Below are positions 1 to 34,862 of a DNA stretch of 34,862 nt, one piece after another. Every line of letters begins with the position of its first letter. Position 1 is the stretch's first letter. The translations under genes were made by a program, and so were the position numbers. This stretch comes from Christensenellales bacterium. GTDB lineage: Bacteria > Bacillota > Clostridia > Christensenellales > Aristaeellaceae. The notes below the pieces were generated by a model. That model saw only the letters and a list, made by a program, of their open reading frames with translations. It made no database searches and had not been told where the DNA came from. The stretch covers positions 1-34,862 of the forward strand of contig JBMNUA010000001.1 in the NCBI GenBank assembly GCA_050945995.1, given 5' to 3'.

Positions 1-1
1 G

Positions 2-664
2 TATCTTTTGCTCTCCAGCCTCGACATCTCGCGGCGCAACCTCGCGCTCAACGGCGAGGCGATTTTCGAGAAGGTGAAGCGGTTCTCCCGGTACGCGCGC
101 GAGGAGATCAACGAGATCGGCGATTACTACGCGTATTCCAAGGAACTGATCAACGGCGACAGCGTGTTTGATTTTGACGAGACGAAGCTGTCGGTCAACA
201 CGCTTGAGATCGGGCTTGCGGGCATCGAGGTGTACGACATCCTGCGCGACCGGTACGATATCCAAATTGAGTTTGGCGATTTGGGGAACATCCTCGCCTA
301 TCTGTCGGTGGGCGACAAGACCAAGAACATCGAGCGGCTCATCAGCGCGCTGAGTGACATCCGCAGGCTCGACAAGCGTCCGCGTGCGGGGATGTTTGAG
401 GCGTCCTACATCAGCCCCGATGTGGCGGCGACCCCGCAGGCGGCGTTCTACGCAAACAAGCGCAGCCTGCCGCTGCGCGCGTGCGTGGGGGAGATTTCGA
501 CCGAGTTTGTGATGAGCTACCCGCCGGGGATCCCGATCCTCGCGCCGGGCGAGCGCGTGACGGCGGATATCGTCGCCTACATCGAGTACGCGAAGGCGAA
601 GGGCTGCGTGATGACGGGACCTGAGCATATGGATTTATCAAAGCTCAATGTGATGGAGGTGTAG
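2..664 (+). CDS. speA: Orn/Lys/Arg decarboxylase family protein (Bacillus SpeA-type arginine decarboxylase), C-terminal ~220 aa. The 5' end lies upstream of the window.
   Basis: The frame is open from position 2, and the TTG at position 8 in the ORF track is probably internal. The C-terminal region (SYPPGIPILAPGE...YIEY) is typical of the PLP-dependent Orn/Lys/Arg decarboxylase C-terminal domain. It heads a polyamine operon. Confidence 0.75.
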   Translation, partial: YLLLSSLDISRRNLALNGEAIFEKVKRFSRYAREEINEIGDYYAYSKELINGDSVFDFDETKLSVNTLEIGLAGIEVYDILRDRYDIQIEFGDLGNILAYLSVGDKTKNIERLISALSDIRRLDKRPRAGMFEASYISPDVAATPQAAFYANKRSLPLRACVGEISTEFVMSYPPGIPILAPGERVTADIVAYIEYAKAKGCVMTGPEHMDLSKLNVMEV

Positions 665-667
665 CGG

Positions 668-1522
668 ATGGATGATTTGTGGTACAGCGAGTATCATGCG
701 CCGGGCGTGCGGCTCTCGATCCAGGTGACGGCGCAATTGCACGCGGAGACGAGCGATTATCAGCGCATCGCGGTGTACGATTCGCCCGCGTTCGGGCGCA
801 TCCTCACGCTCGACGGCGTTTTGATGCTCACCTTGCGCGACGAGTTCATCTATCACGAGATGATCGCGCATGTGCCCATGGCGGTAAACCCCGCGATTCG
901 CGATGTTTTGGTGATCGGCGCGGGGGACGGGGGCGTGGCGCGCGAGCTGTCGAAATACCCGGACATCGCGCGCATCGATTTGGTCGAGATCGACCGGCGC
1001 GTCGTCGAGGTGTGCAAGGAGTTTTTCCCGGAGACGGCGTGCGGGTTTGACGATCCGCGCGTAAATGTGATCTGTGCGGACGGGCTCAAGTATGTGCGCC
1101 GCGCGGAACACGCGTATGATTTGATCATCGTCGATTCCACCGACCCCTCGGGTCCCGGCGAGGTATTGTTCACCAAGGAGTTTTACGGCAGCTGTTTGCG
1201 CGCGCTCACCGAAAACGGTTTACTCGTCAACCAGCACGAGAGCCCGTTTTATCGGGAGGATGCGCGGGCGATGCGCTACACGCACCGGCGGATCTTGAGC
1301 GCGTTCCCGCTCGGGCGCGTGTATCAGGCGCACATACCGACCTACCCGTCCGGGCATTGGCTGTTTGGCTTTGCGTCCAAAGGGCTGCACCCGACGAAGG
1401 ATTTACGCGCCGATGAATGGAACGCGCGCGGCATCCAAACGCTGTACTACAACACGAAACTGCACGCGGGCGCGTTCTGCCTGCCGAACTATGTCGAGGA
1501 GATGCTGAAGGAGTATGAATAG
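668..1522 (+). CDS. speE: Spermidine synthase (polyamine aminopropyltransferase)
   Basis: 284 aa. Motifs include LDGV..T..DEF.YHEM, VLVIGAGDGG and IIVDSTDP.GPG, the classic SpeE signature. A GGAGG lies 8 nt upstream of the ATG. Confidence 0.9.
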   Translation: MDDLWYSEYHAPGVRLSIQVTAQLHAETSDYQRIAVYDSPAFGRILTLDGVLMLTLRDEFIYHEMIAHVPMAVNPAIRDVLVIGAGDGGVARELSKYPDIARIDLVEIDRRVVEVCKEFFPETACGFDDPRVNVICADGLKYVRRAEHAYDLIIVDSTDPSGPGEVLFTKEFYGSCLRALTENGLLVNQHESPFYREDARAMRYTHRRILSAFPLGRVYQAHIPTYPSGHWLFGFASKGLHPTKDLRADEWNARGIQTLYYNTKLHAGAFCLPNYVEEMLKEYE

Positions 1523-2357
1523 AAACATTCAGACGTTCATCGGCTGTGACGCCGCGTATGCAGATGCGCGGATCGCGCTGTTCGGCGCGCCCTACGACGG
1601 CACGACCTCGTTTCGCCCGGGTGCGCGCTTTGGGCCTGCGGCGATGCGCGCGGAGTCGTTCGGCATCGAGACGTACTCGCCCTATTGCGACCGCGATTTG
1701 GCGGATATCCGCGTGTTCGACGGCGGCGATCTCGAGCTGCCGTTCGGCAACCCCGCGCCGATGATTGATATGGTCGAGGCGTATGCGGATCGGCTGCTTG
1801 ATGACAACAAGATTCCGTTTCTTTTGGGCGGCGAGCACTTGGTCACGCTGGGCGCGCTGCGCGCCGCCATCAAGAAATACCCAGATTTACACATCATACA
1901 GTTCGACGCGCACGCCGATTTGCGCGCGGCGTACATCGGCGAATCGCTCTCCCACGCGTCCGTGATGCGCCGCGCATGGGAGATCGTGGGCGACGGGCGC
2001 ATCCACCAGTTCGGCATCCGCAGCGGCGAGCGCGAGGAGTTTGAGTTTGCACGCGCGCACACGCGGCTTACCCCCTTCGACCTGAAAGCGTTCCCGGACG
2101 CCCTGTGCGAGATGGGGGATGCGCCGATCTATTTTACCTTGGACTTGGACGTGCTCGACCCCTCGATCTTCCCGGGCACGGGCACGCCCGAGGCGGGCGG
2201 CGCGTCCTTTCGGGAACTGCTGGACGCAATCCTTTTGCTTCATCAAAAAAACATCGTCGGCTGCGATGTGGTCGAGCTCGCACCGCACTACGACGCAAGC
2301 GGCGCGTCAACCGCCGCGGCATGCAAGCTCGTGCGCGAGATACTGCTTCAACTATAG
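1515..2357 (+). CDS. speB: Agmatinase / ureohydrolase family protein. It could act on agmatine or on N1-aminopropylagmatine.
   Basis: 280 aa. It has arginase-fold Mn-binding motifs (GGEH, QFDAHADL, SHAS, LDLDVLDPS). It overlaps the speE stop by 8 nt (ATGAATAG). Confidence 0.85.
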   Translation: MNRNIQTFIGCDAAYADARIALFGAPYDGTTSFRPGARFGPAAMRAESFGIETYSPYCDRDLADIRVFDGGDLELPFGNPAPMIDMVEAYADRLLDDNKIPFLLGGEHLVTLGALRAAIKKYPDLHIIQFDAHADLRAAYIGESLSHASVMRRAWEIVGDGRIHQFGIRSGEREEFEFARAHTRLTPFDLKAFPDALCEMGDAPIYFTLDLDVLDPSIFPGTGTPEAGGASFRELLDAILLLHQKNIVGCDVVELAPHYDASGASTAAACKLVREILLQL

Positions 2358-2369
2358 GAGGGATTCGAT

Positions 2370-3569
2370 ATGGGAAAATGCTTGATCATCGGCTGCGGGG
2401 GCGTTGCGACCGTCGCGGCGCATAAGTGCTGCCAGAACAGCGCGGTATTTGATGAGATCATGATTGCGAGCCGCACGAAATCCAAGTGCGACGCGCTCAA
2501 GGCGAAACTCGACGGCGGGAAAACGCTGGTGCACACCGCGCAGGTGGACGCGGACAACGTGGGGGAGCTGGTCGCGCTCATCGAGCGGTTCAAGCCCGAT
2601 GTGGTGCTCAACCTCGCGCTGCCGTATCAGGATTTGAGCGTAATGGAAGCCTGCCTTGCCACGAAGACGCACTATATCGACACCGCGAACTACGAGCCGC
2701 CGGACACCGCGAAATTCGAGTACGGCTGGCAATGGGCGTACCGCGAGCGCTTCGAGCAGGCGGGCATCTGCGCGCTGCTCGGCAGCGGCTTCGACCCGGG
2801 CGTGACGGGCGTGTTCTCCGCCTACGCCCTCAAGCACCACTTTGACGAGATTCACGAAATCGATATCCTCGACGCGAACGGGGGCGACCACGGCTATCCC
2901 TTCGCAACGAACTTCAACCCCGAGATCAACATCCGCGAGGTGACGGCGAACGGCAGGTACTGGCAAAACGGGGAATGGGTGGAGACCGCGCCCATGGAGA
3001 TCAAGCGCGCGTATGACTTTGATCAGATCGGCGAGCGGGACATGTACCTTCTCTATCATGAGGAATTGGAGAGCTTGGCGAAACACATCAAGGGCATCCG
3101 GCGCATCCGCTTTTTCATGACATTCGGGCAGAGCTATCTGACGCATTTGAAGTGTCTGGAGAACGTGGGCATGACGTCGATCGAGCCGATAGAGTTTCAG
3201 GGAAAGCAGATCGTGCCGCTTCAGTTTTTGAAGGCGGTGCTGCCCGACCCGGCGAGCCTCGGGCCGCGCACCGTGGGCAAGACGAACATCGGCTGCATCT
3301 TCCGCGGCGTGAAGGACGGGAAGGAAAAGACGTATTACCTCTACAATGTGTGCGATCATCAGGCGTGCTACCGCGAGGTCGGCTCGCAGGCGATTTCGTA
3401 TACGACGGGCGTGCCCGCGATGATCGGCGCGATGCTCGTGATGAACGGCAAATGGAACAAGCCCGGCGTTTGGAACGTGGAGCAGTTTGACCCCGATCCG
3501 TTCATGGACGCATTGAATCAATGGGGACTTCCGTGGATTGAGGACTTCAATCCCGTGTTGGTGGACTGA
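2370..3569 (+). CDS. Saccharopine dehydrogenase-family carboxy(nor)spermidine dehydrogenase/synthase (CASDH/CANSDH-like)
   Basis: 399 aa. It has an N-terminal Rossmann motif (IIGCGGVA) and the length and overall look of CANSDH. It sits immediately upstream of nspC. An AGGAGGG ribosome-binding site is present. Confidence 0.8.
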   Translation: MGKCLIIGCGGVATVAAHKCCQNSAVFDEIMIASRTKSKCDALKAKLDGGKTLVHTAQVDADNVGELVALIERFKPDVVLNLALPYQDLSVMEACLATKTHYIDTANYEPPDTAKFEYGWQWAYRERFEQAGICALLGSGFDPGVTGVFSAYALKHHFDEIHEIDILDANGGDHGYPFATNFNPEINIREVTANGRYWQNGEWVETAPMEIKRAYDFDQIGERDMYLLYHEELESLAKHIKGIRRIRFFMTFGQSYLTHLKCLENVGMTSIEPIEFQGKQIVPLQFLKAVLPDPASLGPRTVGKTNIGCIFRGVKDGKEKTYYLYNVCDHQACYREVGSQAISYTTGVPAMIGAMLVMNGKWNKPGVWNVEQFDPDPFMDALNQWGLPWIEDFNPVLVD

Positions 3570-4708
3570 TGGAGCGGCTGATACAGGAGGTTTCCCGCGT
3601 TTCGACGCCCGCCTTCGTGGTGGATGAGGGGCGGATCGCGCACAACCTTGCGATACTCAAGCGCGTGGCGGAGGAAGCCGGCTGCAAGATACTGCTGGCG
3701 CAGAAGGCGTTTTCGATGTTCGCGCTCTATCCGCTGATCGCACTATCGCTTGCGGGCACGACGGCGAGCGGGCTGTATGAAGCGCGGCTCGGGCGCGAGG
3801 AGATGGGGGGAGAGTCGCACATCTTCTCCCCCGCGTACACGGACGCGGAGTTTGACGAGGTGCTCGCAATCTGCGATCACATCGTATTCAACTCGTTTGC
3901 GCAATGGGCGCAGTTTCGGGAGCGGGCGCGCGCGTCCGGGCGGAGCTTCGGCATCCGCATCAACCCCATGCACTCCACGCAGGCGCATGCGATTTATGAC
4001 CCCTGCGCGCCGCACTCGCATCTGGGCGTGACGCGCGAGCACTTTCGGGAGGATTTGCTCGACGGCATCGAGGGGCTGCACTTTCATACGCTGTGCGAGC
4101 AGGGCGCGGACGCGCTGATCGAGACGCTCGCGGCGGTCGAGCGGCAGTTTGGCGCGTTCCTCCCGCGGATGAAGTGGGTGAACTTCGGTGGCGGGCACCA
4201 CATCACGCGCCCGGGCTATGACGTTGACGCGCTGATCGAATGCGTGCGCGGGTTTCGGGCGCGCTATGGTGTGGAGGCATACCTCGAGCCGGGCGAGGCG
4301 GTGGCGCTCAACGCGGGATTTCTGGTGGCGCGCGTGATCGACATCGTCGAAAACGGCATGGAGATCGCCATCCTCGACACTTCCGCCACCTGCCATATGC
4401 CGGATGTGATCGAGATGCCGTACCGTCCGCCGCTGTTTGGCGCGGCGGCAGCGGGGGAGCGGGCGCATACCTACCGGCTCGCAGGTCCGACCTGCTTGGC
4501 GGGGGATGTGATCGGCGATTATTCGTTCGACCGCCCGCTTGCGCCGGGCGACAAGCTGGTATTTGAGGATATGGCGATCTATACGATGGTAAAAACGAAC
4601 ACCTTCAATGGAATGCGCCTGCCGTCGATCTACCTGCGCGGCGCGGATGGGGGATTGCGACTCGTGCGCGCGTTCGGGTACGAGGATTTCAAAAACAGGC
4701 TTTCGTGA
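3569..4708 (+). CDS. nspC: Carboxy(nor)spermidine decarboxylase (alanine racemase-fold PLP decarboxylase)
   Basis: 379 aa. It is N-terminally similar to NspC (TPAFV.DE..I..N). The start overlaps the upstream stop (TGATG), indicating translational coupling. Confidence 0.85.
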   Translation: MERLIQEVSRVSTPAFVVDEGRIAHNLAILKRVAEEAGCKILLAQKAFSMFALYPLIALSLAGTTASGLYEARLGREEMGGESHIFSPAYTDAEFDEVLAICDHIVFNSFAQWAQFRERARASGRSFGIRINPMHSTQAHAIYDPCAPHSHLGVTREHFREDLLDGIEGLHFHTLCEQGADALIETLAAVERQFGAFLPRMKWVNFGGGHHITRPGYDVDALIECVRGFRARYGVEAYLEPGEAVALNAGFLVARVIDIVENGMEIAILDTSATCHMPDVIEMPYRPPLFGAAAAGERAHTYRLAGPTCLAGDVIGDYSFDRPLAPGDKLVFEDMAIYTMVKTNTFNGMRLPSIYLRGADGGLRLVRAFGYEDFKNRLS

Positions 4709-4749
4709 ACGGTGCGCCCCGCGCGGATTGCGCGGGGCGCGTAGTTTCC
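4613..4749 (+). repeat. Direct repeat copy 1: the last 31 codons of nspC, its stop codon and its terminator hairpin
   Basis: It matches 5881-6018 with about six substitutions and a 1-nt indel, by direct visual alignment. Confidence 0.9.
4714..4749 (+). terminator. Intrinsic terminator of the polyamine operon
   Basis: Perfect 11-bp GC stem GCGCCCCGCGC-GGATT-GCGCGGGGCGC. The following T tract is weak (GTAGTTTCC). Confidence 0.65.
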
Positions 4750-4761
4750 ATAGAGAGAGGG

Positions 4762-5736
4762 TTACTTTTCGCAAAAGCGGACATAACTAGTAAATGATAT
4801 ATTGATGCCTAATTCTCTTGCGAGATCTGCGATTAAGCTGTCATCATCATTTGTGCTCCAACCGCCGCTCACGATGCTATTTATTTTATGATAGCCGGCG
4901 AGTATCGTTTCTTCATATAAATCATCAAAAATATCTGGGCGTTTAGATTTTAACACCTCTTGGCAATTTACTGGCAGGGCAGCTAATGTCTCCTTCGTTA
5001 CAAACCCTGTTGAAGTAATGAGTATGCCGCCCGGTTTTAATACCCGATACGTTTCTTTTAATGCATTTCCGATGTTACCTTCCGCATTCCCGATCCCGCC
5101 GCCATCTGACACGACATCGATGCTATTATCGGTAAAAGGAATATCGCAGAAATCAAAGACGGCATAGTGGATATTGGGAGAGTTTATTTTTCGATCTAAA
5201 AGATGTTTCCATTCGCGCACGACGGTTGGTGAAAGGTCGTTGATGATAATTGCTGCATCTGGGTTGGCATGTAAGATATACGGCATAAAACCGCCACCGG
5301 GACCGGCGCCAACTTCGAGGATCAGTCCACCCCGCTCCGCAATCTGTCTACCAATGCAACTTCTAACTGGATTTGCATGGTGGATACTGGCATCCCAATT
5401 TCGAGCGATCCTTTTTTCCGATACGATACTATTTGTCCATTCGGCGTTTTCCTTGTGCTCGTGTTCTGGTAGGAAATAGGCGATTTCATCCATTTTGTAT
5501 TGGCTATTCACTATTTTTTCGAAGAAGTTATTTCCCACCAGTAAATCATTGATAGACACATGAAACAAATCGGATAATTGGAGCAATGATTCAAGCTCCG
5601 GTAATGCTGTGCCGCATTCCCATTTCGACACCGCCTGTGAAGTCACCCCGAGTTTCTCCGCTAATGCATCTTGTGTTACATTCAAGCTCTTGCGAAATGA
5701 GGTGATTCGCTTCCCGAAATGGACTTTGTTTATCAT
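4762..5736 (-). CDS. XRE-family helix-turn-helix domain fused to a class I SAM-dependent methyltransferase domain
   Basis: 324 aa from the ATG at 5736 (MINKVHFGKR...), which is preceded by GGAGGAACTGGT. The longer ORF start at 5805 lacks a ribosome-binding site. The N-terminus (LNVTQDALAEKLGVTSQAVSKWECG) is an HTH_3/XRE motif. The centre (LILEVGAGPGGG, IIINDLSP, LKPGGILI) matches methyltransferase motifs I, II and post-II. The gene is visibly AT-rich compared with its flanks. Confidence 0.8.
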   Translation of the reverse strand: MINKVHFGKRITSFRKSLNVTQDALAEKLGVTSQAVSKWECGTALPELESLLQLSDLFHVSINDLLVGNNFFEKIVNSQYKMDEIAYFLPEHEHKENAEWTNSIVSEKRIARNWDASIHHANPVRSCIGRQIAERGGLILEVGAGPGGGFMPYILHANPDAAIIINDLSPTVVREWKHLLDRKINSPNIHYAVFDFCDIPFTDNSIDVVSDGGGIGNAEGNIGNALKETYRVLKPGGILITSTGFVTKETLAALPVNCQEVLKSKRPDIFDDLYEETILAGYHKINSIVSGGWSTNDDDSLIADLARELGINISFTSYVRFCEK

Positions 5737-5880
5737 ACCAGTTCCTCCATCTTGAGATTTCAGCATAATTATATAGCAAAAAAAGATAGTATGGAAGCGA
5801 TGCACAATATAGTTTGCGCAGATGAATTCTACTATGGGTTGGGTCGTAAAGACCTTAATGAAATATAACTTTGATAACGG

Positions 5881-6018
5881 ATGCGCCTGCCGTCGATCTA
5901 CCTGCGCGGCGCGGATGGGGGATTGCGGCTCGTGCGCTCGTTCGGGTACGAGGATTTCAAAAACAGGCTTTCATGATCGGCGCGCCCCGCGCGGATTGCG
6001 CGGGGCGCGTGGTTTTCC
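5881..6018 (+). repeat. Direct repeat copy 2: an orphan relic of the nspC 3' end (still reads MRLPSIYLRGADGGLRLVRSFGYEDFKNRLS*) plus a second copy of the terminator hairpin (5982-6008)
   Basis: It aligns with 4613-4749. It has no upstream nspC body, so it is a gene-end fragment or pseudogene. Confidence 0.9.
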
Positions 6019-6055
6019 CGGGAAAACATATCATAAGGCGATGGAATATGAAAGG

Positions 6056-6094
6056 TATAAAAAATTGTGTCCGGCAATGATACCGCACACAATT
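6056..6094 (-). terminator. Intrinsic terminator downstream of the tRNA-Thr/tRNA-Pro pair
   Basis: On the minus strand, AATTGTGT..CGG/CCG..ACACAATT forms a hairpin followed by TTTTTTATAC. It begins 3 nt after the tRNA-Pro CCA end. Confidence 0.6.
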
Positions 6095-6096
6095 TC

Positions 6097-6173
6097 TGGT
6101 CGAGGTGACAGGATTTGAACCTGCGACCTTTTGGTCCCGAACCAAACGCGCTACCAAACTGCGCTACACCTCG
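6097..6173 (-). tRNA. tRNA-Pro (anticodon CGG), CCA encoded
   Basis: The reverse complement folds by hand into a cloverleaf: CGAGGTG/CACCTCG acceptor, GCGC/GCGC D stem, TTGG(T)/CCAAA anticodon stem with loop TTCGGGA, GCAGG-TTCAAAT-CCTGT T arm. Length 77 nt. Confidence 0.95.
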
Positions 6174-6176
6174 AAA

Positions 6177-6252
6177 TGGAGCCAATGAAGGGACTCGAAC
6201 CCTTGACCTGCGGTTTACGAAACCGCTGCTCTGCCAGCTGAGCTACATTGGC
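6177..6252 (-). tRNA. tRNA-Thr (anticodon CGT), CCA encoded
   Basis: The reverse complement is GCCAATG-TA-GCTC-AGCTGGC-AGAGC-A-GCGGT-TTCGTAA-ACCGC-AGGTC-AAGGG-TTCGAGT-CCCTT-CATTGGC-T-CCA. Length 76 nt. Confidence 0.95.
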
Positions 6253-6276
6253 ATTTACGACCGCCGACAGTTTAGA

Positions 6277-6306
6277 ATTATATCACAACAGGGGTGGATT
6301 TGTCCA
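6277..6306 (-). promoter_or_regulatory. Putative sigma-A promoter for the tRNA pair
   Basis: The minus strand reads TGGACA-18 nt-TATAAT, ending about 25 nt upstream of the tRNA-Thr 5' end. Confidence 0.4.
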
Positions 6307-6348
6307 GATGCCGCCGATCGGGTCGCGATATTTAACATTAGAATACTG

Positions 6349-6376
6349 TTGAGAACACATGCTTCGGTTGTATAAT
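6349..6376 (+). promoter_or_regulatory. Putative sigma-A promoter for pfkA-rlmD
   Basis: TTGAGA-16 nt-TATAAT, about 50 nt upstream of the pfkA ATG. Confidence 0.5.
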
Positions 6377-6428
6377 TTCATGTAGACGCAATGGCAAGCG
6401 AAACAAATGAAGGACTAGGAGAGATTTT

Positions 6429-7490
6429 ATGAAGCGTATAGGCGTACTCACCTCCGGCGGCGACGCGCCCGGCATGAACGCGGCGATCCGCTCGGTGGTC
6501 AGAACGGGGATGGGTCTGGGCATGTCGGTGATCGGGTTCAAGCGCGGGTACAACGGATTGTTGATGCGCAGCGACAATGAGCGCGACGATTTTGAAATCC
6601 TCACGTCCCGCAGCGTTTCCGATAAGGTGCACCGCGGCGGCACGTTTTTGATGACGGCGCGCTGCGCGGAGTTCATCGATCCGATCTACCAAAAGCGCGC
6701 GGTCGAAAACCTGCGCGCGCTCGGCATCGAAGGGCTCGTCGTCATCGGCGGCGACGGCACCTACCGCGGCGCGCAGGATCTGTGCGCCCTTGGGTTTCCG
6801 GCGATTGGCATCCCCGGAACGATCGACAACGACCTGAATTATACGGATTATACCATCGGCTTTGACACCGCCGTCAACACCGCCTGCGACGCTGTGAACC
6901 GCATCCGCGATACGAGCGACTCGCACGAGCGCGTCAGCCTCATCACCGTAATGGGCAGAAACTGCGGCGACATCGCACTCTACACCGCCGCGGCGTGCGG
7001 CGCGGAGCTGTTTATGATCCCCGAAGAGCCGTGGAGCTTGGAGGATATCGCCGAGCGCGTCAAGTGGGGCGTGCTTCGCGGCAAGCGCTCGATGATGATG
7101 GTGTTCGCCGAGGGCGCGCTCAAATCGCTCACGAGCGATACTGCCGCCATCATCGCGGGCAACCCGAATTTGAGCGATATGAGCGTCCATCATCTCACCA
7201 GCTCGCAGATCGCGCAGATCATCGAGGAATTGTCCGGTCAGGAAACGCGCGCGACCGTGCTCGGCTACATCCAGCGCGGCGGCAGCCCCTCCGCGCGCGA
7301 TCGCGTGCTCGCGACAAGGCTCGGCGCGTATGCAACCCAGCTATTGCGCGATGACGAGGGCGGGTGCGCGGTGGGCGTGCGCGGCGAACGGATGATCCAT
7401 GTGCCGCTTGCGGATACGCAGAAGGGCGAGCAGATGGAGCTTGGCGAGCTCAATAAATTAATCGGCGTGATGTCCTCCATGGCGCAATGA
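6429..7490 (+). CDS. pfkA: ATP-dependent 6-phosphofructokinase
   Basis: 353 aa. Motifs include the N-terminal MKRIGVLTSGGDAPGMNAAIR, then GGDG(T/S)..GA and PGTIDND. An AGGAG ribosome-binding site is present. Confidence 0.93.
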   Translation: MKRIGVLTSGGDAPGMNAAIRSVVRTGMGLGMSVIGFKRGYNGLLMRSDNERDDFEILTSRSVSDKVHRGGTFLMTARCAEFIDPIYQKRAVENLRALGIEGLVVIGGDGTYRGAQDLCALGFPAIGIPGTIDNDLNYTDYTIGFDTAVNTACDAVNRIRDTSDSHERVSLITVMGRNCGDIALYTAAACGAELFMIPEEPWSLEDIAERVKWGVLRGKRSMMMVFAEGALKSLTSDTAAIIAGNPNLSDMSVHHLTSSQIAQIIEELSGQETRATVLGYIQRGGSPSARDRVLATRLGAYATQLLRDDEGGCAVGVRGERMIHVPLADTQKGEQMELGELNKLIGVMSSMAQ

Positions 7491-8776
7491 CGCAAACGAT
7501 CGACATCACAGGCATCGGCTCTGACATGCAGGGCGTGGGCAGGCTGGCGGACGAGCGCGCGGTGTTCGTCCCCGGCGCGCTGCCGGGCGAGCGCGTCACG
7601 GTGCGCATCACGCGCGATGCGGGCAGGTTTTGCGAGGCGGAGCTGACCAAAGTGCTCGCGCCGTCCGCGCATCGGATTGCGCCGAATTGCCCGCATGACG
7701 GGGCTTGCGGCGGCTGCCGGATTCGGCACGCCGCGTATGACCATACCCTCGAATTAAAACGCATGCGCGTGGTAGACGCGCTAACGCGCATCGCCGGCAT
7801 TGAATCGCCCGCGGTGCGCGAGACCATCGGCTGCGAAACCCCCGACCGCGCGCGCAACAAGGCGGAGTACCCCATCCGCAATGGCGTGATCGGCATGTTC
7901 GCGGCGGGCGGCGCGCGGCTCGTGCCGATTGAGGATTGCCTGCTGCAAAGCGCGCAGAGCGTCGCCATCATGCGGCGCGCCGCCGAACTCCTCAAGGGCT
8001 CGAATGTGTCGGGCTGGCTCGTCACGCGCACGAATGCGCAGGGCGACGGCATGGCGATATTGAGCGCACAGGGCAAGCCGCCCGCGTGGCTGGATCGGCT
8101 CGCGGAAATCCCCGGCGTGCGTTCTATATGGCATTGCGCGCTCAAGCCTCGACCGACGCATGCGCTCGACGGCGCGATGCACCATGTTTGCGGCGAGCGC
8201 ACCATCCGCGAGACGCTCTGCGGTCTGGATTTTGACATCTCCCCGCAGACCTTTTTTCAAGTGAATACTGCGCAGGCGGAAATTTTATATGAGCGCGCAC
8301 TGGATGCGGCGGGACTGACTGATGAAAGCCGCGTGCTCGACGCCTATTGCGGATGCGGCACGCTCACGCTCGCGGCGGCGAAATACGCTCAAAGCGCGCT
8401 CGGTGTGGAGATTGTCGCCCCGGCGATTTCGGACGCGCGCAAAAACGCCGCGCGCAACCGCCTTGACCATAAGACGCGCTTTGTCTGCGCCGATGCCGGC
8501 GCGGAGATCCCGCACCTCGTGCGCGCGGGCGAGATGTTCGACCGCGTGATCGTCGATCCGCCGCGCAAGGGATGCGATCCCGCGCTGATCGAAGCGCTTG
8601 GGCTTCTCAAGCCCGAACGCATCGCCTATGTCTCCTGCGATCCCGCCACGCTCGCGCGCGATGTCAAGCGGCTGCGCGCACATGGGTATGGTTTGGCTTG
8701 GGCGCAGCCGGTGGATATGTTCCCGTGGACGGGGCATGTGGAGTGTGTGGTGTTGATGTCGAGGGAGCGGTATTGA
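7487..8776 (+). CDS. rlmD: 23S rRNA (uracil-C5)-methyltransferase, RlmD/RumA family (TRAM domain, Fe-S cysteines, SAM methyltransferase)
   Basis: 429 aa. It has a TRAM-like N-terminus (GxG..FVPGALPGE.V), a Cys cluster (C..C.GC), the FFQVN motif, LDAYCG.G and a C-terminal VDPPR.G...YVSC. The ATGA overlaps the pfkA stop. Confidence 0.85.
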   Translation: MTQTIDITGIGSDMQGVGRLADERAVFVPGALPGERVTVRITRDAGRFCEAELTKVLAPSAHRIAPNCPHDGACGGCRIRHAAYDHTLELKRMRVVDALTRIAGIESPAVRETIGCETPDRARNKAEYPIRNGVIGMFAAGGARLVPIEDCLLQSAQSVAIMRRAAELLKGSNVSGWLVTRTNAQGDGMAILSAQGKPPAWLDRLAEIPGVRSIWHCALKPRPTHALDGAMHHVCGERTIRETLCGLDFDISPQTFFQVNTAQAEILYERALDAAGLTDESRVLDAYCGCGTLTLAAAKYAQSALGVEIVAPAISDARKNAARNRLDHKTRFVCADAGAEIPHLVRAGEMFDRVIVDPPRKGCDPALIEALGLLKPERIAYVSCDPATLARDVKRLRAHGYGLAWAQPVDMFPWTGHVECVVLMSRERY

Positions 8777-8968
8777 TTTTACTTGGATTGCACGACAACA
8801 GCTAAATTATCTACTCGACCTAGCGTGTGTCTCTGCGTTTAAGTAAAATGTCGATTGAATCCATCCTAACCGCGCAAGCGGCTTAGCGGTCGAAATGAAC
8901 ATTCGCAAGATTGTGTGAACAGAGCATATATCAAGCTTCTGGGCAAACCGTCATTTGGAGGAGCGAAT

Positions 8969-9490
8969 ATGAGTACACGGATAAAACTTGCCGAAACGGC
9001 GAAGGAAAAAGCACGATTACCTTTCCATGGTTTTATAGAAGGAAAAGAGTCAAATATTCAACCGATAGTCAGCCTCTTTCCGAAATGGAACATACAAAGC
9101 GCCGATAGAATGTGGTGTGCTGGATTTGTTTATTATTGCTGTATTGAAGCAGGTTTTAAGATACCATACAGTCCGAAAGGCTGTGTATCGTGCAGTCTTG
9201 CCGGATGCGGTGGTTGGGAAGAATTTGCGCTGAAAGATAGTAGAATTGAATATCATCCACGAAGTGATCATGATTTTACCCCTGCGGCTGGTGACATTGT
9301 TCTTTACGACCATGTCTTTATAAATCGCGAACATGACCATATCGGAATCGTACTGGAAGATAAAACTGATTCTATTATTGTAGCAGAAGGAAACACATAT
9401 AATGATAATATTTCACGAATTCTTGAGCGTAAGAAGAATGAACATATCCGGGCGTATATCCGCATACCAAATGGTTACTCCCAGGACTAA
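8969..9490 (+). CDS. CHAP-domain (cysteine/histidine-dependent amidohydrolase/peptidase) protein with no signal peptide
   Basis: 173 aa from the ATG at 8969, which is preceded by GGAGGAGCGAAT. The candidate catalytic Cys lies in MWCAGFVYYC, the His in HDHIGIVLE, and AEGN follows. The N-terminus is hydrophilic. The gene is AT-rich. Confidence 0.75.
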   Translation: MSTRIKLAETAKEKARLPFHGFIEGKESNIQPIVSLFPKWNIQSADRMWCAGFVYYCCIEAGFKIPYSPKGCVSCSLAGCGGWEEFALKDSRIEYHPRSDHDFTPAAGDIVLYDHVFINREHDHIGIVLEDKTDSIIVAEGNTYNDNISRILERKKNEHIRAYIRIPNGYSQD

Positions 9491-9597
9491 GATATGATTT
9501 ATTAAAACATCAATCTGACGGTCTCATTTTATGTGGAGTGTAAAGTGTTGAGGTGGACAGCTGAATCACAAGTATTCTGTAAAAGGAGATCACCGAA

Positions 9598-10437
9598 ATG
9601 ATGATTGAGAGATACTACGGCATATCACCTGACATCGTGCAGCAGTTGATCGCCGCAACTAAGAACAAAGTAAATGATAGAAGCGGAGACAACCGATTCA
9701 AATCAACAAAGGTATTTTTATTTGACGAGTATGCTGTGCTAAGCATGCAGAACATGGATGTGCGAAATGTCGAGGTAAAGGATGTGGATTACAAGCATCT
9801 CGGGCGGTTATGCGAAACACTACTCGATTTACATACACAAGGAGTTCACGTTTTGCCCATACGCGCATTCCAAAGTGAGAACGGAAGCGGCTACATGGTG
9901 CAGCAACGGGCGAAAGGCGCGGAATTATATGAAAGAGACAAGTTGCTCGACAAACATTATATCTTAGGGCACGTCGCGCTTTTATCAAACGCGCCGCAAG
10001 CGTACTATGATAAGTTTGTCGCCGATGCCATAGCGATTATGGAAAAAGGCGTGCTTATCGACTTTGTGGGAAAAGACAATTTCTTTTATCACGAAGAGAT
10101 CGGCTTTCAGTTCATTGACCTTTATGCACACAACGATTATGTATACGGATTAACCGACATTAAACCGAATATCAAACAATTGGCGGCGCGCAACTGTTTC
10201 ATACCATGCTATTTTGATGCTGTGCCGACGCATCGCGACACGGTATCGAACGTGCTGTCCGAGCTTACGGAATGCGAGTGGAAATTATTGAAACAGCAGA
10301 ACGCGACCATATTTACTAAGTGCAAAACAGCATTGATCAAAAACGGCGTAGCGGAAAAAATGATCGATAAAATCATTTCGGATGATGGATTTATCCCACA
10401 GAAACATCAATTGGGATTGGATCGGAATCATTCATAA
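9598..10437 (+). CDS. Hypothetical protein with weak protein-kinase-like/phosphotransferase-like motifs
   Basis: 279 aa. An AAGGAG ribosome-binding site lies 9 nt upstream. The gene is AT-rich. GYMVQQRAKGAEL is hinge-like, LIDFVGKDNFFY is catalytic-loop-like and FQFIDLY is DFG-like, but no clear Gly-rich loop is present. Function is unassigned. Confidence 0.6.
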   Translation: MMIERYYGISPDIVQQLIAATKNKVNDRSGDNRFKSTKVFLFDEYAVLSMQNMDVRNVEVKDVDYKHLGRLCETLLDLHTQGVHVLPIRAFQSENGSGYMVQQRAKGAELYERDKLLDKHYILGHVALLSNAPQAYYDKFVADAIAIMEKGVLIDFVGKDNFFYHEEIGFQFIDLYAHNDYVYGLTDIKPNIKQLAARNCFIPCYFDAVPTHRDTVSNVLSELTECEWKLLKQQNATIFTKCKTALIKNGVAEKMIDKIISDDGFIPQKHQLGLDRNHS

Positions 10438-10582
10438 AAGGATGCACTTCCTCAATTAAAACCGTAGATCCGCCGACGATCCGGTAGCAGTTCATGATCA
10501 TGTTTCACCCTCATGTCCGCCACGACCCGATCCAAAGCCTGCTCCCGCTCCAATGACGCCAAATCATCATCCGTCCCTGCCA

Positions 10583-10624
10583 TAAAACAAACGCGCCGTC
10601 AATCGATTGCATCAATTGACGGCG
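10583..10624 (-). terminator. Intrinsic terminator of ssrA
   Basis: On the minus strand, the hairpin CGCCGTCAATTGATGCAATCGATTGACGGCG (10-bp stem) is followed by CGTTTGTTTTAT. It starts 8 nt after the tmRNA CCA end. Confidence 0.7.
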
Positions 10625-10631
10625 TGTGATC

Positions 10632-10981
10632 TGGTGGAGGTGCGGGGAGTTGAACCCCGGTCCGAAAGCCAGACGGCAAGAGCTTCTCCGAGCGCATTCC
10701 ATTATTTTACATTCCCTCTGCCGCACCGCAATGGACAGCGTTACGGGTTCAGTAGCTTCATAAAATCCCACCCGCCGCAAAGCTTACGCGGGCTGGTTCC
10801 CTGCTTTTGCAGCGCCGATTGCCTACGCCGCAGGAGGCTTAGGGTCGACGTTCGCGGACTAAGCCGCGAAAGCTACGTTTTCGTAGTTGTCAGTTCAATT
10901 ATTGTTCCCGTTGTCAGGCGGTACAGGGCCGCCGCTCGCTACTCCAGCAATCCGAACCCCCGTCGAAACCAGTACACCCCC
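10632..10981 (-). ncRNA. ssrA: tmRNA (SsrA)
   Basis: The reverse complement starts GGGGGTGTACTGGTTTCGACGGGG and ends GGACCGGGGTTCAACTCCCCGCACCTCCACCA. The acceptor GGGGGTG/CACCTCC includes the G3:U pair. The internal tag frame reads ...GAC AAC TAC GAA AAC GTA GCT TTC GCG GCT TAG (DNYENVAFAA*). It lies directly downstream of smpB. Confidence 0.95.
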
Positions 10982-10996
10982 ATGTGTGCGGCGGGG

Positions 10997-11458
10997 TTAC
11001 CCCCTGCCCGCGAAGGCGCGCTCGATGTCGCGGTCCGTGTCGCGCTTTGCCATGTCGTCGCGCTTGTCGTAGAGCTTCTTTCCCTTGCAGAGCGCGATTT
11101 CCATCTTCATCCTACCATCTTTCAGGTACACGCTCAGCGGGATGATCGAAAACCCCTTCTGCATCACATCCGCCTGCAACCTGCGTATCTCATGCTTGTG
11201 CATGAGAAGCCTTTTGGGTCTGAGCGGATCGGTGTTCGCGTAACTGCCCTTCTCGTAGGGGCTGATGTGCATGTTCTGCACATATAGCTCGCCGCCGCGC
11301 ACGGCGACGAAGCTGTCGGCGAGGTTGCACTTGCCAAGGCGTATGGATTTGACCTCCGTGCCCTTCAACTCAACGCCCGCCTCCCAGGTCTCCAATACGA
11401 AGTAGTCGTGCCGCGCGCGGCGATTCCGGGCGACGACCTTGACGCCAGTCTGCCGCAT
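10997..11458 (-). CDS. smpB: SsrA-binding protein SmpB
   Basis: 153 aa from the ATG at 11458 (GGAGGG 6 nt upstream). Motifs include NRRARHDY, ETWEAG.EL.GTEVKS, PRKLL.HK.EI and the conserved C-terminal tail. Confidence 0.93.
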   Translation of the reverse strand: MRQTGVKVVARNRRARHDYFVLETWEAGVELKGTEVKSIRLGKCNLADSFVAVRGGELYVQNMHISPYEKGSYANTDPLRPKRLLMHKHEIRRLQADVMQKGFSIIPLSVYLKDGRMKMEIALCKGKKLYDKRDDMAKRDTDRDIERAFAGRG

Positions 11459-11493
11459 GCAACGCCCTCCTCGTTTCGATCCCTTGGACAATC

Positions 11494-11522
11494 AGTATAC
11501 CACAACCGCGCCCCGGTGTAAA
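11494..11522 (-). promoter_or_regulatory. Putative promoter for smpB-ssrA
   Basis: The minus strand reads TTTACA-17 nt-TATACT with a TGG extended -10 element, about 35 nt upstream of the smpB ATG. Confidence 0.45.
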
Positions 11523-11541
11523 GACGCGCCACTGTCAAAAA

Positions 11542-12585
11542 TTACCAAAACGATGCGGGCAATAACTTGCGAAACGCCGTCGGCAGCGCATATCGATGCG
11601 CAATCTCCTCCTCGTCCGCCCATAGAAAATCTTCAGCGCGCGCGCCGCAATCGATGAGATAGCATGTCATCCGCCATTCGATGTGCGTAAACACATGCTC
11701 TTTTTGCCCCGCGCTTGAGATCGTAATCGGCGATGCGCCCCAATCCTCCGCCACCGCCCATGCCTGCTTCTCGCCCAGCATGCCCTGCGCATGCGGCAGC
11801 TCCCATAACCCGGCAAGCAGCCCGCGCTTCTCCCGCTTCCGAATCGCAAGCGCATCGCCGCAGCGCAGCATGAAAACCGTCATCTCCTCGACGCGCCGCT
11901 TTTTCTTCTCCGATTTCACGGGAAACGCCGCGATCGCATCGTTTTGATAAGCAAAGCACATCGCCGCCACCGGGCAGTTTTCGCATTTAGGCTGCCCGTT
12001 TGGCAGACAGACCGTCGCGCCCAGCTCGATCAGTCCCTGCGTAAACTCGCTCGTCTGATCCGCAGGATAGATACGCGAAAGCGCGTCCGCGATCATCCGC
12101 TTCGTCTTTTCAAGATCAATCGCCTCCGAAACCCCCGCGATGCGCGCGATCACCCGCAGCACGTTCCCGTCCACCGCCGGCGTCGGCAACCCAAAACAAA
12201 TCGACGCAATCGCGCCCGCCGTGTACGCGCCGACGCCCGGCAGTTTGAGCAGCGCATCATAACTATCCGGAAACGCACCGCCGTATTCGGAAACGATCAT
12301 CTGCGCCGCCCGCATCAAGTTACGCGCGCGGCTGTAATACCCAAGCCCTTCCCAGAGCTTGAGAAGCCGCGCCTCGTCAAGCGCCGCGAGCGCATAGACA
12401 TCGGGCGCTTCCGCCAGAAAGCGTTCGTAATACCCCTTCACCGTTTCGACCCGCGTTTGCTGCAGCATGATCTCCGAAATCCACACGCGATACGGATCGG
12501 CGTCGCGCCGCCAGGGGAGTGGGCGCGCATGCTTCTCAAACCATTCCGGCAGGATCGCGGCAATCGCCGGATCAAGCGCAATCAT
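11542..12585 (-). CDS. mutY: A/G-specific adenine DNA glycosylase MutY
   Basis: 347 aa. It shows W....R.LPWR...DPY.VW.SEIMLQQT, an HhH-GPD motif, a 4Fe-4S Cys cluster (C..C.....C) and a C-terminal NUDIX-like domain. Confidence 0.92.
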   Translation of the reverse strand: MIALDPAIAAILPEWFEKHARPLPWRRDADPYRVWISEIMLQQTRVETVKGYYERFLAEAPDVYALAALDEARLLKLWEGLGYYSRARNLMRAAQMIVSEYGGAFPDSYDALLKLPGVGAYTAGAIASICFGLPTPAVDGNVLRVIARIAGVSEAIDLEKTKRMIADALSRIYPADQTSEFTQGLIELGATVCLPNGQPKCENCPVAAMCFAYQNDAIAAFPVKSEKKKRRVEEMTVFMLRCGDALAIRKREKRGLLAGLWELPHAQGMLGEKQAWAVAEDWGASPITISSAGQKEHVFTHIEWRMTCYLIDCGARAEDFLWADEEEIAHRYALPTAFRKLLPASFW

Positions 12586-12941
12586 TCGACGCTTTCAACA
12601 AATTGGATCTTCAGCCCGTCGGGATCGCGCACAAAGAAGAAGCGCACGTTCGGATTCGGTTGGAACGGACCGCTGTCGATCGCGATGCCATGCTCCTTCA
12701 CAAACGCCATTTTTTCCTCGACGGAATCAACCGCGAATCCAAGCGAGATGTCCTTGCCCATGTCCGCCGGCTCGCCCTCGGCGATCAACTCCACCTCGCT
12801 GCCCTCGCTGCCCAAAAACACGATCTGAGGACCGCCCGGCGCGCCGTGCCGCCTTCGAACCGCAAGCCCTACAATTTCCGTGTAAAATCGGATCGATTCT
12901 TCGATATCCCGCACATGCAGCGTGCACCAGCAAAATTTCAT
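12582..12941 (-). CDS. VOC/glyoxalase-family protein (lactoylglutathione lyase-like)
   Basis: 119 aa from the ATG at 12941 (GGAGGA 7 nt upstream). It has H.....D.E.S..FY and a C-terminal F.DPDG..I.F. The ATGA overlaps the mutY start. Confidence 0.8.
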   Translation of the reverse strand: MKFCWCTLHVRDIEESIRFYTEIVGLAVRRRHGAPGGPQIVFLGSEGSEVELIAEGEPADMGKDISLGFAVDSVEEKMAFVKEHGIAIDSGPFQPNPNVRFFFVRDPDGLKIQFVESVE

Positions 12942-13077
12942 ACTCGAATCCTCCGCGCAATATTTCTCGTCAAACCAGTATACCACCGCGCGCACGACAG
13001 CGTCAATCCGCGCATTTTGCAGGAAAATCGCCTCGCGCGTCGAAATTGTATTTGGATTTCATATTGGAGGTCACGGC

Positions 13078-13911
13078 ATGAAACGGAATCGGGCGGACTG
13101 GATACTGCGCTTCGTGAAGGGGATATTCATCGGCAGCGGGTTTATATTGCCCGGGGTGAGCGGCGGCGCGCTCGCCGCCGTGTTCGGTATCTACGAACGG
13201 CTCATCTCCTTCCTTTCCAATATCACAAAGGATTTTATAAAGAACTTTCGCTTTTTCCTGCCCGTGGGCTTGGGCGCGTGCGCGGGCATCTTCGCGCTCT
13301 CATTTTTGGTCAGCTACGCCTTCGGCAGCGCGGAGGTATACGTCATCTGGTTTTTCATCGGCTGTGTGGTCGGCATGGCGCCCGCGCTCATCCGCCAATC
13401 GGGCAAGCGGGGGAGAAAGCCCCTGCACATCGCGCTGATGCTCGCCGTCACCGCGGGCGCATACCTGCTGCTCCGCGCGCTCGCGGCGGCTGAAATCGCC
13501 AGCCTCCCGCAGAACATGCTCACATGGCTGCTCGCGGGCGGCATCATCGGGCTGGGCGTGATCGTGCCCGGGCTCTCGCCCTCCAACCTGCTCGTCTACA
13601 TGGATCTGTATAAGCCCATGGCGGACGGCATCAAGGACATGCAGTTTCCCGTGATCCTGCCCCTTGTCCTCGGCGCGTTCGGCTGCGTGGTGCTCCTGTC
13701 AAAGCTCATGAGCTATATCTTCTCAAGGGCGTATGCCGCGCTCTATCACATCATCCTCGGCGTGGTGTTCGCCTCGACGCTTGCCATCATCCCCTTTGAT
13801 TTCGCGTACCTAGGTCTGGGCGGTCTGTACTGCCTGCTCGCCTGCGCGGCGGGCGCAGCGCTCGCCTACGGCATGAGCATGCTCGAGGGCAAATACGTCC
13901 CCGAGGACTGA
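13078..13911 (+). CDS. DUF368-family polytopic membrane protein. This family has recently been linked to undecaprenyl-phosphate recycling.
   Basis: 277 aa from the ATG at 13078 (GGAGGT 7 nt upstream). It has KG..IG.G..LPGVSGG..A...G.YE and a second PG.S.S repeat. It is very hydrophobic. Confidence 0.8.
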   Translation: MKRNRADWILRFVKGIFIGSGFILPGVSGGALAAVFGIYERLISFLSNITKDFIKNFRFFLPVGLGACAGIFALSFLVSYAFGSAEVYVIWFFIGCVVGMAPALIRQSGKRGRKPLHIALMLAVTAGAYLLLRALAAAEIASLPQNMLTWLLAGGIIGLGVIVPGLSPSNLLVYMDLYKPMADGIKDMQFPVILPLVLGAFGCVVLLSKLMSYIFSRAYAALYHIILGVVFASTLAIIPFDFAYLGLGGLYCLLACAAGAALAYGMSMLEGKYVPED

Positions 13912-13986
13912 TCCATCCGCCGCCCGCCCACGCGCATGGAACGACGCGTAGCGCGCATAGACTTTCTGTGCAAGGCGGTGTTTTTT

Positions 13987-15039
13987 ATGAAGAAATTGCC
14001 AAGGGAGCTCGCGGCGGCATGTGCGGTCAACGCGGTGGTGGCGGGCGCGGCGTTCTCGTCCGGGCGCGAGGTCGCGTCGTTCTTTGCGTGCGTCGGTTGG
14101 GCGTCGTGGATTGCGGTGCTCGTCGCGGGCGCGCTGTTCGGCACGCTCATGGGCATGCTCTGCCATTTCGCGATATCGACCGGCGCGCGCAATCTCCCCG
14201 GCATCTACTATAAGAAGCTGGATTCGCGCTGCGGCGATGCGATGGGCGTGGTTCACGCGCTGCTCATGCTGATGATGGGCGCGGTAGCGCTGAGCACGGC
14301 GGGGGAGCTGGGGATGTTCTATTTGGACGGCGATCGCGCCTACCTCGTCTCCGCGGGGCTTGCGCTCGTCACAGCGCTCCTGCTCACATACCGCGGCATG
14401 CGCCCGCTCGCGACGCTGGGCGTGGTGATCACGCCGCTGTTTCTGTTGTTCTTCCTCGCGCTTGCAATCGATCCGCGCCCGCCGCGCGCGGGCGTGTACC
14501 TCGAGGAATCGCTGTTTGATCTGCGCGGGAACATCCCCGTCGCAATCGTCCTGGGCGCGCTGTTCGCCTTCCTCAAGGCGGCGATGGCGGGCGGCATCGC
14601 CGCCGCGCGCGCGCGCGGACTCAAGCCGGTTCGCTTCGGCATCGCCTGCGGCGCGCTCCTTGCCGCGATGGCGGCGTCGCTTAACTGGGCGCTGCAGCGC
14701 GCGGGGCAGGAGTTGTGGGCGCTCAACCTGCCCACGGTGGTGCTCGCCGCCCGTTGGGGCGTGGTGGGGTATTATATCAGCATCTATGTCATGTGGCTGG
14801 GCTGCGCCTCCGTCCTCGCCTGCGCGATCGGGTCGATCATGTCGCTGTTCTCCGCCTCCGTCAGCCGCCCCGCCTGCGCGTTTTTCACGGCTTCCGCCAT
14901 TTCCGTGATGAGCACAACGGGGCTGATGGGGCTCGTCGGCGTCGGATACCCCATGCTCGGCTGGATCTGCGCCATCTCGCTCGGCGCGCTCGCCGTTTTC
15001 TACGAAAAAAGGAAGCGATTGCCCGCTCCGGCGCAGTAA
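13987..15039 (+). CDS. YkvI-like polytopic membrane protein (transporter-like), function unknown
   Basis: About 350 aa and hydrophobic throughout. The N-terminal GAAFSSGREVASFF resembles the YkvI-family G.(A/G)F.SG.E...FF motif. The start is uncertain: ATG 13987 is favoured, and ATG 13936 is the alternative. Confidence 0.55.
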   Translation: MKKLPRELAAACAVNAVVAGAAFSSGREVASFFACVGWASWIAVLVAGALFGTLMGMLCHFAISTGARNLPGIYYKKLDSRCGDAMGVVHALLMLMMGAVALSTAGELGMFYLDGDRAYLVSAGLALVTALLLTYRGMRPLATLGVVITPLFLLFFLALAIDPRPPRAGVYLEESLFDLRGNIPVAIVLGALFAFLKAAMAGGIAAARARGLKPVRFGIACGALLAAMAASLNWALQRAGQELWALNLPTVVLAARWGVVGYYISIYVMWLGCASVLACAIGSIMSLFSASVSRPACAFFTASAISVMSTTGLMGLVGVGYPMLGWICAISLGALAVFYEKRKRLPAPAQ

Positions 15040-15095
15040 TCGGGGCGTCCGGTACAAAATACCACCCGTTTTCGCGTAAAATTTTAGAAAACCGG

Positions 15096-15124
15096 TTGTA
15101 TGTATCGCCGAAATGCGGTATAAT
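15096..15124 (+). promoter_or_regulatory. Sigma-A promoter of rplM-rpsI
   Basis: TTGTAT-17 nt-TATAAT. It leaves a leader of about 100 nt before the rplM start. Confidence 0.55.
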
Positions 15125-15228
15125 ACATTTTGTGTCAATCCGCTCACTAGCCCCGAGCGCGAATGATGGCTGAACGCGCCCTGACCAAGCGCAATCGGCA
15201 TGCATCGTTAAATTGGGAGGAATATCTT

Positions 15229-15660
15229 GTGAGTACTTATATGGCAAATCCTCAAACCGTCGAGCGCAAATGGTATGTGATCGACGCCGAGGATATGGTG
15301 CTGGGCCGCCTTGCTTCCCAGGTCGCTTCGATCCTGCGCGGCAAGAACAAGCCCACCTTTACGCCTCATTGCGATTGCGGCGATCATGTTATCATCGTCA
15401 ACGCCTCCAAGATCAAGCTTACCGGAAAAAAGCTCGATCAGAAAATGTACTACTATCATACGGGCTATCCGGGCGGGCTGAAAGAAGTTCCCTACCGCAA
15501 GCTCATGGCGAACAAGAGCGAGTTTGCGTTCCGCGAGGCGGTGCGCAGGATGCTGCCCAAGGGTCCTCTCGGCTACAAGACGCTCAAGAAGTTGCACGTC
15601 TACGCCGGACCCGAGCACGAGCAGCAGGCGCAGAAGCCCGAAATACTGGTTCTGAAGTAA
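15229..15660 (+). CDS. rplM: 50S ribosomal protein L13
   Basis: 143 aa from the GTG at 15229 (GGGAGG 8 nt upstream). ATG 15241 is an alternative start. Motifs include ERKWYVIDA....LGRLAS..A..LRGK.KP.(F/Y)TPH.D.GD.VI(I/V)N. Confidence 0.92.
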
Positions 15661-15676
15661 GGGAGGAGGACGGAAA

Positions 15677-16069
15677 ATGTCAGAGGTTTGCTTCCATGCC
15701 GTTGGCAGGAGAAAAAAGGCGATCGCTCGCGTTCGTCTGATCCCGGGTGAAGGTGCGATCACGATCAACAAGCGCAACATCGAGGAGTATTTCGGCTACG
15801 AAACCCTCAAGATGCTCGTGCGCCAGCCCCTCGCGCTGACCGATACCGGCTCGCGTTTCGACATCATCGTTAACGTCAGAGGCGGCGGGTATACCGGGCA
15901 GGCGGGCGCAATCCGCCACGGCATCGCCCGCGCGTTGGTAAAAGCGGACGAGGAGCTCAAAAGCTCCATCAAGCGTGCCGGCTATCTCACCCGCGACCCG
16001 CGCATGAAGGAGCGTAAAAAGTACGGTCTCAAGGCCGCGCGCCGCGCACCCCAGTTCTCGAAGAGATAA
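15677..16069 (+). CDS. rpsI: 30S ribosomal protein S9
   Basis: 130 aa. Motifs include GRRK.A.ARV.L..G.G.I.IN and the C-terminal RDPR.KERKKYG...AR...QFSKR. Confidence 0.95.
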
Positions 16070-16081
16070 ATTGTTTCATCC

Positions 16082-16106
16082 AAACGCCGCAAATGCGGCG
16101 TTTTTG
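16082..16106 (+). terminator. Intrinsic terminator of rplM-rpsI
   Basis: AAACGCCGC-AAAT-GCGGCGTTT hairpin followed by TTTTTG. Confidence 0.8.
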
Positions 16107-16339
16107 TATTAACAATGAGATATATCAATTAGAAGAAGCAGCTTGCAGAACAGCCTGATCAATCAAGTTTGGCGGCGTGTACGTCAAACTTGCATGTTCA
16201 CAAAGAAAACGCTTGCGTTATCGACTGGACATGAGTTCCTGCCAGTCAGATTTGCGCCCGGAAATTCGTGAGAATTTTAGCAAATCGCAGTCTTCCTCCA
16301 ATTCATCAAAAAACGTGCGTTTTTTGATGACCGGTGAAT

Positions 16340-16365
16340 AAAAAAGCGCCCGATCGCTCGGACGC
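16340..16365 (-). terminator. Intrinsic terminator ending the candidate 6S RNA unit
   Basis: The minus-strand RNA is GCGUCCGA-GCGA-UCGGGCGC (8 bp including one G:U pair, GNRA loop) followed by UUUUUUAUU. Confidence 0.75.
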
Positions 16366-16557
16366 TCAAAAGTAAATCCCGTAAATGCCGCTCGCCTCTG
16401 CTTTATCACCCGCCTCTCGGCAGGGCGGTGACCTGCGACCGCTTATTGTCTTCCCCTGCGCAAATCGGGGGCTTGACAGCCGCGTATCGACCCGGAAACC
16501 TGTTTGTGATATGTGGGTAAAAGCATCGGCGTGACGCACACCACAGGATGTTTTCTT
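16341..16557 (-). ncRNA. ssrS: Candidate 6S RNA (SsrS-like), about 215-nt primary transcript
   Basis: The unit is bounded by a consensus promoter and a terminator and has no credible ORF. The 5' arm AUCCUGU-GGU-GUGC-GUCA-CGCC-GAU-GCUUU..UAUCAC pairs with the 3' arm GUGAUA-AAGC-AGA-GGCG-AGCG-GCAU-UU-ACGGGAU, giving a long bulged rod around an internal bubble and stem. The ends UCCUG..GUGU and GCGGCAU..CGGGAU resemble 6S RNA termini as I recall them. This was not verified with a covariance model. Confidence 0.55.
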
Positions 16558-16563
16558 GATCCC

Positions 16564-16592
16564 ATTATATCGCCCATCGCCGCCGATGTCAA
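16564..16592 (-). promoter_or_regulatory. Consensus sigma-A promoter driving the candidate 6S RNA
   Basis: The minus strand reads TTGACA-17 nt-TATAAT, a perfect match in both hexamers and in spacing. Confidence 0.75.
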
Positions 16593-16638
16593 CCGCTTTC
16601 CGCCGGAATAATCTGCTTATTTCGCAAATCGGCGCTTT

Positions 16639-17400
16639 TCACAAAAACTCCAATACATGAATGCGCGGCGCGCAGCCGACCCGGATCGGCAGTTTGCTCA
16701 TGCCAATTCCCGTCGTCACCAGCATCTTCGCGCCGCCGCGCGTCATGCATCCCGCGACGCCCTGCACCTGCCGCTGCTCAAACCCGAGCGCATACGCAGT
16801 CAGCCCAAAAACATTGATCTGCCCGCCGTGCGTATGCCCGGAGAGGATGATGTCCGCCTGCGCGCCGCCCGTTTCGTGCACATAGGGATAATGGGTGAGG
16901 AGGATCGCATACGCCTTTTCGCCGCGCCCGTCAAACATCCCGCGCGCGTTGGGCGCGCCGTATTCCATCTCGTCCACGCCGCCGATGATCAGCCTTCCGC
17001 CGCCGATATCGACCGAAACCGCCTCATTCACAAGAATTGGCATGTTTGCCATTTGTTGCAATTGTGCGATCTCCGGGAACACTTCGCGGTCGTTGTTGCC
17101 GATCACCGCATACGCGCCATAATGAAAGGAAAGCCCGTCAAGCGCGCGAAACAGCCTGCGCGCGGCGTCCGCGCTCTCGCCGTAATCGCCGCCCAATAAA
17201 AATAGATCCGCATCTGCGCTTCCGATCATCCGCGCAAGCTCATCCAGATACGAATCCCGCGTCCCATCCCGAATATGGAAATCCGCCGCAAACAGCACCC
17301 GCAGCCCGCGCAGAAAGCGCGGCGCGCCGGCGATGCGCAACCGCTCGACGCGCGGCAGTGGATTCCATCCGAGATAGAAATACCGGTCTATATCGCCCAC
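16639..17400 (-). CDS. Calcineurin-like metallophosphoesterase (YkuE-like)
   Basis: Motifs include FAADFH, GGDY, GNND, HYP and GHTHGGQ. The start is probably the GTG at 17400 (253 aa), overlapping the glpP stop. The ORF-track extension to 17514 lies inside glpP and is Arg/Gly-rich junk. Confidence 0.8.
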   Translation of the reverse strand: MGDIDRYFYLGWNPLPRVERLRIAGAPRFLRGLRVLFAADFHIRDGTRDSYLDELARMIGSADADLFLLGGDYGESADAARRLFRALDGLSFHYGAYAVIGNNDREVFPEIAQLQQMANMPILVNEAVSVDIGGGRLIIGGVDEMEYGAPNARGMFDGRGEKAYAILLTHYPYVHETGGAQADIILSGHTHGGQINVFGLTAYALGFEQRQVQGVAGCMTRGGAKMLVTTGIGMSKLPIRVGCAPRIHVLEFL

Positions 17401-17951
17401 AGCCTTTCGTCGCTCACGGAAACCGCGATCGCGCCCGCCGCCAGCGCGTCCAGCACCTCGCGCCGCTCGGTGATCATGCCGCCCGCGATCACGGGCTTGT
17501 CGAGCGCTTGGCATAGCTGCCGCACCGCCTTGGGCGCAATCCCCGGCAGCACCTCCGCCATCTCGGGCGGCGTCGCCCGCAACAGCCGCTTCCCGTGCTC
17601 AAACGACGAGGAGTCCATCAAAAACAGCCGCTGTATGGTGACGACGCCCAATTCCGATGCGCGGCGTATCAGCGCCGGGCGCGTGGAGATCAGCCCGTCG
17701 ATGCCGAGCGTGCGCACGCACCATTCCACCGCCGCGTCGTCGCGCCCCAGCCCCTCGGCAAGGTCGATGTGCAAAAACGCGTACTTGTTGCCGTCGTGCG
17801 CGCGCGTCACCATCTCCTGCAAATTCGTGATCGATCCGCCCAAGATGAAGATCGCCGCCACGGGGCTTCTCGCCGCGCGCGTCACCGCGTCCATCGTGCG
17901 AACAGATGCGATCACCGGATGCTTGGATAGCTCCTGCTCCAGCCTGCTCAT
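17388..17951 (-). CDS. glpP: Glycerol-3-phosphate-responsive antiterminator family protein (GlpP/PF04309-like)
   Basis: 187 aa. It has P.IA(S/A)V, FLH.DL..GL..D, G(I/V)IST and QR.F..DS..., the typical GlpP layout. The ATGA overlaps the upstream gene. Confidence 0.75.
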   Translation of the reverse strand: MSRLEQELSKHPVIASVRTMDAVTRAARSPVAAIFILGGSITNLQEMVTRAHDGNKYAFLHIDLAEGLGRDDAAVEWCVRTLGIDGLISTRPALIRRASELGVVTIQRLFLMDSSSFEHGKRLLRATPPEMAEVLPGIAPKAVRQLCQALDKPVIAGGMITERREVLDALAAGAIAVSVSDERLWAI

Positions 17952-18976
17952 ACGCTTGACACACGCGCGCGCTCGAACGCGCGGTAGAATTCGAGCTGCG
18001 CGGGCATCGTTTCATACGGCTTGAGCCCGTAGGGACAGCGCGTTTCACACAGGCCGCAATGCGTGCAATCCTCGATCCGCTCCATGCCCGCGCGCCATTC
18101 GTGCGTCAGCCAATTCTGGGCAGGGGAGCGCAGCAGCAACTCGCGCATGCGGTTTGCGTTTTGGATCGGAATTTCGACGGGGCAGGGGAGACAGTACCCG
18201 CAGCCGCGGCAGAACGCGCCCGAGAGCGCGCGCCGATCCGCTTCGATCTCCCGCATCAACTCATCCGTGATCGCCGGCGGGTTCTTCTCGTATTCGATGA
18301 ACTCCTCCAACTCCTCCATCCGCTGAACGCCCCAAATCGGCAGCGCGATCTCATACTGCCGTATGAACGAAAACGGCAGCTTCGCGTTCGTGACCAGCCC
18401 GCCCGACATCCCTTTCATGCACAGAAAGCCGATGTCCGCCTGCGCGCATCGCTCCACCAACTCGATCTCCCGCTTCGTCGAGAGATGATTGAACGGAAAT
18501 TGCAACGTCTCGTACAGCCCCGATTCCACCGCCTGAAACGCCAGCTCAATCGAATGATTCGTGATGCCAATGTGCCGTATCTTGCCCGCCGCCTTCGCGC
18601 GCAGCGCGGCGTCGTACAGCCCGTCGTCGCCGCCCGGCTGCGGTAAGAACGAGGGGTTGTGGAATTGATAGATGTCGATGTAGTCCGTTTTCAAGTTTTT
18701 AAGCGATGTCTCCAGCTGCGCCTCGAGCTCCGCGCCCGTGCGCGCGCCCGTCTTCGTCGCGATGATGATCTCGCTCCGCACATCATGCAGCGCATAACCT
18801 AGCTTTTCCTCGGAATCCGAATAGGCGCGCGCCGTGTCAAATAGGTTGATGCCCGCCTCGTAGGCGCGGCGGAGCATCGCCCGCGCCGCGTCAAAATCCA
18901 CGCGCTGGATCGGCAAACAGCCAAAACCCGTGCGCGCAACCATCCGCTCGGTCTTGCCGAAGCGTATTCTCTCCAT
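17948..18976 (-). CDS. Aldo/keto reductase with a C-terminal 4Fe-4S ferredoxin-type domain
   Basis: 342 aa. The N-terminal AKR fold shows G.G....R, NLFDTA..Y..SE and D.YQFHN. The C-terminus has C.GCG.C..CP and C..CG.CE..CP. Confidence 0.85.
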   Translation of the reverse strand: MERIRFGKTERMVARTGFGCLPIQRVDFDAARAMLRRAYEAGINLFDTARAYSDSEEKLGYALHDVRSEIIIATKTGARTGAELEAQLETSLKNLKTDYIDIYQFHNPSFLPQPGGDDGLYDAALRAKAAGKIRHIGITNHSIELAFQAVESGLYETLQFPFNHLSTKREIELVERCAQADIGFLCMKGMSGGLVTNAKLPFSFIRQYEIALPIWGVQRMEELEEFIEYEKNPPAITDELMREIEADRRALSGAFCRGCGYCLPCPVEIPIQNANRMRELLLRSPAQNWLTHEWRAGMERIEDCTHCGLCETRCPYGLKPYETMPAQLEFYRAFERARVSSV

Positions 18977-18994
18977 GTTTACTATCTCCTTTGT

Positions 18995-20986
18995 TTATAT
19001 GCGCTTGAGTATCCGCGCCTCGTTTTTCGCAAGCGCGATTTTGCCCTCGACGCGCGCGCCCGTGTCCGCATCCTCGCACGCAGGCACAACCGCCCAACTT
19101 TCCTCGCCCGAGAAATTGAGCAGGAACAGATACGCTCCGCGGCTCGTGATCTGCATCTCCGCGCCAAACTCCGCTGCAAGCGGCGCAATCTTCGCCTCCG
19201 GCAGCCGCGCGCAGTAGAAATCGGTGAGGTCGGTTGCGCCCATGCGCGATGCGATGTACCACGCGCCGCCCTTGCCCTTGCGGTTTTCCGTGATCGCCGG
19301 GAACCCCGCGTAGTAATCGTCGCGGAAGGTCGCGCGCACCTGTGTGCCCTCAGCATGCAGCACATCCGCGAGGAATCCGCATTCGATCTCGCGCCCATCT
19401 TCAAGCACCATCGCGTTTTTTTGGTGCGGATAGTATGCGTCCGTCTCCTCGCACCACACGCCCAACAGCTCGCGCAGCGGACCGGGCGCGCCGCCGAGGA
19501 AGCATAAGTCGTTCTCGTTGACGATGCCCGTCCAGTAGGTGACAACGAGCGTGCCGCCTGCTTCGACAAACGCCGCCAGCCGCTGCGCAACCCTCGGTTT
19601 GATCATGTACAGCATCGGCGCGCTGATCAGCTTGTAATCCGCAAAATCGCAGTCCATGTCGATCACATCCACGTCGATCCCAAGGTTCTTGATCGCGCCG
19701 TAATGCTCCAGCACCTGCTCGACATGCTGCTTCTCGCGGCGCGGGCCAAACGCACCCTCAACCGCCCACCGGTTCTCCTGGTCAAACAGCACCGCGGCGG
19801 GCGCCTTCGAGCACGCGCCCTCGATCGCCGCAAGCGCCTTCAGCCGCGCGCCGACCGCCGATACATCGCGGAACACGCGCGTGTTCTCCGTGCCGTCGTG
19901 CCCGACCACCGCGCCGTGCAGCTTCTCGCACGCGCCGCGGCTTTTGCGCCATTGGAAGTATTGCACCGTGTCCGCGCCGTGGGCGAGCGCCTGCATACTC
20001 GAGAGCATGTGCATCCCCGGTCGCTTCGGGCGGCACACCTCCTGCCAGTTCGTCATCGACGGCGTGGACTCCATCAGCGCCCATGGCTTTTTCTGCATCG
20101 CGCGCATCGCGTCGTAGTTGAAGGCAGCGAAGTGCGCCGTGTCGATGTCGCGCCCGCTGTCCCAGGTGGGGTAGGCGTCATAGCTGATGAAATCGATCTC
20201 GCGCGCAAATTTATAGTAGTCCAACGGGAACAGTCCGTGCATGTTCGTCGTGACGGGCTTGTCCGGGCTGATCCTACGGATCGGCGCAAGCTCCGCGCGC
20301 ATGAAATCAATCGTCTGATGCGTCACGAACCGCTGCCAGTCGATGGAAAGCCCGTGCACCGCGCTCTCGCCCAATTCCGAAGGGCTGTGGATCTGGCTCC
20401 AATCGGTGTATGTCTTCGCCCAGAACCCCGTCCACCACTCTTGATTCAACTTCTCAAGCGTGCCATACTTCTCTTTGAGATACGCGCGAAACGCGTGCTG
20501 ACACGCGTCGCAATGGCATTCGCCGCCGTATTCGTTGGAGATGTGCCAGCCCACCACCGCCGGATGGTCGGCAAATTCCTCCGCCAGGCGCGTGTTCATG
20601 CGCGTGACGAGATGGCGATACGCGGGGGAGGTGAAACAATGGTTGTGCCGCTCACCGTGGATGTATTTCAAGCCGTCCTGCCGCGTGCGCATCACTTCGG
20701 GGTACTTCTCATCCATCCACGCGGGGCGCGCGGCGGACGGCGTCGCGAGAAATGCCGACACCCCGTTTTCGTGCAGCTTGTCCAAAAGCTCGCGGAGCCA
20801 GCCGAATTCGTATTTGCCCTCCTCCGGCTCGAGCGCCGCCCACGCGAAGATGCCAACGTTCATCAAATTGCTGCCCGATAACTTCATCAACCGCAGATCC
20901 GCGTCCAGCGTCCCGGGGATGTGCCGCCATTGGTCGGGATTGTAATCGGCGCCGTGTCCCAAAAAACCCAATTTGAACTCAGCCAT
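18995..20986 (-). CDS. Beta-galactosidase, glycoside hydrolase family 42
   Basis: 663 aa. Motifs include GADYNPDQW, W..LEPEEG.Y.F.WL, W(H/Q)ISNEYG and CHC..C, the typical GH42 pattern. A GGAGG ribosome-binding site is present. Confidence 0.92.
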   Translation of the reverse strand: MAEFKLGFLGHGADYNPDQWRHIPGTLDADLRLMKLSGSNLMNVGIFAWAALEPEEGKYEFGWLRELLDKLHENGVSAFLATPSAARPAWMDEKYPEVMRTRQDGLKYIHGERHNHCFTSPAYRHLVTRMNTRLAEEFADHPAVVGWHISNEYGGECHCDACQHAFRAYLKEKYGTLEKLNQEWWTGFWAKTYTDWSQIHSPSELGESAVHGLSIDWQRFVTHQTIDFMRAELAPIRRISPDKPVTTNMHGLFPLDYYKFAREIDFISYDAYPTWDSGRDIDTAHFAAFNYDAMRAMQKKPWALMESTPSMTNWQEVCRPKRPGMHMLSSMQALAHGADTVQYFQWRKSRGACEKLHGAVVGHDGTENTRVFRDVSAVGARLKALAAIEGACSKAPAAVLFDQENRWAVEGAFGPRREKQHVEQVLEHYGAIKNLGIDVDVIDMDCDFADYKLISAPMLYMIKPRVAQRLAAFVEAGGTLVVTYWTGIVNENDLCFLGGAPGPLRELLGVWCEETDAYYPHQKNAMVLEDGREIECGFLADVLHAEGTQVRATFRDDYYAGFPAITENRKGKGGAWYIASRMGATDLTDFYCARLPEAKIAPLAAEFGAEMQITSRGAYLFLLNFSGEESWAVVPACEDADTGARVEGKIALAKNEARILKRI

Positions 20987-21015
20987 TTGCTACCTCCGTA
21001 CCGTGTGATCCACTC

Positions 21016-21723
21016 TCAAATAACGAGCACCTCGTACTCCGCTTGCTTCTCAAACCCGCATTTTAGCGCCGTTTGGATCGACGGCGCATTGTTTGCCCAG
21101 CACTCCCAATACACCGTGTCCATGCCCATTTCATGCGCCGTATTCAGAAATGCACGCGTCAAATCCGCCGCCAGCCCGCGCCCGCGGTACGCCTCGTCCA
21201 CATAGATGCCAATCGCGCATTTCCCGCGCGAAGGGTATTCCGAGGTGCAAAACCCGCGCAGCGCGCCGTCGTACACGGGCGCAAACCCGATCCCGCGCGC
21301 AAAGAAATCCGCCATCGACAAGTAGGTGCCCGTGCCCAAAACTTCCTCGGTGAACATCTCCGCGTTCCCATATTTTTCGAGTGCGCCTGTGTCGATCCGC
21401 ATGATCGCGTCGTTCCTCCCATCATGCGGATACGGCTTCACCGCCAGCATCGCGCGCCGATACACCTTCGCATCATCGCATATTTCCCGCAACCCATCCA
21501 GCCACGCCTCATCCGGGCAGTATACAATCGTCCCGTCCTCCGCGCGCATGTTCTTCGCCAAATAAAGCGCCGTCTCCCGGTCATACGCGCCCCCGATGAA
21601 CAGGGAATGACCAAAGAGCACGGCGCACGCCTTCTCGCCCTCGTAGTATTTCGCCAAATTCGGGTTCTCCGAAAGCGTATCGAGCATGTATTGCATCGGC
21701 AACCATTCTAGCATCTTTCGCAT
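21016..21723 (-). CDS. GNAT-family N-acetyltransferase (two-domain)
   Basis: 235 aa. The C-terminal segment (I.V...YRGRGLA..L...F...A...G...YWEC...N..S...A.K.GF) is a GNAT acetyl-CoA binding motif. A GAGGTG ribosome-binding site is present. Confidence 0.75.
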   Translation of the reverse strand: MRKMLEWLPMQYMLDTLSENPNLAKYYEGEKACAVLFGHSLFIGGAYDRETALYLAKNMRAEDGTIVYCPDEAWLDGLREICDDAKVYRRAMLAVKPYPHDGRNDAIMRIDTGALEKYGNAEMFTEEVLGTGTYLSMADFFARGIGFAPVYDGALRGFCTSEYPSRGKCAIGIYVDEAYRGRGLAADLTRAFLNTAHEMGMDTVYWECWANNAPSIQTALKCGFEKQAEYEVLVI

Positions 21724-21732
21724 ATCATCACC

Positions 21733-22686
21733 TCATGGCACGAGCAGCGCCGCGCCGATCATCCCCGTATTGTCGCCCAACTCCGCCGCTAAAAAATGCG
21801 CGGGGTAGCGCGCCTCCATCTGTGAATACCGCTTGTAGGACGAAACAATCATCTCGATAAACCGCGGTCCCAGCTTCATCACGCCGCCGCCGTAAACAAA
21901 CACATTGATGTCGAAAATCTGATACAGCGAATGAAACATCCGCCCCAGGTACTCCGCGCCGCGCGCGACCACCTCGACCGCGAGCGGATCATCCTCCTGA
22001 AACGCGCGTCCCACCGCCACCATATCGATGCGCGAAAACGTGCCCGCATATTTTAGGATGCTGCTCTCCTCGCCCTCCTTGATGCGGTTCATGGCGTACT
22101 CCGCCATGTGCGGACCGGAAGCGATCGACTGCACGCATCCCGTCACCCCGCAGCCGCAGGGAGACCCGGCAGCATCGGAGATGAACATATGCCCGATCTC
22201 GCCCGCCGCGCCGTGGATGCCGCGGTACAAATCGCCGTTTAGGATCAGCCCGCCGCCGATGCCCGTCGATACCGTCACATAGATCATATCCCGATGCCCG
22301 CGCCCCGCGCCCAACCGATGCTCGGCGAGCGCCGCGACATTCGCGTCGTTGTCCAGCCACACCGGCAGCCCCAACCGCTCCTCGAGCAGCGCGCGCACCG
22401 GCACATTGTTGAGCATGACGATGTTGCTCGTCTCCAGCACGATCCCGCGCTCAAAATCGATGTGCGAAGGAAACGCCGCGCCGATGCCGCGCACCTCCTC
22501 GCGCTTGATCCCCGCGCCGCGCAGCAGTTCGCTCACATGCCCCGTGATTTGATCCATCAGTTGATCGGGCTTCAATTCCGGATCGGTCGATCGCTGGATC
22601 ACGCGCAGGAGGTTCATGTGCTCGTCGAACACACCGTAGAGTATTTTCGTCCCGCCCACATCGATCCCGATGACATGCTTTTTCAT
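21733..22686 (-). CDS. ROK-family sugar kinase (glucokinase-like)
   Basis: 317 aa from the ATG at 22686 (GGGAGG 8 nt upstream). Motifs include IGIDVGGTK, DNDANVAALAE, GTGIGGG.I..G....G..G.AGE.GH and the Zn motif C.CG..GC. Confidence 0.85.
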   Translation of the reverse strand: MKKHVIGIDVGGTKILYGVFDEHMNLLRVIQRSTDPELKPDQLMDQITGHVSELLRGAGIKREEVRGIGAAFPSHIDFERGIVLETSNIVMLNNVPVRALLEERLGLPVWLDNDANVAALAEHRLGAGRGHRDMIYVTVSTGIGGGLILNGDLYRGIHGAAGEIGHMFISDAAGSPCGCGVTGCVQSIASGPHMAEYAMNRIKEGEESSILKYAGTFSRIDMVAVGRAFQEDDPLAVEVVARGAEYLGRMFHSLYQIFDINVFVYGGGVMKLGPRFIEMIVSSYKRYSQMEARYPAHFLAAELGDNTGMIGAALLVP

Positions 22687-22788
22687 GCACATAGCCTCCC
22701 GACGCGCCGCCTGCCCAATTCTATCCATATACTATCAGATATCACTCGATTTTTCAACCGGCGCGCACAGAAAATCCGCGCGGCTTCA

Positions 22789-22817
22789 TTGACTTCAAGC
22801 GCGCGCGGTGCTATGCT
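22789..22817 (+). promoter_or_regulatory. Putative promoter for the MBL-fold gene
   Basis: TTGACT-17 nt-TATGCT, about 38 nt upstream of the ATG. Confidence 0.4.
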
Positions 22818-22854
22818 CAATCGCAAGAAACTGCCACGCGGCACGGAGGAATCT

Positions 22855-23688
22855 ATGGAACTGTTATTTCTCGGAACGGGCGCAGCGACCGCGCTCCCGC
22901 TCCCGTTTTGCAACTGCGAAACCTGCGCCCACGCGCGCGCCGCGGGTGGCAAGGATATTAGGCGCAGATCGTCCGTATTGATCGACGGGAACATCCTCCT
23001 CGATTTAGGACCCGACAGCGTCTCCGCCGCGCTTACATACGGCGCGGATTTCGGCGCACTCGGCTGCCTTCTCCAAACGCACGCGCATTCCGATCACTTC
23101 GACGCCGGGCATCTCATCACCCGCATGCCTGAATATGCCACGCGCGCCCAAAATAAACTGCGGTTGTTTGCCTCGCGCGCCTGCATCTCGCAAATGTCGA
23201 ACATGCTCGCGCGCGAGGAATCGGGCGCAACGCTCGAAGACGATTTATGGCTAAAAAAACTAGAAATGGATGTGCAACCCCTCGCGCACGGCGACCGCGC
23301 ATGGTTTGATAATTATGAGATCATCGCCGTCGAATCCGCGCACGATGTCCCCGGCGGCTCGCTGATGTACATCGTCCGCCGCGGCGCGTCCGCGTTTTTC
23401 TACGCCTGCGACACGCCGCTTTTGACAGATAACGCGTGGTCGCTCCTCGAATCGCTCGATTTCCCGCTCACCGCCGCCGCGATCGACCAAACCTACGGAC
23501 CTAGCACGCCGGGCGGCGGGCACATGCACGCCGATCAAGTCGCGGAAACCGCCGCGCGCCTTCGCTGCAAGCGCACCTATGCCACCCACATCTCGCACGA
23601 GGGCACGCCTCCGCACGCCGCGCTCGAGGCGTGGACGCGCGCGCGGGGCTACCTCGTCGCCTATGACGGCATGCGCATCAGCGTATAG
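22855..23688 (+). CDS. MBL-fold metallo-hydrolase (PhnP/GPP-like)
   Basis: 277 aa from the ATG at 22855 (GGAGGA ribosome-binding site). It has FLGTG, a C.C..C zinc knuckle and THAHSDH. The long ORF-track extension upstream is antisense to the ROK gene. Confidence 0.75.
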   Translation: MELLFLGTGAATALPLPFCNCETCAHARAAGGKDIRRRSSVLIDGNILLDLGPDSVSAALTYGADFGALGCLLQTHAHSDHFDAGHLITRMPEYATRAQNKLRLFASRACISQMSNMLAREESGATLEDDLWLKKLEMDVQPLAHGDRAWFDNYEIIAVESAHDVPGGSLMYIVRRGASAFFYACDTPLLTDNAWSLLESLDFPLTAAAIDQTYGPSTPGGGHMHADQVAETAARLRCKRTYATHISHEGTPPHAALEAWTRARGYLVAYDGMRISV

Positions 23689-24505
23689 GAAACTCCACAA
23701 ACAATTCCTCGCCCGCGCCGCCCAGCCGCCACGCCGTGTCAAACCCCGCCTCGGCGAGGTACCCGGGCAGCATCTCAAACCCAAAGGCGATGTGCGGCGC
23801 GTAGTGGCAGTCCGAACCCGCGATCACGCGCCCGCCGAGTTCATGCCACCGCTTGAGCAGCGGCATCGCGGGGTACGGCGTGTCCATAAATCCGCGCGCC
23901 ATGCCGCCCGTGTTCACCTCGAGCAGCGCGCCGGATGCGTAGATCATCTCGAGCGCTTCAAACGCCGCGTCCAAGCAGATTTTATTCTCCGGATTGTACA
24001 GCCGCCCGCCCTTGTTCTGCTTTTGGATCAAATCAAAATGCGCGAAGATGTCCGGGCGATAATCCAGCGCATATGCGCCCGAAACCCGAAAAAATTCCGC
24101 CGCCATCTTTTCGCCGCTCCCGCCGAAATGCGCGTCGCGAAACGCGGTCAGCGTCTCATACGCCCCGTCCGCCGCGCAGTACGCCTCCCCTTTGAAGATA
24201 TAGTGGCACGCGCCGAGCACATACTCAAAATCCTCGCGCGCGGCGTGCGAATATAGGTCGCGCTCGATGCCGATGTGCAGCCGGATGCGATCCGCATACG
24301 CCTCCCGCAGCGCCCGAAGCTCGCCCAGATATCGGGGCAAATCCTCGTCGCTCATGCAATATTCGCGGTCGAACCGCTGCTGCCCGTGCTCCGAAATCCC
24401 AATCGACACAAAATCCGCGTCGATCGCCGCGCGCACCAGCTCCTCCGCGGTCGATTTCCCGTCCGCATACGGCGTGTGACAATGGGGTGTGGAACGTATT
24501 CGCAT
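23678..24505 (-). CDS. PHP-domain histidinol-phosphatase-family (HisJ-like) hydrolase
   Basis: 275 aa. Motifs include the N-terminal HCHTP..DGK, then SEH and a C-terminal GSD.H. A GGAGGA ribosome-binding site is present. The 3' end converges on and overlaps the MBL gene by 11 nt. Confidence 0.8.
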   Translation of the reverse strand: MRIRSTPHCHTPYADGKSTAEELVRAAIDADFVSIGISEHGQQRFDREYCMSDEDLPRYLGELRALREAYADRIRLHIGIERDLYSHAAREDFEYVLGACHYIFKGEAYCAADGAYETLTAFRDAHFGGSGEKMAAEFFRVSGAYALDYRPDIFAHFDLIQKQNKGGRLYNPENKICLDAAFEALEMIYASGALLEVNTGGMARGFMDTPYPAMPLLKRWHELGGRVIAGSDCHYAPHIAFGFEMLPGYLAEAGFDTAWRLGGAGEELFVEFPIR

Positions 24506-24571
24506 GTTTCATCCTCCAAAAATCTCTCTATCTGTATGGTAGCATGTTCGGCTTCTTTTTTCAATTGGCGA

Positions 24572-24600
24572 TTGACCTTTCCGAAAGATTCCTATATAAT
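24572..24600 (+). promoter_or_regulatory. Sigma-A promoter of the secD operon
   Basis: TTGACC-17 nt-TATAAT, 62 nt upstream of the secD ATG. Confidence 0.6.
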
Positions 24601-24662
24601 AGATTACTGTTATGATAGATGTTTCGTGGCGGCGCGCGTCCACGGGCAGGGAGGAATTCCGG

Positions 24663-25937
24663 ATGAAAGTGAAAAGCTGGGTGAAGCTTGCGGTCATCGT
24701 CGTTCTGATCGCGCTCGTGGCGTCATTGGCGCTCAACGGGCTGCGGTTTGGCGACTATATCAAGAACTCGAAGATCAGCAAGTATGCCATCAAGCCGGTG
24801 GGTGAGGCGATCAGCCTGGGGCTTGATTTGAAGGGCGGCATCTCCACGGTCTATACCGCTCGGGACATGAACGTCGAGGGCTTTGACGACTTGATGGAGA
24901 GCACCATCTCCGTGCTCCGAACGCGGCTGACGAGCGCGGGGTACACCGAGGCGACGGTCGCCCGCCAGGGGGACGACGCCATCCGCGTGGAGATCCCCGA
25001 TGTGGACGACCCGCAGGAGGTCGTCGATATCATCGGCAAGCCCGCGCACCTCGAATTCCGCGACCCTTCGGGCAACGTCATCCTCGAGGGCGCGAACATC
25101 GCCGAGTGCTTTGTCACGCAGGATCAGTATACGCTGATGTATCAGGTCGCCTTTGAACTCGACGCCGCGGGCACGCAGGCGTTCGCGGAAGCGACCGGGC
25201 GGCTGCGCGGTCAGGCGATTTCAATTTATTTGGACGGCGAAGAGATTTCTTCCCCGACCGTCAACGACGCCATCACCGGCGGCACGGGCGTGATCACCTA
25301 TTCCGATGTCACGCAGGAAGAGTCCTGGGAAAAATCGCGGGAGCTCGCGCTTTTGATCCAATCCGGCGCGCTGCCCCTTGACATCGAGGAGTCAGAAACC
25401 CGCGCGATCTCCGCAACCCTCGGTTTCGCCGCCGTTGACGGCGCGATCATCGCGGGTATCTGCGGGCTCATCGCGATCATCCTCTTCATGATCGCGCTGT
25501 ACCGGCTGCCCGGCGTCGCAGCGAGCATCGCGCTTCTCATCTATGTGCTCATCGTGTTTTATGTGCTCGCCATCATCGAAGCCCAGCTCACGCTGCAGGG
25601 CATCGCGGGCATCCTGCTGAGCATCGGTATGGCGGTGGACGCAAACGTCATCATCCTCGAGCGCTTCCGCGAGGAGCGCAAGGCAGGGCGCACGCTCACT
25701 AACGCGCTCAAGTTCGGGTACCGAAACGCCTTCTCCTCCATCATCGACTCGAATGTCACCACCATCATCGCCGCCGTCGTGCTGCTCGTGTTCGGCACGG
25801 GCTCGATCAAGGGCTTTGCGACCACACTGCTCATCGGCGTGTTGACCTCGTTTTTCACCGCGATTTTCATCACCCGCGGCATTTTCAAGCTCATCATCAA
25901 GCTCGGCTATAAAGCCGAGTGGCTGTATAGCCGGTAA
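24663..25937 (+). CDS. secD: Protein translocase subunit SecD
   Basis: 424 aa from the ATG at 24663 (GGGAGGA ribosome-binding site). It has an N-terminal transmembrane segment, LGLDL.GG and a C-terminal 5-TM block with SIGMAVDANV(I/L)I.ER.REE. Confidence 0.9.
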   Translation: MKVKSWVKLAVIVVLIALVASLALNGLRFGDYIKNSKISKYAIKPVGEAISLGLDLKGGISTVYTARDMNVEGFDDLMESTISVLRTRLTSAGYTEATVARQGDDAIRVEIPDVDDPQEVVDIIGKPAHLEFRDPSGNVILEGANIAECFVTQDQYTLMYQVAFELDAAGTQAFAEATGRLRGQAISIYLDGEEISSPTVNDAITGGTGVITYSDVTQEESWEKSRELALLIQSGALPLDIEESETRAISATLGFAAVDGAIIAGICGLIAIILFMIALYRLPGVAASIALLIYVLIVFYVLAIIEAQLTLQGIAGILLSIGMAVDANVIILERFREERKAGRTLTNALKFGYRNAFSSIIDSNVTTIIAAVVLLVFGTGSIKGFATTLLIGVLTSFFTAIFITRGIFKLIIKLGYKAEWLYSR

Positions 25938-25952
25938 AGGAGGATACGGACA

Positions 25953-27224
25953 ATGAACAGGCGTTTTACGGGAAAGACCGGTATCTTCCTCGCCGTCTCA
26001 GGCGTGATCATACTCGTCGCGCTCGTGATGCAGATCCTTGGCTTTGGCATCAACTTGGGCATCGATTTCACCGGCGGCTCGCTGCTCACCTATTCTGTGG
26101 GCGAGAGTTTCGACGTGGCGGATGTGAACCAAATTCTCGATCAGGCGGGCTATTCCAACTACCTCGTCACAAAGACCGAGCCGGCGGACGCGTCCGCGCA
26201 GGACGGCGAGGGCGACGGTCTGACCGACCTTCAGGTGCGGCTCTCGCTGGTCGATGAGACCGAGGGGCTCGAGGACGCGGTCGTCGGCGCGGTGACGGAA
26301 GCTGTCGATGGCGCGAGCCTCGTCAGCTACGGCGCGCTCTCGAACGCGCGCATCAACCGCGAGAAATACGATTCGGCGTTCTCCGGCGGCTACATCGCGG
26401 AATTCGACGTGAACGCGCCGTTTGACGAAGCGGAACTGGGCGATCGCGTTTCCGCGGCGCTTACGAACGCGGGCTTCTCCGTCAAGGCGGTCGAAGCCGT
26501 CCTGGCGGATGCAGACGAAGATGCCGCCGATACGGGTGCACCCTTGCGGCTTCTGATATCCGTTGAAAACCAAACGGGCAAGGTGCGCGAGATGATCGAG
26601 CGCGAGATGTCCGCGAAGTATCCGAACTTCGCGTTCGTCGCCATCGACCATGTCAGCGCGATCGCGGGGCGCGATTTGATCGCCAACGCCGTCAAAGCGC
26701 TGCTCATTGCGTTTGCCTGCATGCTCGTCTACATCGCGATACGGTTTGACTTCTACTCCGGCGTCGTCGCGATGGCTGCGCTCATCCATGATGCGCTCAT
26801 CATGTGCGCGTTCATGGTGTTCTTCCGCAATGTGTTCCAGGCGAACTCCGCGTTCATCGCCGCGCTGTTGACCATCATCGGCTATTCGATCAACAATACC
26901 ATCATCATCTTCGACCGCGTGCGCGAGGTTTCCAAAAAGCCCGGCTACACGCAAGCGCCGAAGATCGATGTGGTCGAATACTCCGTCGGCGTGACGCTCA
27001 GCCGCACGCTCAACACCTCGATCACCACGCTCATCGCGCTCGTATTCCTTTTCATCTTCGGCGTTGACTCCATCCGCGAGTTCATGTTCCCGCTGATCGT
27101 GGGCATGCTCTCTGGCGTGTACGCGTCCGTCTTCCTCAATTCCCAGGTCTGGGCGATGTGGATGGATAGGCGAAGCGCCAACAAACAGGAAAAGGCGGCC
27201 GCGCAAAAGGGAGCAAAGGCGTAG
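25953..27224 (+). CDS. secF: Protein translocase subunit SecF with an enlarged periplasmic domain
   Basis: 423 aa. Motifs include G(I/L)DF.GG near the N-terminus and a C-terminal block with YSINNTI(I/V).FDR(V/I)RE. An AAGGAGGA ribosome-binding site is present. Confidence 0.88.
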   Translation: MNRRFTGKTGIFLAVSGVIILVALVMQILGFGINLGIDFTGGSLLTYSVGESFDVADVNQILDQAGYSNYLVTKTEPADASAQDGEGDGLTDLQVRLSLVDETEGLEDAVVGAVTEAVDGASLVSYGALSNARINREKYDSAFSGGYIAEFDVNAPFDEAELGDRVSAALTNAGFSVKAVEAVLADADEDAADTGAPLRLLISVENQTGKVREMIEREMSAKYPNFAFVAIDHVSAIAGRDLIANAVKALLIAFACMLVYIAIRFDFYSGVVAMAALIHDALIMCAFMVFFRNVFQANSAFIAALLTIIGYSINNTIIIFDRVREVSKKPGYTQAPKIDVVEYSVGVTLSRTLNTSITTLIALVFLFIFGVDSIREFMFPLIVGMLSGVYASVFLNSQVWAMWMDRRSANKQEKAAAQKGAKA

Positions 27225-27241
27225 TAAAATGGTGTGAACAT

Positions 27242-27283
27242 GAATTAGGAATCAAACCGCTTGCGCGGCGAGGTTCCTAATTC
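27242..27283 (+). terminator. Possible terminator or attenuating hairpin after secF
   Basis: GAATTAGGAA...TTCCTAATTC forms a 10-bp stem enclosing a smaller CCGC/GCGG stem. The following T tract is poor (GCATTTA). Confidence 0.35.
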
Positions 27284-27338
27284 GCATTTATGGAACGTGC
27301 TGCGTTTCACTCGACCACGGCGTCACGGAAGAAATCCA

Positions 27339-27431
27339 CGGCGCGCATTACTCAAGCCGAACGCCTCAATGCTCCACCCGCCCGCGCTGCTCCCGGGCAT
27401 CGCGCAGGCTGCGGCGTGACCCGATGCAAAC
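27339..27431 (+). repeat. Degenerate relic copy of an internal segment of the recJ N-terminal coding region
   Basis: 27339-27416 aligns with 27716-27793 (..CTCAAGCCGAACGCCTC.ATGCT.CACCCGCCCGCGCTGCTC.CGGGCATCGCGCAGGCTGCGGCG). It is followed by CCCGATGCAAAC, which resembles the 3' end of the tandem unit. Confidence 0.8.
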
Positions 27432-27667
27432 ACGGAGGAAACCCATGCGGATTTTAAGCGGCGCAGGCTTTGAACTCCCCGCAGGCATGCCCGATACAAC
27501 CACGGAGGAAACCCATGCGAATTTTTAAGCAGCGAGAAGCGCGCGGCACAGACTTTGAACGTCCCACGGGCATGCCCGACGCAACCACGGAGGAAACCCA
27601 TGCGAATCTTTAAACAGCGCACGGCGCGCGGCACAGACTTTGAACGCCCAGCAGGCATGCCCGATGC
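27432..27667 (+). repeat. Three tandem units of the recJ ribosome-binding site, ATG and first ~20 codons. Unit A is 27432-27501, unit B is 27502-27586, and unit C (the authentic start) begins at 27587.
   Basis: Each unit begins ACGGAGGAAACCCATGCG(A/G)AT and ends GCATGCCCGA(T/C)(A/G)C. The ATGs are at 27445, 27515 and 27600. Confidence 0.9.
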
Positions 27668-29924
27668 GCTGCATCGGCTGCTCGTCGCGCGCGGCATCGG
27701 CTCGGTCGAGCAGGCGCGCGCGTTCCTCAAGCCGAACGCCTCGATGCTTCACCCGCCCGCGCTGCTCACGGGCATCGCGCAGGCTGCGGCGCGGCTGCGG
27801 CAGGCGGTCGGGGCGGGGGAGCGCATCTGCATATTCGGCGATTACGATGTGGACGGCGTGAGCGCCTCGGCAATCCTATCGCTCGCGCTCGGTGAAATGG
27901 GCGGCGAGTTCGAGGTATACCTCCCCTCGCGCCATGAGGAGGGCTATGGGCTGAACGAGCCCGCGGTGCGCGAGATCGCCGCGCGCTGCGCGCTTCTCGT
28001 CACGGTCGATTGCGGCATCACTTCCGCGCATCTCGTATCGCTCGCGAAGGATTTGGGACTCGATGTGATCGTGACAGACCACCACCGCCCGGACGCGATT
28101 TTGCCCGATTGCATCGTCGTCAATCCGCTCGTCGGCGATTACCCCGAACCGCAGCTCTGCGGCGCGGGCGTCGCCTTCAAACTCGCGGAGGAACTGCTCG
28201 GGCGCGACGCCGCGATGGCGTACATCGACCTCGCCGCGCTCGCGACCGTCGCGGACATTGTGCCGCTCACGGGCGAGAACCGCGCGATCGTGTCGCTCGG
28301 ATTGGACGCCATGAACAAGCATCCACGGCTCGGGCTCTCCATGCTGCGCGAGGTCGCCGCACTTTCTGAGAAGCCGTACACCGCGGGCATGCTCGGCTTC
28401 CAGATCGGACCGCGATTGAACGCTTCCGGCAGGATCGGCTCGGCGAAGCGCGCGTTCTCTCTTTTGACCACCAACTCGCCGGATGAAGCGCGCGCCCTCG
28501 CGTCCGAATTGAACGAGGAAAACACCGCGCGCAAAAAACTGGAGTCCGAAATCCTCGAGGATGCGCTTGCCCGGCTCACCGATCACGATTTCGTCGCCCG
28601 CCGCGCCATCGTGCTCGCGGGGGAGGACTGGAACAGCGGCGTGATTGGGCTCGCGGCATCGCGGCTCGCCGAGCGGTTCTACTGCCCCGCGATATTGATT
28701 TCACTTTCTGGCGATACGGGCGTCGGCTCGTGCCGCAGCATTCCGGGCGTGGACATCCACGCCGCGCTGTCCGCCGTACAGTCGCACCTCGTTCGATTCG
28801 GCGGGCATAAGCAGGCGGCGGGGCTTACGATTGCGCGCGAAAACATTGATGCGTTTCAAACCGCGCTCGATCAATATTTATCTGAAACCGTGGCCCCCGA
28901 ACAGTACCTCCCCGTCACCGAATACGACATGGACGCGCGCTTTGACGAGCTCGACCCGGTGTTTCTCTCCCTCATGGAATCCTTCGCGCCCACCGGCATG
29001 GGCAACCCCGCGCCGATCCTGCGCACGCGCGCGCAGGTGGTCGATGCGCGCCGGGTGGGGAAGGACGGCGCGCACCTGAGCCTTTCGCTCAACGACGGCA
29101 CGAACCGGCTGCGCGCCATCGCCTTTCGCGAGGGCGCGCGCGCCAGCCGCCTGTCGGGCGATGTCGATGTCCTCCACGCGCCCAAAATCAACCGCTTCGC
29201 AGGGCGCACGAGCGTCGAGCTGGAGGTTAGGGCGATCAAACCCGCCGGCGGCGCGGAATATTTGGCGCATGCCGCCCCGAACGATGCACTTTTTGCAGCA
29301 TTCTTAACAGAGATGCTCTATAATAGAACATATTCGGGCAAATCCGGCGCGCTCATCTCCCAAGACGAACTGTGCCGTATGCTCGCGGATCACCCGCAAG
29401 GCACGCTCATCATCGCCGCGGACGCGAATTGCGCATCCGAATTCTCGGATTTGGACGCCTTCCTCGGCGAATACCCCGACGACCCGCGCGCCTTTAACGC
29501 CGTTTGCCTCATGCCGGCGGGCGAAATCCCGCCCAATTATCGGCAGGTGATCTACGCGGGGATGCCCGCGCCCGACGGCTTCCGCGCGCTCGACTGCCCG
29601 CCCGCCGCGTGGCTCTCCGAGCTGCCCGGCATAGACGAGCTCCGGCGCGCCTACCTCGCCATGAAGCGGCTGCTCTCGCGCCCGCTCGTACGCCATTCGC
29701 TCCCGACTTTGGCGAAATCACTCACCGACGAATGCGCGCTCGGCATATGTTGCGCCATAGCGTGCACGCTCGCGCTCATCGATATGGAGCTGGTCGTGCA
29801 AACGGGCGATCAACGGCTCGCGCTCGGCAAGTTTCGGAAAGTAAACCCCATGGACGCCCCGGTGTTCCGCGCCATCACCGCGCTGAAAACAAAAGGCGGC
29901 ATGGAGGAATCAACGGATATCTAA
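27600..29924 (+). CDS. recJ: Single-stranded-DNA-specific exonuclease RecJ
   Basis: 774 aa from the ATG at 27600. Motifs include L.ARGI......FL.P, I.I.GDYDVDG.(S/T), the DHH motif (VTDHH) and the GGH.QAAG DHHA1 motif. Confidence 0.9.
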   Translation: MRIFKQRTARGTDFERPAGMPDALHRLLVARGIGSVEQARAFLKPNASMLHPPALLTGIAQAAARLRQAVGAGERICIFGDYDVDGVSASAILSLALGEMGGEFEVYLPSRHEEGYGLNEPAVREIAARCALLVTVDCGITSAHLVSLAKDLGLDVIVTDHHRPDAILPDCIVVNPLVGDYPEPQLCGAGVAFKLAEELLGRDAAMAYIDLAALATVADIVPLTGENRAIVSLGLDAMNKHPRLGLSMLREVAALSEKPYTAGMLGFQIGPRLNASGRIGSAKRAFSLLTTNSPDEARALASELNEENTARKKLESEILEDALARLTDHDFVARRAIVLAGEDWNSGVIGLAASRLAERFYCPAILISLSGDTGVGSCRSIPGVDIHAALSAVQSHLVRFGGHKQAAGLTIARENIDAFQTALDQYLSETVAPEQYLPVTEYDMDARFDELDPVFLSLMESFAPTGMGNPAPILRTRAQVVDARRVGKDGAHLSLSLNDGTNRLRAIAFREGARASRLSGDVDVLHAPKINRFAGRTSVELEVRAIKPAGGAEYLAHAAPNDALFAAFLTEMLYNRTYSGKSGALISQDELCRMLADHPQGTLIIAADANCASEFSDLDAFLGEYPDDPRAFNAVCLMPAGEIPPNYRQVIYAGMPAPDGFRALDCPPAAWLSELPGIDELRRAYLAMKRLLSRPLVRHSLPTLAKSLTDECALGICCAIACTLALIDMELVVQTGDQRLALGKFRKVNPMDAPVFRAITALKTKGGMEESTDI

Positions 29925-29944
29925 CGGTAAAGGAGGTGTGGCGC

Positions 29945-32155
29945 ATGAACCAACCCGCAACCGAACACCATGCGTATCTCTCGGCGGACGAACTGATCGA
30001 GCGAATCCGCAGATACCATCCCGACGACGATATGGATCTCGTGCGCCGCGCCTACACCTTCGGCGAACAGGCGCACGCCGGCAAGCTGCGCCTCTCGGGC
30101 GAGCCGTATTTCACGCACCCCGTCTCCGTCGCGGTGATATTGACCGATCTCATGCTCGATGCGACCACCGTCGCGGCAGGGCTTCTTCACGACTGCGTTG
30201 AGGACGTCGAGGGCATGACCATCCAAATGATCGGCGACATGTACGGTCCGGAGGTCGAACTGCTCGTGGACGGCGTCACCAAACTACGGCACCTCGATTT
30301 TACCTCCCGCGAGGAGGCGCAGGCGGAAACCCTGCGCAAAATGTTCCTCGCCATGGCAAAGGACATCCGCGTGGTGCTGATCAAGCTCGCCGACCGCCTG
30401 CACAACATGCGCACTCTCAAATCCCAGCGTCCGGAGCGCCAAGTGCCCATCGCGCGCGAAACGCTCGATATCTACGCGCCGCTCGCGCACCGCCTGGGCG
30501 TCTACACCATCAAGTGGGAGCTTGAAGACCTCGCCCTTCGCTACATCGACCCCAAGGGCTACTACGACCTTGTGCAAAAGGTCGGCATGAAGCGTGTCGA
30601 GCGCGAAAAACTCATCGCGCAGGTCACCCAGCAGCTCAAAGAACAGCTGCGCCTTGCCGGCATACAGTGTGAGATCGACGGTCGCCCCAAGCATTTTTAT
30701 GCCATCTACCATAAGATGACCTCGCAAAATAAAACCTTCGATCAGATCACCGATCTGATCGCCGTTCGCGTCATCGTCAATACCCAGCAGGATTGCTACT
30801 ATGCCCTCGGCGTGGTGCACACCCTCTGGCCGCAGGTGCCCGGCAGGTTCAAGGATTACATCTCCATGCCCAAGGCGAACATGTACCAGTCGCTACACAC
30901 CACCGTCGTCAACGCCGGCAAGCCCTTCGAGGTGCAAATTCGCACCTTCGACATGCACCGCACCGCGGAGTACGGCATCGCCGCGCATTGGCGCTATAAA
31001 GAGGGCAAGCAGGCGGATGCGCTCGACGAAAAGCTCGCCTGGCTGCGCCGCATCCTCGATTGGCAGAAGGAGACCAGCGACGCCAGCGACTTTGGCGAAA
31101 TGCTCAAGTTTGACCTCTTCGCCGACGAGGTCTTCGTGTTCACGCCCAAGGGCGATGTCATATCGCTCCCACGCGGCGCAACGCCGCTTGATTTCGCGTA
31201 CCGCATCCACTCCGCGGTCGGCAACCGCTGCATCGGCGCGAAGGTGAACGGGCGCATCGTCCCGCTCTCCTCGCAGCTCAACACCGGCGATTTTGTCGAG
31301 GTGATGACCTCGCAATCCTCCCACGGTCCCTCGCGCGATTGGCTCAACATCGTCAAAACCAGCGAGGCGAAGGCAAAAATCCGCGCGTGGCTAAAACGCG
31401 TCAATAAAGAGGAAAACATCATAAAGGGCAAGGAGATGCTCGAGTACGAGGCGAAACGGCTCGGCTTCGCGCTCTCCCAGCTCGTCAAAAACGAGTATAC
31501 CGAGGTGCTCTTCAAACGCTACTCCTACCAGTCGATGGACGATGTCTACGCCGCGATCGGCTTTGGCGGGCTGAGCACCATGCAGGTCGTCAACCGGCTC
31601 GTTGAGGAGTATCGAAAGGATCATAAGTCCGAGCTGCCCGAGCCGAAGCTGCCGACCGTCGAGGAACACGCCGAGGCGAAAAAACGCCAGCAGACGGGCA
31701 CCTCCAAGGGCGTCACCGTGAAGGGCGAAGCGGGCATGCTCGTGCGCTTCGCGCATTGCTGCACCCCGCTTCCGGGCGATCGTATCATCGGCTACATCAC
31801 GCGCGGGCGCGGCGTCTCCGTCCATAAGGAGGACTGTAAGAGCCTGAAAGACCCGGGCGTCGAAAAGGAGCGGCTCATCCAAGTCGAATGGGAGATGGAG
31901 GCCTCCGCGGCGTATGACGCGTACATCCGCATCAGCGCCGTCAACCGCAGCGGTCTGCTCGCGGAGCTGTCGTTGTACTTTGCGTCCGTCGATGTCAACG
32001 TGCAGGCGATCACCGCCCATCCCTCCAAAACGCAGATCGGCATGTCCATCATCAACCTGACCATCACCATCAAAAACACCCAGCAGCTCGAAAAGATCAT
32101 CCGCGATTTGAAGAGCAAACCGGATATCGACGAGGTCTACCGGGTGGCACAGTGA
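29945..32155 (+). CDS. relA: Bifunctional (p)ppGpp synthetase/hydrolase, RelA/SpoT (Rel) family
   Basis: 736 aa from the ATG at 29945 (AAGGAGG ribosome-binding site). It has an HD domain (HP..VA.IL, LHD..ED), a synthetase domain (DL.A.R(V/I)I, YQSLHT), plus TGS and a C-terminal ACT domain. The ORF-track N-terminal extension overlaps recJ. Confidence 0.93.
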   Translation: MNQPATEHHAYLSADELIERIRRYHPDDDMDLVRRAYTFGEQAHAGKLRLSGEPYFTHPVSVAVILTDLMLDATTVAAGLLHDCVEDVEGMTIQMIGDMYGPEVELLVDGVTKLRHLDFTSREEAQAETLRKMFLAMAKDIRVVLIKLADRLHNMRTLKSQRPERQVPIARETLDIYAPLAHRLGVYTIKWELEDLALRYIDPKGYYDLVQKVGMKRVEREKLIAQVTQQLKEQLRLAGIQCEIDGRPKHFYAIYHKMTSQNKTFDQITDLIAVRVIVNTQQDCYYALGVVHTLWPQVPGRFKDYISMPKANMYQSLHTTVVNAGKPFEVQIRTFDMHRTAEYGIAAHWRYKEGKQADALDEKLAWLRRILDWQKETSDASDFGEMLKFDLFADEVFVFTPKGDVISLPRGATPLDFAYRIHSAVGNRCIGAKVNGRIVPLSSQLNTGDFVEVMTSQSSHGPSRDWLNIVKTSEAKAKIRAWLKRVNKEENIIKGKEMLEYEAKRLGFALSQLVKNEYTEVLFKRYSYQSMDDVYAAIGFGGLSTMQVVNRLVEEYRKDHKSELPEPKLPTVEEHAEAKKRQQTGTSKGVTVKGEAGMLVRFAHCCTPLPGDRIIGYITRGRGVSVHKEDCKSLKDPGVEKERLIQVEWEMEASAAYDAYIRISAVNRSGLLAELSLYFASVDVNVQAITAHPSKTQIGMSIINLTITIKNTQQLEKIIRDLKSKPDIDEVYRVAQ

Positions 32156-32162
32156 GGAACGT

Positions 32163-32612
32163 ATGCGAATTGTAGTACAAAAGGTGACAAGCGCGTCCGT
32201 GCGCGTGGAAGAGGAACTCGTCAGCGAAATCGGCGCGGGGCTTCTCGTGCTCGTGGGCGCGGAGGAGAACGATACCGACGAGGATATGCGCTTCATCGCC
32301 GGGAAGATCGCCGGCATGCGCATCTTCGAGGACGCGGACGACAAACTCAATTTGTGTGTCAAGGACGTGGGCGGCGAGGTGCTGCTCGTCTCGCAGTTCA
32401 CGCTGCTGGGCGACGCGCGCCGCGGGCGCAGACCCAGCTTCTCCCACGCCGCGCCGCCGGAGATCGCCGAACCCATGCTCACCGCGCTCCAAAACGCGCT
32501 CATCGATGCGGGGATCCCCACAAAGACCGGGCGCTTTCGCGCGCACATGCAGGTTCAGCTCGTAAACGACGGGCCTGTCACCATATTGCTCGACAGCAGA
32601 AAGCTGTTTTAG
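32163..32612 (+). CDS. dtd: D-aminoacyl-tRNA deacylase
   Basis: 149 aa. Motifs include MR.V.Q(K/R)V..A.V, (V/I)SQFTL and the C-terminal NDGPVT(I/L)..D. Confidence 0.93.
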   Translation: MRIVVQKVTSASVRVEEELVSEIGAGLLVLVGAEENDTDEDMRFIAGKIAGMRIFEDADDKLNLCVKDVGGEVLLVSQFTLLGDARRGRRPSFSHAAPPEIAEPMLTALQNALIDAGIPTKTGRFRAHMQVQLVNDGPVTILLDSRKLF

Positions 32613-32622
32613 GAGAATTGTT

Positions 32623-33204
32623 ATGCTAGAGATACAAACGATCGTCTGCGGCGCGTATCAGGAAAACGCCTACCTCGTAGGTGGCGATTTGCTGATCGAC
32701 CCCGGCGATGATTTAGAAAAACTCGTCGCAGCGGTGAAAGCGCCGCGCGCGATCCTGCTCACACACGGTCATTTCGATCACATGCTCGCGGCAGAGCCGC
32801 TGCAGGAGAAATTTGGGATCGATGTCTACATCCACCCGTCGGACGCGCAGTCCCTGTCTGACGTCGCGCACTCCATGTACGACCCCGCGGTCGCGTCGCT
32901 GCCCGCGCCGTCCGCCGTCCGCCACCTGGTATACGGCGATCGGTTCGAGAATTTTCAAGTGCTCCACACGCCGGGACACAGCCCCGGCTCGATCAGCCTG
33001 TACGACGAAGCGGCGGGCGTGCTGTTCTCGGGCGACACGCTGTTTCGCGCGGGCTTTGGCAGAACCGACCTCGCGGGCGGCAGCATGTTGCAATTGCGCG
33101 CGTCGCTGCGCACGCTGTTTGCGCTCCCGCCGGAAACCCGCGTCTATCCCGGGCATGGCGATGCCACGACCATCGGCGAGGAGCGCGCGAGGTACGGATG
33201 GTGA
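32623..33204 (+). CDS. MBL-fold metallo-hydrolase (glyoxalase II-like)
   Basis: 193 aa. Motifs include THGHFDH, HTPGHSPGS, SGD.LF and PGHG. Confidence 0.8.
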   Translation: MLEIQTIVCGAYQENAYLVGGDLLIDPGDDLEKLVAAVKAPRAILLTHGHFDHMLAAEPLQEKFGIDVYIHPSDAQSLSDVAHSMYDPAVASLPAPSAVRHLVYGDRFENFQVLHTPGHSPGSISLYDEAAGVLFSGDTLFRAGFGRTDLAGGSMLQLRASLRTLFALPPETRVYPGHGDATTIGEERARYGW

Positions 33205-34664
33205 GCGTTCGATTGTTGACGGAGCTGTCGATGTTTGTTCCCGACTTCTCCGAGATGATCCGCCTGTTTCTGGGCAATGTAGAGATCAGCGCGGATGATG
33301 GCGATATCGTCGTCACCCATCAGATCGCGGAGGGCAAAAACAGCTATGTCGATCTGTGGACGTCGGGGGAGACCATGCACGTTCAGCACACCGTGATCGA
33401 CGAAAAAGAGCCCATCGCCTTCAAACGGCTGCGCAAGCGCGCGGCGAAATCGGGGCTGTATGAGCTGTTAAAGAAGATGACGGGCATCCGCCCGCCGTGG
33501 GGCTCGCTCACGGGCATCCGCCCCACGCGCCTGCTCTATGAGGCGATGGAGGACGGACTGGATCGCGATGCTGCGATCGAGCGTCTGACGCGCGAATTCG
33601 ATGTCGCGCCCTCGCGCGCGCAACTGCTCGGCGAAATCGCGGATGCGCAACAGGGGCTGCGCGAATTGCCGGAGGACGCGTTCGACCTCTACCTCGGCAT
33701 CCCCTTTTGTACCACGCGCTGCGATTATTGCTCGTTCTCCTCCGGCGAAATCGGCGACGGGCGGCTCGTCTCCCCGTATGCCGATGCGCTCATTCGGGAG
33801 ATCAGAACCTGCGGGGTGATGATGCGCGAAAAAGGGCTGCGCGTGCGCGCGGCGTACATGGGCGGCGGCACGCCCACCGCGCTCGATGCCGAATCGCTCG
33901 ACCGTATCCTCGCGGCGGCGCGTGAAGCGTTCCCCGGCGCGGTCGAATGGACGGTCGAAGCGGGGCGACCCGATACGATCGACGCGGGCAAGCTCTCGGT
34001 TCTCAAGGCGCATCGCATTACGCGCATCTCGGTCAACCCCCAGTCCTTCTCAGATGAAACGCTCGCGCGCATCGGGCGCGCGCACAGCGGCGCGGATACC
34101 ATCCATGCGTATCAACTGGCGCGCGCTGCGGGCTTTGACAACATCAATATGGATGTGATCGCCGCGCTCCCGGGCGAGACGGCGGACGATTTTGCGCGCA
34201 CCCTCGAGCAGGTGATCGCGCTCGATCCCGAGAGCGTCACCGTGCACGCGCTCGCCGTCAAGCGCGCAAGCAAATTGCACGAGCAACTGCATGTCGCCGG
34301 CGGCGGTCACGCGCCGCAGGGCGCGGGCGAAGCCGTGCGGATGATCGAGCTCGCGCGCGAACGCCTGACGCGCGCGGGCTATCAGCCCTACTATATCTAT
34401 CGGCAGAAGTACATGGCGGGCAACTTGGAGAACGTGGGCTACGCAAAGCCCGGGCGCGCGTGCCTGTACAACATCGGCAACATGGAGGAGACCGCGCGTG
34501 TGCTCGCCCTCGGCGCGGGCGCAATTTCGAAATGGGTGTTCGACCGCGCGCGCAGGATCGAGCGCGCCCCGAATGTGAAGAACATCGAGGAATACATCGC
34601 GCGCGTGGATGAGATGTGCGCGCGCAAGAAAAAGCTGATCGAGGACGAGGGGGTGCGCGCGTGA
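33198..34664 (+). CDS. hemZ: Radical SAM coproporphyrinogen-III-oxidase-like protein, HemZ type (long N-terminal extension)
   Basis: 488 aa. It has the radical SAM motif IPFCTTRCDYCSF, then GGGTP and the HemN-like C-terminal region. The ATGGTGA overlaps the upstream stop. Confidence 0.8.
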   Translation: MVSVRLLTELSMFVPDFSEMIRLFLGNVEISADDGDIVVTHQIAEGKNSYVDLWTSGETMHVQHTVIDEKEPIAFKRLRKRAAKSGLYELLKKMTGIRPPWGSLTGIRPTRLLYEAMEDGLDRDAAIERLTREFDVAPSRAQLLGEIADAQQGLRELPEDAFDLYLGIPFCTTRCDYCSFSSGEIGDGRLVSPYADALIREIRTCGVMMREKGLRVRAAYMGGGTPTALDAESLDRILAAAREAFPGAVEWTVEAGRPDTIDAGKLSVLKAHRITRISVNPQSFSDETLARIGRAHSGADTIHAYQLARAAGFDNINMDVIAALPGETADDFARTLEQVIALDPESVTVHALAVKRASKLHEQLHVAGGGHAPQGAGEAVRMIELARERLTRAGYQPYYIYRQKYMAGNLENVGYAKPGRACLYNIGNMEETARVLALGAGAISKWVFDRARRIERAPNVKNIEEYIARVDEMCARKKKLIEDEGVRA

Positions 34665-34862
34665 AACGCGTTGCAGCGGCGCTTGCGCTTTTTCTGCTGT
34701 GCGCGCAGCTCATTGGCTGCGCGCGCAAGAATCCATATGAGGGCGTGCCGAATCCCATCGCGACGATCGAGATGGAAAACGGAGATACCATGCGCATCGA
34801 GCTGTTTGTCTCCGAAGCGCCCAACACCGTCGCGAACTTCGTCAGCCTCGCAAACGCCGGCT
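34661..34862 (+). CDS. Cyclophilin-type peptidyl-prolyl cis-trans isomerase lipoprotein. The 3' end lies beyond the window.
   Basis: It is not in the ORF track. The GTG at 34661 overlaps the hemZ TGA (GTGA). The translation is VKRVAAALALFLLCAQLIGCARKNPYEGVPNPIATIEMENGDTMRIELFVSEAPNTVANFVSLANAG. It shows a lipobox (LIGC) followed by the cyclophilin E(L/F)....AP.TV.NF..L motif. Confidence 0.7.
   Translation, partial: MKRVAAALALFLLCAQLIGCARKNPYEGVPNPIATIEMENGDTMRIELFVSEAPNTVANFVSLANAG

Follow-up and report, generated by a model that had tools for sequence, protein, structure and literature searches.

Integration of e14 and of phage 21 into icd of Escherichia coli K-12 was reportedly described by Hill, Gray and Brody in 1989. 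In these systems the insertion lies in the 3′ part of a gene for a housekeeping enzyme, which is kept intact by a near-identical proximal tail, and the displaced distal tail persists as a pseudo-tail (icdC); the two tails differ by few, mostly conservative changes, and recombination between them would yield a chimeric yet functional gene. The pseudo-icd′ left by e14 is 163 bp long (PMC6379469; PMC13626634). Integrase-less, att-flanked CIMEs at the 3′ ends of genes are common in Firmicutes (PMC7563491; PMC5704250), with sizes from 1.2 to 13 kb (PMC7563491). Those of streptococci, at the 3′ ends of fda, rpsI, rpmG, rplL and tRNA-Lys genes, carry cargo between direct repeats, down to 1.2 kb, and have been recognized via related ICEs or IMEs that share the att site, often in tandem (PMC5704250; PMC7563491). 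Genomic islands at the 3′ ends of tRNA and tmRNA genes form a further comparable class, in which islets of foreign composition lie by RNA genes and a block of identity runs from the crossover to the 3′ end of the target.

Here we describe a locus of an uncultured Clostridia species in which the 3′ end of nspC is present on both sides of a short insert; "the window" refers to the whole 34.9-kb stretch of DNA that was analyzed. The locus is an insertion relic that is real and old, has no integrase and belongs to a known, ordinary kind. It shares with e14 at icd all the features listed above. e14 is a 15-kb prophage that encodes its own integrase and undergoes SOS-induced excision. The locus, by contrast, comprises 1.13 kb with a single gene, lacks a recombinase and gave no sign of excision, and its repeat also takes in the whole terminator. 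It resembles the streptococcal CIMEs in its integrase-less cargo between direct repeats; in contrast to them, no partner element and no reuse of nspC were found. In comparison with tRNA and tmRNA islands, the target is protein-coding, and the neighboring tRNA-Pro and tRNA-Thr genes are intact, unduplicated and convergent.

The duplicated nspC tail and its surroundings

A repeat search of the locus revealed a 135-nt direct repeat (4613–4747 and 5881–6015, 96% identity), the second-longest direct repeat within 5 kb being 27 nt long with at most 81% identity. The sequence-only reading had stated that 4613–4749 recurs at 5881–6018 with six substitutions and one indel, and alignment with MAFFT gave the same result: substitutions at 4660, 4670, 4705, 4709, 4713 and 4743, plus one T indel. 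Identity begins abruptly at 4613/5881 and stops at ...GT(A/G)GTTT(T)CC. Codon 349 of nspC starts at 4613, so that copy A comprises 31 codons at the end of the gene together with its stop and the hairpin. Copy B follows an in-frame TAA (5875–5877) and encodes those 31 residues too, apart from one Ala to Ser change; two further changes in its codons are synonymous. As first read, it also keeps the hairpin, which in both copies is stable at about −35 kcal/mol. Since strain X8 carries a G at 4612, comparison of the sequences suggests that the ancestral repeat probably started at 4611/5879 and was 139 nt long. The coordinates of these and neighboring features are given in Table 1.

Table 1. Features of the nspC locus (positions in the window)
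Feature	Position	Strand	Remarks
Polyamine operon with nspC as last gene	speE 668–1522; agmatinase 1515–2357; CANSDH 2370–3569
nspC, carboxynorspermidine decarboxylase	3569–4708	+	379 aa; Pfam PF00278; homologs of 70–76% identity bear the name; GC3 0.81
Repeat copy A	4611–4749	+	nspC codons 349–379, stop, terminator; in frame with nspC, gene kept whole; left boundary may be 4611
Copy A terminator hairpin	4713–4741	+	12-bp GC stem, 5-nt loop, then weak T tract TAGTTTCC; −35.0 kcal/mol, z −4.56
Foreign insert	4750–5880		1,131 bp; GC 0.425; foreign by composition; single-copy in X1
Cargo gene	4762–5736	−	324 aa; XRE-type HTH (residues 14–65), helical linker, class I SAM methyltransferase (~residues 120–324), all predicted
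Cargo 5′ control region	5737–5880	−	GGAGG ribosome-binding site, TATAAT box, TCGCTTC...TTTTTTT motif
Repeat copy B, displaced nspC-tail duplicate	5879–6018	+	31-codon pseudogene fragment and orphan terminator
Copy B terminator hairpin	5980–6010	+	13-bp stem, then TGGTTTTCCC; −35.8 kcal/mol, z −3.71; also flagged by terminator scan
Convergent tRNA operon terminator	6061–6092	−	−20.6 kcal/mol, z −6.2; hairpin then UUUUUU
tRNA-Pro(CGG), tRNA-Thr(CGT), promoter	6097–6306	−	6097–6173, 6177–6252 and 6306–6277, respectively; ARAGORN, Rfam, promoter scan (11/12 positions)

Two properties of the repeat copies were considered and set aside. The changes in copy B are almost all synonymous, and purifying selection on it was rejected as the cause: a tract of low divergence between haplotypes (5090 to ~5945, at most 0.45%) explains the pattern, only two copy B changes being left in the divergent part. 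The Ala/Ser difference was rejected as a marker of the native copy, this position being variable among homologs.

The tRNA pair begins 79 nt past copy B on the minus strand and is the native right neighbor of the locus. The proximity to tRNA genes pointed out in the sequence-only reading was thus confirmed; it is incidental to the insertion, since this sits in nspC and not in a tRNA gene. In the nearest species the nspC-tRNA synteny is absent, and therefore they offer no empty-site comparison. A homology search among 5.8 billion proteins revealed no NspC relative above 76% identity, and exact-protein look-ups returned no record for either NspC or the cargo product. A second AT-rich island, at the tmRNA gene, was tested for similar bracketing, and no such repeats were found.

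A low-GC promoter-plus-gene unit between the repeats

The DNA between the copies had been described as AT-rich with a single minus-strand gene, and both points held: its GC content is 0.425 versus 0.596 for the window, and the only gene starts with an ATG at 5736, with GGAGG 7 nt upstream. Its GC3 is 0.43, compared with 0.70–0.86 in native genes, and the insert is foreign in origin. It forms a tight promoter-plus-gene unit, with 12 nt separating the cargo stop codon from copy A and 144 nt separating copy B from the cargo ATG, and no debris of a larger element was found in it. The TCGCTTC...TTTTTTT motif of the control region is typical of the family, as seen when the sequences upstream of homologs L081, L084 and L087 are compared with it; ACAAC-N6-GTTGT is another family motif of this region.

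The cargo product matches the Pfam families HTH_3 (2e-11), Methyltransf_11 (1.5e-12) and Methyltransf_25; residues E141, G143, G145, P146, G147, G148 and G149 of the glycine-rich SAM loop are invariant in the family. Its AlphaFold model (pLDDT 86) gave RebM, MccD, TleD, MitM and PfPMT as best Foldseek matches. The protein is accordingly predicted, from domain matches and model, to be an XRE-HTH fused to a SAM methyltransferase of the small-molecule type. The search for homologs gave more than 1000 of them, ~324 aa long and at most 67% identical to it. The cargo gene product is a full-length member of the XRE-HTH/class I SAM methyltransferase fusions of Clostridia (e.g., CDQ84_16575 of C. thermosuccinogenes, P0006), with 58–67% identity to the homologs listed, the same length, and the same domains and invariant motifs; to our knowledge, no member of this family has been characterized. 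Elsewhere, homologs match the GC content of their own genomes and have no flanking repeats, unlike the cargo gene here. No family member with flanking repeats or integrases was found, the members occurring in ordinary chromosomal contexts, nor was any full-length member found on plasmids or phages; the possibility that the family itself is repeat-flanked or borne by mobile elements was tested and ruled out.

Presence, absence and decay of the insert among strains

Contigs from eight other metagenomes span at least one insert junction. The left junction was spanned in contigs of X2, X3, X4 and X9, the right junction (5880/5881) in contigs of X4, X5, X26 and X37, and the join of copy B to the tRNA flank is present in X1, X2 and X9; the junction-spanning contigs come from independent runs of bioreactor, manure, landfill, sludge and biogas samples. 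In X1, the depth of the cargo contig was 15.1 versus 13.2 for the flanks, which indicated that the insert is single-copy; that of the collapsed repeat contig was 20.1. A misjoin of copy B or of the cargo in the contig was considered, this being a metagenome-type contig and repeats being prone to misjoins. Its probability is negligible: all three junctions were spanned in independent runs, the cargo in X1 has the depth of its flanks while the collapsed repeat is deeper, and copies A and B bear distinct, haplotype-consistent variants. An artefactual second copy, of which the sequence-only reading had warned, is effectively refuted by the junction-spanning contigs.

A second haplotype (type II) also has both repeat copies. 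Positions 4612, 4670 and 4705 are the only sites that divide copy A from copy B in both haplotypes, and by parsimony the copies differed at just 2–3 sites when the haplotypes split. These shared differences indicated that the duplication is older than the haplotype split; it is old and inherited, in at least two haplotypes.

Strain X8 lacks the cargo gene and copy B: both flanks were covered at ~3–11x, and depth was about zero over 4695–6059. The presence of the insert is therefore polymorphic within the species. Comparison of related strains at the nspC-tRNA junction had been proposed as a way to find an empty site; it yielded this cargo-less strain, not the single-copy junction itself, the X8 contig ending at 4708, ahead of the GC hairpin. 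An X8 contig of 455 nt with unrelated sequence to the left of 6048 was taken for an alternative allele; this was withdrawn, as X1 has that alternative too, at 11x and alongside the form of the window, and the alternative may come from a second locus that has the tRNA terminator in common. Scans of metagenome contigs with the tRNA terminator and with the repeat core gave no matches. The tail contig of X25 departs from the window at 6025. X4 and X10 have an IS-like insertion within the cargo gene, and X9 is without the gene body, its contig consisting of TGGGGGCTTGAC... followed by 5745–5858. The cargo gene is thus dispensable. Finally, a contig of X37 matches 5848–5881 and continues with GGTACTGTCAAG..., which is low-GC and unrelated, so that it departs within 3 nt of 5880/5881; it is a single 2.4x contig from an RNA-seq library.

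Possible origins of the insertion and their meaning

The direct repeats bracket the insert, duplicate the 3′ end of the target and leave nspC intact; between them lie 1,131 bp (1.27 kb with one repeat) with one cargo gene and no signature genes. In agreement with the sequence-only reading, Pfam scans revealed no integrase or transposase in the insert or among the identifiable genes of the window. Insertion of a transposon or IS was ruled out: the duplication has 139 bp versus the usual 2–14 bp, positions 4750 and 5880 bear no inverted repeats, and a transposase is absent. A second nspC tail within 6 kb was found in none of 80 related species, and an attP-like nspC tail in none of the viral contigs, three of the four tail-bearing contigs holding full host genes. 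Genome, viral and metagenome scans revealed no related intact or partner element at nspC, and no known ICE or IME family using nspC was found of which the repeats could be att sites. The fourth (L090) has the only orphan nspC tail among viral contigs, which at first looked as if it lay at the end of a prophage; it was rejected as att evidence, being fused within an ORF for a phage tail protein. In X1, the source-like run, no excision or empty-site joint was detected at 96% likeness, in contigs from which rare variants are lost and which are interrupted within the repeat.

By analogy with the systems described above, the locus may be a CIME-like relic of an e14/icd-type integration, a reading that we favor tentatively and rate at slightly under an even chance. 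A promoter-plus-gene unit (4750–5880) would have been acquired horizontally from a lower-GC Clostridia lineage, by one insertion at the nspC 3′ end in a common ancestor of several strains of the species, which is uncultured and has ~60% GC; 139 bp of target sequence were duplicated in the process. Copy A keeps nspC complete and terminated, and copy B is the displaced tail, with its orphan terminator next to the convergent tRNA operon. The insertion would most likely have been made by an integrative element with a replacement nspC tail in its attP, through its site-specific recombinase, as in e14 and phage 21 at icd, and all of the element except one cargo gene would later have been lost to leave a CIME-like relic. 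The locus would now be immobile, transmitted vertically and by homologous exchange between strains, and the cargo would be transcribed from its own predicted promoter, convergent toward the nspC hairpin. We infer that the repeats served as att sites and that an integrase was formerly present. Of the attL/attR-like integration first proposed, the foreign DNA, the real two-copy layout, the polymorphism within the species and the matching topology stood; evidence that the repeats are att sites was not obtained.

Several observations bear on the CIME-like reading. The topology matches documented cases, with repeats that start inside the target ORF and reach the end of the terminator, and with a pseudo-tail opposite the intact gene. 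Integrases tend to target conserved sequences, and the repeat starts directly after the conserved NTFNG motif, which fits such a target. The foreign composition of the insert, the junctions spanned in independent runs, the presence of both copies in type II and the cargo-less strain X8 also favor this reading. On the other side, decay would need to have been very neat to leave an insert free of debris, the cargo family has no association with mobile elements, and there is no recombinase, no intact relative and no reuse of nspC in 80 species. The departure of X37 at the repeat boundary also fits poorly, as far as a single 2.4x contig can tell, because an attP would join the element arm and the repeat contiguously.

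A duplicative insertion without a recombinase, in which resident DNA was copied in place to give the 139-bp duplicate while a foreign fragment was captured, would be a plausible alternative, to which we assign an appreciable minority probability. Replication could have stalled at the stable terminator hairpin, switched template to foreign DNA and re-entered 139 nt upstream; a circular molecule with a conspecific nspC tail could have entered by a Campbell-type single crossover; or homology-facilitated illegitimate recombination from a sister strain could have occurred. The recombination with foreign DNA carrying an nspC-tail homologue that the sequence-only reading had offered as its alternative may likewise have occurred. 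The minimal promoter-plus-gene unit, with no element remaining and no recombinase nearby, is consistent with such an event, and so are the right edge of the duplication, which is the end of a −35 kcal/mol hairpin, and the finding that nspC is no recurrent target in 80 species and viral contigs. The near-identity of the ancestral copies extended to the terminator, which is non-coding and evolves fast, and to non-coding DNA with 7–20% divergence between haplotypes; this is equally expected from in-place duplication and counts against the CIME-like reading. X37 would add DNA resembling a donor context, as it leaves the repeat boundary into low-GC sequence; this low-depth contig could, however, be a chimera or an IS junction. 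Against a recombinase-free event, neither 5880/5881 nor 4749/4750 shows evident microhomology, and events of such kind are rare and poorly documented in bacteria, while integrase relics are common. Two more specific readings appear unlikely, namely that a fork stalled at the nspC hairpin copied ~1.1 kb of low-GC DNA of which X37 represents the donor context, or that a one-gene cassette was moved in trans by an unlinked integrase via the 139-bp att-like repeats.

An older tandem duplication of a segment up to the nspC terminator, later replaced for the most part by foreign DNA so that only the last 139 bp of the second copy were left, would account for the intact gene, for the truncated tail behind it and for the native right flank. 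We consider it very unlikely: it requires two events and an exact match (4749/4750) between where the foreign DNA starts on the left and where the first duplication unit ends, and no intermediate was seen in any strain examined.

If the repeats were att sites, nspC would be added to the 3′ ends of protein genes used as attachment sites in Clostridia, and the locus would be a very small, single-gene relic of CIME type, a marker for seeking the intact element. If the insertion was independent of a recombinase, it would be a clean natural case of a foreign gene entering a chromosome without mobile machinery and with the target preserved, relevant to models of gene gain. Either way, the locus documents a polymorphism of presence, absence and decay in an uncultured Clostridia species of anaerobic digesters and landfills, and it marks a widespread, uncharacterized HTH-methyltransferase family as a transferable accessory function.

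Two copies of the nspC tail around a foreign gene

The 3' end of nspC has received, once, a foreign unit consisting of a promoter and a gene, with a 139-bp target duplication. The direct repeats proposed by the sequence-only reading were recovered by a repeat finder and by pairwise alignment: copy A, which closes the intact nspC gene, and the displaced copy B differed by six substitutions (4660, 4670, 4705, 4709, 4713, and 4743) and one T indel. Since the rest of the surrounding 5 kb contained no direct repeat longer than 27 nt at 81% identity, a chance origin of the copies was excluded. Codon 349 of a 379-codon gene with a PF00278 domain (Pfam) starts at position 4613; homologs of this gene carry the name carboxynorspermidine decarboxylase (nspC), and it is the last gene of a polyamine operon ordered speE, agmatinase, CANSDH, and nspC. 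As claimed, the 31-residue peptide is still encoded by copy B, where a single Ala to Ser replacement and two synonymous changes have occurred, and both copies kept a terminator hairpin with a GC stem of 12–13 bp (folding energies of -35.0 and -35.8 kcal/mol, z-scores of -4.6 and -3.7, for A and B, respectively). The tRNA operon has its own promoter and terminator, so in the native layout nspC and this operon were convergent.

Features of the nspC locus and its surroundings
Feature	Position	Strand	Remarks
Copy A	4613–4749		nspC tail and terminator
Insert	4750–5880		
Cargo gene	4762–5736	minus	
Copy B	5881–6018		nspC tail and terminator
tRNA operon terminator	~6061–6092		
tRNA-Pro and tRNA-Thr	from 6097	minus	
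tRNA operon promoter	6306–6277		
TRAM/U5-methyltransferase gene	7487–8776		
Second low-GC island	8800–10440		GC 0.39–0.46
CHAP-domain protein gene	8915–9490		GC3 0.33; in second low-GC island
279-aa protein gene	9598–10437		no Pfam or PADLOC match; in second low-GC island
tmRNA gene	10632–10981	minus	ARAGORN

The insert was indeed AT-rich (GC 0.425 versus 0.596 for the window) and contained a single gene, the cargo, with a GC3 of 0.43 versus 0.70–0.86 for native genes. Its ATG, preceded by GGAGG, lies 144 nt from copy B and its stop 12 nt from copy A; no pseudogene debris was found in the insert, which has no space for a further gene. The cargo protein joins an XRE-type HTH (HTH_3) to a class I SAM methyltransferase (Pfam), and matched NCBIfam, PADLOC, and PDB sequences at domain level only. 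An AlphaFold model obtained with 33 homologs as input (pLDDT 86) was used for structure comparison, in which the catalytic half was like RebM, MccD, TleD, MitM, and phosphoethanolamine methyltransferase; as modelled, this half resembles small-molecule or natural-product methyltransferases and not DNA methyltransferases.

More than 1000 proteins of about 324 aa belong to the cargo family; the nearest is 67% identical to the cargo. In C. thermosuccinogenes and two metagenome-assembled genomes the family gene stands alone in unrelated neighbourhoods with host-like GC (0.37–0.51), and neither flanking repeats nor an integrase were found at these genes. The full-length HTH-methyltransferase architecture was not found in plasmid and phage collections. 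Upstream regions of homologs (L081:7840-8000, L084:7840-8000, and L087:7840-8000) have in common a GTCGCTTCTTTTTT box and, about 90 nt upstream of the start codons, the inverted repeat ACAAC-N6-GTTGT. Window positions 5737–5880 retain the TCGCTTC...TTTTTTT part of these motifs, and the cargo therefore came with its own control region. Judged by sequence, the inverted repeat and the box are candidate operator and promoter elements through which the HTH domain may regulate its own gene.

Beyond the islet, a second low-GC island separates the TRAM/U5-methyltransferase gene from the 3' end of the tmRNA gene; no integrase or bracketing repeat was found there. tmRNA tags usually end in -LAA or -VAA, and the tag predicted here by ARAGORN (GAAKAGNQPA*), lacking this end, may be unusual or may result from a wrongly set reading frame.

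Strain evidence for the arrangement, its age, and its decay

The best match of NspC was 74–76% identical. Because close relatives of the source organism are missing from genome and protein collections, strains were compared using Logan contigs of public sequencing runs (X1, the source-like run, X2, and so on). The two-copy arrangement proved not to be an assembly artefact, since contigs of independent runs, from bioreactor, manure, landfill, sludge, and biogas samples of separate studies, crossed the left junction (X2, X3, X4, and X9) and the right one (X4, X5, X26, and X37); the join of copy B to the tRNA flank was present in X1, X2, and X9. In X1, the cargo contig (4675–5910) had a depth of 15.1x, matching the flank (13.2x), and the collapsed repeat contig was deeper (20.1x).

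A second haplotype (type II) with both copies was common to X2, X3, and X9, and copies A and B were rebuilt for each of the two haplotypes. Only three positions told copy A apart from copy B in each haplotype, namely 4612 (A versus G), the Ala/Ser site 4670 (G versus T), and 4705 (G versus A or T); every remaining difference was confined to a single copy of a single haplotype, including those seen in the window at 4660, 4709, 4743, and the indel. These results indicated that the copies were almost identical when made and that the duplication is older than the haplotype split; the non-coding parts of the terminators have since diverged by 7–20%. Between haplotypes, nspC differed by 1.9–3.6%, the 3' third of the cargo by 2.5%, the region from 5090 to ~5945 by at most 0.45%, and 5946–6060 by ~7%. 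Such a mosaic is typical of homologous exchange between strains, which would account for the synonymous nature of the few changes in the coding part of copy B; selection on copy B is not needed for them.

In X8 both flanks were covered at ~3–11x with 96–99% identity and depth was essentially zero over 4695–6059, so a strain without cargo and copy B exists; its nspC contig ends at 4708, just short of the GC hairpin and thus before the junction. X25 yielded a tail-plus-hairpin contig tracking the copy B flank to 6025 and then diverging, and zero cargo contigs at thin flank coverage. Landfill strains in X4 and X10 had complementary breakpoints in the cargo at 4983–4986, with a 4-bp overlap (4931–4986 then GGCGATACCGCATAAAGGGG... 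in X4; ...GATTTGTGCGGTATTGCC then 4983–5115 in X10), and their loose ends were mutually inverted copies (GGCGATACCGCATAAAGG... and GGCAATACCGCACAAATC), a pattern that indicates that an IS- or MITE-like element inserted here and duplicated 4 bp of its target. In X9 nearly all flank bins were covered, ~4907–5744 was missing, and 26 unrelated bases (TGGGGGCTTGACTTTTAATAGTTAGT) were attached left of 5745. From these runs, the cargo is dispensable. Strains have inherited and exchanged the insert, which is immobile today and is decaying in some of them.

A 31-nt cargo stretch (5030–5060, encoding KETYRVLKPGG) was identical in otherwise unrelated contigs of X1, X3, X4, X10, and X25, which were more abundant, were bordered left and right by foreign sequence that was the same across these metagenomes, and probably represent another methyltransferase gene with the same motif. 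In X1 and X8, ...TTGCGTAT(A/G)GAATGTTGCGGATCGAC was attached to 6048 onward (tRNA terminator, tRNA-Pro), at depths of 11x (X1, alongside the window form) and 4.8x (X8); the tRNA terminator is probably shared by a second locus or by a related genome.

Origin of the islet

The proposal that the repeats are attL/attR-like stood in part: topology and the foreign insert agreed with it, and positive att evidence was absent. The sequence-only reading had seen no integrase or transposase, and Pfam scans of the identifiable genes of the whole window found no recombinase or transposase. No excision or empty-site joint was detected in X1 at high stringency, contigs being a weak test, and no duplicate nspC tail was present within 6 kb in any of 80 related species. 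Four viral contigs with an nspC C-terminus were found, three of them carrying whole host operons. In the fourth, L090 (IMGVR_UViG_3300029437_000098, 5371–6240), a siphovirus tail ORF runs in frame and with no stop into NspC residues ~283 to 379; this ORF closes a tail module of tape measure, Dit, Tal, and minor tail protein, and a host-like gene comes after the fusion. It was rejected as an att site because the junction lies inside a structural gene, and the contig is either a truncated prophage that a deletion has joined to a likewise truncated nspC or an assembly chimera.

An integrase relic is favoured by the topology and by precedents: the E. coli prophage e14 at icd left a 163-bp pseudo-tail behind (PMC6379469, PMC13626634), and in Firmicutes the 3' ends of genes commonly carry integrase-less, att-flanked cis-mobilizable elements (CIMEs), down to 1.2 kb in size (PMC5704250, PMC7563491). 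We therefore tentatively infer, at somewhat less than even chances, that the islet derives from a site-specific integrase. A recombinase-independent duplicative insertion, a plausible if lesser candidate, is nearly as likely: besides the missing att evidence, the insert is a single, debris-free gene, the ancestral copies were nearly identical even in fast-evolving non-coding DNA, and the duplication edge coincides with a strong hairpin. It is also favoured by a contig of X37 diverging at the repeat boundary, in which an exact match to 5848–5881 is followed, at most 3 nt from that boundary, by unrelated low-GC sequence (GGTACTGTCAAGTGTTATGCGCAAATTCGT) with no match among the sequences compared. 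If real, this contig, one only, at 2.4x and from an RNA-seq library, argues against an attP with a contiguous element arm and repeat. The 137-nt segment upstream of the cargo appears attached to unrelated sequence on the left in X9 and on the right in X37, and these joins, at 5745 and 5881, could be donor context, IS junctions, or chimeras.

Whether left by an integrase or not, the islet is ordinary in kind, being small, integrase-less, and bracketed by a duplicated gene tail; the most interesting aspects of the locus are the competing mechanisms for its origin and its polymorphism in the population.

Follow-up and report, generated by a model that had tools for sequence, protein, structure and literature searches.

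CIME-like elements are the att-flanked, integrase-less relics of integrative elements. A second kind of foreign insertion is found at the 3' end of ssrA, which is a well-documented integration site for both genomic islands and prophages (PMC3146451, PMC11915505); in elements of this type, such as the vcr islands of Dehalococcoides (PMC3146451), deviant DNA lies 3' of a single-copy ssrA. The islet we describe here, located at positions 8777–10450 of the window (our term for the whole 34,862-nt stretch of DNA analysed), likewise consists of deviant DNA on the 3' side of a single-copy ssrA. Unlike ssrA-targeted islands and prophages, however, it has neither a tyrosine integrase nor a duplicated ssrA 3' segment; it does not abut ssrA, as native DNA and the tmRNA terminator lie in between; its only repeat derives from rlmD rather than from ssrA; and at 1.7 kb it is far smaller than such elements, which usually extend over many kilobases. 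In our favoured reading, which we consider probable, the islet arose by the accretion of a little foreign DNA: its two accessory genes would be unconnected in function and would have arrived separately, at the 3' flank of rlmD and not at ssrA.

The islet is enclosed by two convergent native units, rlmD (rightward) and ssrA–smpB (leftward), with the features of the region arranged as follows:

7487–8776, plus strand: rlmD-like 23S rRNA (uracil-C5) methyltransferase gene, native (Pfam TRAM and tRNA_U5-meth_tr)
8736–8762, plus strand: 27-nt imperfect direct repeat, left copy, formed by the last rlmD codons
8777–8968, plus strand: AT-rich non-coding leader from the rlmD stop to the CHAP start, without a terminator or significant structure
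8969–9490, plus strand: ORF A, a 173-aa stand-alone CHAP (NlpC/P60-type Cys-His) protein (Pfam CHAP)
9531–9557, plus strand: 27-nt repeat, right copy, the rlmD 3' end in decayed form between ORF A and ORF B
9598–10437, plus strand: ORF B, 279 aa, of an unannotated family with a predicted protein-kinase-like fold (AF2/Foldseek)
10451–10593, no strand: spacer of native-like composition (GC ~0.55), from the foreign DNA to the tmRNA terminator
10594–10624, minus strand: ssrA terminator (intrinsic), with a T-run after a stem of 14 bp
10632–10981, minus strand: tmRNA gene (ssrA), intact (ARAGORN; Rfam RF00023, 158.6 bits)
10997–11491, minus strand: smpB (Pfam SmpB, 3e-60)

The left border of the islet is the stop codon of the rlmD-like gene (GC 0.66, GC3 0.78), beyond which GC drops from ~0.65 to 0.31–0.50. 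Taken in 300-nt windows, GC is 0.61–0.69 within the interior of rlmD, 0.36–0.49 between ~8700 and 10500, and 0.56–0.61 thereafter; 100-nt windows place the fall at 8751–8801 and the rise at 10451, where GC goes from 0.43 to 0.55. At 500 nt, the mean for the whole window is 0.596 (sd 0.06), with the minimum of 0.386 found inside the islet. Tetranucleotide usage agrees with this picture: the islet is the strongest outlier of the window (L1 distance versus the whole window 0.593, z 4.8), the four highest distances all belonging to windows that overlap it. The sharp drop after the rlmD stop and the recovery at ~10450 on which the original prediction was built are therefore confirmed, and so is its claim of horizontal acquisition, as the GC3 of ORF A (0.33) and ORF B (0.52) also deviates from that of most native genes (0.70–0.85): the islet DNA is foreign. 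That the two values are themselves unequal fits different donors, or different times of arrival.

As had also been stated, the coding content of the islet amounts to two credible ORFs on the same (plus) strand, each with a good ribosome-binding site of its own, and profile searches detected no integrase or excisionase gene, either among the islet ORFs or in the neighbouring genes, which are housekeeping in nature. The 10451–10593 spacer contains one 43-codon ORF (10452–10583, minus strand), which has no ribosome-binding site. Within the intergenic DNA of the islet we found no terminator structures beyond those of shuffled sequences and no attC-like palindromes, the segments folding as shuffles do (z −1.0 to +0.2; a weak, folding-only test). 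On the far side, the tmRNA gene matches RF00023 over its full length (model positions 1–374).

Relatives of this RlmD reach at most 59% identity among GTDB species representatives, and 74% in a search of 5.8 billion proteins. Those with 52–74% identity retain the pfkA–rlmD arrangement (together with tRNA-Pro/Thr where the contig reaches that far), and the DNA that follows rlmD differs in each; none has a tmRNA gene downstream of rlmD within up to 8 kb. Two of the three closest genomes (L164 and L167) have AT-rich DNA directly after rlmD, the first 0.5–1.5 kb having a GC of 0.34–0.41 and carrying other cargo. The variable site in this clade is the 3' flank of rlmD, and it is for this reason that the position of the islet beside ssrA is misleading. 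Among the RlmD relatives no empty rlmD–ssrA site was found, ssrA lying near rlmD in none of them, and with the best of them at 74% identity we read the acquisition history from composition and one short, decayed repeat only.

Of the 27 positions of that repeat, 22 are identical in the two copies. No other local alignment of the rlmD 3' end with the islet is better, and none of 300 dinucleotide shuffles reaches its score (p<1/300); given its short length and a correction for six comparisons, its significance is moderate only. A remnant of the rlmD 3' end in the spacer that separates the two ORFs could reflect two insertions, one after the other, an order of events which, like the mechanism of insertion itself, we infer.

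The window holds a second AT-rich islet at ~4748–5880, meaning that the first is not its lone AT-rich stretch. This second islet comprises a single gene bracketed by a 135-nt duplication (96% identity) of the 3' end of an nspC-like gene; the 22/27 repeat of rlmD parallels this clean duplication. The second islet clearly shares with CIME-like elements an arrangement in which short cargo lies between direct repeats of a host-gene 3' end, with no recombinase; the CHAP gene may share it too, through its 27-nt repeat (22/27). Against this likeness, no repeat flanks the rlmD–ssrA islet in its entirety, that of the CHAP gene is short and decayed, and we identified no helper element or matching integrase.

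The first of the two genes was described at the outset as encoding a leaderless CHAP-domain protein, and this holds: the match to Pfam CHAP (PF05257) is above cut-off (30.5 bits versus 26; E = 5e-7), and the N-terminus of ORF A is not hydrophobic and has no signal peptide. We place its start at ATG 8969, with GGAGGA 6 nt upstream and homologues of 172–173 aa. Homologues as a whole make up more than 410 clusters (172–190 aa, 61–81% identity), the named sources being Lachnospiraceae MAGs, Anaerocolumna, Anaerosporobacter and Scatolibacter. Residues C50, H124, E140 and N142 are invariant across 35 of them, C50 sitting in a WCA motif at the start of a helix (residues 50–61) in the AF2 model. This model (pLDDT 90) has a papain-like alpha+beta fold, for which Foldseek returns the CHAP domains 4csh, 8xyf and 5d74 (probability 1.0) as well as the E. 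coli Gsp amidase (3a2z; probability 0.98). Sequence and model together thus predict a cytoplasmic CHAP enzyme with its catalytic residues intact.

ORF A would act as an intracellular CHAP-type cysteine amidase or acyl-hydrolase, in which Cys50 attacks an amide bond, His124 serves as the general base, and Glu140/Asn142 orient His124; its likely substrate would be a cytoplasmic small molecule or muropeptide-type amide, rather than the cell wall approached from outside. The catalytic residues and fold are those of the CHAP family at large (PF05257; LysK CHAPK, PlyGRCS, Gsp amidase). Where it differs from the CHAP domains of phage endolysins is in its size of 173 aa and in lacking a signal peptide, a cell-wall-binding domain and an accompanying holin; it also differs from known CHAP proteins in an additional Cys cluster that is invariant across the family at C57, C58, C72 and C80 and nearly so at C75, and in the setting of its relatives, which are chromosomal, stand-alone genes in enzyme arrays, without a fixed partner. 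Their direct neighbours are GNATs, or an APH together with a UbiE-type methyltransferase. In location and likely class of substrate, ORF A resembles the intracellular Gsp amidase more than it does the lysins. A literature search for earlier descriptions of a cytoplasmic CHAP family in arrays of this kind produced nothing relevant.

ORF B, preceded by AAGGAG 9 nt upstream, was initially presented as a protein of unknown family, and profile searches of Pfam, PHROG and NCBIfam indeed return no match; the best hit from a sequence search of the PDB is at chance level (E 0.79). Its homologues form 85 clusters, all of them unnamed or ‘hypothetical’, the few with a taxonomic label coming from Oscillospiraceae and Defluviitaleaceae MAGs; a wider search gathers 363 representatives at E<=1e-3, the family comprising ~360 clusters at 50% identity, mostly from Clostridia in metagenome assemblies. 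The AF2 model is bilobal (pLDDT 84, pTM 0.83), and its top Foldseek matches in both the PDB and BFVD are all kinases (probability 0.99–1.0, TM 0.35–0.5). Based on this model, we assign ORF B to a Pfam-less family with a protein-kinase-like fold, the bilobal form of which it shares with APH, eukaryotic-like Ser/Thr kinases and the kinase domains of class III lanthipeptide synthetases. Across 103 family sequences, down to ~20% identity, conservation of D155, N161 and D174 is 90% or higher, in a pattern comparable with the Asp...Asn...Asp of the kinase superfamily; the Asn-to-Asp spacing of +13 is as in kinases, and the spacings from the putative catalytic-loop Asp are +6 to Asn and +19 to Asp, against +5/+18 in canonical kinases. 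Residues 159–162, which lie within this loop, have a pLDDT below 50.

Saying this, the resemblance to the kinase superfamily is a distant one: TM-scores reach only ~0.4–0.5, and none of the curated kinase profiles (Pkinase, APH etc.) matches ORF B significantly. There are weak sequence matches to the kinases MELK, CDPK and STK11, and within the family Pfam detects APH in 2 of 41 members (E = 0.087) and ABC1 in 1 of 103 (E = 0.007). In comparison with canonical kinases, ORF B also lacks both the beta3 Lys and the alphaC acidic residue, neither of which is invariant in the family: position 49 is Ser, where 53 of 66 close homologues and none of the distant tier have Lys, and position 69 is Gly, where ~90% of the family has Glu or Asp. 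With these two substitutions, and departures from the family at 11 of 83 conserved columns, the ORF B of this window may be catalytically impaired. As a divergent protein-kinase-like enzyme, ORF B would use ATP to phosphorylate a small molecule or peptide, with Asp155 in the catalytic loop and Asn161 and Asp174 binding metal.

The profile of ORF B finds only four SmpB entries by sequence in the PDB (E 0.4–0.7, residues ~51–127). A kinship with SmpB, an intriguing thought for a gene so close to ssrA–smpB, was rejected, hhalign giving a probability of 3.6% against the SmpB of the window and no family member matching Pfam SmpB. Sixteen relatives of ORF B are long, multi-domain proteins; 15 of these have no Pfam domain and one has PhageMin_Tail.

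Of 106 immediate neighbours of ORF B homologues 17 are GNATs, and one natural ORF B–GNAT fusion was found, an association that recalls the bifunctional AAC-APH resistance enzymes. In one lineage the gene is flanked by a Cys-rich precursor peptide on one side and by a radical-SAM/PqqD pair on the other, in what resembles a RiPP cluster. At three loci (L070, L071 and L082) a ~285-aa GNAT stands directly upstream, with a full-length identity of 80–90%, and in L074, L078 and L105 the same position is taken by related copies that are partial or shorter; as other types of GNAT adjoin homologues elsewhere, we rejected it as a specific, conserved partner, and it probably reflects synteny among close relatives. 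ORF B homologues usually have a lower GC than their flanks, in independent contigs, a pattern that speaks for mobility of the gene on its own: one between a PfkB kinase and a KDPG aldolase has a GC of 0.44 against 0.60, and those in loci L122–L127 have 0.44 against 0.58–0.66. A comparison of upstream with downstream flanks at 52 loci detected no flanking repeats other than a single low-complexity, A-rich match.

The GNAT neighbours, the fusion and the radical-SAM/PqqD lineage could point to cooperation between ORF B and GNATs. They form part of a broader scenario, which we offer tentatively and regard as rather unlikely when taken as a whole: that the family represents undescribed kinase-fold enzymes working with GNATs as a new class of modifiers of small molecules or peptides, that it spreads into GC-rich genomes as a single AT-rich gene, and that this genome captures single foreign genes without a resident integrase at the 3' ends of native genes facing t(m)RNA genes, duplicating the 3' end of the target as it does so (135 nt for the nspC-like gene, a decayed 27 nt for rlmD).

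What, then, of the two genes as a pair? The original prediction had proposed, as one option, a compact, horizontally acquired module (toxin/immunity, anti-phage or small-molecule-modifying). With the assignments made here, a module acquired as a unit could be a CHAP amidase toxin with a kinase-fold immunity protein or regulator, an anti-phage pair, or a small-molecule pathway of two steps, one phosphorylating and one hydrolysing an amide. The two ORFs share a strand, and the 107 bp that separate them contain no terminator; they are for this reason probably co-transcribed here, each having its own ribosome-binding site; both families are found among small-molecule-modifying genes, and an analogous adjacency of CHAP and kinase fold recurs in one Lachnospiraceae lineage, where a kinase-fold APH gene ends 13 nt upstream of the CHAP homologue. 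Searches with tblastn and profile HMMs, however, found no CHAP homologue at any of 88 ORF B loci (for 55 of them the upstream sequence extends to 800 bp or more) and no ORF B relative at any of 26 CHAP loci drawn from five distinct contexts; the spread of the two families is also unequal, with more than 410 clusters against 85. Given this lack of conserved adjacency, which the original prediction had itself named as grounds for rejecting a module, the module is largely refuted, and we consider that it has little chance of being correct. The difference in GC3 between the two genes and the relic of the rlmD 3' end that separates them speak against it too, as do the high conservation, cytoplasmic location and partnerless state of the CHAP homologues, which misfit a toxin requiring an immunity gene. 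The APH neighbour of the CHAP homologues was considered as a hidden relative of ORF B and discarded (hhalign probability 0.3%).

The defence-related forms of the proposal fared no better: PADLOC yields no credible match in the islet, its one hit, of ORF B to DpdC, being at chance level (E 0.029), and the neighbouring genes are metabolic, GNAT or housekeeping genes, not those of a defence island. Of the small-molecule-modifying pair one part survives, weakly, in that both families occur in GNAT/APH/methyltransferase arrays; they do so as independent members and not as a pair. Probable co-transcription here, and the proximity of CHAP and APH in Lachnospiraceae arrays, make it conceivable that a CHAP amidase and an enzyme of kinase fold are loosely connected in function. 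As ORF A and ORF B are never together elsewhere, we take the islet to be an ordinary accretion and not a new two-gene system.

The second alternative, also put forward originally, holds that the islet is what remains of an island or prophage formerly inserted in the 3' end of ssrA, having lost its integrase, its att repeat and nearly all of its cargo, with the CHAP gene as a relic of its lysis module. The documented use of ssrA as an integration site and the location of the islet on its 3' side are consistent with this, as are weak PHROG endolysin matches of ORF A (phrog_21357, 7e-9) and a distant ORF B relative that forms a domain of a 2469-aa protein together with a phage tail tape-measure-type domain. 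The PHROG matches, however, cover the generic CHAP domain only, and the close homologues of ORF A are the chromosomal genes of enzyme arrays described above. The islet contains no holin, cell-wall-binding domain or other phage gene beside ORF A, and no excisionase or integrase. By tblastn, neither protein has a match in 50,697 phage genomes or in 72,556 plasmids, and for ORF B the IMG/VR database gives one fair match (36% identity, partial) and four weak ones, mostly partial as well.

The absence of a tmRNA-derived att repeat was correctly called: repeat scans, shuffle-controlled alignments and blastn with the 3' 89 nt of the tmRNA gene reveal no duplicate of its 3' end, either in the islet or in the whole window, the best match there being a 12-nt exact one that is not beyond chance. 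Integration at ssrA would, in addition, place foreign DNA against the gene, whereas here ~180 bp of native composition (10451–10631), including the tmRNA terminator, separates the two; and the rlmD flank of relatives varies without a tmRNA gene nearby. An eroded ssrA element, and with it a lysis-module origin for the CHAP gene, is thus improbable. Least credible of all is an artefact of metagenome assembly, in which a high-GC contig received low-GC DNA of a different organism: the shift in composition is abrupt and the proteins of the window are found in this one contig only, but an independent Logan assembly (L185, run SRR31066156) matches positions 7951–9596 with a single mismatch and, by spanning it, shows that the rlmD-to-CHAP junction is not a chimera (the contig, ending at 9596, covers this junction and not that of ORF A/ORF B or at ~10450), no long exact repeats lie at either islet border to mislead an assembler, AT-rich ORF B homologues are found within GC-rich flanks on several contigs from other samples and sources, and AT-rich DNA directly after rlmD is also present in L164 and L167.

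Returning to separate arrivals at the rlmD 3' flank, we propose that foreign DNA accreted between the convergent rlmD and ssrA–smpB units, with ORF A and ORF B most likely entering in separate events. Both families would circulate among Clostridia as single genes, hosted by variable, same-strand arrays of GNAT acetyltransferases, APH kinases, methyltransferases, and HAD and NUDIX hydrolases; the adjacency of the two genes in this genome would then be incidental.

Considered as a genomic feature, the islet is ordinary: a tiny acquired patch in a permissive zone between convergent terminators. It nevertheless points to an intracellular CHAP enzyme that is widespread, very well conserved and marked by an invariant Cys cluster, and the Pfam-less ORF B family, with its recurrent link to GNATs and its tendency to stand alone, AT-rich, in genomes of high GC, is a reasonable target for biochemistry. 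Taken together, both islets of the window offer a concrete example of integrase-less, single-gene insertions accompanied by duplicated host-gene 3' ends.

Following the base composition rightwards along the window, we see that GC content (300-nt windows) falls from 0.61–0.69 in the rlmD-like gene to 0.36–0.49 between approximately 8700 and 10500 and then returns to 0.56–0.61; in 100-nt windows the drop lies at 8751–8801 and the rise at 10451. Over the entire 34.9 kb (500-nt windows; mean 0.596, sd 0.06) the minimum, 0.386, falls inside the islet, which is also the top outlier for tetranucleotide deviation (L1 distance 0.593, z = 4.8). The compositional anomaly is genuine and its borders are sharp; windowed GC confirms the fall and recovery described in the original prediction, which had also correctly positioned rlmD and tmRNA. 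The features concerned are:

7487–8776, rlmD-like ORF
8969–9490, plus strand, ORF A, a 173-aa CHAP protein; true start ATG at 8969, matching its 172–173-aa homologues
9598–10437, plus strand, ORF B, a 279-aa protein
10594–10624, intrinsic terminator of the tmRNA
10632–10981, minus strand, tmRNA
10997–11491, smpB

As predicted, the islet holds two credible ORFs, each preceded by a Shine-Dalgarno sequence, and searches of it for a recombinase or a second copy of the tmRNA 3′ end found neither. The left junction is not chimeric, since an independently assembled Logan contig (SRR31066156_851816) matches window positions 7951–9596 with one mismatch. This contig ends 2 nt upstream of the ORF B start codon, just past a 27-nt rlmD-like repeat; that it stops there could be a coincidence, or the assembly graph could branch between ORF A and ORF B through polymorphism in the population. 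On the minus strand, beginning right after the tmRNA terminator, a 43-codon ORF (MAGTDDDLASLEREQALDRVVADMRVKHDHELLPDRRRIYGFN; 10452–10583) of native-like GC and without a ribosome-binding site is probably a gene remnant or non-coding spacer.

On balance, we favour a reading in which the islet comprises two separately acquired accessory genes, juxtaposed by chance in a permissive zone 3′ of rlmD; of the interpretation originally offered, foreign DNA stands, whereas the lysis relic and the module do not, and targeting of ssrA probably does not. That the two genes form a compact module is rejected, ORF A and ORF B never being neighbours at the other loci collected. No CHAP homologue was found at any of 88 ORF B-homologue loci (55 with at least 800 bp upstream; tblastn and CHAP profile HMM), and no ORF B-family member at any of 26 loci with close CHAP homologues (five distinct contexts), even with the family HMM at E ≤ 1; after the nearest CHAP homologue (81% identity) comes a HAD-like gene. 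Third-position GC also differs (ORF A 0.33 vs ORF B 0.52). The original prediction had itself proposed to abandon the module should the pair not co-occur elsewhere, and this is what we find.

The 3′ end of ssrA, initially suspected as the integration site, is probably not the target: approximately 180 bp of native-composition DNA, including the tmRNA's own terminator, separates the foreign DNA from ssrA, and it is the DNA after rlmD that varies among relatives. In Christensenellales-like MAGs whose RlmD is 52–74% identical, the pfkA-rlmD pair is kept and so, on contigs long enough to include them, are the tRNA-Pro/tRNA-Thr genes upstream; the DNA 3′ of rlmD differs in each, with no tmRNA gene downstream in up to 8 kb. 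At these distances none of the relatives shows an empty rlmD–ssrA site. In this clade, therefore, we take the rlmD 3′ flank to be a landing pad whose content varies. Of the three closest relatives, two have AT-rich DNA (GC 0.34–0.41 vs 0.66) directly after rlmD, with unrelated cargo:

L164 (a relative's contig), 5470–7000, AT-rich DNA encoding a 385-aa protein that matches nothing in Pfam
L167 (another relative's contig), 9275–9800, AT-rich DNA with tiny ORFs

Two or three serine-recombinase genes lie 3–6 kb downstream in L164, and in L167 a tyrosine integrase adjoins tRNA-Pro. An ssrA island or prophage/lysis-module relic is further disfavoured by the failure to find an integrase or att repeat, and by the lack of any match for either protein among 50,697 phage genomes and 72,556 plasmids; IMG/VR yields just a few weak matches.

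How the two genes arrived may be hinted at by repeats. The final codons of rlmD (8736–8762) reappear, with 22 of 27 positions matching, in the ORF A/ORF B spacer (9531–9557). No other stretch of the islet aligns better locally with the rlmD 3′ end, the match beats 300 of 300 dinucleotide shuffles, and the spacer copy is closer to its own genome's rlmD than to those of relatives. Bracketing ORF A only, the repeat is a possible insertion scar. A second AT-rich islet (GC 0.41–0.49, GC3 0.43) occupies a junction involving convergent tRNA genes:

4613–4747 and 5881–6015, 135-nt direct repeat, 96% identical
about 4748–5880, second islet
4762–5805, minus strand, its sole gene, HTH_3 plus UbiE-type SAM-methyltransferase

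The left copy consists of the last 96 nt of the upstream nspC-like decarboxylase gene plus its terminator hairpin, and the right copy stops 81 nt short of the tRNA-Pro 3′ end (6097–6173, minus strand). No recombinase was found across 4613–6015. The structure resembles the insertion of a single gene flanked by att sites and lacking an integrase. Taken together, the two repeats suggest that both islets may have formed by sequential single-gene insertions without an integrase, each of which would duplicate the 3′ end of its target gene, whether as att-flanked relics or Campbell-type events. For the islet studied here the basis is one short decayed repeat, and like flanking repeats were not seen around ORF B homologues at other loci. 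Elsewhere, self-BLAST of the window reveals diverged direct repeats at 27341–27791 (76 nt, 93% identity, 27341–27416 and 27716–27791, with tandem-like copies of about 70–90 nt at 76–79% identity between them); the set lies right before a 789-aa ORF (27555–29924) and extends into its beginning.

ORF A exceeds the Pfam CHAP threshold and belongs to a large and strongly conserved family of more than 410 clusters (90% identity), listed homologues being 61–81% identical to it and the named ones coming from Lachnospiraceae MAGs, Anaerocolumna, Anaerosporobacter and Scatolibacter. Every aligned member is short, stand-alone and without a signal peptide. Cys50, His124, Glu140 and Asn142 are invariant, and the AF2 model (pLDDT 90) resembles phage-lysin CHAP domains as well as E. 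coli glutathionylspermidine amidase, itself intracellular; we predict that ORF A acts inside the cell as a cysteine amidase or acyl-hydrolase. The alignment further reveals a cysteine cluster (C57, C58, C72 and C80 invariant, C75 nearly so), which with H122 and H124 suggests a candidate redox site or a site for a metal (Zn or Fe-S), of a kind not known from other CHAP domains.

Searches of Pfam, PHROGs, NCBIfam, PADLOC and PDB sequences yield nothing significant for ORF B, and its 85 homologues are all unnamed or ‘hypothetical’. With a profile, 363 relatives were detected at E ≤ 1e-3 among 1.84 billion representatives; among the 119 scanned against Pfam (103 of single-domain length, 16 longer and multi-domain), none matched a kinase or other informative family save for a single weak ABC1 match and a phage tail domain that lies in a separate part of a giant protein. 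Two distant relatives containing an ORF B-type domain are indeed giants (P0313, 2469 aa; P0325, 4358 aa), the former with a C-terminal phage minor-tail/tape-measure domain (PF10145). Confidence in the AF2 model is high (pLDDT 84, pTM 0.83), and its top Foldseek matches in the PDB and BFVD are all protein kinases or their relatives (probability 0.99–1.0, TM-score 0.35–0.5), including MSK1, STK17B, the BIR2 pseudokinase, APH(3′)-IIIa, homoserine kinase and class III lanthipeptide synthetase kinase domains; a broad profile gives marginal sequence matches to MELK, CDPK and STK11, covering the N-lobe to the DFG region. Conservation of Asp155, Asn161 and Asp174 stays at 90% or above in homologues as distant as ~20% identity, and the spacing of these residues (+6/+19) is near that of the kinase catalytic-loop/DFG pattern (+5/+18). 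We infer a phosphotransferase-type enzyme. That said, the window's copy carries Ser49 in place of the Lys of most close homologues and Gly69 in place of the Glu/Asp found in ~90%, departing from the family at 11 of 83 conserved columns (sixth of 84), and so could be impaired.

Both families reside in variable arrays of small enzymes, mostly on the same strand. Among the 106 genes directly adjoining dereplicated ORF B homologues are 17 for GNAT acetyltransferases of several types, five for HTH_3 proteins and two for APH phosphotransferases; one contig (L079:210–2927, plus strand) has a continuous 905-aa ORF in which an ORF B-family domain at the N-terminus is joined to a GNAT domain (Acetyltransf_3, residues 294–442), with ~460 unannotated residues after it. 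In one lineage (loci L005–L008), to which this arrangement is restricted, a 37% identical homologue (P0077) is flanked by genes for a 43-aa Cys-rich peptide (MKYVKPMVTIYDEEVMKEIEAAAASTCHCSSGYSRICYAPTFG) and a radical-SAM protein; beyond the latter lie genes encoding a PqqD-like protein, an unknown 277-aa protein, an ABC transporter and an S24-like peptidase. The arrangement resembles a RiPP cluster whose tailoring enzyme has a kinase fold. CHAP homologues, for their part, lie directly behind one or two GNATs, have an APH gene on one side and a UbiE-type methyltransferase on the other inside a long GNAT/NUDIX/HAD/phosphatase array, or adjoin MFS and beta-lactamase-fold genes. In independent assemblies the GC of ORF B homologues is usually below that of their flanks, for example 0.44 vs 0.60 at 6001–6804 of contig k141_2366943 and relatives (L001/L086), which indicates repeated single-gene transfer. 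That homologue lies 4 nt behind a PfkB sugar-kinase gene and 14 nt ahead of a KDPG-aldolase gene, in what looks like the interior of a kdgK-eda operon.

Given this shared type of neighbourhood, ORF A and ORF B are independent members of one ecological pool of accessory modifying enzymes. The islet as a whole is an ordinary genomic feature; what is of most interest is the unannotated kinase-fold family of ORF B with its GNAT association and, second to this, a conserved intracellular CHAP family carrying a cysteine cluster.

Follow-up and report, generated by a model that had tools for sequence, protein, structure and literature searches.

Tandem copies of the translation-initiation region upstream of recJ in a Christensenellales bacterium

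The recJ locus and its upstream repeats

The window, the whole stretch of 34,862 nt of Christensenellales DNA analysed here, encodes an intact RecJ in the gene order secD-secF-recJ-relA, and the surroundings are chromosomal housekeeping genes. All three Pfam domains of the protein score over their cut-offs (PF01368, PF02272 and PF17768), identifying it as carrying the RecJ exonuclease domains, and over its full length (100%) it shares 65% identity with relatives that have these domains too. The RecJ proteins of relatives begin M-R/L-I/V-Y/F at the homologous point, indicating that the ATG at 27600 is the true recJ start. An earlier note on this DNA held that of three similar ATGs, at 27445, 27515 and 27600, the third alone enters the RecJ body. 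This is correct; the 774-aa DHH/DHHA1/RecJ_OB protein is read from 27600 alone. Among the 16 window ORFs scanned with Pfam, none encoded a reverse transcriptase, integrase or transposase.

The features of the secF-recJ spacer and of the recJ 5' end are listed in Table 1. The spacer opens with a stem-loop that is nearly identical in four related contigs (L001 at ~3934-3975, L025 at ~1187-1228, L026 at ~1384-1425 and L027 at ~1425-1466). More distant Christensenellales-like MAGs carry it as GGAATTCGGAATC..GGTTCCGAATTCC followed by a T-run, with a compensatory change from A-T to C-G. Among the relatives at 65% amino acid identity, the stem-loop is better conserved than the adjoining coding DNA. 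It is probably the secF terminator and is a conserved landmark of the ancestral secF-recJ spacer.

Table 1. Features between secF and recJ, in window coordinates
Feature	Position	Strand	Description
Stem-loop	27242..27283	+	Inverted repeat just 3' of the secF stop, GAATTAGGAATC...GTTCCTAATTC (also written GAATTAGGAATCRAACCG...CGGCGAGRTTCCTAATTC)
Unit 0	27324..27340	+	Degenerate SD/start CACGGAAGAAATCCACG; GGAGG changed to GGAAG, ATG to ACG; fused to the fragment copy
Fragment copy	27341..27416	+	recJ codons ~39-64; 93% identical to 27716-27791; frame differs from the unit 0 pseudo-start
Unit A	27420..27489	+	70 nt; CCCGATGC-AAA, SD, ATG at 27445, codons 1-23 minus an in-frame 15 nt
Putative decoy ORF A	27445..27528	+	27 aa, MRILSGAGFELPAGMPDTTTEETHANF; crosses the SD/ATG of unit B; TAA ends at nt 14 of ORF B
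Unit B	27490..27574	+	85 nt; full-length copy, SD through codon 23
Putative decoy ORF B	27515..27613	+	32 aa, MRIFKQREARGTDFERPTGMPDATTEETHANL; crosses the recJ SD/ATG; TAA ends at nt 14 of recJ
Unit C	27575..27659	+	Live translation-initiation region and recJ codons 1-20
recJ	27600..29924	+	Intact, 774 aa; Pfam DHH, DHHA1, RecJ_OB; N-terminus colinear with relatives

The repeats are defined by the 18-mer ACGGAGGAAACCCATGCG, comprising the Shine-Dalgarno (SD) sequence GGAGG, a 6-nt spacer and ATG. Its only exact matches in the whole window are those at 27432, 27502 and 27587, and the number expected from 100 shuffles is zero. The copies are spaced by 70 nt and then by 85 nt, and TRF reports an array of period 85 with 2.4 copies (27458-27664, score 296) that is by far the strongest in the window. 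Units A, B and C align over 70 or 85 nt, and the sole gap is the 15 nt in unit A. The mean column identity of the three-unit alignment is 86%, with pairwise values of 85.7% for A and B, 87.1% for A and C, and 85.9% for B and C (90.0% over the columns that B and C share with A). A 19-nt block spanning SD and ATG is invariant across the three units; by our own rough estimate, the chance of this at such divergence would be ~3% if the block had been specified beforehand. The head-to-tail order, the constant period and the similarity above chance identify the array as a tandem segmental duplication. The description in the earlier note of three tandem SD/start units, with these ATGs, lengths of 70 and 85 nt and a 15-nt indel, was found in full in the sequence. 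The third unit, put there at ~81 bp, is present as well, but is simply the 5' end of the live gene.

From 5' to 3' the locus reads hairpin, unit 0, the copy of codons ~39-64, TGA-CCCGATGC-AAA, unit A, unit B, and unit C leading into recJ. Unit 0 is a fourth match to CACGGAGGAAACCCATG, with 3 mismatches, for which 0.01 matches are expected per window; in a local-alignment test its support is marginal (19-84 of 1000 shuffles). It is placed 41-57 nt past the stem-loop, roughly where relatives carry their single SD/ATG. The similarity of the fragment copy to the gene body is well above chance (local alignment score 127, versus 20.8 +/- 2.4 in shuffles). A fifth, decayed unit 5' of unit 0, at 27284-27323, was considered and rejected, its alignment being no better than that of shuffles.

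The junctions between units all read CCCGAYRC-AAM-CACGG, and the single-copy progenitor is not reconstructable without a close relative. With no such relative from which to rebuild the progenitor, no clear microhomology was identified at its boundaries from the junctions. Slippage at a GGAGG microhomology, between codons 21-22 and the SD, was rejected since the junction sequence does not fit. The repeat is also not a MITE, a REP or another dispersed element, as the unit motifs are confined to this locus in the 34.9-kb window and gave 0 matches in two metagenome scans.

Two other regions of the window depart from their surroundings. A 135-nt direct repeat (96% identical; 4613-4747 and 5881-6015) consists of the last ~32 codons and the terminator hairpin of an Orn/DAP/Arg-decarboxylase-like gene (3569-4708). 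The copies enclose a 1.1-kb insert (4748-5880) with a GC content of ~46% versus ~60%, which holds a minus-strand HTH_3 and SAM-methyltransferase ORF (4762-5805); no integrase for this insert was seen among the ORFs scanned. From its sequence, the region 4613-6015 resembles an inserted cassette at which the end of a gene has been duplicated. A second low-GC patch (42-50%) lies at 9001-11000, with a CHAP-domain ORF at 8915-9490 and ORFs at 9598-10437 and 10607-11287 that have no Pfam match. This patch may be a small acquired island.

Assembly support and distribution among relatives

An array of short repeats on a single contig raises the question of whether a metagenome assembler threaded strain variants through a short cycle, so that one or two true units became three and the copies only seem to have diverged. 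We consider this unlikely. The longest exact repeat in 27225-27900 is just 26 nt, which leaves no repeat ambiguity for an assembler with k >= 27. The unit junctions (CCCGATGCAAACACGG, CCCGATACAACCACGG and CCCGACGCAACCACGG) are all different, and each of the three would need to exist in the reads. A 15-nt deletion and a decayed unit 0 are also unlike the output of bubble threading. Moreover, a Logan contig of 1,869 nt (L024, SRR31066156_182020) is 100% identical to the window from secF to 27398. This independent assembly reproduces unit 0 and most of the fragment, both products of rearrangement, base for base. Some observations do favour an artefact: the differences between units look allelic, in that they are synonymous, the array as a whole is known from the one 34.9-kb contig, and L024, the only other assembly, ends before units A-C. 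The copy number of units A-C therefore rests on one contig. L024 may end where it does because coverage was low or because the population varies at the repeat. Its break falls 4 nt inside a 23-nt block common to the fragment and the gene body.

Sequences from the same species are scarce. Among 5.8 billion protein clusters this RecJ stands as a singleton, the next best being 64-66% identical. Exact look-ups of the 774-aa and 789-aa versions of the protein found no same-species RecJ, searches with the N-terminal and full-length protein found no fragments closer than 66%, and two scans of metagenome DNA gave 0 matches to the locus. With SecF as the query, one short Logan contig (L024) was the only sequence of the same locus recovered.

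More distant relatives are available, and they lack the array. When 475 nt upstream of recJ were aligned against the first 325 nt of the gene, upstream copies of the recJ 5' end were found in 0 of 26 related secF-recJ loci (z <= 2.3, versus 44 in the window). The four nearest relatives (L001, L025, L026 and L027, at 65% amino acid identity) have the hairpin, a spacer of 41-305 nt and one SD/ATG, with no repeats. The comparison of related spacers that the earlier note suggested thus turned up no upstream copy or comparable leader in any of the 26 loci, and the arrangement is private to this lineage. One of the nearest relatives, L025, has a longer secF-recJ spacer (330 nt at 1172-1500, versus 90-130 nt in neighbours) that is unlike its own recJ 5' end. 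Decayed recJ fragments within this spacer were looked for and rejected (score 21, versus 20.2 +/- 2.6 in shuffles).

Divergence between the copies

The differences between the copies are not spread evenly over codon positions. Units B and C differ at 12 of 69 coding nucleotides, with 2, 1 and 9 of these at the first, second and third codon positions, affecting 7 codons synonymously and 2 non-synonymously; the 12 nucleotides thus amount to 2 amino acid changes between ORF B and RecJ residues 1-23. The corresponding counts are 2, 2 and 5 between units A and C (3 synonymous and 5 non-synonymous codons) and 2, 0 and 5 between the fragment and the gene body. A null was simulated in which a neutral copy diverges from a copy under purifying selection. 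Under this null, at least 9 of 12 differences at third positions have a probability of 0.009-0.018, or of 0.0015-0.004 when combined with the fragment, the counts being small. Simple neutral decay in place thus accounts poorly for the differences. A model in which both copies are subject to coding constraint typically gives the value observed. The earlier note had described the copies as aged duplications rather than assembly stutter. They are indeed too diverged for simple stutter, but their ageing by neutral decay agrees poorly with 9 of 12 differences at third positions.

Constraint acting through translation is not a full explanation either, as the fragment is equally biased yet out of frame with any start. 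When polarised by unit A and relatives, roughly half of the differences between B and C map to the lineage of the live gene as synonymous changes, and B has few changes. Judging from these patterns, the synonymous bias may point to exchange between alleles that had diverged, or to constraint. The simplest reading would be that the units diverged inside functional alleles and were joined or refreshed by inter-strain recombination, or that an imported allele took the place of the live copy.

In two places units B and C differ by a multi-nucleotide block instead of a single substitution, AGAA/CACG (27535-27538 versus 27620-27623) and CACG/AGCA (27565-27568 versus 27650-27653), and they contain both amino acid differences between ORF B and RecJ. 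Such blocks suggest template-switch or paired-indel events.

The divergence values also bear on the relative age of the remnants. The earlier note recognised an upstream relic, and a copy of recJ codons ~39-64 is present at 93% identity, but its description as older is contradicted by the units, which are only 86-90% identical. Divergence gives no ground for regarding the less diverged fragment as older. By this measure, the fragment would be younger than the splits among units A, B and C, or at least not older.

Copies that were born diverged and coding-like would account for the synonymous bias, and they are what repeated integration of a mobile element at the recJ 5' end would leave behind, if the element supplied a replacement 5' end (duplicating its att site) and has since been lost. 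The same contig does contain a duplicated gene 3' end (135 nt, 96%) flanking a low-GC insert. Nevertheless, such an origin is highly improbable for the recJ array. The units abut exactly, with no element DNA between them, exact loss of the element would be needed three times, and the 85-nt head-to-tail period is the signature of tandem duplication. The att-scar reading was set aside for lack of element genes, as an integrase or transposase was not found in any window ORF scanned.

The fragment and the gene body form a ~76-nt direct repeat pair, one member of which is intragenic, with substitutions only, and in this they resemble the template and variable repeats of diversity-generating retroelements (DGRs). 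A DGR was rejected since the mismatches are not confined to adenine (A>G, A>C, A>G, C>T and C>A from fragment to gene body, and mixed between B and C), the repeat is at the 5' end of a housekeeping gene, and there is no reverse transcriptase in the 16 ORFs scanned.

Decoy ORFs and the origin of the array

The three ATGs fall in separate frames: 27445 in frame 1, 27515 in frame 2 and 27600 in frame 0. The spacings of 70 and 85 nt are both 1 mod 3, and the upstream copies are therefore out of frame with recJ and yield short ORFs, here termed decoys. The earlier note described two such ORFs, 27445-27528 and 27515-27613, each with a TAA 14 nt into the next ORF, and the analysis confirms both together with their peptides. 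The SD, its spacing and the start codon of decoys A and B are those of recJ. Each is an upstream ORF (uORF) with its own SD and start and a stop near the next start, as in the regulatory class of uORFs. Every upstream copy reads CAT GCG AAT YTT TAA and ends 14 nt into the next unit, the TTTAA motif supplying each stop.

The overlap is real and resembles known coupled arrangements, as the earlier note had pointed out, but it is the arithmetic outcome of unit length. It follows from units of 1 mod 3 and from the TAA that recJ codons 4-5 (TTT AAA/AAG) contain in the +2 frame. As read from the sequence, the 14-nt geometry is an automatic by-product of the duplication and no evidence of design.

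All three starts lie 3' of the ancestral start position, and the recJ promoter should therefore transcribe them. Decoys A and B lie in what would be the recJ leader and are probably translated; the sequence alone gives no reason for ribosomes to favour the real start over either decoy. If the decoys are translated, termination-reinitiation or occlusion is a reasonable prediction of their behaviour. In S. meliloti, uORF9 overlaps its main ORF by 13 nt and is translationally coupled to it, and close upstream ribosome-binding sites lead to occlusion (PMC13285730). The decoys are like this uORF, the iraD leader ORF (PMC5574718) and synthetic bicistronic designs (PMC5995908) in having a strong SD and ATG of their own, and in that the short ORF spans the next SD and has its stop no more than ~14 nt from the following start. 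They differ in being copies of the N-terminus of the main gene, two in series, found in no relative and known from sequence alone.

It is conceivable, if unlikely, that ORFs A and B are kept by selection to set RecJ synthesis, either through serial termination-reinitiation, in which each ORF would open up the next start and hand ribosomes on to it like a natural bicistronic-design leader in series, or by throttling recJ through occlusion of its ribosome-binding site. In favour of this, all three units share one SD, spacing and ATG as well as the invariant 19-nt block, and folding of the initiation regions is no stronger than in shuffles. The differences of unit B from C are nearly all synonymous, the gap in unit A preserves the frame, and the 14-nt overlap is like the 13-nt overlap of the coupling uORF of S. 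meliloti (PMC13285730). Under this reading, selection would have left its mark in the near-purely synonymous divergence of unit B and in the constancy of the SD-ATG block. We see a slim chance that the decoys act as a selected, translated two-step relay, made from copies of the RecJ N-terminus, that would set or buffer RecJ by termination-reinitiation. Several findings speak against maintenance by selection. The arrangement is missing from 26 of 26 related loci, including the four nearest, and the peptide of unit A is not conserved, with 5 non-synonymous versus 3 synonymous codons. The third-position bias is equal in the out-of-frame fragment, where constraint through translation is no explanation, and the counts are tiny (12 and 5-7 differences). 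The geometry is set by unit length, and stalling motifs, alternative hairpins and terminators are all lacking.

Searches for regulatory signatures were likewise negative. The leader has no match to an Rfam family (best E = 0.73), no promoter-like sites and no terminator on the + strand were found in 26900-27800, and the predicted fold of the 476-nt leader is no more stable than that of shuffles (z = +0.52). Within 35 nt on either side of each start, the RNA tends, if anything, towards less structure than in shuffles (z = +0.5 to +1.3; +1.28 for ORF A). No stalling motif, regulatory codons or alternative hairpins were found in the leader. An attenuator or riboswitch-like leader was rejected on the lack of a terminator and of an Rfam match and on the fold score. 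A short leader ORF is common to this locus and to leader-peptide attenuation of the trp, erm and bmrCD types, but the alternative hairpins, terminator and stalling codons of those systems are lacking here. A regulatory role for the cascade described in the earlier note finds no support, given its absence from all 26 related loci, the lack of Rfam, terminator and promoter matches, and the unremarkable leader fold. The statement in the same note that no recJ leader of this kind is known to have been described agrees with our literature search, which found neither a published recJ leader nor a tandemly duplicated initiation region.

There is no sign of the arrangement being maintained as a regulator. 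Its upstream members look decayed: unit A has more non-synonymous than synonymous codon changes, and a deletion, and unit 0 has lost both SD and ATG. In the explanation that we favour, and consider fairly likely, the recJ initiation region underwent serial tandem duplication in this lineage alone; the copies were tolerated, and the decoys are probably translated and probably have a modest, unselected effect on RecJ. A segment of ~85 nt, from just 5' of the SD to codon 23 (boundary CCCGATGC followed by AAC-CACGGAGG), would have been duplicated head-to-tail at least twice. A further rearrangement would have set codons ~39-64 behind the most upstream SD/start. Later deletions would have removed 15 nt from unit A and the interior of unit 0, and point mutations would have killed only the first copy, unit 0. 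The locus would thus require at least two or three duplications and two deletions in ~330 nt. Each segment has its own SD and ATG, such that the last copy always regenerates an intact gene and the duplication is tolerated; internal duplications, by contrast, would frameshift recJ. A ribosome that completes ORF B would reach its stop 14 nt beyond the recJ ATG, and may re-initiate or briefly occlude the start. The net effect of the decoys on RecJ output, as predicted from sequence, is probably modest.

Serial duplication of this kind has known counterparts. Short tandem segmental duplications arise by slippage or unequal exchange, independently of RecA, and are limited by ExoI, ExoX and RecJ. 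The recJ array is like them in its 70-85-nt head-to-tail units, constant unit boundary, later indels and point divergence, and gene fragments beside an intact gene. It differs from them in that the copied segment holds a complete initiation region, making each copy a potential start, in the occurrence of at least four rearrangements within ~330 nt, and in a substitution pattern unlike plain neutral decay. ExoI, ExoX and RecJ are reported to stabilise tandem repeats, in a passage of PMC3942315 that cites Feschenko et al. 2003. The link that the earlier note drew between RecJ and the repeats at its own gene is thus real biology as far as that passage goes, but nothing ties the activity to the enzyme's own locus, and there is no other sizeable array in the window.

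The locus is a partial tandem duplication that makes overlapping uORFs, probably incidental ones. It carries a warning for gene callers, as three identical starts occur in 160 nt and homology alone identifies the right one. If the decoys were selected and translated, they would form an unusually transparent uORF relay, born by copying the start of the regulated gene itself. If instead the array is a scar, it would indicate that duplications of a gene's 5' end that carry their own ribosome-binding site and start are tolerated and instantly yield overlapping upstream ORFs, the raw material for leader-peptide regulation.
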